A program made the translations under genes and the position numbers. A stretch of DNA of 63,917 bases, counting the filler, from Collodictyon triciliatum (lineage: Eukaryota): NCBI GenBank assembly GCA_043381765.1. It is 18 parts of 18 records of this genome, joined end to end, with 100 filler letters (N's around TTAATTAATTAA, not from the genome) between each part and the next. Parts side by side here need not be neighbours in the genome. Positions count along the whole stretch, not along the records: positions 7,092 to 10,536 come from JBHJMP010007313.1; 17 more parts are not named here. One strand, 5' to 3'. The first letter of the stretch is position 1. The number at the start of each line of letters is the position of its first letter. A model generated the notes under the pieces. The model was not told the DNA's origin and searched no databases. It saw only the letters and a program-made list of their open reading frames with translations. This document shows, in pieces, positions 1-63,917 of the stretch.

Positions 1-731
1 TTACAACACAGACATGGCGACCAACTATCATCTCGAAAACGCCCTACATTGGTTCAGTGACTCGATTGTAGACTTTGATGGATTCTAATGCATGAGCTCT
101 CAACCACGCTTTGTTTTGTATTCTTTCAAATCCAAGATAAATAAATAGATTGTTATAAAAATTAATAAACAGATGGGATATGCCATGAAATATTCGATGC
201 ATTTATGTGATAAATTAATAGAATTATATTGGAGGTCAACAATTGCTTTCCTTTAATTCTTTACATAGTTTTTTTCTCACTTCTAATCCATGTGCTGTAA
301 AGAGGAGAAACATAAATCTCGTGGATTTTTTATCCGTCAAAAAGTCATTTCAATTTGATACAGATTGCAGTGCATTCTAGAAAGAGCACTGCAAAATTCG
401 AACATATAATAAGCTAATAATTGCGGGGGGTTGGTGAAACAGAGGGATAAAAACACACAAAAATAATCATCTCAAAGGCTATATAAAAAGGAATATGAAA
501 AATAAGAAAATATATTAAAAGCCCTGAATATATAAGATATCATGAGTGTTCAAATATCCATGCCCAAGATTAGGTAAGCTTTCCGCTTTATATTGTTTAA
601 TATTCAACAAGCACACTATTAAAATCTTTCTGAACGCAAATGTATGCACAGGAGTGGTTGGAGTAGATGAAAGAAACTCATGACATATCTTATGGGGAAG
701 GTACCATAATTTGGGATATGTCCCGATGAAG

Positions 732-3260
732 TCATAGTTGGGCGTTTTCAAATGGCTGCAACTTCATCAAATGAGAATAAGGGTCGCCCGTGCGCCTTCT
801 TTTCACTGTTGGCAAATATATACATATTAAATTATAATTTTTTTTTAGGGGTTAAGTAGAAGACTATACAGAAAATCCGACAGATAGGCGATTATACTTA
901 TACAAAAAATACAAAAATTAGACGTTCCCTTTCATTCAATCCAAGTAATAAAAAAAATTGTTTTTCTTTTAAAAAAAATTGTTTTTCTTTTAAAAAAAAT
1001 TGTTTTTCTTTTAAAAAAAATTATTCATAGCAAGTCTAGCACATCAATACGAATATATTTTTGAACTAAATAACCTAGTTCTGATTCTACAGTAGGTAGT
1101 TTCATCCAGTTGTGGGGGACATCCGTCCAACCAATCTCCCTAACTTCCAGTAATTCCGTGTTTCTGATTGCTTTTTCCATATTGCGATTAGGGAGAGAAT
1201 CAAAGCCTACGTTTTATATTCCCCCTTTTTAGAGATTGAAAAAGAAAAATAGAGATGAGAGAAAATGAGAAGTTGAGTGGAATGAAGATGATCGACAATA
1301 TATAATATACTAATCTGTGCAGAGACAGTTGGGTCACCAAAATATTCTTCCAGTTCCTTGTGGACTGCATATGTTGAGATAGAGTGAAGTAAATATTTTG
1401 CAAGTCTGTTATTGTGGATTCATGTTTATAAGCAGTGTAAATACTTCAGGAATGAGGGACATTTAATAGTAACGCACTCATTAAAGTAGGCTAAACAATA
1501 CAGTTTATTCACAAACATTTTATGAATTCGTTATTGACAGCCTCGTCAGATTTTAGAGGCAGTTTTGAATGCGACCTATCGGCAGACCCGGTAAACTCAA
1601 AGAGAAAACCAGATAAATGTGATTATTGGAATTTAAAAAAATGTATATATGATTTGATTCCCACGTTATTCACCTACCACTAGAGTTTTTCCTATGGATT
1701 TTGCACGTCTTCGGTTCAGTTGTTCTCGCGATTCTTCGTTTTGACACATGTATGCTAGAGATGGACTTAGCAAAGAGCTGTTAAAGGGTTTTGCGATGTT
1801 TGGGGATACTCCAGGAGATGGGTGTTGAGTTGGAAAAAGACTGACTGGAGCGAGTTTAGCTTTGTGAGGATTCTTGCTTGAGCCATTCAATGATGCAGAA
1901 GTCTACAATAAAGCAGACATTGGTTTTTTTAATTGATGCTATTGATATGATTGATCATTATTATCATCATCATTTTGTGTTAGTGATGAAATAATACAAT
2001 ATCAACGAATTCTATCAAGCCTTACAATAGGTAAATTTGACAAAGATGACTGAGATGAGTTCGGCATGGATGATTTAGCACTAAAATAGAGTTATCAATT
2101 TGTTTTAGCACCTCACCCGATGATCAACATGAAAATTGACCTTTAAATTATTCAGCCAACAACACGACAATCTAGCTCAAAATTGAAAGGAAGAATAAAA
2201 AAAACTATAACATTATTCAAAATGGGTCAGCAAGTATAGCCCGCAAGATGGCTGCAACCTCTACAAGAAGGGTATGTTCAAAATTTTTCAGACAATCAAA
2301 CAATCAAACAATCAAACAATCAAACAATCAAACAATCAAACAATCAAACAATCAAACAATCAAACAATCAAACAATCAAACAATCAAACAATCAAATCAA
2401 ACAATCAAATCAAAACAAATCAAAATAAAACAAATCAAAACAAAACAAAACAAATCAAAACAAATCAAATCAAAACAAATCAAAACAAATCAAATCAAAA
2501 CATATCAAAACAAATCAAATCAAAACAAAAAAGAAGTGATTAAGAATGAAAGAATCACTTTGAGTCGAATAAATGAAAAAAAAAAAAGGAGGAAAAGAAC
2601 GAGATCCTCAGATTTTAGACAAATAGTCCATGTTCTGAAACAAACACGAAAACTTACAACAGATCCACTTTACTTCCTGTGAATGTCCCATAGTTGGTAA
2701 CAGGAGGATCTGAGGGTATTGAAATAAAATCCAGCATATTGGACAGGCTAAAGGAGGTTTCTGATGGTTCGGAACGTAGCAACGCAGGAAGTTGAGGAAT
2801 ACTGGCAAGAAACTCTGCATTTTTCGTTTGCACTTCGTTGTTTATAATTTCCTCCAGTATGTCATTTTCTTCTGTGGTGAGAAGCCTTCCATTTACCTTC
2901 AACCCCATAAGCACGTTGCAGTTAAATTTACATCAATAGATCACAGAAACCGGCATCAGATAGAACAGGGAAAATTGATAGGAACATTCGTTTCATTTTC
3001 AGGCTAGTCTTGATTATGTGGATATTATTATTTTTTGCGATTATTAAGAGGGCTATACACTGGGAGTCCAGCTTAGCTGAATTGGTGTCAGAGTAGGTGA
3101 TGGACTTTGAATCCTTTGCTTTGAATTAGGTGTGTTGCTTCGAGAAACAAGGGGGCTTCCGCGCAAAGATGCAGAAGTGTCAATCCTTTCATCAATAAAC
3201 TTCCATCCAGCCGAAGACATATGATACTTTGATTTCATCGCAACACGTCCACCACCTAAT
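732..3260 (-). CDS. Hypothetical multi-exon protein (5' partial, boundaries approximate)
   Basis: Series of open, GC-enriched segments with GT/AG borders (e.g. MKSKYHMSSAGWKFIDE, LMGLKVNGRLLTTEENDIL, NTELLEVREIGWTDVPHNW, last exon VKRRRTGDPYSHLMKLQPFENAQL*). No family recognised. Confidence 0.45.
2178..2204 (+). repeat. Micro-element family A copy (CAAAATTGAAAGGAAGAATA + A-run)
   Basis: Matches copies at 17213, 19124, 21074 (rc) and 61767 (rc). No convincing flanking duplication here. Confidence 0.75.
2293..2528. repeat. (CAATCAAA)n microsatellite, degenerating to CAAAT/CAAAA units
   Basis: Read directly; it produces the spurious QSNNQTIK ORFs. Confidence 0.95.
2556..2587 (+). repeat. Micro-element family B copy (CACTTTGAGTCGAATAAATG + poly-A)
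   Basis: Diverged match to the consensus CACTTTGAATCGAATAAAGGGGAn. Confidence 0.6.
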
Positions 3261-3446
3261 CTCTGGATATGATAAAAAAAAAAAAAAGAAAGAATGACGA
3301 TGATGATAATAATCATAATAATCATAATCATAATCATAATAATAATCATAATCATAATAATCATAATAATCATAATAATCATAATAATCATAATAATCAT
3401 AATAATCATAATAATCATAATAATCATAATAATAATAATAATAATA

Positions 3447-3546
3447 NNNNNNNNNNNNNNNNNNNNNNNNNNNNNNNNNNNNNNNNNNNNTTAATTAATT
3501 AANNNNNNNNNNNNNNNNNNNNNNNNNNNNNNNNNNNNNNNNNNNN
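3447..3546. other. Artificial contig-joining linker N44-TTAATTAATTAA-N44 (first of 17)
   Basis: The same 12-mer, with stops in all six frames, sits inside N runs at 3491, 7036, 10581, 14125, 17668, 21214, 26161, 29702, 33243, 36783, 40322, 43861, 47400, 50939, 54478, 58013 and 61550. Most intervening contigs are ~3437-3446 bp; one is 4847 bp. Confidence 0.98.
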
Positions 3547-3569
3547 TGATTTGAAAGAAAAAAAAAGAA

Positions 3570-3644
3570 ATCTGTGCCGTAGAAAATTCAAGAGCATGGA
3601 TCAGATTGAAAAACACAGAGACCTCTCTGATCTGCACAAAGTAA

Positions 3645-3735
<91 letters not shown>

Positions 3736-4482
3736 CAAAAATGAGAGCATCGAGTGATTGAGTGGCGGTTGAATCTTAACCAAAAAAATTGCTAATCTTT
3801 CAGACAAACTTGGAGATGGAACGGGCACAAGCCTTCCAGCGCGAAAAGATGCAACAGCAAGTACATGCTCTATCCTCTATACACGCTATTTTGTTTATTT
3901 ATTGATTCATTCATTCATCGGTATAATATTTCTGGGGTAAATCAGAGGAAAAAAGATAGTGTAAGAGCCGCGGCAGAAGCTAGAGAAGCCTCAAAAGCCC
4001 GCAATCAACCAAAACCGTCCTCCGAAGGTAAGTGTCTCGTGCTTGTGGAGCCAAAGAAATCATGCCAATAATTATGAAGATGAGGACAATAAATCGAAAT
4101 TGTGGATATCATCAAACAATGCCATTGATTGCAAAGAAATAACGATTGAAGGCCATCGAAAAGCGATATTGAAAATGACATGCTGGTTGCAAACCGCCTT
4201 TCACAGCAGACAAGAAGCCCGCAGCTTTGGACGAGAGCAACATTGGGCACCAAATGATGCAGAGGATGGGCTGGAAGGAAGGAGACGGGCTCGGTGCAAA
4301 TAGCACGGGGATGGTGGAGGCCATTCGCGTAAAGTCACGCACTGGTCGGACAGGCCTGGGTATGGGTGTGGACGTGGAGACAGACCCCGGAGACTCGTAC
4401 CAGGTCATCACCCATTTATTTTTTCTTTTCTTTTTTTCTTTTTTTTCTTTTTTTTCTTTTTTTTCTTTTTTTTCTTTTTTTT

Positions 4483-4513
<31 letters not shown>

Positions 4514-4652
4514 CAATATAATGCTCATATCCACTTGTACTGAATCATTCACCCCAAAAAATTTTGATTTGATTTGTCTGTCTGCCTGTTCCGCCGTTGT
4601 CCAGGATGTTGCAAGGAAGAAGGCGAGAGCGCGTCTCCAAAATATGGACTGA
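3570..4652 (+). CDS. RBM5/RBM10-like splicing factor, C-terminal part (C2H2 zinc finger + G-patch), spliced
   Basis: Exons give LCRRKFKSMDQIEKHRDLSDLHK|TNLE (RBM5/10-type ZnF), the G-patch LDESNIGHQMMQRMGWKEGDGLG...RTGLG and the end DSYQ|DVARKKARARLQNMD*. GT-AG introns. Confidence 0.85.
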
Positions 4653-4678
4653 CCAATAATAAAAGGGAAAACTGACCA
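4648..4678 (+). mobile_element. Minimal family B-like insertion (ATAATAAAAGGGAAA) with 8-bp direct repeat ACTGACCA
   Basis: ACTGACCA at 4648-4655 and 4671-4678; the repeat includes the stop codon of the G-patch gene. Confidence 0.45.
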
Positions 4679-5489
4679 TGTGCTGACTCTCCATTTTCCT
4701 TCCCTCTCCTTTCATTCTCCTCTGGCATCACCAAAAAAAAAAAATGCTCAGGTCGCATTTGATTAATGATGGAAAAAGAAAAGGATGGACTGAACACACC
4801 AGTGATTATATGCCATTCGTAAAAGCCTTCATCAATTAAATGAGAATCCCGAAACTATTTTTCTCCTTTTTCTTTTTTTTCTTTTTTTCCTTTTATGGTC
4901 GCAAGAGCGCTGATGGGCGACTAAAAAGTGCACACAGAAGGAACGAAAAGCAAAGAATGGGTGGTTTGCACGGCGGATAAATCTAAAGACTTTCTCCATT
5001 TGGCAGGAGTGCGACATACGGATATACAGAAAGAAGAGCGGGACTGAAATTTGAACTTGTTTGGAGCAACGAAATGAGAATGCAGGCAGAGGCGGACGTG
5101 GAGAGAGAAAGAAAAGAGACGAGTTGCACAGAGGACAATATAAATGGTCATCTAAACAAGTGAACACACCGGATGAGAATATGTGGAGAAGACGATACCA
5201 GCACGGCAGTGTCCACGAACGCAGCCTGCCTAAGTGAATAGAAGAAAAAGAAAATATCCATCATCATCATCATCATCATCATCATACAAAACCATTTCAG
5301 CTCATCGAAAATAATAACAAAAGAAGAAAGATCATACAAGAAGCGAGAGCAGAGACATACATATTTAAACGTCTAAACAGTAAATGCAACGAAGGCAGAA
5401 ACGAAAGACCACCCGCACAAATATATAAAGCATGCACCCATACCATGGTGATTTGAAAAAAGAGAACGTCCGCAGTCGGCCGCTCAATT

Positions 5490-6917
5490 CTAGCGATAGT
5501 CATCCACCGAGCCATAGCCATACCCACCAGCAGGATCCGTCCGGGGGCGATGAGCGTCATGCTGTCCGTAGGCCGGGTTCTGGTCAGGACTCTGCTTTTG
5601 GCCTTGACCTCGACCCTGGCTATGACTCTCGTCATGGGTCTGAGGGTGATTCTGGCTCTGACTCTGGTTCTCATAAAGAGTCTGGGGGTGATTCTGGCTC
5701 TGCTGCTGATACTGGGGCGACGGGGGCGGATTCCACATGACATATTCGGGCCCGGCGCCATCATGTTCGGGCAAATGTGATGAAAGAGACTCACGCAAAG
5801 CAGGATGGGCAAGAAATGCGTGCGGAAGTGGATGGTCGACTGCAGGCGTGATGATGTAAACGGGGGAGTCGTGGGCAAAGGCAAATCCAAGGCCGGGCGC
5901 AAAGCCATCGACTGGGCCGTTCGATTCCGATTGCGATTGCGAATGAGAATGAGAATGAGAATGCGTAGGAAACGATGTGATTGGAGCTATCGCATAGGCC
6001 GTATCTGGATGCAGCACAAATGACGGATGCACAGCGGCATATGGCGGGGCACTCGAGACAAGAAGCGTGCTGCGCGGCCCACTGCGCGACAAATCTCCTG
6101 CCGACTCGTCGAAGGAAAAGGAGCCGAGTGTGCTGAGCACTTGCGTTTGGGGGCTGTGGAACATGGCAGCCTGCGACAGCGACGGATGGCACATTGGCGA
6201 GAGGCTTTCGGCTTTTGGCCTGACCAGATGGGCATTTGGCCGCTCGAACGGGCTTGTCTGGGCCACTCGCTGGCGGCCTCGTCGAGTGGCAATAGGCAGA
6301 CTGGGCTCATAGTCAACCTGCTCGTGAAGATGATGGTGATAATGATTGTGGTGATGGTCATGGAGATGATCGTAATGATCAGGGTGATTGTGGTGATGTT
6401 GATGATCGTGCGGGCGTCCACCGCGCAGGGCAGGGACCAGTCTGCGGCGGGCGTTGATGAACCAGTTGTTGAGCTGCACAAGACGCAGCCCCGTCTCTGT
6501 GCAGAGCTGAGCTTTTACTGCTTCGCTTGGGTATGGATCGTGCAGATTCTGGCTGAGCCATGTGCGCAGCGCAATCGTGGCTTCTCGTGGCAGGTTTCCG
6601 CGGCGCCGCTTTTCGGCTTCGTGCCCAACTGTCCCGTGCGTACTGCTTTTTGTAGTCCCGTGCGACGACTTGTCCTCGGAAAAATCGCACGACAAGTGCG
6701 CAGAACCCCCGTCAAACACAAAGAATGAGGCGCCCGAGCTTCCCGGCTGCAGCCGTATCGGGGCGGTCACGGCGTCCAGACGAGTGCGCGGATTAGTCGC
6801 CTCTGGTGGGGATTTGTCGCGCTGGGTCGGGTGTGGCGTGCTTTCCAAAGGATGGGCGGACTCTTGCTCAGACATATGCGGCTGCTTTGGTCGCGCTGCA
6901 CTCGGAGATGGAAACAA
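5490..6917 (-). CDS. TALE-class homeodomain transcription factor (first in-frame ATG at 6875)
   Basis: KRRRGNLPREATIALRTWLSQNLHDPYPSEAVKAQLCTETGLRLVQLNNWFINARRRL (~6435-6611): PYP loop and WFIN helix 3. His-rich and SQ-rich low-complexity tail; GC-rich and intronless. Confidence 0.92.
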   Translation of the reverse strand: MFPSPSAARPKQPHMSEQESAHPLESTPHPTQRDKSPPEATNPRTRLDAVTAPIRLQPGSSGASFFVFDGGSAHLSCDFSEDKSSHGTTKSSTHGTVGHEAEKRRRGNLPREATIALRTWLSQNLHDPYPSEAVKAQLCTETGLRLVQLNNWFINARRRLVPALRGGRPHDHQHHHNHPDHYDHLHDHHHNHYHHHLHEQVDYEPSLPIATRRGRQRVAQTSPFERPNAHLVRPKAESLSPMCHPSLSQAAMFHSPQTQVLSTLGSFSFDESAGDLSRSGPRSTLLVSSAPPYAAVHPSFVLHPDTAYAIAPITSFPTHSHSHSHSQSQSESNGPVDGFAPGLGFAFAHDSPVYIITPAVDHPLPHAFLAHPALRESLSSHLPEHDGAGPEYVMWNPPPSPQYQQQSQNHPQTLYENQSQSQNHPQTHDESHSQGRGQGQKQSPDQNPAYGQHDAHRPRTDPAGGYGYGSVDDYR

Positions 6918-7901
6918 CTTTCCTGTGTTTGTGGAGGATGAGAGGATGAGAAGAAGAGCAAGGACAAGGACAAGGACAAGGACAAGGACAANNNNNNNNN
7001 NNNNNNNNNNNNNNNNNNNNNNNNNNNNNNNNNNNTTAATTAATTAANNNNNNNNNNNNNNNNNNNNNNNNNNNNNNNNNNNNNNNNNNNNTTTTCTTTT
7101 TCTTTTTCTTTTTCTTTTTCTTTTTCTTTTTCTTTTTCTTTTTCTTTTTCTTTTTCTTTTTCTTTTTCTTTTTCTTTTTCTTTTTCTTTTCGGTCTCATT
7201 CAGCTTATAAATGGATAAAGTTCACTAAAAAGGCTGTGACTAACTTGGTTTTATCCCTTTCAAGGCACAACACTTTTTATACAACAAAAGTGTACCCGTA
7301 TATAGCAATTTATTGCACAGACAACCGTCGAATTAAGTCTGGATTGACGAAAGCAGGAACTTTGATGAATCCAAGAAACAACTTGAATAATATAATAGTA
7401 TGATTAGTATATAATAAGGCTACAAATACTTGATAATCTCATTCTATTCCTATAATCAATTATATTATTTTGGTATGCATTTATGTTATATTATCATATT
7501 AAACTTCAAAAAATGACAAACAAGCCGTTGCCTTGGCTCAGACAGAACCCACCCCGTAAACCTGTCACCAAACGTGCATTTCAAAAAAGCATACTATCCA
7601 CACTTGCGGCGGTAATCATGTTGTTTGGGGCCGATGTGTTGACTTTCAGTTGCAATGGTTATACGACCGTCATTTCGAACTGGCTGAATCGGTTCCCAGC
7701 GTTTTGTTTCAAATCACTTAAAAAATTTTTTGTGTGTGTTTGTTTGCCACAATGCACACTTTTTGAGAGTCTCGGTAGTGCTTAATTTTACATGAATTGA
7801 TTTTTTGCAGTTGTTTTTATCAAATCGACATATAGACTGAAGTTATATCAAAATTGAAAACTCTAGTTTTCTAAAGGAAAAAGTAAAGCGATGACTTTCA
7901 G

Positions 7902-9889
7902 ATGAAGAAAAGAAAATGTCTTGAGTTTGACAATATAAAGTCTGTAAAACCACACTCTCGAAATGTGAAAACATCTCGAAAGTCGATTGTAAAGAATGCG
8001 GATGACTATGACAAAATCAACGATACGATTTTATTGTTTCATAATTTGGTTGCCGACACTTATCTGCTTGCAAGATGCTACATATTTAAATCAAAACAAC
8101 TCCCAACAATCGATGAAATGTTTTTTTTTTCCGCTTTAAAGACTGTCGGAGTAGTTTCACAAGATATATCCGCAAGTTAAAAAAAAACCAGAAATGACTT
8201 AAGACATGATGGCTTTTTATCTCTATTATTTTCGATTTCTTTTATCCCGAGAAGAACGCTTTCCTTTGGTTAGACTGCCTCATGTATTGCCGTACTTGGC
8301 GAAGCAAATCTTAACAGCTTATCATAGTAACATTAAGGAGTACATTTTGTATAAAGTTTACTACGCTTTATAAATCAAACAGTTCCTAAGATGAGAATAT
8401 GACGGAAGCTATTGAAAAGGCAGGATGACAAAATAAATATATATAAAAAAAGAGTCATATTCAAGAACCTCGAAATACCGGAACAATATAAAGGATGGAC
8501 TATAACGCATTTGCATCATATCATTCCCCGCGATATTGTAAATGGTATCGAATATGACGTCAAAGTCAATCCAAATAAGTACATTCCATGTCTGATTTAC
8601 ATGAATCGCATTTTTTGAGGACATCGGAACCCAAACTGCTTCAACCGACCTCTATAAGAACTAACAATATACAATGTCATATTAGTCTAGATACTGTATG
8701 TTTGATAGATCTATTAGTATTATCTGGAAAATCATTATTACTGAAGAATATATCAGGATGCAAGGAAACCCTATGGGATGACTTCTTTGAAATGAAAAAG
8801 AGGGTCTTTCATCAAAAAGACTACAATTTTAAATACATGATACAAACAGACAGCTTGGTGGTGTCATTATTGTTTGAAAAGAAAGATATTTCAAATTCAA
8901 AATCCAATATAATCAAACAACTCAAGAATATCTCTATTCAGAAGAACTTTCCGAAGAGCAGTTATCTTTATTAGCGACAAAAAAAAAATGTTGGAGTGGA
9001 CGCAGGAAAGTTTAATATGGTTTACATTGTGGATGAGACAGGCAAGAAATCACGTTACACGGCACCCAAAAGACATGATAGCAAACCTCTTAAAAATCAC
9101 AAAATGCTCTTGCACGAAAGAAAAGTACAATTATTCAGAGACATAAATGACAACAGATTTACAAAGCGCTATTTCCTTTGGTCGCATGACTTTTGAAGAG
9201 AATCAGCAGTTTGAGACATTAATACTATCTTTAATCGATTTACAGACAGAACTGAGTAAACATAATTAATGCACTGTCGATTATGAAAAATTTCCAGAAT
9301 ATGTATCTATGAAATAAAGATACCAGATAGAATTATCCAGATTTTATGAACACGTAACTTTTCGAAAGATGAGATGGAGACAGTATGTTAATACAGAAAG
9401 AAGTGAACAGTTGCGTATGGACTGAATCGAAAAGACATTTGGCATGGATGTTGTACTGGTGTATGGAGGCTGGAGCAGAAAATGTCAGGTGAAGCATTTT
9501 ATGCCAACAATCGGAAGAGCATTACGAAAAATACTATCCAAACGTTCTGAAACATTTAGCGTAGATGAATTTAGAACCTCCAAGATGTGTTGTAACTGCG
9601 AACAAGAACTGGAATATATAATACTGAAAGGAAATGCAAAAAAAAAAAAAAAAAAAAAAAAATGAATATAANNNNNNNNNNAAGTGTATATAGATGTCTC
9701 ATATGTAAAGAATGCAATCGTTCAGAAAGCAAACAAAGTGTATTTTGGACAAGGGACTTTAAAAGCGCTAAAAATATACTCATGAAAGCCCTTTTAATCC
9801 TTCGAAAAATGCATACACCTTTCTTTAAAAAAAAAAAAAAGGATGTTGAATCTTTCCTTGCAGCCTCCACCACTACACAATCTTTGTGA
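7902..9889 (+). pseudogene. Fanzor (eukaryotic TnpB-like RuvC endonuclease), Fanzor1-like, frameshifted
   Basis: Collinear fragments: HISLDT, MIQTDSLVVSLLF, RuvC-I VGVDAG (8990-9007), FRKMRWRQY, YGGWS, RuvC-II VDEFRTSK then CCNC...CKEC zinc finger, RuvC-III WTRDFKSAKNI. No introns seen; several stops and frameshifts. Confidence 0.88.
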
Positions 9890-9972
9890 ATTATTGGTGA
9901 GACCTTGGATACTAGTGAACCAGGTTTGCCAATCGAAAGAATGCTCTACCCCTTCTAGTGAGTATTTAAAAA
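9870..9972 (+). ncRNA. Candidate Fanzor omegaRNA scaffold
   Basis: Three consecutive hairpins overlapping and following the ORF end: CACAA/TTGTG 9876-9888; ATTGGTGAGACCTTGG/CCAGGTTTGCCAAT 9893-9933 (with G-U pairs); GAATGCTC/GAGTATTT 9939-9967. This is where Fanzor/TnpB guide scaffolds usually lie. Confidence 0.5.
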
Positions 9973-10734
9973 GCAGGAAAAAGTAGAAAAAGCAGGGGGA
10001 AAAAAAAAAAAACAGGTCAGGGCTCCTGGATAGAAGCAGGAAGTCAGTATAAGGATTTAGTTGAAATGAGGCCCAAATCCGCTGCTGAACTGCTTTAACA
10101 TAACATATTTCTTGCAATAAATATATTGAATATGATCTTGATCAAGTGATACGCAGCCCAAAAACTCCGCGTCTTTTCTCATCCGATTTTGACACTCTTT
10201 GTTGCTCTAATTCAGTGCAGAGCAGATGAGTGACTCGCCGTTTCAAAAGGGTACCACCAGCATCGTTGTCGGTTGGCCAGTAAGCCTAGTTTTCGTTTTC
10301 GTTTCGTCTTTTTCTTCTTTTTCTTTTCTTCTTTTCTTCTTTTCTTCTTTCTCTTCTTTCTCTTCTTTCTCTTCTTTATCTTCTTTATCTTCTTTCTCTT
10401 CTTTTTCTTCTTTTCTTCATTTTCTTCATTTTCTTCAGTTTTCTTCTTTTTCTTCTTTTTCTTCTTTTTCTTCTTTTTCTTCTTTTTCTTCTTTTTCTTC
10501 TTTTTCTTCTTTTTCTTCTTTTTCTTCTTTTTCTTCNNNNNNNNNNNNNNNNNNNNNNNNNNNNNNNNNNNNNNNNNNNNTTAATTAATTAANNNNNNNN
10601 NNNNNNNNNNNNNNNNNNNNNNNNNNNNNNNNNNNNTATCATTATCATTATCATTATCATTATCATTATCATTATCATTATCATTATCATTATCATTATC
10701 ATTATCATTATCATTATCATTATCATTATCATTA

Positions 10735-11440
10735 CATCAAGACTTCCGTAATGGCCGACGCTTTGTCCAATTAGATACCAGACAATTATGTCGACCAAAT
10801 CTAGGAGAAAATGAACAGCATTAACTGAAGTTAAGAAAATGCTCATGAATTTTTTTCTATCGCTTCTTTTGTTGAGCGCACAAGGTATTTCTTGGGCCTG
10901 AAAGGATAATTATTGTGCAAAATTATAAAATTTGGTTTGCTTCAAAACAAAAGGGAGCGAACCAGTGAAATTGGCTTTAGCAGCAACAGTCTCATCAAGT
11001 AAATTCAATTTGAGAAACCAATCAACGATGATTTTTTGATTCTCTGCAATAAGAATACCTCCCTCTATTCCTTTGTCACTGTAAAATATTGATGAAATCC
11101 ATGAAATCAAGATTTTGGGGTTAAAATAAAAGTAGAGCTATATGCAACTCACGCAAACAAGCGAGAATGGCAGCTTTCCAAGATTTTTCCAGTGACTATT
11201 TCAATCAGCATAGTCAAAAAGAAACCGTCCAGGAAGTCATCATGGATGTCATTCGCTTTGAGTTCGATTTTTCCCAAGTGATAGTTCACCCATTCGAGGA
11301 TGGCCTGGTTTGAGGGTTAATGTAACTATCGATATATTCTCAAAATAGAAAAATAAGAGATAATTGTATACAATTATATATACTTCATCAATAGTGACCA
11401 CAGTGGCGTTGGCCACTGTGCATGTTTCCGTTGCTGACAT
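10735..11440 (-). CDS. Calponin-homology (CH) domain protein, spliced, 3' partial
   Basis: MSATETCTVANATVVTIDE|AILEWVNYHLGKIELKANDIHDDFLDGFFLTMLIEIVTGK fits the CH motif WVNxxL...DxxDGxxLxxLIExxTG. Confidence 0.6.
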
Positions 11441-11693
11441 CACTTTTTTTTCAATATTGCTGGTCCTTTGTGAAAAAATGAAATAAAAACACCTTCTTTG
11501 TTAATAATATAATATAATTGAATTAAACAAAATATTTCGGTTTTTCAATCAAGGAATTTCCCATCTAATGTCTAGGTAGCGATGTATTTTCATTATTAGT
11601 TTTTCACTCGGTTTTTTAGTTTATCACATACGAATCGATTAGCATTTAATAATATAGAAAATTGTCAGGTATATGTGACAAAAAATATGTAAT

Positions 11694-11741
11694 ACATCAT
11701 AGGTAATTATTTTTCCTTTATTCGATCCAAATGAACATCAT
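11694..11741 (-). mobile_element. Family B micro-insertion with ACATCAT direct repeats
   Basis: TTTTTCCTTTATTCGATCCAAA lies between ACATCAT at 11694-11700 and 11735-11741. Confidence 0.55.
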
Positions 11742-11849
11742 GAATAAGTATTAATATTCAGAAAAAATGAGTTCGACATTTTTTTAATATATGTTTAACT
11801 GACGATGTGATCAGTAAATTTTGAGCTTCGTAAATAAATAAAAAAGCGC

Positions 11850-11895
11850 TTGAATGGGTGATATCATTTTTTCCCTTTATTTGAATGTATGATAT
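11850..11895 (-). mobile_element. Truncated family B micro-insertion with 15-bp imperfect direct repeats
   Basis: TTGAATGGGTGATAT / TTGAATGTATGATAT flank CATTTTTTCCCTTTAT. Confidence 0.55.
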
Positions 11896-12149
11896 AATAA
11901 TATAATTTTTAAATATGAACTATGAATCAGTAACCAAAAATATTTTTGAGTGCAATAACACGTTGAATGTGTCCAAGTTGAGTTATTTGATGTAAGTTTT
12001 TGGAGATAAAAGCTTAAATTGATGAAATTCCTTCTAAATGGGTGCACTTCATTGTGATACCTATCACACAAATCTATTTCCGAATGCCGTGACTTAAAAA
12101 TACTATTATGGAAACAGCAAACATCTTGTAATGGAAAAGCCTTGAGCTT

Positions 12150-14080
12150 TCATAAATGATATAGGCCTCTCACCATGGCTTCTAACCTGATTATATGACT
12201 TCATGTAAAGACATTGGATGCAGCATTAGATTAGAGCAGTAATCGAGGTGTACCACGACAGAGTAACACAAAATCTCAACGAAAGAAAAAAAGTAAGTGC
12301 CAAGAAACTTTGATAACAATATCTCGACTGGTAAATATTCTTGCTAATTATTGGGCGCACAGTAGACTAAGATATTCATATAATAGGTATGGAAAGACTA
12401 ATGAGAATTAAATATTTAAGTTGAAAAGCATGAGCAAGCGAAGTATGAGAATTTTCTTTTGTTTTTTCTTGATCTTAATGACATTTACTTGACTGATTTG
12501 AAAAATGTTGGATTGATAGAGAGGAGAAAATATACTTACCTTCATGAAACACATGTTGTTATAAAGGAGATAATAGTACTATGAAATATTCTGGATTGTT
12601 GATAGCAATCGCGGGCTACTATTGAATGCTTTTGGCATGAAATTGATTTCAAAATTTTTATGCATTTAATGCGTTGCATTTTTTTGCATAGATTCAGAAT
12701 CTTACTACGCGAAGCCTAATTGCTGAATCAAATTGCCGCAAGAAACCTTTGTGAAAAATAATTATAACTGGCTCTTTTGTCTTTATTAGGGATATTATGT
12801 GAAATTTGAAACATATGAAAATAAGTACAAGCAGAATCATACAGAAAGAAAGGAACGTTATTGTCTCCAAACAATAAAAGGTTATCGAATTAGATTAATA
12901 AGATCACTCCACAAACAGAGTCGCCGACAAATCCAAATTATAAATCGTGTATGGTCAAATAAAACTTCGGTGATACCAATACATATATTAAAGCCACAGA
13001 CCAAAATGTGACATATGTATTTGTATTAACCTTTTGAAGAAATATCTGGTTGAATGAACATACCCATGGGGTAGTAGATAAGCAACAGACTGAATCAATA
13101 TGACATAGCATCTCTTTTCAGTCCGATACCTATTTTGATTAACAAAAATATGTTTGAATACATATATGAAGCATATTTGCCATTAAGTCCTTAAAAACTA
13201 TATATATATTGCAAAAGAATCAAGCAAATATAAAAGCGGGTGTTCAAAGAGAAAAGAAAGTTACGCATTAGAAAAAATCCCGAAGAACGGCACCGTTTTT
13301 ACAACAGGGAGGGAAGAGAATCAAGTATTGCGCGACATACTCAACGCCAGAGCAAAGCCTTTCCGTCTTGTGAACATTATTACAACAGAAGTTGTATATA
13401 AAAGAACCTAGTACATCTATAGTTTCCCATGTATGGTATATCCCAAACTCCTATCTTTACAAAAGTGTCCATTTAGCACACAGATTATTGTTTGTTAACT
13501 TTTAGAGGCAAAGATGAGCTAAAGCTGCATTGTTCATTTCTCATAAAAACTAACCTCTGGCTATATTACATCACCTTACGATGACTGAATGGTATAGTAA
13601 ATATATATGAAATGCTATAATATGCTATATTATAGTTGAAAGCAATTTAATTATTTCGTGGAAAAAAAACCCCCCCAAAGAAAACCTACATTTTCAAAAG
13701 GGCGCTGTATAGGCGGTGAATAAGATGGGGAAGTATGGATTTTGATATGGGAGCTTTTGCACTATACGATAGGGTAAGAAAAAAATAAAAATCAAGTAAA
13801 ATAGAACAGAGGGACCAAATGGAGAAGAAATTATTATCACACACAATCGATTCTAACTGATTGGCAACTTTAAGCATGTTTTCTAACCATATCCAAGACT
13901 TGCCGAAAGGTAAATGTGCTGCTCTTGGGTCTTGCGATGTGCGGGCTTGTCAGCGGTGTTGGCGGTGGAGGGCTTGAGTGCGAGGATTCTGAAGAGGAAC
14001 CGAGATTTCCTTCCATGTCATCGTCGCTGTCGCTGTATGTGCGTATCTGCTGTGAGTCTTGCGGGCTCAGTTGTTGCCTG
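12150..14080 (-). CDS. Hypothetical multi-exon protein, possibly START-like (partial, boundaries approximate)
   Basis: Ser/Pro-rich exon at 13893-14080 followed by small exons; VLRDFF and YVILIQSVAYLLPHGYV are weakly reminiscent of START domains. Confidence 0.3.
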
Positions 14081-15473
14081 NNNNNNNNNNNNNNNNNNNN
14101 NNNNNNNNNNNNNNNNNNNNNNNNTTAATTAATTAANNNNNNNNNNNNNNNNNNNNNNNNNNNNNNNNNNNNNNNNNNNNTTTTTCTTTTTTCTTTTTTC
14201 TTTTTTCTTTTTTCTTTTTTCTTTTTTCTTTTTTCTTTTTTCTTTTTTCTTCATTTTCATTTTCGTTTTCGTTTTCATTTTCATTTTCAAGAACGGTAGG
14301 CCATGGGGCAGCATAAAGAACCGCAGCGACGAGCGCCGCAAGACCGATCAGCCCGCCCTCTCCACGCGGCCGTGGCTGCCGACCGGTGCGAGAGACTCTC
14401 CTCGTTCTTGCTGTGCGTTGGACGCACGATCGCTTGGCCTTCGAGGCGCGGCCAAGAAACGGGCTTCGACGCCTTCGCGCTATTTTAGCAAACTCGGGTT
14501 CGAGTAATCTAGGTTTGCGTGGAACATTCCCTTATGAAGGTTGCCACCTGACCTGGGGTTAGTCGGCACTGCGTTTTTCCGTTTTGGTGAAGCATAATTG
14601 AATTCCGAAAGAAAATGTCCAATTCTGGATAAATCGAAAGCCTTCTCTTAATGTGGAAATCATTTACCTCGGTGCTAACTCTGACCTTCTCTGAACACAA
14701 TGGGCTCTGGCTGAATCCTAGGTAGAAACCCAATTAATGAAAATTAGATCGAAGGTTCTGTTTCGTGCCTGTGATTTCTGGGGATACTGGGTTTTATTGG
14801 CCGCTCGGGCGTTGTCTAAGTCCCCTCACACGCAAAGGTATTTATATGCAACGCTTAAATATGCATGTATTCGTATTAGCCATTTTATGCAGTAAATCAC
14901 GATTCAGACAACCTAAAATACCATATGTTTATTTTTTCCAGAAGTAGACTGCACATCCGTTGCAACCGGCAATATGGAATCTCCATTTTCAGGCTCTTCC
15001 GCCCTAGGCCCAAAGCGCCACAATAATAGCCAAAACGGGATTCTGTCAGGGCGGCGCGTGCTGTAACGTCCGCCGGCTCTGCTGTTCGGCCACGGACGCG
15101 TTGCCCGACGGCTGAACTTTGCGAAGAAAGCGCACCGCCAACGTCCTGCCTGCTGCGACCCCGATTACGTTCGATCGCTACCTTCGCCTTCTGATAACTT
15201 ACCTTTGTTCGCTGCCTTTCAATCAGCGCAAGACACACTCACACACACTCATTTCGAACTGGGGTCGCTGTGTCAGCGCCTTGCGCTATGTCTCCCCTCC
15301 ACAGTTAGTGTCGTTCCCGCAGTTTATAATGAATGTACTCCCATTCAATGGGGCCCAGCCAAAGTATTCTGACAGATGTTTTTCTCTCTCTCTCTCTCTC
15401 TCTCTCCCCCTCTCCCTCCCTCGTTCACTCTTTCCTTTTTCATGAAATGAAAAGAAATAGTCTGTTCTTATCT

Positions 15474-17018
15474 ATGGGCGGGATATGCTCTTCATCACAA
15501 GAGCCTCTCAAAGCCTCCGGGCTTGTGGTCGGCCAAGGCGACGAGGACAGCATCCATGTGCACCAATTTGACGCGGCATCAAAAATATTTGTGGACAACG
15601 CACCATGTCATATTCACTATGGCGAGTGCTTTGGAAGTCTAGGATATGCAGACCTATTCTTTGCGAAGATGGGCTCCGTCCCCGTCACAGTCTTCAAATT
15701 CAATGCAAAGGCTGTCATATGCTCCAGCTTTGAAGAGGCGATTCAGGATGTGAAGCTCTTAGCGTAATTATTATTATTTTTCCCCTTTATTCGATTAAAA
15801 GTAGCGTAATTATCATCTTAGCTTTCATAATTGTACGGATTACACCTTTGTCCGGTTCCTTAGTCGCTAAAAAATAATAATGAAAGAGTTCACTCTCACT
15901 TACAATTATATGATCAAAAGGAGGCAACCTGCTGATTATTTTTTTATTTTTATCTCTATGCACGGTCGCAGCGAGTTAGATCATCCCTCCATCACTCGTG
16001 TCATCGCCGCTCGGCTTGAAAATCCAGGCGCATGCTATGTTACCAAGCACTATCCAGTTGGCTCTTTGGATAGGATAGTTTATAATTCGAAAGTTAAAAT
16101 CCCCCCTAAGAGCAAGATTTCCATCATGCTCCAAATATCAGAGGGTATTCAATACCTGCACGGATACCAGCCAGAGATCATCCATAGGAACTTGAAACCG
16201 AGCTCCATATGGGTTTCATTTTGTTTTGTTTTTGTCTCTTACGATGTGATGTTAAAACACTTATTTTGGGGTTGGTCTGACCTCATTTAACAATGTTACA
16301 CTTTTGGATTCATATCTCCACTTTGTGGTATACTGTCGGGATGATGATAATTTCTTTTTTAGCATCGCATAACAATTCAACATTAATTTGACAAACATAT
16401 GGCCATGAAAATACATATATACGATTGCAGTCGCTTCGTATACCACCACTGAATCGCTTGACTAAGTCACTCATGAATATTTTACTTTCCAACTGACTTG
16501 TCTGCATATAACTCTTCTGCTCCCTTAGGTTGAATCCAAGTGGATTATTGGAGTTACAGACTTTGGGTTTGACAAAATCAGGGGAGAATTTAGAACACAA
16601 TCTGTTTGTTCAGAATCAAATGCATACAGAGACCCTCTAGTATTTAAAGGGGAGAAAGTATCAAAAGAGTCTGATATATACAGTTTTGGCATGCTCATGT
16701 GGGTGGCGTGGACAAGCAAGGTTCCCTTCGAAGGGTGCAACTCTATCAAGGTCAGGATTTATTTCTAAATCATGGGAGAATAATTTGTATGCTTCTCCAA
16801 CTTACTATGTCGATACACGGTCATCCAACAGAGAAAATTAATAGATTTTAAAAACAAACAAACAGGTTGGGCAAGATCTGATTAGAGGTGTGCGACCTGA
16901 TGTGCCTTCTGACTGCCCTGCTGGGTATGCCGAATTGATGACTAAATGCTGGGATGGAGAAAGGCACAAGCGACCCACTTTACAGGAAATCATAGAAACC
17001 CTCAAATCCATGTTGTAA
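15474..17018 (+). CDS. Tyrosine-kinase-like (TKL) pseudokinase, 4 exons, likely N-acylated
   Basis: MGGICSS start; LDHPSI, YLHGYQPEIIHRNLKPSSIW, DFG, SDIYSFGMLMW, RPDVPSDCP, CWDGERHKRPT. Has HRN instead of HRD. Confidence 0.85.
15760..15813 (-). mobile_element. Family B micro-insertion (30 bp) with perfect 12-bp TSD TAGCGTAATTAT
   Basis: Repeat at 15760-15771 and 15802-15813 flanks ...TTTCCCCTTTATTCGATTAAAAG; it duplicates the 5' splice site of kinase intron 1. Confidence 0.8.
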
Positions 17019-17030
17019 ACCATAACTAAC

Positions 17031-17091
17031 TCCAAAAGGTAGATTTTTTTCCCCTTTATTCGATTCAAGTGAAGGAAGGGTTTCCAAAAGG
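17031..17091 (-). mobile_element. Family B micro-insertion with TCCAAAAGG direct repeats
   Basis: TTTTTTTCCCCTTTATTCGATTCAAGTG lies between TCCAAAAGG at 17031-17039 and 17083-17091. Confidence 0.7.
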
Positions 17092-17212
17092 GGGATTTCT
17101 ACTGCATGAATAGCTCACGAATCTATATGACTATAGATTCAGCTTCAAAAAGAAAAGAAAACCGAAAGGAATAGCACATATAAAATTATGCACATGAAAT
17201 AAGAAAAAAAAT

Positions 17213-17246
17213 CTGCACAAAATTGAAAGGAAGAATAAAAAAAAAA
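17213..17246 (+). repeat. Family A copy CTGCACAAAATTGAAAGGAAGAAT(A)n
   Basis: Identical over 25 bp to the reverse complement of 21074-21098, which is on another contig. Confidence 0.8.
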
Positions 17247-17552
17247 TAGCAGCAGTCTTCTTTATGTCTTCATTGACAAAATAGAATATATATAACTAGG
17301 TGTTAACGAAAAACTAAAAAGCTAAGAAACTAAAAACTAAAAACAAAGCAAGCGTAGAGAGATGTGGGAATGTGTCGTGGGGTATCTCCCACAACATATT
17401 CAACCCCTGCGACCCACGCAAGCAATTAATAAGTAAAACCACCCACCTGACCAACTCGTTATAACTGATATCTTTCCAGTGTCAGCTTCTCACAGTAACG
17501 TCTTCTCCTACTCGCCTTTTCTCTCCGCTACGCACCTATCTCGCCCATGGTA

Positions 17553-17594
17553 TAGCATAGCCTCGCTGCACTTTGAGTTGAATAAAGGGAAAAA
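17553..17594 (+). mobile_element. Long family B copy, possibly the 3' end of a longer element
   Basis: 37/42 identical to the reverse complement of the insert at 33727-33768; followed by an A-rich tail. Confidence 0.75.
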
Positions 17595-17723
17595 CAGAAA
17601 AACAAAAAAAAAACAAAAAAAACNNNNNNNNNNNNNNNNNNNNNNNNNNNNNNNNNNNNNNNNNNNNTTAATTAATTAANNNNNNNNNNNNNNNNNNNNN
17701 NNNNNNNNNNNNNNNNNNNNNNN

Positions 17724-17952
17724 AAAGGAATAAAAAAAGGAATAAAAAAGGAATAAAAAAAGGAATAAAAAAAGGAATAAAAAAGGAATAAAAAAGGAAT
17801 AAAAAAGGAATAAAAAAAGGAATAAAAAAAGGAATAAAAAAGGAATAAAAAAGGAATAAAAAAGGAATAATAAGGAATAATAAGGAATAAAAAAGGAATA
17901 ATAAGGAATAATAAGGAATAAAAAGGAATAAAAAGGAATAAAAAAGGAATAA
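17724..17952. repeat. (AAAAAGGAAT)n-like tandem repeat at contig start
   Basis: Read directly. Confidence 0.9.
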
Positions 17953-18006
17953 TAGAGAAAAGAATGATTTTAAAAATAGACGAGAATTGGTGATACAGGG
18001 AAAGTT

Positions 18007-20379
18007 TTAATCATTCGCCACATCTTGAATATGACTTACGGGGTCCGGTTCCTGCGGGTCATCACGGCCCTTTTGAGTTGTGAGATGTTTGGATTTCAGT
18101 ATGGGTCGGGCAGAAAGCATATCATTGAGTGATTTCTTCGACTTTGGCTAGACAGTCGCCCGCGATTCGTAAGAGTAAATAATATGAATAAGCGTAAATT
18201 ACATCGCACAATACCCTGTATATCCGTCCATCGTTACCGACTATTGACATCTGCTTAGAAAAAACTCCAGATTCCGAGGGTGACATAGGGGTGCTTAATA
18301 ATGATGAGAAACGAACAAAAAGTACAACACTGCAAAACAAATGACAGATAATTCAACATCGCATAAGACAGAGGAAATTATGAAGTTACTTCGAAGTATT
18401 TGTGATTATACCTTGGCAGAATTTCTTCTGAGCGGGCGGTAAATCCGTCTCTGGAGCCAGAGCCAGGAGCGAAGCGGTTGCATGTCAAACATCGATAGTG
18501 GACACGAGTAGCGACGGTCCCGTTTCCTTCCTCATAAAGGATAGTATGAAGCATTTCCTGTAAAACTTTAACAGATTCCTAGTATATTAATATACTTTGA
18601 GAATTCAGCAGCAATCAGAGAGGGCCTATATATCATGCATTTGTCATGAATTCACCAGTTTTTTTTGTAAAAGAAATGAGATTCACACAAAAAGGGGCTG
18701 TGATATTGGGCAAATAGCGGTAAGCACTTTTTCTGCTTTATCGTCTATTCTCTTGTGAATCTCGAGTAATTCAGCTTTCGAATCTCTTTGCTCTATCTCT
18801 TGAACGACCTAAATTTAATCCTTAGCGCCTAAACAAAACAAAACAAAAAGAAGGGAAAAGAAAGCGGGGAAAAAGGGGAAGAAAACAAGAATAGATAATT
18901 AGAATATATATAAAAAGTAACAGAAAAATGTACTTTTGTAAGGGCTTGTAGTTTGATATCAGATGCAAAGCTGCTTAGACTGGATGTTATTTTAGACATG
19001 TAATCCTACAATTGATTATTGTTTGTGGGTATGTAAGCGTATTCGTTTATATTTCAAGTACGGAGCCAGTAAAATAAAAACCTCTCCTCTTTGATAATAC
19101 AAAGTGAATAAAATTTCCATAATGCAAAATTGAAAGGAAGAATATAATAATAAAAATTAAATAATGCAAGTCTGGCAATCAATAGTCAATTATCAATTAC
19201 CCACCTTTTTTTTTTTTAAAAAAAAAATAATTCAAAATTGTCGGCAAATAGACTCCAAAGAAGTGGTGAGTTACCTGGGCTAATCTGAATCCATCCTTCA
19301 CGGTCTTTACCTCCACTTCTGCGGTAGCCAAACGAGAATCAATCTGCTTCACCATAACTGCTTCGGCTTTGTTTTCTTCCAGGGATGCTGATTTCTTTTT
19401 GTGGTCGTCTTCTAAAATTCTCACTACCCGACGCATTTCGTTTAAGTCTTCCTTCTCTGCCTTTCCAGATATTCTCGTTTCGATTGAACGTAGATCACTT
19501 GTATTTGCCTTGGATAGGAGCTCGTTAGATAGGTTTTCTACAAGCTTTTCATATCGCTCAATCCTGCGCAGTGAATTCTCTGTTATTTCAACGTTCTCTT
19601 TTCGGAGCTTGTCACGCATTTCTAGCTCTGAATATACTTTGGATATGTCAGCCTTTAAGCCAAGGTCTTTCTCCAGCTTAACAACACGTCCAGCCAACTG
19701 GCCGTCATGCAGCCAGTGTTGAGTTGTTTTCAGGTCATTCAGTTCAGAAAGCGCTTTGTTCGCTTTTGTCTCTGTATCGTCTGCCTTGTCGCTCACGATT
19801 CTCATTTGCACTTTCAATTCTCCGACCTCATGGTCTCGTGAATCGCGATTAGCACGAAAATGAATAAAATCATGCTCCACCCTGTCTAACCTGGCTCGGA
19901 TGATAGCCTCGTTCTTCTGGAATAACTCAAGCTGGTCGAAAATGCGCATTATTTCTTCGTCTTTGCGCCTGAGTAAGCGCTCCAGGTCTACTATTCGGGA
20001 TGAAAGCGCAGCATTTTTGGACTCCAGTTGCCCAATCATCTATAACGAAATCTCGTGTTTCAAAGAGAAAATGTAACAAAAACCATAATCATAATCATAA
20101 TCATAATCATAATAATAATCAGGAAAAATATAATAGGCCATATTATGAACCTTTAACTCGGAAGCATGACGCGAAAGTGTCTGTTCGTGGTTCTGAAGGA
20201 TGCAGGACAGCGCGTCCACCACCGAATCCAAGCATGTTACGTTGATGAGCTATTTCAGATAGCACATTCATAAAAAGAGATGAGATGTTGTTGATAATAT
20301 GACACTTGCGATCTGTCTATATTGGAACATGTATTTTGTTCATTTACAGTTAGGAATATTGAGCCAAGGTATCAAACAA

Positions 20380-20422
<43 letters not shown>

Positions 20423-20800
20423 AGCGAAAGACGGCGCCCACCTGCTTGGAATTGAGGCGGATCTTTGCATACAGAGAAGCCTCATCACCCTGCATTGATT
20501 TTTCAACAGCAGAATTCATACTGGCGTGCTCGTCCAGGAGGCAACTTCGAGTTCAACTGGGCAACTTGTAATGCGGCCTGCAGCGGAAAAAGTCAGCGTT
20601 TCGTTTCCAGTCTGCGTGTGCTGTTGTTGCGGTGATCTGTTTCCAAGCCGTCTGCAAATGATCAATCTATATCCTTTAATAGAAATTTCTATAGATGTAT
20701 ATGCCCATATGTTCACAGCCGTTTCAACAACTCTGGAATCAATGATATTTGTGCTTGTTGCCTTCCGCTTTATGTTGTTTGCCAGCTGCAATGTGGTGCG
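18007..20800 (-). CDS. Long coiled-coil protein with C-terminal CLTCNR and GNDGRIYR motifs (QRICH2/C16orf96-like tail), spliced; start uncertain
   Basis: 280-aa heptad-rich ORF at 19197-20039 with KAD/KAN/KAE repeats; downstream exons read YRCLTCNR and IVGNDGRIYR. Confidence 0.55.
19119..19169 (+). mobile_element. Family A micro-insertion with 9-bp direct repeat ATAATGCAA
   Basis: ATAATGCAA at 19119-19127 and 19161-19169 flanks AATTGAAAGGAAGAATA plus an A-rich tail; intronic. Confidence 0.7.
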
Positions 20801-21063
20801 TTTGGTTATGCAATTGAATAAATATATGTACTAGGACGAGCGACAGTTTGGCTCACTTTTCTCTGCACTTGCTGTCTGGAGCGCTGTGTCACTCGGGCGT
20901 TACGGCTGAGGCGAACATCGTGTAATCCATACTCACAGTTTTCTCTCTTTTCCTTTTTCAAGAAAATCTCAGTGTTTTGTCAATCTGAAGGTAAAATGAT
21001 ACTTGGAATGCTGCAAAAAACGTAAATGAGGCGTGACATAGCTGCCTAGTGGGAATGACCTCA

Positions 21064-21098
21064 TTTTTTTTTTTATTCTTCCTTTCAATTTTGTGCAG
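21064..21098 (-). repeat. Family A copy with poly(A) tail
   Basis: (T)nATTCTTCCTTTCAATTTTGTGCAG on the + strand. Confidence 0.8.
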
Positions 21099-21269
21099 GA
21101 TGGTGAAGATGTTGGCTTTGGTTCGCTAGCCATCGTTTGCATGGACGCTACTTGTTGGCCGGGTGGCGGNNNNNNNNNNNNNNNNNNNNNNNNNNNNNNN
21201 NNNNNNNNNNNNNTTAATTAATTAANNNNNNNNNNNNNNNNNNNNNNNNNNNNNNNNNNNNNNNNNNNN

Positions 21270-21348
<79 letters not shown>

Positions 21349-21449
21349 AAAGAAAAGAAAGAAAAGAAAAGAAAGAAGATAAGAGAAAAGAAGAAAAAGA
21401 AAATATTATTAATGTGCGCTCTCTTAAACACAAATCACGATATAATTTC

Positions 21450-23410
21450 ACCCACTTTGTCCATCATATGAGCAGCGTGAAGCGTTAGAAGGCGCGCTTG
21501 GTCGATCTCCATTCTGGACATGGCCACGTCGGCTTGAATAGTACCCTGGGCAGCAAGGAGTTTCCCAAATGTTTCTGATTTCATGAGGGTAATGATTACT
21601 TCAGTATGCCATCATATGAGGGTGAGCAGTTTGATTACCATTATCATCACATCATCAATCAGCTTAGCGATGTCATGAAGGAAAAGCAAGTAACATGATG
21701 GGTGGGACAGAATCAGATGGGATAAAAAATGCACTTCTCTCGGTGATTCGCTTGACCATCGTCTCCAAGGCGCGTTCTGCAAGCCCGATAAGACGCATAC
21801 AATGATGGATTCGGCCTGGCCCGAGGCGACCTGCATTTCGAGAGCATAATTGCAAAGGAGAATTGGTTATCTCTCAAATTGAAAATGGTCTGAAAAAAAA
21901 AAGAAGAGTTATCTACTAATCTCTGTCTGCCTTTCTTTCATCTTATCGTATATTATAGTAACCTTGGGCGATTTCAAACCCACGACCTTCGCCAAGGATC
22001 ATGTTTGAGAGGGGCACTCGAACATTCCTATGAGCCCGTCGAGACATTAGTAATGGTTCTATCATGTTGAAGCATAAGTAATTATAATCAGCGCTTCGTG
22101 ATTGTGCTACGTACACAAATTCCACTTCCATATGGCCGTGGGGAGCATCGTCATATCCAAAGACAGGCAATGGGCGAATCACACGCACGCCTAAAACAGC
22201 ATAGCGATGGGAAAAGAACAGCTTAAGAAATCAGCGAATGACAAGATATGTATCCAATATGAACTAGTGAGCGTGTGCAAATAAGTTTCTTTTTTTGTTC
22301 ACTGGTAATTCACCAGGAGCATCCATGGGGACAATAATCATTGACTGGCGCTGGTGTGTGGGGCCGTCCTCCGCTGTTTTTCCCATGAGGATGGCAACTT
22401 TGCAGTCTTTGCTTCCTAATTAGAAAGAGTTTACGAAAGGGCCAAAACAAGCAGAGCATCGTCCAAAGAAGAAAAACACCGTGTCCCATGTAAAGTAGAC
22501 AACACAATTATTGTCATAATGGTGAATTTGACGGAAAATAGAAAAGAAAAAAAGAAAAAGAAGAAGGAAAAGGAAAGGAAAAAAAGAAAAAAGAAAAAGA
22601 AAAGAAAAAAGAAAAGAAAAAAGAAAAGAAAAAGAAAAGAAAAAAGAAAAGAAAAAGAAAAGAAAAAAGAAANAGAAAAAAGAAAAGAAAAAAGAAAAGA
22701 AAAAAGAAAAGAAAAAAGAAAAGAAAAAAGAAAAGAAAAAAGAAAAGAAAAAAGAAAAGAAAAAAGAAAAGAAAAAAGAAAAGAAAAAAGAAAAGAAAAA
22801 AGAAAAGAAAAAAGAAAAGAAAAGAAAAAAGAAAAGAAAAAAGAAAAGAAAAGAAAAAAGAAAAGAAAAAAGAAAAGAAAAAAGAAAAGAAAAGAAAAAA
22901 GAAAAGAAAAGAAAAAGAAGAGACAATAGGCAAATGTTAAAAAAAAAACCAGCGCCAGAAGTCCACCATTTGCGCCCATTGATGACATATGCATCACCTT
23001 CCCGTTTGATTTCGCATGAGATGTTTGTAGCATCTGATTCGTTTTAATAATGATGAATATGTTATAATTTCACAAAATTTCATTCATGGTCGGGAATTTT
23101 TTCCCCTTTATTCGATTCAAAGTATATGGCCGGGAAAAATAATTCAATGTGGATTTCGTTTCTTTTTGGACATGATAAAAAACTCGTCAAATGACACAAA
23201 AAAAATATTTCACTCTATTAGCAAACTTAAAAAAATCTTATGAAGAGCAGATTAAAGAAAACCTGATGAAGCCACAGCTGGCTCGGTCATAGCGAAGCAA
23301 GAGCGAATTTTACCGTCCAGTAATGGTTTCAGCCACTTCTCCTGCTGCTCGGGACTGCCGTACTTTGAAAGGACTTCCATGTTTCCCGTGTCCGGAGCAC
23401 TGCAGTTGCC
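21450..23410 (-). CDS. Acyl-CoA dehydrogenase ACAD10/ACAD11 family, internal exons (partial)
   Basis: [11 protein letters not shown]...[30 protein letters not shown]...[68 protein letters not shown]. Confidence 0.93.
22540..22920. repeat. (GAAAA/GAAAAAA)n purine tract in an ACAD intron
   Basis: Read directly. Confidence 0.95.
23086..23136 (-). mobile_element. Family B micro-insertion with 11-bp TSD (1 mismatch)
   Basis: ATGGTCGGGAA / ATGGCCGGGAA flank TTTTTTCCCCTTTATTCGATTCAAAGTAT; inside an ACAD intron. Confidence 0.8.
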
Positions 23411-23879
23411 GTGTGTGAGAGCGTGAGCACTTATTTTACTTTTCTAAGAGAGAAAAAGAAAAAAGAAAAAAGAAAAAAGAAAAAAGAAAAAAGAAAAAAG
23501 AAAAAAGAAAAAAAGAAAAAAGAAAAAAGAAAAAAGAANNNNNNNNNNNNNNNNNNNNNNNNNNNNNNNNNNNNNAAAAAGAAAAGAAAAAAGAAAAGAA
23601 AAAAGAAAAGAAAAAAGAAAAGAAAAAAGAAAAGAAAGAAAGAAAGGAAAGCTCACTCAGAAATATCCGAAAAAACAACGATGTCTTTTGTTGATGAAAT
23701 GGTTTTCAAAGCAATATCATATATTCGGACATCAGGTCCTAATCATAAGACTACTATTATGAATACAATCTCCAAGATATTTCAGTTGTAACAGCAAAAA
23801 CTAGCAGGTGAATAAAAAAATATTCATTAATGCATAGCAGCCAATTGAAAATGTGAAAAGCTCATGAAATCAGATTACC

Positions 23880-25917
23880 AATTAAACCAAGGTATCTGTT
23901 CATAATCTGCAACAAAAGTTGGGCAGAAGCCCGGATTGTCTTGGTCGAAAAACATGTTTGAAACGAAAGGATATCGACAGCAATGCCCGCAACTCCTGCG
24001 ATCTTTTGATAATATGATTTATATTTAGTGGTGTTTTCCACCTCTTTAAAAAAACACTTTTATTTTATGAATATTAAATCGAATAAGGCATTTATGCCCT
24101 ACCTCTTCTGTTGCGAAGATGATATTGGATTTAGAAAATCCGCACATAGCATGGTAATACAGACTATCGTTCCTGTTGGGTTGAATAATCTATAATTCAC
24201 ATTCAAACTTAGATCAGTGAATACGGCTTTGTAATATTCTTAATTTTGCTTTCAACTTACATCTGCATTTCCCCATTCGGCCAACGAGACTTCCAACTTA
24301 TCTTTCAAGCGACTCAACAGAGATTTAGACATATACGCAGTTAGCAAGTCTATGTCGATTTCCTGGTAATTGACATACGCGATAGGAATGGGGCAGAGAG
24401 AAAGAAAGAAGAGAATATGTGGATTAGCCGAAAAATTATAAGATGGCAGGAATTGCGTGATATGATAGTTAATTCACGGTTATAGTTTGTGATGGTCATA
24501 TGAAAAGCTTTGTTTTCAACCTTGGATAGAGAGGAGAAGCAAAACTCTCCTATTATCATAGCAGAGCGATTGAGGAACTCATTTGTCCCTTTTGAAAATA
24601 ACTTGCAGAAAATATCATGCAAGTTCTGGGGTACTGTAATGTAAGCAAAAATATTACTGGAGCTTAATCAAAAACAACAACGAAACTATTAAGATGCTGG
24701 TTTTTTCTTTTGTTCATGTTTTGTGACTAAATAAAATAAACGTAGGTGTAAATACAGATGTTAGAAATAAACCCCGGGTTTTGGGAGTATTAGGCCAAAT
24801 CGTAGCAATTCCTTCCTTTCCGATTTGTGAGAGATAGCACATGATTTCGATTGTTCGATATGCACATAATTTATCTGGTTCAAATAGAAACGGAATCACC
24901 AAGCGAACCTACATTTTTATAGAAGTCCATGATATTCCTAAAATCACAAAAGGGTTCGATTTTTGAGGAAAATAAAATAATCAACAACAGTACGCAATTT
25001 CGATATAAAATAAGGGGGATTTATGCTGTCAAAAAATCAAAGGGCAAACAAGCTCATGATTGTACGCGTATATTCGCCCTTCTGGAACTTGAACGAGTTC
25101 AAACACAGTATCAGCGATAGAGTAACCAAGTTGAGCATTTTTTGAGACCAGTGCATGCATAGTCTTTTGTTCCCAAAAGTGAGAGGGAAAGCAGTTTGTC
25201 TCATGGCAACACAATCGAGCCAATAACCTCGTTGAAGCTGATGTAAGCTTCAGAAGTGAAAAATTTTTAAAAGAAAAAAGGAAAAAAAAGGAAAAAGAAA
25301 AAAAAGAATAGTGGCTAGATTAGTGAAGGAATGTATTTCTCTGGCAATATAATTTATAAAAAAATAAACACGACAATCATGCGAAAATATATGGTCTGTT
25401 TGGCAGATAGGTTGTTCAAATACATGAATCTTTTCGCTTTCCAGCAGCTTCCAAATATTATTATGTATGTCCCACTTTGTTTGGATTCTATACGTATGAA
25501 ATGATTGAAAATTAGATCTGCTATAGTGTTAGTGAGCTTTTGTTTTTAAAGACTTTGGTTTTTTTCCTATGACCAGAAATAGGTATCATCTATATCGCAA
25601 AAATAACATTGCGTACTTATTGAAGACATTAGAATATCGTGTCGAATGTGTGACAAAGTTAATTGCTTCTGCTTGCACAGGACCTTCAACCTGCGGTTTT
25701 CATGATACTGGTCATGGTGATATATGGCGGTACCGATCGTAAAAGTGAAAACGGAAAGTAAAGAAACAGATGTATGAGATGATCGAAATATTTTTTATTC
25801 AACCTAAAAAGAACATTATACCTTTTCAGGGATACCTTGAATCAGTGAGACGATACAATTGCAGACTTTTTCGAGAAGCGTATCATCACCCAGCCCAGAT
25901 AGACTAAGTCTCTCCAT
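23880..25917 (-). CDS. Hypothetical multi-exon helical (ARM/HEAT-like?) protein; 3' end uncertain
   Basis: ATG at 25917 (MERLSLSGLGDDTLLEK); exons ASTRLLARLCCHE...VFELVQVPEGRIYAY, RLVIPFLFEPDKLCAYRTIEIMCYLSQ and LLSRLKDKLE. Confidence 0.4.
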
Positions 25918-26271
25918 CGTTGTTTTTAAGATAACCACAACACTTACACCGACACGCCAGTCTTTATGAACGACAAAATCCTTCGGAAGTGAATCAAACG
26001 TTAATTGCGAAAAAATTTATGCTAAACCTAGAAACTAACGAAAGATATGATAAAAAAGAGAATAAAAAAAAGAGAATAAAAAAAAGAGAATAAAAAAAAG
26101 AGAATAAAAAAAAGAGNNNNNNNNNNNNNNNNNNNNNNNNNNNNNNNNNNNNNNNNNNNNTTAATTAATTAANNNNNNNNNNNNNNNNNNNNNNNNNNNN
26201 NNNNNNNNNNNNNNNNAAAGTACCTCGTTTAACTCTCAAAAAAAAAAAAAAGAGCAGGAACTAAAGGAAAA

Positions 26272-28730
26272 ATGCAAGCTCCCAAGCGACCGCTCGAGGA
26301 GGAAGGAGATGAAACCTTGGAGACGACCGGGCAGTATGTCCTCATTCCTTCAAACAACATACTTTTGGGGGAATCTGAGCGCCACCTGAATAAATCGAGG
26401 GAAGCGTATCCAACCCAAACTGTTCTCTCTCTATTTATTTTCCTGGAAGAATATAATCGCTCATTTTTTTTTTTTTAATGAATCGAATATAAAGGGGAAA
26501 AAAAACGCTCATCTCTATTTGAAACCTTGTGATTATAGGATTGTAGCACAAAGAGCCAAAAAGGCCACCCGAGCTATCCATGGCTTGCCAAATCCCCACC
26601 TCCAAAAACTGAGTGTCGATCACTTGTAAGGCACATTATATCCATTTATTAATTCATTCATTCATTAGTTCAATCACTCGTTCAAAGTGACGTTTCAAAA
26701 TTGAGTTGTTTTTTTTTCTTTTTCTTTACTTTACTTTATCGAGATATTTTTATATTTCGAGTAGCAATTTAACGCAAAATAGACATGGAAAATCCAAAAT
26801 TTTGTCGATAATTATCATGTATGTGAATAGATATCACTTGGGTTTGAAGTCTAGTATGGGATTTCCCTCGATGTTCGGTGATGTCCGGGTATATTCTGCA
26901 CTCCATAGAAACAAATACGGGATTCAAAAAAAAATCATGCAAATACTTAAGCAACACCCGCACATTGTGTCGTGAAATTCATCTTGTCCTCGTTATCATC
27001 TTAATTCAAAAAATGTCCTCTTGAGTACCTACATCAATCGCTATCTATATGTATATTCACTAACTCTTTCCAAAAAAGTACGTTTTGATTGGTGGAAGTG
27101 CATCAAGAATCCGAAAAGTTGCCAAACAAACCTTAAAAGCCCTAGAGGTGAAGTTGCCTTTGGGAGCAGATCTTGTTCCTATCGGAAAATCAGATAGGTA
27201 AGCATAACAGTGTCAACAATAAATGATCTTTTGAGAAAAAAAGACAGAAAACAGAAAAAAAAAGAAGGCAAGTCTGCACTTTGAACATCATGTATACACA
27301 TTTTTTTATATTTGTGGCAAATTTCATTATAGGTATGAGATGTACAAAGTTGGTCCTGTAATCTGCGTGAATGTAATACGAATACCCTCAATATATATTT
27401 TTGATGATGCTCAGCAATAGTGGCGAATGGGTTCAATAATGACATCTTCTACACGAAATATACTTACCTAGAGTTTTATTCTTATGATAAGCATGGAATG
27501 GGGAAACCGTCCTTGAGCATTCTCCTTCATGAATTAGTGAAACTTCTGTACTACTCAGAGGTTTACAAGCCTTTTTAAGATACTGATAGAATCTTTTTTT
27601 GTTCATTTGCTTTTATAGAATATTAAAATGTAAGCTACTCAATTAAAGGTTGAAAATGCCATGATTATTCGCCTTGGAACTTGTGGAGGATTGGGGGTCA
27701 TCCCTGGCACGGTTATCCTGACGACTGAGGCCGTAGACGGAACTTTCCGATCAGTTCATCGCGGTGAATATAATTTTTCTTTATATCATTCTTGATTAAG
27801 TTTCCCAATTATCTTTCTTTCGTTTCATCTTTCTGTTTTCTACCATTTTTCATCTGCCTATTATATATGTTAATTGCGAAAGCATTTTCAAAATGATGTT
27901 GATTAAAAGGTCGATATGTAGCTATTTTCAATTCGACAGCGGAGTTAGCCTAAAACCTAAATCACCTAGTTTGCGAGCTAGGAAAAGTCAACGAATATCC
28001 ATCTGCTTATAATGAAAAAGTAGTTGATGATGTATATGAGTACATCCAGAACCACCATTTTGATGAACTAATTCATCAGTTCCCTGTTGTGAAGGGAAAG
28101 ACCATATGTGCTGATGATTATTACACTGGTAGGAACTTTATTTTTTCTCAATCAAAACAACATATATAGCACAGATTACACACCAACCAAACAGCCATAC
28201 AAAAAAAAAAAAGCAGAATAAAAAGCGTAGCGCATCTGTGGGAAGACATCCAATGTTCTGTTTATTCATATTAAACATATTAAAATGTTGTAAAGGACAA
28301 GCGCGCCTAGACGGCGCTATTTGTGGTTATACTGAGGAGGAGAAAATGGACTACCTCACCAACGCCTATGAAGCCGGAGTTCGTAATTTTGAGATGGAAT
28401 CAATGGTGTTGGCATCATTCACGAAACAAGTTGGGATTCCATCCGCGTGCATGTGTGTGGCGTTCTTAAATCGCCTTGAAGGAGACCAGGTATATATACG
28501 TTTGAGCATCACCCAACAGAAGAAAAGATTCATAACAAATCTGTTGTTCGTGTGAGTTTTTTTTATCCGAGAAAGAGCTTTATATTACATTTGTTGCATC
28601 AATTAACTCCCTCGACCTTTTCATGGCTATCTAGGTTCTTGGGTCTGCCGAGGAATTGGCGGAGTTTGATGAGCGCCCATCATCACTTGCTATCGGTTAC
28701 GTTCGTCACAAGCTTTTGAACAAGGATTAA
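26272..28730 (+). CDS. UPP1: Uridine phosphorylase (UPP1/UPP2-type), multi-exon
   Basis: NPHL...DHL|YHLGL, MFGDVR, GGSASR, KSDR|YEMYKVGP, HGMGKPSLSILLHEL, IRLGTCGGLG, GQARLDGA, GVRNFEMES, LNRLEGDQ. Confidence 0.92.
26458..26512 (+). mobile_element. Family B micro-insertion with CGCTCAT direct repeats
   Basis: TGAATCGAATATAAAGGGG(A)8 lies between CGCTCAT at 26458-26464 and 26506-26512; intronic. Confidence 0.65.
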
Positions 28731-29049
28731 GCATGCCACCAAAGACACATTCAGAGACCCACCGGAGGAAATCCCACAACCCTATCAAAAAAAATGATGA
28801 TCTCTGGGTCTGTGTCTAATTCAATGCTGTGGGATATCTCTCGACATTAAAGATTGTTGTCATCCAACGGTCATCACATAAATAAAATCAACCCACAGAA
28901 GAAAAATAGGAGATAACGTTCGTTTTTACCTCGCTGTAGATTAGCATATATATTGTTGTTATTGCGCAAGCAAGAGAGATATTTCGTTTTGCGGTATTAT
29001 GCTGATCTTTACCACAACTGTGACTGATATCAAAAACACTATTCTTTAT

Positions 29050-29657
29050 TTATGGCTTTGGGGGCGAATCTGAGGGAATATCAGACGAAAAGTATTCGCG
29101 GTATGCGCCAAGGAATCCAATCTGCTTCTTGCGAACATCCAGTTCAAGCTTTTCCTGCACATCAAAGAAGCATCGTTGAGCGAAAGTTGCAGGAATATAT
29201 AAAATTAAGTGCATTTTTCAAGAATGATGAATAAAAAGGGAGTCTGCATTATTGTCTTATATTTTTTTCTTTTCGTTTTCCTTTTATTTTCCTACCTGCT
29301 GTCTCAGGCAATTGTAGTAGTCCTTTCGGAACGGGGCGCGGCAGTCGTTGTATCCGTACTTTTCGATGCACCGCTCCCATATATCGTACATGCGCTGGCA
29401 TTCAACTCTGTTCACAGCAGCTTTCTCTTTGGCAGCTAGCAGCGGAGCAAGGAAATGTATGAGTGTGGGGGCTTCCGGTGGCTCAAAATAAAAATAAAAA
29501 GAAAGGTTCTTCCTTTGTGCGCAGAGCGAAAGTGATGCCTGATGGACAAGAAGGCTTCTGACCAGAAAAGTGAACTGCAAGGAAATAACATCGGCAAGTA
29601 TAGTAAGAATGGAACCTAGGACTTCGGAGTTTGGCTGCGAAGCTTGTCCGCGTGGCT
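29050..29657 (-). CDS. Small twin-Cx9C-type protein, NDUFS5-like (complex I), 5' partial
   Basis: ECQRMYDIWERCIEKYGYNDCRAPFRKDYYNCLRQQ|TFAQR (Cx9C...Cx10C with a DYxxCL motif); spliced. Confidence 0.5.
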
Positions 29658-29757
29658 NNNNNNNNNNNNNNNNNNNNNNNNNNNNNNNNNNNNNNNNNNN
29701 NTTAATTAATTAANNNNNNNNNNNNNNNNNNNNNNNNNNNNNNNNNNNNNNNNNNNN

Positions 29758-32700
29758 CTCTTTACGAATCGATCAACTAGTTGCCACAGAAGCGAACAGT
29801 AAGGATTATCTAAAGAATTCCAGTATTCGATATCAATCCTTTTCTTTCTTATTTTTATGTTTTTATATTATTTAAAAAAAAATCGTATATTTCATTTTTA
29901 TTAATCTTGATGCACACTCAACAATCTAAATGTGGATTTATTGTGAACGATCTCTTAGATTTAGAACTTCATCTTTCACATTCAAATTTACTGGATGGGA
30001 CTGCTTCACTTTTTGTACTGGAGCTAAAAGATATGTCTCTACATGACATACGTGGTGCTGAGAGCAACATCTACAAAGACATAATACATATCGGGAAAAG
30101 GTCAGCCTTACTCCCCGAGATTCAAGTATCGAAATTAAATGAGAGAGGAAAAGCTCTTGTTTTCAGTGCTCAGAGGAACTATGACGGTGCAATTACAGTC
30201 GATGCTGAAATCTTCCAGCCAGTTGTTTCCATTATCCCCGACTTCATCGATGATGTATTGAATTTCTCTTTCAGCTTCATAGAGGACCTGAAAGCAGATA
30301 TAGCTTCTAGCCAAAACAGCGATGGTTCAACAGATGTTGAATCAAACATGAATGATGCTGGTAGTGCGACTAGCAAAATATATAGACAAGATAAAAAGAT
30401 AACTGATATACCTGAGTTGAACGCAAAACTCAAAGTAGCCAACTTGACCTTTCAGCTGGTGGAAGACCCTTCCAAAATGGTACAGTTTAAATTTAACTTC
30501 CTCAATCGGTCATTCCACAAATACACTTATGTATTGGACATATTTTTAACCTATCGATGTACAATTTATACTTTGCTTTAATATCATTTAGACCACCAAC
30601 GGTGTCATTGGATATTCCTACATAGAGAGCACAATTCGAATTACAAACTTATCTCGTGATTTTGAAATCATTTTCTCAAATATATCCATTTTTTCTGCGC
30701 TGATGAGACCAAATCCTTCTCATCCAACACCACTTTTGAAGCCAATGGACATTAAAGTGCAGTACAATGAGAGCCATAAAATTTTATCGTTGACAAATGT
30801 TAGTGGTGGGCGAGTGTCCTCGTCACAGGCTAGCTCTTCAAGTGGTATAACCCAGCGTGTCGTCTCGGTTGGCACTTTAATCCTTGACTTTGGGAAATTG
30901 GACATATCCTTAGCATATAGTGATATCCAGATATTACTCATAATTGCAAAGCAGTTCAAGAAAATTAAAGTATGTACTTTTGCATGAATTCCGTTCGTAT
31001 GTGCATTAACTCTCTTTTCATGAATCTATTTCTTCGAGTAAGAAAACATATCTACATGTGTTTTTGATATCTCCACCAAATTTAAGACTCTGATTTTTGG
31101 GAAAACAATCAAACATAAAAGCCGCCTGAGCCCGATGTAGAAGATATAGAAAACGAGTATGAGCCAACAGAGTCAGTCTCAGTCGAACCACCAAAACCTA
31201 AGCGAAATGCGAAACTGGACAAGGTTTAATTGTATATTCTAACACAACTATTTTTAAAATTCGCTACCGAGATAATGGACTCTTAATACAAATTCGTTTA
31301 CTCCTTTCAGAAAATGTAATCAACACAATAATATAGATTGTTGCCAGTTTCAGTGGTGTTTCTTTTGGCATTTTTAACAATATATACGGGTCTGGTCACC
31401 GCATACCAGTCTTTTCTGCATCTTTGGATGTTGATGTTAGTTAATTTTGATAATTCACATTTTTATATGGTTCTGTTCAATATATCTCTATTTGATTGTC
31501 CACGTTAATGCTATCTTGTATTGAATTGTATTTGTATTATTTATATTTCATCTTTCTTTACCTATACTTAAAAATGTAACGTTAAAAACATGATGATAAT
31601 CAAATACCCAATTTTTGCACTACAGCCTCTTCAAATTAGTGGACTCTCTGGTGCAGACGATGTTAACAGTCGCTTCACTATCAAAGGCAAGTGCGAGTAT
31701 TACAACGAGGATATGTCTTCATGGGAGGTAAAAATAAAATAAAATAATTATGTCATAATCAGGTGCCAAGATATTCATTTAAATATAATTTTATGAAGTC
31801 ATAAGGATGATTATGTGGTGATTTTCTTAAAAATGAAATTGGTATAGCCAATTATCGAACCCTTTTCGTTGGATATAACATATGACCGAGAGAGTGAGGT
31901 TTCTGCATTCTCTGTTTCTTTCCCAAGACAGCTGAATATTAACGCGAGTCAAAATATGATGAGAACTCTTGCTCGAGCGGTGAAAGCCGTAAAAGCTGCA
32001 AATGTACCATCTCGTGCATCATTACAGACCAGACAGACCACAAGCGACTATTTTCCATTTTACTTCCACAACCAAACCGGCGCTCTTGTGGTATTGGCTG
32101 ATAAATATACACTTTCGCCTGACGAGAAGGTAAATGTTTAATATACGATTATGTAAGTCCATAGTCCTCGAAATTTCACATTTTGGAACTTTTCTATTAC
32201 GTGAATATGTGAACATGTGAACATGGAATCTTAATGTACTTATCTAATTTGCATGAAGCTACCCTTGAAAGAAGATTTTCGTACTTCTATTCATGGAAGC
32301 GGTACGAAAGGGACGCTTGTGATAGACCTATACATTCCGAATATCACCGAGCCCGTCCGATATAAATGCAAACTCTTTGATAGGTAATGCATCGGATATT
32401 GTGCAAAAGAGATAGCAAGTAGCCCTTTTTTCTTACTTTTTTTTTATCTTCCTCATTTTTTTAAATAAAAAAATTAGTTCGGGTAGCAGCTGTTTGACAA
32501 GCACATACTTGAATGGGCCCAAGCTATATTATGAGGTAAACGAGAGGGGAAAGAAAAAGACTTTGACATATTTCCTGAGAAATAATTTTAGAATAAGTTA
32601 ATTATGATATATGTATCCTATAATACAATATGCTGCTATTTTTCTTTTCGTTAGTTTATATCCACCACTTAATAATAAGAGTAATTGATACATCCTGAAG

Positions 32701-33060
32701 GTCAAGAACATCGACAGCACTAAATATATTACGATTCGGTCTCTTGGTTGCTTTTACAATAACACAAATCATACCGTTGATATCAAGCTTATTCACGAAG
32801 ATGAGGTTTAGATTATATTGAGGGAAAAACACATATATTATGTGACAATTGATGTTTTTTGTTTTCGGTTATTTGTTCTTTGTTCTTTGTTCTTTGTTAT
32901 GTAATTTCCATTTTAAAACACAGGAATTATGTGTGATTGGGACAGTCAGGCCAAATGAATATCGTGGAATACCTGTAAGTATCAACCGAGGAAACATCCA
33001 CGTTAAATTTTCTAACCGAGGGTTTACCTGGACTGAGAAATCGGACGAGATTCGGTTATT
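29758..33060 (+). CDS. VPS13: VPS13-family bridge-like lipid transfer protein, internal fragment
   Basis: LTFQLVEDP, LAYSDIQIL, EYYNEDMSSWE|PIIEPF, LNINAS, PFYFHNQTG, KYITIRS...NNT (start of the VAB/SHR-BD region). Confidence 0.82.
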
Positions 33061-33594
33061 TTTATAGCCCATTTTGATCATGTTTTTTTATTTTTATTCT
33101 TTTATTCTTTCTTTTTATTCTTTCTTTTTATTCTTTCTTTTTATTCTTTCTTTTTATTCTTTCTTTTTATTCTTTCTTTTTATTCTTTCTTTTTATTCNN
33201 NNNNNNNNNNNNNNNNNNNNNNNNNNNNNNNNNNNNNNNNNNTTAATTAATTAANNNNNNNNNNNNNNNNNNNNNNNNNNNNNNNNNNNNNNNNNNNNCA
33301 TGAATTTGAGAGGGATACTCAACTCTGAAAACTAATGGCAAAGATAAGTCATGCCACCGGATGAATCACGTTTGCATAAATATTAAAAGAATAAAAAAAA
33401 AAAAAAGGAAAATAAACTAACTACTCTTGTCTACTCTACTGACTGCTCGTTTTGTAATTTAAAAAGAATATCTTGATTTGTTAAATTCTTTCAAACCTTA
33501 TCACTATTGAATAAAATGGGTAATAGCATTGTGTTGCTAGTCATTTGGGTTTTATTTTTATTTAAAAGTTTGAAATAATTGTCATGCGCTCTAC

Positions 33595-35921
33595 TTATGA
33601 AGTAGTATATCCTGCCGCATTGTCGGATGGTTTTGATTCATCTGGCCAAGGCGATCCTTTTGCAAGAACCTGTGACGAAACAAAAAAAAATTCATAGGAT
33701 GTTTATATATGAATATTAATAACTTTTTTTTTCCTTTATTCGATTCAAAGTGCAGCGAGGTTATGCCAATGAATATCAATAACTTTACAATGGTATTGAC
33801 ATTCTTGTGTAAATACCCTTGTTTACTTTTTTAAAAAAGAAAAAGAAAAAGAGAGAGAGGCGCTAGAGTGTTAGAAATAAACTGCAAATGTTACCTGTCT
33901 CGCATTGATATTAATTCGATTATTCTTTATGTATGTATGACAAGTATCCCAACTTGGGGTATCCGATTCTAAAAGAAAGAAACAAACATGAGTATATGTC
34001 AAAATCAAACCGCGACTGAGTTCGGTTTATTGCGTGATTTACTTCATTTACTTATTTTTATTTGTTACCGGGTTACGCTGTTTAAAATCAATAAATACAA
34101 GTAGAGAGAAACAATTTAAAATAATGTAAATCACCTGTAATTATGGAATCAGAGTATAATGTTTTACGAAAGAGTGTATATCTACAAAGGGGTATAAGAA
34201 AGTGTTGCATTACCCTCTTCATAATGAGATGGACAAGAATCAGATATTATCCGTGGTACTCCTGTAAGAACAAAAAAAAAAATGATGCAAGTAATAAAGA
34301 GACCATTTTAATTCAATTAAATGTAACCTCATCAAAACGCCAATATATTACCAAATTACATGATTCATTCAAAGGCCAGCAGCCATTAGGACGGAAAATA
34401 ACATGATAATGGAGAAAACGCGAAAGAATGCATATGCAAGAAATAAATAAAGAATAAACCATGATAACAAAGCCGAAACTTCCCAGACATGACTACAACA
34501 TCTCCATCATACACAAAAAGAGGTATTGGCTCTATGTCCTTCGTTTCTCCTCCCAACAAGAAAACTGCACTATTTCCTAAACTGTGATAAGTTGGATGCA
34601 TTAATTCCACATATCATTTCATGTGTGTATGTCCCGCATCATGCACATCATATCTTCAATTTTGGAATACGATATGTGGTGGATGTGGTAAATATATAAC
34701 CTTATGGATACAATGGGGAATTGAAAGTCAAACTCTGAATCGTCTAAATGACCTCCTAGAGTAGAACCTGGTAACCAAGGTATCAACATTTTTTTCCTTT
34801 ATTCAAACCAAGGTATCATCATAATTCAAAAGATTATTCCGTAGCTATGTTAATTTGAATCACTTATCGTTTAAAAAGAACAAGACGCAAAAATCGATAA
34901 AGAAAGAAACATGCGTGTACCACGTGATGCACATAAACAAGAATATAGTATAAATAAATTTAAAAAAATAAAAGGAACAGGATAGAATGTGAGTTTCCAG
35001 AGAATCAAGGGAGTATACCTTTTGGGTAGTAATTAACTATGGTTGCCTGAGGAATAAAGTCTAGGTCTATCAATCGCGCGATTGAAGAGCAAATGGTGGA
35101 AAGGTCATCAGGGTATGAATGGTCCTTTTGTGGCGGGTAGAGTCGTTTTGTCCAGTCATAGTGATAGCCGAGTGTAATCCACCGCAACTTAGGGGGGATG
35201 GTGGCTGCAGACTGTGGCGGCACGATTCCGATATTGCTCGGGTTTCCAGTAGGGTAGTCTAAAAGACATCTCTTCACAAGGTGTCTTTTGACCTGGTTTG
35301 TTAATGCATTGGGGATGACAAAAAGCCCTTTCGACCCACCGCAGTCGCGAAGCCAAAGTTTATGAATAAAAAGGGTAAAGTGAAAAGGGGAATCACACGA
35401 GAGGATACTTTAGAAAGAAATACTCAGCGATGCATACATTATTATAACCTAACCACGCATATACTAATATATATGAAAGGAGAAATATGCACAGGAAATA
35501 GATGAAATATTTATGAACTTGAGTATCTAATTGTTTACTAAAACAAGATATGGAATAGAGTTACAGATATCTGCATACCTGGGTGTTGTGGAAACCAAAC
35601 AACAGGGGCACTTTCCAAATGCTTATTCCAACCCAAGCCCCATGAATATCTCTCTTCGGGGAATTCAATCGTCTGTTTGACTGCCTGTAATTCGAGCTGC
35701 GTCCGCCTCAGACGCTCGTTGCAAAGGCAAAATGGACGCCCAGCAACGAAGGCCCGAACATCCACAACATCACTAAAGTCTGTCGCCTTTTGCGCATATT
35801 CCTTATACCGCTTCTCTGCTTGTCGAAAGGCACTTGCTTTTGCTGTGGTTGATGTTTGAGGCGCTGCCATTTCTGCCCCATCCTCATTTTCAACCTTGCG
35901 TTTCCCACTACTTTCTGCCAT
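33595..35921 (-). CDS. ALKBH1: AlkB homolog 1 Fe(II)/2-oxoglutarate dioxygenase, spliced
   Basis: KLRWITLGYHYDW, IVNYYP, TLGGHLDDSE (HxD), SLGNSAVFLLGG, GDVVVMSGKFRLCYH|GVPRI, RININARQ|V. Confidence 0.93.
33709..33786 (-). mobile_element. 42-bp family B insertion with 18-bp TSD (1 mismatch)
   Basis: ATGAATATTAATAACTTT / ATGAATATCAATAACTTT flank TTTTTTCCTTTATTCGATTCAAAGTGCAGCGAGGTTATGCCA; in the last ALKBH1 intron. Confidence 0.85.
34773..34818 (-). mobile_element. 20-bp truncated family B insertion with perfect 13-bp TSD AACCAAGGTATCA
   Basis: Repeat at 34773-34785 and 34806-34818 flanks ACATTTTTTTCCTTTATTCA. Confidence 0.75.
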
Positions 35922-36649
35922 CCAATTTTATAAGCAGAGACTCCTGTTCTGCTTAAAAGTGAGTGCTTCTAGAGTATTTGGGTTTTTTTTCTCTATTATT
36001 ATTTGGGTTTTTTTTTGTTTTCAGTAATACTATAAACCTCTTGTTTGCGAGGTTGTGTGTATTTATTATGTGGCCGAACTCCGTGTCATTGCTGCGCCTG
36101 CTAAACGCTGCGGTGCGACTACCATCACATGAAGAGTGTAATCAAATACGGACGTATTTACGGGAACAGTGATGATGGGGAAGTGATGATGGAAAAGTGA
36201 TGATGGAAAAGGTGCTGCAGTTCGCCTGCCTCTGTTGCGGTGATAGAGCCAAAGCGATAAAGTAGAAGTTAACGCATGGGAGAGAACCAAACAAAAGCAA
36301 CAGCGTTTTGTGGACAAGAGGTTTATTGCAGCTTCTTCCTTAATCTTTGAAGTTTTCTGTTTTGAGGGAGAAACTCGCAAGAAACGCGAGTTGTCAAGCA
36401 GACAAGCGAAGGTGGCGATGCAAGAACGAAGAGATTAGATGAGTGAGATGGAATGGCACAGACAAAAGAAAAAAAGAGAGAAGGGAATGGGGTGTGTGAC
36501 AAACAATTCGAGTGGGGATGACACAAGGCCATGAAGCAAAACAAGACACATAAGCGATTTTGTAATTCGCAAAGGAATAAATGTGGTATCCGTATCCATC
36601 AGCCGTCGATTCCATTATTCGAAGAGTGATAACGTTCCCGCCCTCCTTA

Positions 36650-36687
<38 letters not shown>

Positions 36688-36942
36688 CCATTCAGTCTAG
36701 CGAGGGGGCTGACATGCGGGGGGGCTGTTTTTGGCGGGNNNNNNNNNNNNNNNNNNNNNNNNNNNNNNNNNNNNNNNNNNNNTTAATTAATTAANNNNNN
36801 NNNNNNNNNNNNNNNNNNNNNNNNNNNNNNNNNNNNNNTATTTTTATTTTTATTTTTATTTTTATTTTTATTTTTATTTTTATTTTTATTTTTATTTTTA
36901 TTTTTATTTTTATTTTTATTTTTATTTTTATTTTTATTTTAG

Positions 36943-39900
36943 GATTTTAGGATTGAAGATGTATAACATCCAGTGGATATACGACCTTCGAGAAGACGAT
37001 AACGATTATGATGGGATGGGTAAACATAAGAGACTCGAGATGGTTTTTCGTGCCATCAAAGAGACTTGTACGTCCCCTTATCGGAGATAATCTTAGTATA
37101 TTTATTTTGCTGTTCACTTTCATTTGATAAAATGACCCCCTTTGTGGAGGGAGGCAGCCAGGTGTGATTTTAATCAGTGTGTAATTATATGAAAAAAAAA
37201 ACACCAGGTAATTTACTTTTTGGAATATCTGATTCTATGCCTCCTGTTCATATGAAACCCAACGAATTCTGTCGATTTTCTGTGACCATTATGGACGCCG
37301 ACGGATTCCAGGTTATTGAAATCATGTTCTTAAACTCGCATCGCGACAGTAATCTCAGACTCGTACAATTTTCGAAAGTCAATAATCGGCTCGGAGTTGA
37401 CGTATCATCCAAGGTTTTAATCTTCGGAAATGAATCTGCCTTAACTGAATCCACAATACAGATAATCATGGCGAATGAAAACTGCTCATTGCTGAAGTTT
37501 CACGAGGCCGCAGATTATGTTGTTCAGATATTGAATGATACACTCTCGAATTGTATGGGGTTCAATTCTACCAGATTGCCTGGTAAATTATTGAAAAAGA
37601 TTATTTTTTTTTGTGCTTTTTACAGATGATTTCCATGTCTTGATTCTATACTATCGAACAGTAAGCGACGGACGGTATCCCTGTATACTAACATATTACG
37701 ATTTCAACTTCCCTGTCCAGTTTACACGCTGCTAGACGATGTATTAATTGGGGACGCACACTTTTCGTCAAATACCCACATAATCATAATATCAGATTCA
37801 TTGACGAGTCATGAGTTAGCAACATTTTTTCCGGTGAAAGGCTGTTATCTCATCCTTTTTAAAAAATTTTTAAAATGATCCAGAATAAAAAAAAATGTTA
37901 AAGAAAAAAAAATTGGAATTAACTCATGATTTTTCAATTTATTCTCTTACGTGAGTAGGTTGTTGAATTAGAGAGTGTTTTTATCGAGATTGTAAAATTC
38001 AGCTTAAGTAAGGAGACTTACGCCCAAAACATAAACTACGACTTCCTGAGTACACAACCTGTAATGCCGGTTGACGACCTTTCATCGCTTCGAGCGAAAT
38101 GTTCAGAGCTCTTCGGTCATTACCAAATTAAGACGGTGCATTGTGGTAGGAATACCTGTGTGATATAGAAGTTTTTTGTGACCATTATTTGTCATATCTG
38201 ATGCTTCTAATATTAGCTCATATATTATATTATCTAATAGACACCCTCGACCTCCAAAACCTCACTTCTGAATGGGTTTCAGAGTTTATCAGCTCATCAA
38301 AGAAATTTGATAGTTTTTGCTGTATCCAGATAAACAACATCATTGTTCGATGTGAATCAGTTGTAAACCAACTACCATCATTTATCTTTGAAAGAGAGAA
38401 GGTGAATAATTTTCTATATTATTGCCTCAGAAAAGATGCACTCAGAGGTCTTTTTGCTTTGAGCTATCCAGGTTTGTCCATGTCATCATGAAAACACAAT
38501 CGCCTCAAGACATAAGCCGGAAAATTATGATTCAAGGGGTATACACGGCGTTTGCAGTGTTACTAAAGGTCGAATTCACTTAATGAAAAAAAAAAACTAA
38601 TGTTGTGTTCAGTCACATAGTCGGCGTTTCTTTTACTCGTATTTATTTCTGCTTTCGTTTGGGAATTGGTTTTTAAAATTTGCTTTTTTTCAATAAATAT
38701 ATTGGATTTAAATTAAATTGAAATCAAATGTAATTTAGTTGAGTTGCCTTGTGGTTCTCTTCATGATGCCTACAAGTTTGGTGGGGCACTGTTTCCATAT
38801 CCATTACACACACCGATGCCAAGGCAAGGAGTTTGTGACCTTGTTCTAAAAGTACAGAAGAAAGCGTCATTTGACGATATTCCTGAGGGTTAGTTTATAT
38901 AGGTTTTTTAAAACACATTTTAGAAACAAGTTTTAGAATATGGCCCATTTTGCTTTTTGCGACGTGCTTGCTTACAAATTTATCAATTTATCCCGTTGCA
39001 GGAGCCCTGCAAGGAAATGTGAATCGAAATATGTTTATCAGAACTTCCATAGTGTCCCCTATTATATCAGCTAATCAATCACAAATAAAAAACACTGCTT
39101 AAGGTAAACTCATCGACTTTTTTTTTTTTTTTGCATTCTTTCTAGGTCATCATATTACGACCAACATGTGATTTTATCTCTGACATCAGCGAAATTTCAA
39201 GAAATGCCAAATTATTTGCTGCACTCTATAATCACTTGGCGGAAAGGGTAATTTTTGTATTGATGTCCAAATCGTTTTGCAAAGATATCATCCATTATGA
39301 GATTTGAATAAAAATAGAAAATCGCCTTGATTGCGCGTCATGCAACTACACTGCATGAAGGATTAGATGCCTGCTTGAATAAATACTATGCCATCTTTGC
39401 GTCACAAGACTCTTATTTGCTCGCCCAAGTTTGAGTTTGCTCCGCATACCACTCACCCTTTTATCTAACTTCACTTATTTTATTTTTCACAAAATAGAAA
39501 ATATAAATATATTATTGCTGAATTTATTTGAAAACTACTATTTTCACTTTGTTTATCCACACGGTAATCTCTCTCTTCGGGATAGACTGACTACTTCAGA
39601 TTGCTGTAGTGTATTAACAAAAGTTATAAATTGGATAGGAACTTATTTCCAGGGAGCAGATAGTGCATTTCGAGATGCCAGAACTGCCTGTGGTAGATTT
39701 AGAGACAAAAGAGTTAATAGCAAGCGAAATGACCCTTGTTCCGTCCCTGGATGCCCAATACAACCCAGTTGATGCAGAGTGCGGGATTCACCGTTTGATG
39801 GAGAGACTTATTGCGCGTGGAAAGCAATTGTATCTAGAAGATAATCAGCACAAAAGGTATCCACAACACACCCACTCAAGATTTAACGCACGATTGTTTG

Positions 39901-40115
39901 TGAATGGTGCACGGCTTATTCAGCGAAGGCTCCTTTTGTCTCTCCTTGTAAATTTTGCGCATCCTCACTCAAAGCATAGAGCAATATGTGTCTACGCCGA
40001 ACACCCCTGTCAAAGCACATGCAAAGAGGAGAAATCCTGCAGAAGGGCCGGCCGAAAAGGCACCCCCACGAAAGCTGCATACAACGAATCGGATGGCTCG
40101 AAGTGCGGAGGTAAA
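36943..40115 (+). CDS. M1AP (meiosis 1 associated protein)-like, multi-exon; ends approximate
   Basis: Spliced KVQKKASFDDIPE|GALQGN|VIILRPTCDFISDISEISRNAKLFAALYNHLAER and YYAIFASQDSYLLAQ|ELISREQ...PELP...YNP resemble the M1AP C-terminal blocks as I recall them. Confidence 0.6.
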
Positions 40116-40377
40116 TGTAAGTGAATGAAGAAATGTACATATATTCATATCAAGCACCGAGTTCTTTTATTATTATTCTTTCTTTTTTTTCTTTTTTCTT
40201 TTTTCTTTTTTCTTTTTTCTTTTTTCTTTTTTCTTTTTTCTTTTTTCTTTTTTCTTTTTTCTTTTTTCTTTTTTCTTNNNNNNNNNNNNNNNNNNNNNNN
40301 NNNNNNNNNNNNNNNNNNNNNTTAATTAATTAANNNNNNNNNNNNNNNNNNNNNNNNNNNNNNNNNNNNNNNNNNNN

Positions 40378-43300
40378 GATTCCTTCTTTTTGGTAGAATC
40401 CTGATAAACATAGGCTGCATGATGCGCTTCTTTCTGAGCTGTAGCTTCCGTTTGGACATTCAATACATGAATCACCAAATGAACCCGTTTTATTGTTGAA
40501 TGTACCAGCTGGGCATGTTGTGCATTCATCTTTGTACTTACTCCCAAAAGTCCCTTGTGGACATTCAATACATGATACGTTGCTTGTTGAACCAAATCTT
40601 GGATTGTAAGTTCCATCGATACATTCTATACATGTCTTTTGGCCAGATATTATATTGTAAGAACCAGGTTGGCAAAGTTCACATGTGGATTCTCCTGAAT
40701 TTGAAGAAAATTTCCCTTGAGGACACAATTGGCAATTGCTAACATCTGTTGATGCGACATTTGGATTAAAAGTCCCGGCTGGGCATTTTTCGCAGTTAGT
40801 TGATTTTGTTTTATTTGAATAAGTACCAGTGGAACATGGATTACAAAACTGCTTTCCTTTCTCACTCATGAAAAACCCAGTAGGACAGTCAAAACAACTC
40901 GACTTTCCATCAACACTATTGTATGTTCCTGGCTCACATAGGATACAGGATGAGTTTCCAGCACCTCGAATATTTGGATTGAATGTTCCTGCTGGACACG
41001 AAGTACAAGACCTATCGCCCTCATTACTGTAAAAACCAGTAGTGCAATTATTACATGAAATTTGACCTTTAATATTATTAAATGTTCCAGCCTCGCATTT
41101 TTTGCAAATTGATTGTCCCACAAGATTATTGTACGTTCCTTCTCCACATGGAAGACAATCTTTAATGCTTGTTGAACCATTAGATGGGTTGTAAGTTCCA
41201 GTCGGACACAATGGACAAAAAGTGAGCTCATTTCCGTTATTATAAGAACCGGATGGACATCTTTCACATGAATTTGATAGTTGATTGAAAAAGTATCCTC
41301 CTTGACAAGGACTCCAGACTTTGATGAAATTGTCTGTGCTTGCTGAAATAATTTTCGAATCCGGAGTGGCAAAAACACAATTTACCGAATTTGTGTGACT
41401 TACAAGCGTTCGAATTTCTCTTCCATCTGATATTGTCCATATTTTGACTGATTTATCACTGCTTCCAGAATGCAATTTCGTTCCGTCAGGTGATATCGAA
41501 ATGCTATTTACTGAACTTTTGTGTCCAATAATGGTCCTTATTAACACGCCATCCAAAATCTTCCAAATTTTGATTGTGTTATCGCTGCTTCCAGAGATGA
41601 TTCTTGTCCCATCTGGAGATGTAATGACACACCTGACAGCATTTCCGTGGCCGGTTATGGTTCTTATTAATGCTCCATCTGACAAATTCCAAACTATTAT
41701 GGAAAAATCAGCACTGCCTGATATAATTTTGGTATTATCAGGCGTAATAAAAACAGAATTCACTTCTTTTGTATGCCCAGATAAGGTGCGAATCAAAATT
41801 CCATCTGAAGCTCTCCAAATATTTATAGTCATGTCATCACTTCCTGATACAATCATAGAACTATCTGGCAACATTGCAACGCTTCGAACAGCAGCAGTAT
41901 GTCCGATAAGTGTTTTCAATGGAGTGCCATTCGAAAAATTCCACATTATTACGGTGTTATCACTGCTTCCTGACACAACTTTGGTTCCATCAGCTGAAAC
42001 AACAATACTATTGACAGAATTTTTATGGGCATTTATCGAAAGCGATAGAGAACCGTCAGCAAAATTCCAAATTTTAATTGTGTTGTCGCTACCTCCTGAT
42101 ACAATTTTCGTTTTATCTGTGCTTAAAGAGACACTATTGACTGAGCTGCTGTGGCCTGAAACCGTCAAAGTCAAGCTGAAATCAGGAAAGTTCCACATTT
42201 TTATTGTCGTATCATCACTTCCAGACAAAATTTTTGAGCCATCTGAGAGAACTGATATTCCCGTGATTGGAGCTCTATGTTCATTCATGATATTTATTGT
42301 TATCCCACTTGATTGAATCCAAATTCTAATGGTTTTGTCACTGCTTCCAGAAATAATCTTGGAACCATCCGGAGAAATCGAAATAGTTTTGATTATTCCT
42401 GTGTGTCCATTGAGAGTGTGAATTAAACTTCCATCCAAAATGCTGGTCACTTTTATTGTTTTATCGCTGCTTCCAGAAACAATTTTCGTTCCATCTGGCG
42501 CTATAGCAACAGAGTTTACTGCATCAGTATGAAAATTTATATTTTGTACCAATGTTCCGTCATTAAAATTCCAGACTTTGACGGTTTTGTCGGAACTTCC
42601 AGAAACAATTTTTGAGCCATCAGGAGTTAAAGCTACACTTGTGATTATTTCAGTGTGTCCATTTAATATGCGAATGATATTTCCGTCAGATATTCTTGTA
42701 ATTTTGATGGTTTTATCACTGCTACCAGAAATAATTATGTTTCCATCATTTTTAATGGCGACGCAGTTCACTGAATCTATATGGACTTGAATTGATTGAA
42801 TAAAAGAACCATCATCGACATTCCATAACTTGATTGTTTTATCTGAACTTCCAGATATGACTTTAGAGTTATCAGCAATGAGTATCAATGTATTTACAAT
42901 ATCAGAATGAGCATCCATCGAACTAATGAAATTTCCATTTGATAGATTCCAAACTCTGATGATATTGTCTGAATGCCCTGTAATAAATACCGACTTAGAA
43001 GAGGATGTCACGATGGAAGTAACTCTCGAGCCTTTCGAGTATATTGGGCTTCCATCAGGCAAACTCCATAGCCTCATCGAAAAATCATCACCTCCAGAGA
43101 CAATTTTTGAGCTATCAAAAGTAACAGCGATTCCTATAACTCCTGAATAATGACCTATTATTGAACGAACCAACTGCCCATCAGAAAGATTCCATATTCT
43201 TATGGTGTTATCCCAACTCCCAGAAACAATTTTTGAGCTATCTGGAGTAATTGCTACACTTATCACTCCGCTGTGAATAGTCAAAGTCCGAATCAAACTT

Positions 43301-43816
43301 CCATCAGATAGATTCCAAATTTTGATTGTATTATCAGAACCCCCTGATACGATTTTTGAATTATCCGAAGTGACGGCAATACATCGAACAAAGTTTGTAT
43401 GGCTAGTCAACGTGCGAATCAAAGCTCCATCAGAAAGATTCCAAATTTTTATCGTGTAATCTCTACTTCCAGAAACAATTTTAGAGCCATCAGTAGTGAA
43501 AGAAATGGCGTAAATCCAATCTGAATGACCAACTAAGGAATTAATGAAAGTTCCATCAGAAAGATTCCAAATTTTTATGGTTTTACTAAAACCACCAGAT
43601 GCTATCTTTCTACCATCAGGGCTAACTGATATAGAGATTACACCACTAACATATGCAAAGAATGTGCGAATTAAAGCTCCATCAGAAAGATTCCAGATTT
43701 TGATTGTATCATCACCACTTCCGGATATAATTTTCGAACCATCTGGGGTAATTGCAACACAATAAACAGAGCTTCCATGACCACTTAAGGTTCGAATCAA
43801 AGTTCCATCTTGAAGA
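40378..43816 (-). CDS. Intronless WD40-repeat (~20 repeats) + cysteine-rich CPxGTY-repeat fusion, open at both contig ends
   Basis: GH...VxSVAITPDGSKIVSGSxDxTIKIWN repeats at ~41315-43816, then CxxCPxG(T/S)(Y/F)N...CxxC repeats (GCC2/GCC3 / ephrin-receptor-like) at ~40378-41312. Confidence 0.93.
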
Positions 43817-44065
43817 NNNNNNNNNNNNNNNNNNNNNNNNNNNNNNNNNNNNNNNNNNNNTTAATTAATTAANNNNNNNNNNNNNNNNNNNNNNNNNNNN
43901 NNNNNNNNNNNNNNNNAACAAGTAGTACCGTCGTATGAAAAAGAACCATCGCTATCAACCGCAACTCAGTAAAATGAAAACGAAACAAATCAACAAAACA
44001 ACATAAAATAGAAATATTTCGAATCATTTTACCCTTTTCACATTATCATTATCATTATCATTATC

Positions 44066-44143
<78 letters not shown>

Positions 44144-44180
44144 GACATCAAAGTTGTTGCTCACAATTGCCCCATTCATA

Positions 44181-46387
44181 GGCCAAAGGCTTTGAACACA
44201 GCAGCCGCTGCAACTGAGAGGAAACCTGCACCAACCACACTTATTCCTGACCTTTTGGACTCATTTGACACGCCAACTTCGGCGAAAACCGTCGAATCTG
44301 TCCCAACTGAGAACCTTCTTGGGGACGACTTCTCTTCACCAACTCCGATGCAGCAGCGGTCTGGTGCTGACTTGTTAGATCTTGACTTCTCTCCATCCGG
44401 CCCTGCAGCAACAAAGAAAGTTAGTGACTTTTGCATCACCATGGCAAATCACAATACTAATTTCTTTTCCATTTCCGTTTATCAATTTTTTTTTTTTTTT
44501 GTGGGGCTGTTTAAATAAGAATCTAACGCAGAGCTTACTAAGGTCCTGCCTGCTGCCTACGACCCATTGGAGGCCCTTGCACAGGTTTCGTCGCCTAGTG
44601 TCCCTGTCGCTCCTCGGTAGAACTACTTTGAATGAGAGGGCTTACTCAAATATTTCCATAATGATGCACATATTCTATATAGATCAAACACTTACAGCGA
44701 CAATCATACACATAATCATCATAATAATAAACATAAAAAAAAAATACAACACAATAGCACCAATCATGCATTTTGTTAATCGATAATTGAGTAGAGTCAT
44801 GAGAATTAGGTTCAATCATCCATTCAACGTCGTCTAACTTTGTAACTAAATTAAGTAGTGGAATGCAAGCCAATCCAGCAGGATTTGATGTATGGGACTC
44901 TGCTTTTAGCTCTCCGTCTAAGACAGCGCAACAGAACGTGTCCTTAGACGACTTCACTCAGCAAGTTTGTTGATTTTCCCTTCGCAATCCACTAATTTTT
45001 AAAATTTTAATTACCAGAAAAACTATCTATAAAAAACTCTACTTTTTATTGCCGCGCAAGCCGACTGGCGAACTCTTTTATAGTTCTTCAATTTTTCTCT
45101 CTATTTTGAAGTAAGTCATCGTAATGTGGGACTTTATCAAAACGGTCTGAATAGGCGCCTCAGAAACCAGCTAAATCGTTCACGGTATCCAATTCACAAT
45201 TTGACGACCTGCTCTCGTTCGGTATATCGTAAGTCCCTCATGACCCTGCCATGTTTCATATGACATCGCGGCAAGATTTTTATGGGAATATCAAATGTGT
45301 AGTAGGGTTATTATTAAAAGTTCACGGCAACATATCTGAGATATGAATACAATTCTTTTAAATGCGATTACAAAATTCATTTTTTCCTTCAGGTCAGGAA
45401 AGACAGCACCAAAGCCTACTTCAAAGACTGATCGAAAGCCCGCCACCCAACCATCTGACGGCCTCAGCAAGGGCGACCTTGACCGTGAGAAATTGCGTGA
45501 GCAGAAACAACAGGAAGGTTTGTTGTGATTGCATGTTTCTCTCTTGATTGAATTTCTTATTGTTTTGGTGTCTTGATGCAACTCATTTAATTTAGTTAGG
45601 GTACATTTTTTTTTCCTTTCCAATTTGTAAGTTTGCATCAAATGTCTCTAGTCCAAGACCGCATCGAAAAAGCTCGACAAGACCATATCGAACAGGAGCG
45701 TCGTGCAGCAGAGGTACCACCTTGCATATTTTTCTTTCTTCGAACCATGAGGTACATATTATTCTTGTTGTTCTTCTTCAAAGACATCTTTTCTGACCTA
45801 TTCTTCTTACGGTATTTCGAGAGAGAAAGAGAGAGGCAATGAACATTACTAAAATCGAATTTTGCCATACACTTAAACATTTGCAGGAGCTTGAACTTTA
45901 TTCGCAATTAGATACCGAAATCAAGGTGTACTATATTTTCGGCTCTCCATACAATCTCTATCTTTCCATCGGATAATATGACTTTGACTTTTTCGTAAAT
46001 ATTTGAAACGAAACAACGCGATTTTTCTGTTTGTTAGAAGTTTTTATTAATTATTTAATTTATTTATGAAAAAATAAAACACTATTGTTTCTTTCAGTTA
46101 TTCATCATGCACATACGCAGATACCTAATGTCCTTTCAACATATGAATAACAATACTAACAAGGATATAGGCGATTCATTTATTAACACTATCGTCTTAA
46201 ATCAATAGGGTCGTGTAGAGGCGTGGGCAGCAAACAAGCAAAATCTGCGTGCTCTCCTTGCGAGTCTTCACGAGATCCTCTGGTCAGAGAGGTATAGTTT
46301 GAGACCTTGAATATGGAATCTTTTAATAAATGCATACACCTTTACCCCCTCTGCCCGCTCGCACTAAACCCGATTCAAAGCAAAAGC

Positions 46388-46482
<95 letters not shown>

Positions 46483-46949
46483 CGATATACAAGTATATCA
46501 TCAATTCACAAGCCCTCATGGGGTTGACTCGACTAATCAGAGACGCGAATGTAACACCCAATAACTTTTCATAAACCATTTTCGTCTTGTTTGCGTAGTG
46601 GATGGAAGGAGATGAAGATGTCCGAGTTGGTGTCTGCAGCACAGGTCAAGAAAGGATACCACAAGGTAGTAATGCGTGTTATATTTCACATCATTGAAAA
46701 ACAAACACAGATTCTTTTATATTTATTTTTTTAAGTCATTTATTTGTTTATCTCCATTTTTTTCCATTTATTTGCACACATCAATCGAACAGCCGAGTGC
46801 GCAAATAGCTCATGCAAATCCCTGCACAGGCCTTGATTGTCGCGCACCCGGACAAGGTCTGCAACGGCACGCACGAGCAGCAGGTTCTGGTGAAGCTGGT
46901 CTTTGATAAGCTCAAGATAGCATACGAGAAGCTGCGTGAGGAACTGTGA
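44181..46949 (+). CDS. Auxilin-like clathrin-uncoating J-domain protein, 5' partial, spliced
   Basis: DLL/DPL/DDF motifs (DLLDSFD, ADLLDLDF), then VEAWAANKQNLRALLASLHEILW|...VKKGYHK|ALIVAHPDK...AYEKL. Confidence 0.88.
46391..46480. repeat. (CT)n microsatellite in an intron
   Basis: Read directly. Confidence 0.97.
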
Positions 46950-47066
46950 GGCTGGTGCGAAAGTGGCACTGCAGAAGGGAAACATCGACCATGGGAAGTG
47001 GAGAGCAGCAGCAAGGATTCAGACATCGGAGCAGAAATGCGACAGCACAAAATAAAGATACAATCA

Positions 47067-47119
<53 letters not shown>

Positions 47120-47455
47120 CAGGAAGAGGTGGTCCAGACGCAAAAGATTACTGGAAATGACAAACACGGGCTGCGGTGCGTTAAGGCTGTGGAGGTGGCA
47201 TTGAAGTTCTTCATGTATTTTTTCTTCCTCTTTCGAGTGAAGGGCACACATGCATAAGCCTTTCCTAGGCTTTTTTTTATTTATTTTTTATTTGGATTGA
47301 TTTTTCCACTGTTTCTTTTTAACTTCTCAGATGATTATTTTGGACGTATAAAAAANNNNNNNNNNNNNNNNNNNNNNNNNNNNNNNNNNNNNNNNNNNNT
47401 TAATTAATTAANNNNNNNNNNNNNNNNNNNNNNNNNNNNNNNNNNNNNNNNNNNN

Positions 47456-47549
<94 letters not shown>
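47456..47549. repeat. (TATC)n microsatellite at contig start
   Basis: Read directly. Confidence 0.97.
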
Positions 47550-47849
47550 ATCTCGCTTTACTAAAACCATGCTGAGTTCTGAATTGTGATACATTCGGAA
47601 TCTTTTGTCCATACTTAAAGAAACATGGATACAGGTGGATTCTTTGCTTGGTGCGACTCTGCAGACGTCGTACTTTAACGAAGAGACAAAATGCGTCACG
47701 AATGAACCTGGTCAGAATCGGAAAGTGATATGTGGGAAGCCCGTCCTGGATAATCATCAAGTGAACTTGATTTCGTCTGTCATCACTTCTATTGCATGTG
47801 GCGCATTGTCACTCTGGTTGTTTTGAGAGGTGGTTGCAGGAACTGCGTC

Positions 47850-47902
<53 letters not shown>

Positions 47903-48229
47903 AAAGAAAACCATGAAAATATGTCGGTACCAAATAATTTATGTACATATAATGTGATAACGACTAAAGATAGTGGGCTTGGTTTCACAGGTTTCAGTTG
48001 ACTTTGATGGAGATGTAAAGGAACGTATCACGAAATGTCTGACTTCTCAATATATGTATATATATATTCTTAATTGAAAAGAACAACATGATTGTGTGGC
48101 AGGATTTTTATTTTTCTCCATAAAATTGACTTCTAAATAAAAATTCGGTGGGTGGAGGACAAAATTTATTCGTATCTTCGAGGTGGATAAATGAAGCATT
48201 CAAAAGACCGAGCATGCATTACAAAGGAT

Positions 48230-50450
48230 TTATTTCTTTGAGTTTCTGTTGGCATGAGATTCGACATTATTTAAAAATATTTGATATTCGTCGTCTTTCA
48301 TCTGGGTGCTGTGGCTGTCCGTTGGAAAGTGTCCGGCCTTCACTTCGTTCTTGTAGGATTGGATAGCCTGCGATGTTGAAATGAAAAGGTCGAGAACCAG
48401 GATTTGGCGAGGTTAATGTATGAAGGATATCCACTAAGGAAATGGAAAATATCACTAAAAAATAAAAGAGTATACACAGCCATCACAAAATAAGCTAAAT
48501 CGATTCTTTTTCCTAAATCAAATAATCATGGAGCTTTGAAATAATACATCGACCGATGCTTGGAATATGTTTCCGTATTGCTTGCAGAACCGAGGAATAT
48601 GGTCATGGAGGCCAAGGACATCGTGAAACACAAGCACCTATGTATTATTTTTTTAAAAAGATTGTATTTGAGTAACAAAGAAATAGAAGCGCTTCCTATG
48701 CGACCTGATTATGTATTTCACTGAACTAGCACAAAAGAAAATATTTCCTCAAATATCGCGAACCAAGCTCTTTTTTTTTTTTTAACCTGGCCACTTGTTC
48801 CTACACCGGCGCCTATTCCAATGGTCGGCACTTTAAGGTTATCGGTGATAGTGCGCGCCACTCTGTCGGGGATTCCCTCCAATACAATGGCAAACGCACC
48901 GGCCTCTTGTAACGCCAAAGCATCTTCGTAGAGATGGAATGCTTTTTCTGCAGTTCTTCCCTGTTCATTCAAATATCAAAACCATGAATAGTTTACTGTT
49001 ATGAGAGAAGAAATAAATCGTTTATATTTTGGTACAGATAATGAGCGTTAAGACTGGCAATTTGGATTCGGGATTTAAAAGCAAAAGTATAATTTTTCCC
49101 TTGTCTTTCCGTAATTTTGTTTAACGTAGACATGATTGTGTTCCGACCTGAATGACAAAGCCTCCAAAAGAGTAAAAACTTTGTGGCGTCAGACCGATGT
49201 GTCCCATGACCGGAATACCCGCATTCACAATCTTGGAGACCTACAACCACATCACCAAAGAAAGAAGAAAAAACAATTATATCATGGTGAATAAATAGAC
49301 AAAATATTCATAATTTAAAAAGAGAGAGAAGACAGACTTAGTTTTCCTAAAGGATAAGAGGGAATACTGTGTTAGCCATTCGTTTGCCACCCTCCAACTT
49401 AACTGCTTCGACATGACCCTCGCGAATAAATCTAAATCATTTGAGTTATAGTGAGATTTTCTTAAGTCACCTTTGCTTTCTATACTATTTCCAAACCTCA
49501 CGGCAGAACGAATGGCTTGCTCAGGTGACTCCTCATAAGTTCCAAAGGGCATATCCCCTACGAGAAATGGGCTTCTGTTTCCTCTGGACACTGCTCTACA
49601 ATGATGTAACATGTCCTCGAGCGAGACCTGCTCGATTCATAGTTGAAGAATCGAACGTTATTTTATTATCATTTTCTCTCAATATACTCTTAATTCTCAA
49701 GGCCATGTTTATGCCTCAAAGTGAATGTACGCATACAGCAGTTGCTATAAAAACAATAAGTGTGATTACAATTATTAGTTTTTTTTCTTTTTTTAAAAAA
49801 AAGGGGGGGTGTTGACCTGGTGTGTTGTTTTGTACCCAAGTGCAACCATACCAAGTGAATCACCCACCAGCGTGATATCGCAACCAGCGCGGTCGACTAT
49901 GCGAGCTGTTCAATATGCCCAAAAGACTTGATTAATAAACGAGCTACAGAATATGACTTTTATTCATGGATTTATTTATCCCAAAATCATTTCATCAAGT
50001 TTATATATTGTAGTTTAGATATAAATGGATGTGAGTGTATGTTCATGTATGAGTTTTAGTATCATTAGTCACATGAAAACAAAAACAAAGCATTATTCCG
50101 GTCAGATTTGTTGTAATCGAGAGTTATTTAGTCATAAAGACCTACCGCTGGAATAGTCGCAGGCAGTCATCATGACCAAAGGCTCTCGGGCGTTGTACTT
50201 TTTACGAATAACATTCACGGTGGTCTTAGTCCACTGTTGCCCGGGCTTCTCCAGATAAGTCAACATGTCGTATTGATAATTCATTTGAGGATGAGAAAGA
50301 GGAAGAAATAAAGAAAAAAAGCGATATCCTTTAGTAGCAAGTTTGATGCATATGGAGCGGCGATGATGATAAACCTGGCTGACCCCGGAAGTCGGCGGAA
50401 AGACAGAGTAGCGGCGCGTGAGCAAATACCCGAACGACTTTGCCTGATTG
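48230..50450 (-). CDS. panB: 3-methyl-2-oxobutanoate hydroxymethyltransferase (ketopantoate hydroxymethyltransferase), spliced; start uncertain
   Basis: [83 protein letters not shown]. Confidence 0.95.
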
Positions 50451-51237
50451 CCTTGTTGTATTTGTTAATACCAAGCTGAGATTCACTAAAGAGGATTTAT
50501 ATTCTTTCTTATTTTCTTTTTCCTTTTTTTTTTTTTACAGATACAGAGCTGCATCCAAAAAAATAGAAAAAGCGAGGAGACAAAGATAGGTGCCAGAGAG
50601 GTGGGGTCTGCGGTTGTTGTTGTTTTTTGATTTGTTTTGTTTTGTTTTGTTATGTTTTGTTTTGTTATGTTTTGTTTTGTTTTGTTTTGTTTTGTTTTGT
50701 TTTGTTTTGTTTTGTTTTGTTTTGTTTTGTTTTGTTTTGTTTTGTTTTGTTTTGTTTTGTTTTGTGGGTAACTTACTGTTTGTGAAGCGTGAAAAAAGAG
50801 TCATTTGTGTTAAGAGTTCTCTTTGTTTGTCCCTTGCCGGCGTTTTTACCTTAGTGAAAGAAAAAAAGGTCATTTGATGGTTGTCTTTTGCAGTNNNNNN
50901 NNNNNNNNNNNNNNNNNNNNNNNNNNNNNNNNNNNNNNTTAATTAATTAANNNNNNNNNNNNNNNNNNNNNNNNNNNNNNNNNNNNNNNNNNNNGTGCTA
51001 TTCATTCCATCCCGTATGAAATGGCCTCTCTTATTACTTTTACTTTTACTTTTACTTTTACTTTTACTTTTACTTTTACTTTTACTTTTACTTTTACTTT
51101 TACTTTTACTTTTACTTTTACTTTTACTTTTACTTTTCTTTTCTTTTCTTTTCTTTTCTTTTCTTTTCTTTTCTTTTCTTTTCTTTTCTTTTCTTTTCTT
51201 TTCTTTTCTTTTCTAAATATTCGATAAATTTTAATAC

Positions 51238-63917: not shown

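Follow-up and report, generated by a model that had tools for sequence, protein, structure and literature searches.

The plus strand of the 63,917-base window, by which we mean the whole stretch of DNA analysed here, carries at positions 7902-9889 a decayed Fanzor1 coding region that runs from an ATG (7902) to the TGA of its last frame (9887-9889), both placed by a check of the sequence, and that covers residues 1-624 of a 634-aa homologue, P0006. Fanzor1 proteins are transposon-borne nucleases, the branch of the TnpB superfamily found in eukaryotes and giant viruses; an omega-RNA from the 3' end of their own element guides the cutting of double-stranded DNA beside a short motif, and a single RuvC active site does the cutting. 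We are highly confident that the region is a non-functional, intronless Fanzor1 copy and one decayed member of a diverged multi-copy repeat family, shaped by neutral decay. Its reading frame is interrupted throughout, and we file it as a pseudogene of the family.

The window consists of 18 pieces, most of them of about 3.44 kb, joined by 17 linkers of 100 nt (44 N, TTAATTAATTAA, 44 N). The true contig that holds the relic is 3445 nt long (7092-10536) and lies between two linkers with TTAATTAATTAA cores, at 6992-7091 and 10537-10636. It begins and ends in microsatellites (repeats at 7082-7217 and 10276-10558), as do other contigs of the window, and the ORF list contains no other recognisable gene on it. 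The pieces are not linked to one another, and gene neighbourhood is therefore unreadable from the window.

The coding region can be followed part by part. Its N-terminal, REC/WED-equivalent portion (7902-8612, plus strand), which opens with a basic MKKRK stretch and is delimited by tblastn, frameshift-aware alignment and hhalign, is broken by a TAA at 8178, a frame change near 8181-8209 at an A9 run, a surplus of two bases near 8343, a TAA at 8352 and a TGA at 8400. The middle block (8633-9121, plus strand) reaches and passes RuvC-I and is disturbed by frame changes near 8615, 8917 and 8978, the last at an A10 run; those near 8917 and 8978 hide the block SEELSEEQLSLLA, and once both are allowed the frame-2 TAG at 8972 is bypassed. 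Alignments to homologues then place a frame change at about 9117, a TAA at 9144 and some 34 additional residues within 9117-9230 (plus strand). The best-kept block (9231-9650, plus strand), from the RuvC-II region to the first half of the zinc finger, is 49% identical to its homologue over 140 residues by tblastn and contains three in-frame stops, TAA at 9267, TAA at 9315 and TGA at 9423. It gives way to an A25 homopolymer and then a 10-N assembly gap (9672-9681); the reading frame shifts across this stretch (9638-9681), and the gap separates the two halves of the zinc finger.

Altogether, alignments to P0006 and to three further homologues (P0004, P0049 and P0034) reveal about seven frame changes, near 8181-8209, 8343, 8615, 8917, 8978, 9117 and 9640-9692, in addition to at least seven in-frame stops (8178, 8352, 8400, 9144, 9267, 9315 and 9423). 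Further stops at 9194, 9663 and 9669 lie beside frame changes and are ambiguous. The stop-to-stop ORF list and the frameshift-aware alignment place the ORF fragments in frames 0, 1, 0, 2, another frame, 2, 0 and 2, and single-frame read-throughs contain TAA, TAG and TGA in frame. The copy is thus as dead as the sequence-only reading had taken it to be. That reading had also joined the fragments into one protein: the fragments are indeed collinear with the 634-aa P0006, but there are more breaks than it suggested, with two extra ones near 8917 and 8978. Measured against nine intact homologues, 34 of 45 family-invariant columns are kept and the other 11 altered, as in DPGK, where P has become A, and in RDxN, where N has become K. 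The catalytic triad and the four zinc-binding cysteines survive because 34 of the 45 invariant positions are still kept. The pattern of breaks and substitutions fits neutral decay, and no selection on the relic is needed to explain the surviving triad.

The relation of the region to Fanzor1 was approached through homologues and through solved structures. P0006, its closest full-length relative by HMMER, matches the window in four collinear tblastn pieces with a summed E of 2e-86; residues 1-239, 246-413, 418-557 and 550-624 correspond to 7902-8612, 8633-9121, 9231-9650 and 9638-9886, respectively. The frameshift-aware alignment likewise yields one collinear match, at 47% identity (271 of 579 aligned positions). 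The same protein, run by tblastn over the full 63.9 kb, disclosed no second Fanzor copy in the other 17 pieces of the window, the next best match having an E of 0.87. An HMMER search of 1.84 billion representatives with the 164-residue read-through of 9147-9638 returned 1648 proteins at E<=1e-3, 651 of them at E<=1e-10; among the best 150, many are 600-700 aa long and match at about residues 420-560.

A profile built from the nine intact homologues (A1, 625 positions) matches three solved Fanzor1 structures, PpFz1 (9CF0; E 5.2e-71), SpuFz1 (8GKH; E 5.2e-70) and GtFz1 of Guillardia theta (9CER; E 7.4e-58). The alignment with SpuFz1 extends from profile position 5 to 601 and hence over essentially the full length. 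Nothing besides Fanzor1 lies below E 0.1 in this search; the match of LaTranC (E 0.13) is confined to the zinc ribbon. We also tried and rejected an assignment to Fanzor2 or TnpB, for which the profile found no chain at E<=1, against three Fanzor1 chains below 1e-57. The window's own fragment matches PpFz1 (E 8.4e-13) and SpuFz1 (E 2.4e-8) directly. With hhalign, the N-terminal fragment (7902-8177) aligns to profile positions 12-85 at E 2.8e-8, the middle fragment (8579-9196) to 237-410 at E 1.1e-26 and a probability of 99.7, and the C-terminal fragment (9683-9886) to 550-592 at E 8.6e-13, all three falling in the correct order along the profile. Single pieces of the relic are less telling. 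The window fragment P0001 has no PDB match at E<=1 as a single sequence and no match among longer proteins in a word-based search, and the C-terminal 68 residues alone give only a chance zinc-finger match in the PDB; both P0001 and the C-terminal fragment are connected to Fanzor1 only via homologues. Pfam, applied to nine raw fragments of the window, reported a single sub-threshold match, to PF07282 (Cas12f1-like_TNB; E 0.03), a family that is above cut-off in two of six homologues tested (P0024 and P0020). Judged from these sequence comparisons, membership of the relic in Fanzor1, which the sequence-only reading had proposed, is supported.

The three acidic residues of the active site are all retained, as had been claimed, and align with those of SpuFz1. 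The motifs VGVDAG (8999), DEFRTSKMCCNC (9567) and TRDFKSAKNI (9755), together with the CxxC pair, were each found in place when the sequence was checked. The RuvC-I aspartate is the GAC at 8999-9001 (VGVDAGK, plus strand) and corresponds to D372 of P0006 and D383 of SpuFz1; the invariant proline next to it is replaced by alanine. The RuvC-II glutamate, GAA at 9567-9569 (DEFRTSK; the E of DEFRTSKMCCNC; plus strand), corresponds to E530 and E541, and the RuvC-III aspartate, GAC at 9755-9757 (in TRDFKSAKNI; plus strand), to D581 and D606; two residues past the latter, an invariant asparagine is replaced by lysine. D383, E541 and D606 are the published catalytic triad of SpuFz1 (as given in PMC11423790 and PMC10432273), and in the MBP-fused PDB chain our profile and fragment alignments meet them 394 positions further on, at 777, 935 and 1000. 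Between the glutamate and RuvC-III, the zinc ribbon has kept all four cysteine codons (9588, 9597, 9704 and 9713). Its first CxxC (CCNC, 9588-9599, plus strand) is the part touched by the weak PF07282 match, and the second (CKEC, 9704-9715, plus strand) is placed by sequence check and alignment. At the level of codons, no protein being made, the D...E...D order of Fanzor1 is kept, the glutamate coming directly ahead of the zinc ribbon. This relocated glutamate had been put forward as typical of Fanzor1. It is present, but PMC10530073 describes it as a trait of all Fanzors, Fanzor2 included, and of a subset of TnpBs; it does not set Fanzor1 apart.

Several public sequencing runs were compared with the relic: X1, from one organism; X2, X3 and X5, which are freshwater metagenomes; and X4, a poly-A metatranscriptome. 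Sampled words of the relic are present at 41% in X1 and at 5-11% in X2, X3, X4 and X5. X1, the best-matching run, may be the sample from which the window was assembled. It contains 249 contig pieces that lie on the relic stretch at >=88% identity (19 at >=99%, 74 at 95-99%, 115 at 90-95% and 41 below 90%), with up to 23 contigs overlapping one position, and at the same threshold X2, X3 and X4 contain 94, 14 and 3 pieces, respectively. The suggestion that the copy marks a Fanzor family in this lineage is borne out by these 249 pieces at 88-100% identity. On this stretch no matched contig is longer than a few hundred bases, too short to show a complete intact copy. One X1 contig equals 8101-8426 with 0 differences over a span that includes four of the breaks, and two contigs of X3, a freshwater metagenome of a different study, equal 8749-8851 and 8822-8973 exactly. 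The three short pieces from the metatranscriptome X4, one of them identical over just 41 nt, are too little to claim expression. Parts of the stretch are thinly covered or bare in X3 and X4, and these gaps carry no weight.

Other copies repair several of the defects. Two of the stops are sense in other copies, where six contigs have C at 9268 and seven have it at 9316, turning TAA into TCA, and C is also found at 9423, turning TGA into CGA (depth 290.9 of 387.9). Some copies are without the surplus bases, with X1 depths of 25.7 of 46.5 at 8341, 33.2 of 92.3 at 8616 and 56.9 of 68.4 at 8630; the A run at 8978 is longer in some copies than in others. Two short NCBI proteins, P0049 and P0034, which are 72-75% identical to the window over 66-81 positions, have S, S and R at the stops 9267, 9315 and 9423, and P0034 is itself frameshifted past 'KHFM'. 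The relic is one of a diverged multi-copy family, with copies 88-99% identical, in an AT-rich eukaryote whose genetic code is the standard one. That eukaryote or a near relative also occurs in freshwater metagenomes.

The limits of the repeated unit were sought on the contig. X1 depth rises from 12.8 over 7766-7831 to 107.5 over 7832-7897, the contigs being of unlike sequence before 7864; judged from this rise, and not as a mapped end, the repeated unit probably starts 40-70 nt upstream of the ATG, within 7832-7901 (plus strand). Around the unit, the best terminal inverted repeat scores 15, below the shuffle mean of 19.4, and no terminal direct repeats stand above chance. Rfam has no omega-RNA match on the contig (7092-10536), and the 3' flank folds no better than its shuffles (z -0.22 on the plus strand and -1.09 on the minus strand). 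Compared with the loci of 134 relatives, at most 51% identical to the relic, the flanks show only low-complexity similarity and no conserved flank. No transposase had been seen on the contig in the sequence-only reading, and none was found by us: a tblastn search with the DDE_3 protein of a giant-virus locus described below has its best match (E 1.9) on another contig. That statement covers only 810 nt upstream on a contig that spans just 7092-10536, and the missing transposase means little because the window is made of unlinked contigs of about 3.4 kb with only these 810 nt upstream.

A further search for relatives, in metagenome and in viral collections, used an alignment with the window fragment as its first sequence (A2) and confirmed at least 544 among metagenome contigs and 369 in the viral collection. 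Among the matches listed from both, no relative is more than 51% identical to the window, and the closest full-length ones (50% identity) lie on giant-virus metagenome bins. GVMAG, which we take to be the label of such bins, occurs in the names of 32 of the 80 viral loci kept out of the 369. Of 160 fetched loci, 134 contain an open frame that is 450 codons or longer and shows the motifs of the family. The best locus among the matches listed, L002 (= L081), is a 254-kb GVMAG contig with an intact 634-codon Fanzor1 gene and, about 320 nt upstream of it, a divergent transposase gene with DDE_3 and HTH_28 domains; genes on this contig are dense and intronless, and a ribonucleotide reductase small chain and a DUF5755 gene lie nearby. 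A relative of this transposase is detected by tblastn in 40 of the 160 fetched loci, mostly upstream and divergent, some loci being duplicated between the collections. The extra segment of about 34 residues follows the RuvC-I region and precedes the 'LSxxNxxTVDY' block. The window shares it with P0004 and P0049; P0006-type relatives and those of giant viruses lack it.

Among characterized systems, the relic can be set beside SpuFz1, encoded by the SPu-1 element of Spizellomyces punctatus (PDB 8GKH, 9CEU-9CEZ). Both have a single intronless ORF of about 630-650 codons and the D/E/D triad and zinc ribbon in the same order, and the family profile aligns with SpuFz1 over its full length. The relic is dead and distant from SpuFz1 in sequence, and its subfamily has the insert of about 34 residues after RuvC-I. 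SPu-1 is described as a Fanzor-only element with 17 full-length copies, only 9 of them intact (PMC3627910); the family studied here also has many copies and is proposed to be Fanzor-only as well. The 30-33-nt inverted repeats, TA duplications and omega-RNA that enter this comparison were not found at the relic contig. RNA-guided, TAM-dependent cleavage of double-stranded DNA is reported as established for SpuFz1 and GtFz1 (PMC10432273).

A second comparison is with giant-virus elements of the Mariner-Fanzor1 type, represented by PGv-1 (Phaeocystis globosa virus) and HMa-1. It is in giant-virus bins that the nearest listed intact relatives of the relic are found, and a DDE_3/HTH transposase stands near the family gene in the 40 of 160 loci noted above. 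Unlike these elements, the relic has no transposase remnant in the 810 nt upstream, is at most 51% identical to the viral loci listed and is part of a family with many copies in the genome of a cellular organism. The combination of Mariner and Fanzor1 in giant viruses, and Fanzor-only derivatives of it, were described by Bao and Jurka in 2013, who argued that viruses spread Fanzor1 (PMC3627910). PpFz1 of Parasitella parasitica (PDB 9CF0-9CF3) is the best direct match of the window fragment (E 8.4e-13). It carries a large RuvC insertion past profile position 454, which splits its alignment in two, whereas the small insertion of the relic lies elsewhere, before 'LSxxNxxTVDY'. With Fanzor2 and TnpB the relic shares the superfamily and the core of RuvC and zinc ribbon (Cas12f1-like TNB, PF07282), and its protein is about 200 residues longer than a typical TnpB.

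Homology, breaks, multiple copies and sense codons in other copies are what was observed; beyond these, a history of the locus may be proposed. By analogy with the solved and assayed Fanzor1 proteins, its ancestor would have been an omega-RNA-guided, DNA-cutting nuclease. The unit would have moved as a Fanzor-only, non-autonomous element. This copy has decayed neutrally, gathering about seven frame changes and at least seven stops and losing 11 of the 45 invariant residues. A more specific version, which we offer tentatively and consider rather unlikely, is that a Fanzor-only element, descended from an aquatic giant-virus Mariner-Fanzor1 and marked by the insertion of about 34 residues, multiplied in a freshwater eukaryote in a rather recent burst and left the relic as one decayed copy. 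The breaks of the relic look mostly private, and on this reading the same genome might still contain intact members, perhaps active and equipped with a guide RNA. An ancient viral origin of the family is compatible with our best explanation, that of a neutrally decayed copy of a multi-copy family.

A closer tie to viruses is also conceivable, in which the stretch would be a remnant of a giant virus that had integrated, or contamination by viral DNA, rather than one copy of a transposon that multiplied in the host genome. The closest full-length relatives, at 50% identity, do lie on giant-virus bins such as L002, the viral collection holds 369 relatives, GVMAG names account for 32 of 80 kept loci, and Bao and Jurka have made a case for viral spread of Fanzor1 (PMC3627910). 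Nonetheless, many diverged copies (88-99% identity) occur in the run of one organism, the relic contig, as other contigs of the window do, has microsatellites at its ends, and it bears no other recognisable gene, and no listed viral locus is closer than 51% identity; we regard this origin as improbable.

The relic might instead be an artefact, a gene intact in the organism that looks broken through homopolymer miscounts in a low-quality draft assembly. The sequence-only reading had spoken of homopolymer frameshifts, and four of the roughly seven frame changes do fall at or beside such runs (A9, 8181-8189; T, 8610-8615; A10, 8979-8988; A25, 9638-9662), one break coincides with the assembly gap, and the A run at 8978 varies in length among copies. 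Other breaks are of a different kind, however: at least six stops (8352, 8400, 9144, 9267, 9315 and 9423) are plain substitutions in conserved blocks, 11 of 45 invariant residues are replaced, and contigs of X1 and X3 match 8101-8426 and 8749-8973 letter for letter, breaks included, which makes this reading very improbable. We give almost no credence to a functional gene whose frame changes are short introns or whose stops are read through under a variant code. Introns are reported in many Fanzor genes (PMC10530073), and three of the stops are sense codons in other copies; yet the alignment with homologues is gapless across the frame changes, where no intron would fit, stops of all three kinds stand in frame, and frames of 517 and 1176 codons on other contigs of the window are open under the standard code.

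A neutrally decayed Fanzor1 copy is, in itself, of little import, for Fanzor1 genes and relics of eukaryotes and giant viruses have already been catalogued by the thousand, the catalogue reporting 3655 unique Fanzor nucleases in 22,497 assemblies (PMC10530073). It is an ordinary relic of an already-known family, and a new Fanzor1 member. Its value is as a pointer, both to a host with a high-copy Fanzor1 family, other members of which repair the relic's stops, and to nearest intact relatives that are giant-virus elements paired with a Tc1/mariner-like transposase. Intact orthologues, and another data point on the traffic of elements between virus and host, could come from this family. If the burst from a viral element were true, it would document spread from virus to host, or the reverse, and would add a new Fanzor1 orthologue. 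Other contigs of the window contain a homeobox gene (5490-6991) and a WD40 gene (40378-43816).

The left boundary of the Fanzor1 element to which the relic (window 7902–9889, + strand) belongs could lie at window 7863–7865, a candidate end at a TA target that we propose from sequence comparison. Most other copies of this diverged family carry two extra G residues behind window 7863, and contigs from a freshwater run become unlike before window 7864, where a TA dinucleotide adjoins. An intact relative is found in a 254-kb metagenome contig from a giant-virus bin (L002 1378–4639, the same contig as L081), in which the Fanzor1 gene spans 634 codons. A divergent DDE_3/HTH_28 transposase gene lies ~320 nt from this gene, and the neighborhood also includes a ribonucleotide reductase small chain, a PQ-loop protein and DUF5755.

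In X4, a poly-A metatranscriptome run, three contigs match the family with 88–100% identity over window 7982–8210 and 8456–8834. One of the three is devoid of window 8575–8756, a skipped stretch with AT..AG ends; three contigs are too few to call transcription or splicing of the family. The family is also represented by P0034, an 84-residue NCBI protein annotated on a 513-nt contig, which alignment shows to be a frameshifted fragment that, past KHFM, reads on in the true gene's +1 frame.

The window itself (1–63917) consists of 18 pieces, mostly ~3.44 kb long, that are artificially joined by 100-nt linkers (3447–3546, 6992–7091, 10537–10636 and so on) that consist of 44 N, TTAATTAATTAA and another 44 N, and gene order across these linkers is meaningless. 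Four open frames of 255–525 codons (58880–60457 and 19197–20039 on the − strand; 29814–30581 and 53524–54327 on the + strand) gave no Pfam match at E ≤ 0.001. Long open frames also occupy several frames on both strands of window 56117–58016, where the AT skew is extreme (0.53) and the GC content is 0.48; this region looks like low-complexity repeat sequence rather than genes. A TALE-type Homeobox_KN domain (E = 4e-18) is encoded by the long open frame at window 5490–6991 (− strand), which also contains histidine-rich tracts and runs up to the end of its contig. Lastly, a frame open at both ends spans a whole contig (window 40378–43816, − strand) and encodes ~19 WD40 repeats and, after them, Ephrin_rec_like repeats.

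Follow-up and report, generated by a model that had tools for sequence, protein, structure and literature searches.

Very short A-tailed insertions in the Collodictyon triciliatum genome as probable 5'-truncated copies of an L1-like LINE

The closest described systems to the insertions considered here are the L1-type LINEs, for which it is established that insertion involves a nick in the target and priming on the poly(A) tail of the element's RNA, and whose copies average hundreds of nucleotides in length. SINEs that carry LINE-derived tails are also relevant, as these would share the LINE 3' end, the A-tail, and the target-site duplications (TSDs). In a sample of the Collodictyon triciliatum genome, a short A-tailed sequence recurs at many unrelated sites, cut off at varying 5' positions. 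We put at roughly 90% the probability that these inserts derive from a single polyadenylated L1-like non-LTR retrotransposon (LINE), being 5'-truncated copies of it that most likely arrived through target-primed reverse transcription (TPRT).

The whole stretch of DNA that was analysed, referred to as the window, is 63,917 bases long and consists of 18 contigs, most of ~3.44 kb with one of 4.8 kb and one of 2.3 kb, separated by spacers of the form N44-TTAATTAATTAA-N44. The overall G+C content of ~36% is that of an AT-rich eukaryote, and Pfam recognises eukaryotic genes, including an ORF (1146 aa) with WD40 and Ephrin_rec_like domains, a TALE homeobox gene, a protein-kinase exon, G-patch and 2OG-Fe(II) oxygenase genes, and an exon of ketopantoate hydroxymethyltransferase. 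The 1146-aa frame, at 40378-43815 (-), fills contig 12 without interruption and is incomplete at either end; its 19 WD40 repeats come before the Ephrin_rec_like repeats, an unusual domain combination. A Pfam scan of 71 window ORFs found no reverse transcriptase of any kind and no endonuclease, while scans of the whole window found no Rfam family, no hammerhead, and no tRNA. Homopolymers and purine- or pyrimidine-rich microsatellites are extremely dense (TRF lists 65 rows, and A-runs reach 83-96 nt; examples lie at 3646-3741, 22534-22916, 56372-56828, and 58588-58670), and a simple repeat is found at the start or end of nearly every contig. Assembly of the window seems to have been limited by simple repeats rather than by transposons.

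The family is recognised by the motif AATAAAGG(G/A)(G/A) followed by an A-run, present in 10-11 copies on 7 contigs and on both strands, consistent with the initial annotation, which had counted about 11 occurrences on at least 7 contigs in both orientations. Nine matches to the regular expression ATAAAG{2,5}A{4,} are found in the window, all nine in family context, as compared to the 0.52 expected from third-order Markov simulation (maximum of 4, with 0 of 300 simulations reaching 9), and the 19-nt core has 6 matches at 3 or fewer mismatches versus 0.07 expected from shuffles. The ATAAAG{2,5} core is directly followed by 5-9 A's in all nine regex copies, most of which read AATAAA. BLAST with the element's 3'UTR adds a tenth copy at 2556-2587, and the site at 4648-4678, with one extra A in the motif, is a plausible eleventh; it was missed by the regular expression, was read directly, and is the weakest member of the family. 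All copies stop at a common 3' position, and their 5' ends vary to leave LINE-derived lengths of 8, 10, ~12, 20, 20, 20, 21-23, ~21 (+T12), 32, 36, and ~240 nt. The copies are as follows:

Copy 1, 33709..33786, minus strand: LINE-derived 36 nt (33733-33768) and A9 tail (33724-33732); TSD 33709-33726 and 33769-33786, 18 bp with 1 mismatch.
Copy 2, 34773..34822, minus strand: LINE-derived 10 nt (34796-34805) and A7 tail; TSD 34773-34789 and 34806-34822, 17 bp with 1 mismatch.
Copy 3, 15760..15816, minus strand: LINE-derived 20 nt (15782-15801) and short, impure A-tail; TSD 15760-15774 and 15802-15816, 15 bp with 1 mismatch.
Copy 4, 17031..17098, minus strand: diverged LINE-derived 32 nt (17051-17082) and A7 tail; TSD 17031-17046 and 17083-17098, 16 bp with 2 mismatches.
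Copy 5, 11850..11898, minus strand: LINE-derived 8 nt only (11873-11880) and A6 tail; TSD 11850-11867 and 11881-11898, 18 bp with 3 mismatches.
Copy 6, 23086..23136, minus strand: LINE-derived 21-23 nt (23103-23125) and A6 tail; TSD 23086-23096 and 23126-23136, 11 bp with 1 mismatch.
Copy 7, 26458..26512, plus strand: T12 (26465-26476), then ~21 nt of LINE tail (to 26497) and A8 tail; repeats 26458-26464 and 26506-26512, 7 bp.
Copy 8, 11694..11741, minus strand: LINE-derived 20 nt (11715-11734) and A5 tail, then 9 further nt; repeats 11694-11700 and 11735-11741, 7 bp, a weak TSD.
Copy 9 (probable), 4648..4678, plus strand: ~12 nt resembling the LINE end, with an extra A and a short A-run (4656-4670); repeats 4648-4655 and 4671-4678, 8 bp.
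Copy 10, 2556..2587, plus strand: LINE-derived 20 nt (2556-2575) and A12 tail; no recognisable TSD, and none given for it in the initial annotation.
Copy 11 (long), 17348..17623, plus strand: ~240 nt of LINE (17348-17589), comprising the end of an ORF2-like coding region and the whole 3'UTR.

The impure A-rich tail of copy 11 runs into the end of its contig, so that the two sides of a TSD are not both available. Copy 3 lies antisense between two protein-kinase ORFs on the plus strand (15333-15764 and 15871-16287), and is probably inside an intron of the kinase gene, just past a GTAAT-type donor that falls within the TSD. The T12 of copy 7, immediately after the left repeat, may reflect a 5' inversion, a template switch onto poly(A), or a pre-existing T-run.

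Direct repeats flanking the copies were scored as the best ungapped match (+1/-1.5), with the right member placed -3 to +12 nt from the end of the tail and the left member upstream of the motif, and were compared with those at 414 other A-run anchors and 1500 random anchors, tandem-repeat contexts being excluded. Six of the eight testable regex copies score at least 8.5, with repeats of 11-18 bp (anchors 33724, 18 bp with 1 mismatch; 34789, 17 with 1; 15777, 15 with 1; 17044, 16 with 2; 11867, 18 with 3; and 23097, 11 with 1), a score reached by 30 of the 414 A-run anchors (7.3%) and 74 of the 1500 random anchors (4.9%). In all six strong cases the start of the right TSD copy falls within -3 to +2 nt of the A-run's end, and thus what look like additional nucleotides behind the tail are mostly slightly diverged TSD. 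Together, the six carry 9 mismatches in 95 bp, which suggests that the insertions are old. Comparison with random flanks, a check that the initial annotation had put forward, therefore upholds six of the duplications it listed, several of them longer than listed once 1-3 mismatches are admitted, whereas the 7-8 bp repeats of the copies at 11694, 26458, and 4648, taken one by one, do not exceed chance, since 7 bp is attained by 17-20% of controls. Microhomology at the 5' junction amounts to 0-2 nt, as judged by eye at 8 sites only, too few to inform.

When 625 A-runs were scanned for strong TSDs, with a filter that also lost several known family members, those passing outside tandem repeats were 2 family members and 2 weaker others. 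This hints that the retro-insertion signal in the window comes mostly from the tail of this one LINE. A 94-nt insert at 19134-19227, within 19120-19241 (+), ends in T12A10 and lies between direct repeats of 14 bp (19120-19133 and 19228-19241) that differ at 1 position; it is possibly a retro-insertion from a different template.

The source of the inserts was sought in metagenomes, where pieces of contig 10, the contig that carries copies 1 and 2, turn up in small shares in freshwater, lake, and subsurface runs. Metagenome contigs from four runs, belonging to four studies, were aligned to contig 10. Run X1 has the locus with both insertions filled, in contigs spanning 33674-33825 (a lake metagenome) and 34606-34937 (without a gap). 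The initial annotation had proposed a search for empty-site alleles, and none emerged: no joint or deletion is seen at either contig-10 insertion in the parts covered, X1 being the only run to span both. In runs X2, X4, and X5, many contigs match 33724-33768 only; their flanks differ, their depth reaches 90, and they are other copies of a high-copy repeat. Their loose ends past 33768 agree across the three runs, which means that longer copies exist, and the window copy at 17582 has the same extension on its upstream side.

A scan of metagenomes with the 19-mer yielded 12 loci, of which one, L003, is a true family member; the other 11 are chance matches within unrelated, mostly coding sequence. 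Two matches in a genome-contig scan are likewise chance, being bacterial records with neither family context nor TSD, and there were 0 matches in a viral-contig scan and 0 in a metagenome scan with a two-part pattern taken from the longer 3'UTR. In L003, a JGI metagenome contig, AATAAAGG followed by A10 closes a 93-nt 3'UTR, and immediately upstream is an ORF with a zf-RVT domain (PF13966, 32.4 bits against a cut-off of 27.5). It is the only contig outside the window that physically joins the motif to an ORF. Copy 1 is 97.6% identical to the L003 3'UTR over 42 nt, and window positions 17348-17618 align by blastn with the L003 UTR and the end of its ORF at 80% over 275 nt. Because this alignment continues into the end of the ORF, the copy at 17582 is a 5'-truncated copy of ~240 nt rather than a 45-nt unit; of the earlier description of truncated inserts of 15-45 bp, the variable 5' ends stand and the upper length does not. 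L003 is frameshifted relative to P0015, a 359-aa fragment of the same cluster (L003 549-1157 and 205-606, -), and is thus itself a dead copy.

Since the longest copies, when extended 5' as the initial annotation had proposed, run into a LINE 3'UTR and a zf-RVT C-terminus, the RNA that served as template is the 3' end of a LINE transcript. The initial annotation had entertained an undescribed retro-insertion or RNA-templated break-repair system, a suggestion that this result does not support. It had also named beforehand what would follow if the motif proved to be the tail of a LINE or SINE, namely that novelty would drop and the mechanism would stand, and this is what happened. Given an ordinary LINE 3'UTR as source, the inserts should no longer be counted as evidence of a novel insertion mechanism. 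The LINE family is new, of a known type, and unusual only in the shortness of most of its copies.

A HMMER search of 1.84 billion representatives with the L003 ORF as query matched 14 proteins. The close matches come from ENA, JGI, Logan, and NCBI and are fragments, 72-253 aa in length; several of them have zf-RVT, a domain that scores 32-36 bits in P0002, P0015, and P0018 and is thus a feature of the family ORF. The distant matches P0009-P0012 are proteins of 1226-1275 aa, with Exo_endo_phos and RVT_1 in 4 of 4 and zf-RVT in 3 of 4. The family fragments P0017 and P0018 are collinear with residues 772-1201 of P0009 (E values of 6e-23 and 8e-24), the region directly behind its reverse transcriptase domain (RVT_1, E value of 2e-36), such that the family fragments match the last 430 residues of ~1230-aa proteins with an endonuclease, a reverse transcriptase, and a zf-RVT domain. 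In the Atlas, P0018 sits among eukaryotic zf-RVT-type clusters. Searches for longer family members, or for members bearing a reverse transcriptase or endonuclease, returned none, and near-length matches were C-terminal fragments only. Exo_endo_phos was observed only in the distant full-length relatives P0009-P0012 and in none of the recovered family pieces; the reverse transcriptase and endonuclease of this LINE are accordingly putative, predicted from relatives that share 26-30% identity. A C-terminal fragment, decayed and belonging to a different though related LINE, lies at 55035-55313 (-), with 46% identity to P0018 over 83 aa (tblastn, E value of 1e-16); the family tail is absent downstream of it, and an A/T-rich stretch follows at ~54925-54950.

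The unvarying 3' end, which bears AATAAA and an A-tail, the graded 5' ends, the TSDs of variable length that set in with an A at the tail boundary, and the continuity with a LINE 3'UTR and ORF fit TPRT by a poly(A)-dependent LINE of the APE type, and the signature of TPRT that the initial annotation had seen in the variable TSDs, the A-tail, and the 5' truncation holds. By this mechanism, a LINE-encoded endonuclease would nick the target at an A/T-rich site, releasing a T-rich 3' end that would anneal to the LINE RNA at its poly(A) tail; reverse transcriptase would then copy the RNA starting at its 3' end. In most events, synthesis or use of the template would stop after ~8-36 nt of the 93-nt 3'UTR, and the short cDNA would be joined to the far side of the staggered break, creating the 11-18 bp TSDs. 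Candidate reasons for the early stop are low processivity of the reverse transcriptase, fragmentation of the template RNA, or rapid resolution of the intermediate by the host.

One question regarding the short copies is whether they come from the LINE itself or from a distinct short retroposon, non-autonomous and either SINE-like or derived from an abundant small RNA, that shares the last ~45 nt of the LINE and is mobilised in trans. A preferred 5' end could be hinted at by the longest short copy, 33733-33768, as several metagenome matches end at 33763-33768, within 5 nt of its 5' end. However, it is the window copy itself that cuts off the matches ending at 33768, beyond which their loose ends carry on into LINE 3'UTR, and the 5' ends in the window are spread from 8 to ~240 nt; moreover, neither a tRNA gene nor an Rfam family is present in the window as a possible source of a pol III head. 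We consider a separate retroposon very unlikely. It is also conceivable that fragments of LINE RNA or cDNA were captured independently of the endonuclease and used to patch pre-existing double-strand breaks, a form of RNA-templated break repair with which the extreme shortness of the inserts would agree, as would the weak or missing TSDs or extra nucleotides at 2556, 11694, and 26458. Endonuclease-independent L1 insertions, however, are said to be typically without TSDs and often without a tail, and the 11-18 bp TSDs that start at the A-tail in six copies point instead to a staggered cut primed on poly(A), which makes the patching of breaks highly improbable.

The fragmentary nature of the assembly and its wealth of simple repeats raise the further concern that the motif is an adapter, a primer, an assembly chimera, or a fortuitous A-rich sequence. 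Against this, the copies vary in length and sequence and lie within contigs, the regex count is ~17 times the Markov expectation, and the motif adjoins protein fragments from ENA, JGI, Logan, NCBI, and EukProt. Copies also occur in contigs from 4 metagenome runs, those of 4 separate studies, as well as in the JGI metagenome contig, so that the match to a library adapter or primer, or absence from independent libraries, that the initial annotation had named as grounds for doubt is refuted by diverged, variably truncated copies in independent metagenomes. The chance that the family is an artefact is next to negligible.

What sets the LINE family apart is the length of its copies. Ten of the 11 window copies keep only ~8-36 nt of the LINE, wholly within the 93-nt 3'UTR, and the short copies occur at ~1 per 6 kb, with those of 36 nt or less outnumbering longer ones by ~10:1 in a 62-kb sample of ~3.4-kb contigs. 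Short-read assemblies break at long insertions that are present in many copies, which biases the interiors of such contigs toward short copies. This LINE occupies just 1 of the 36 contig ends (the right end of contig 5), and a protein-level search of the window found just one other LINE fragment, that at 55035-55313; the excess of tiny copies is therefore not obviously an artefact of assembly. It could be that the usual outcome of LINE integration in this genome is a "micro-scar" of ~8-36 nt of 3'UTR and a short A-tail, as opposed to a kilobase-scale dead copy, a proposal that, on a sample of 62 kb, we regard as rather unlikely.

Were this the case, micro-scars at ~1 per 6 kb would mean tens of thousands genome-wide, and would imply either a very poorly processive reverse transcriptase or a host pathway that aborts TPRT within tens of nucleotides yet seals the site cleanly with a TSD. 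Each micro-scar would also plant an AATAAA and an A-run, a possible source of new polyadenylation sites. A skew of this kind, if genome-wide, would make this organism a natural setting in which to study what brings target-primed reverse transcription to an end. Inserts of 8-36 nt are below usual detection limits, and standard repeat annotation would miss almost all of the copies, such that LINE activity in the genome of Collodictyon triciliatum, and perhaps of other protists, may be badly underestimated. The titles and abstract openings returned by a literature search held no account of this LINE family, or of LINE families dominated by copies of <40 nt.

Placed beside known systems, the family is like the L1-type (APE, poly(A)) LINEs of mammals and plants in its 3' end with AATAAA and an A-tail, in TSDs of variable length (7-18 bp in this family) beginning where the sequence is A-rich, in variable 5' truncation with a constant 3' end, in a C-terminal Cys/His zf-RVT domain behind the reverse transcriptase region, and in its nearest full-length relatives, which combine Exo_endo_phos, RVT_1, and zf-RVT in ~1230 aa. 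This likeness is one of shared features rather than of placement in a clade (L1 as opposed to Tx1-like and others), the family ORF being only 26-30% identical to those relatives. A Penelope-like or TERT-like origin, for which the initial annotation had proposed a search, finds no counterpart in the window, where none of the 71 ORFs encodes a reverse transcriptase and there is no hammerhead, and the linked ORF and its relatives have the zf-RVT, APE, and RVT_1 layout. Unlike SINEs, the copies have neither a common 5' head nor a match to a pol III-type RNA gene, and their graded 5' ends merge into the LINE ORF; membership among SINEs fails for want of a discrete tRNA, 7SL, or 5S head, of any tRNA or Rfam match in the window, and of a common 5' end. 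Unlike L1, whose length distribution is far less skewed to tiny copies, 10 of the 11 copies in the window consist of only ~8-36 nt of the element.
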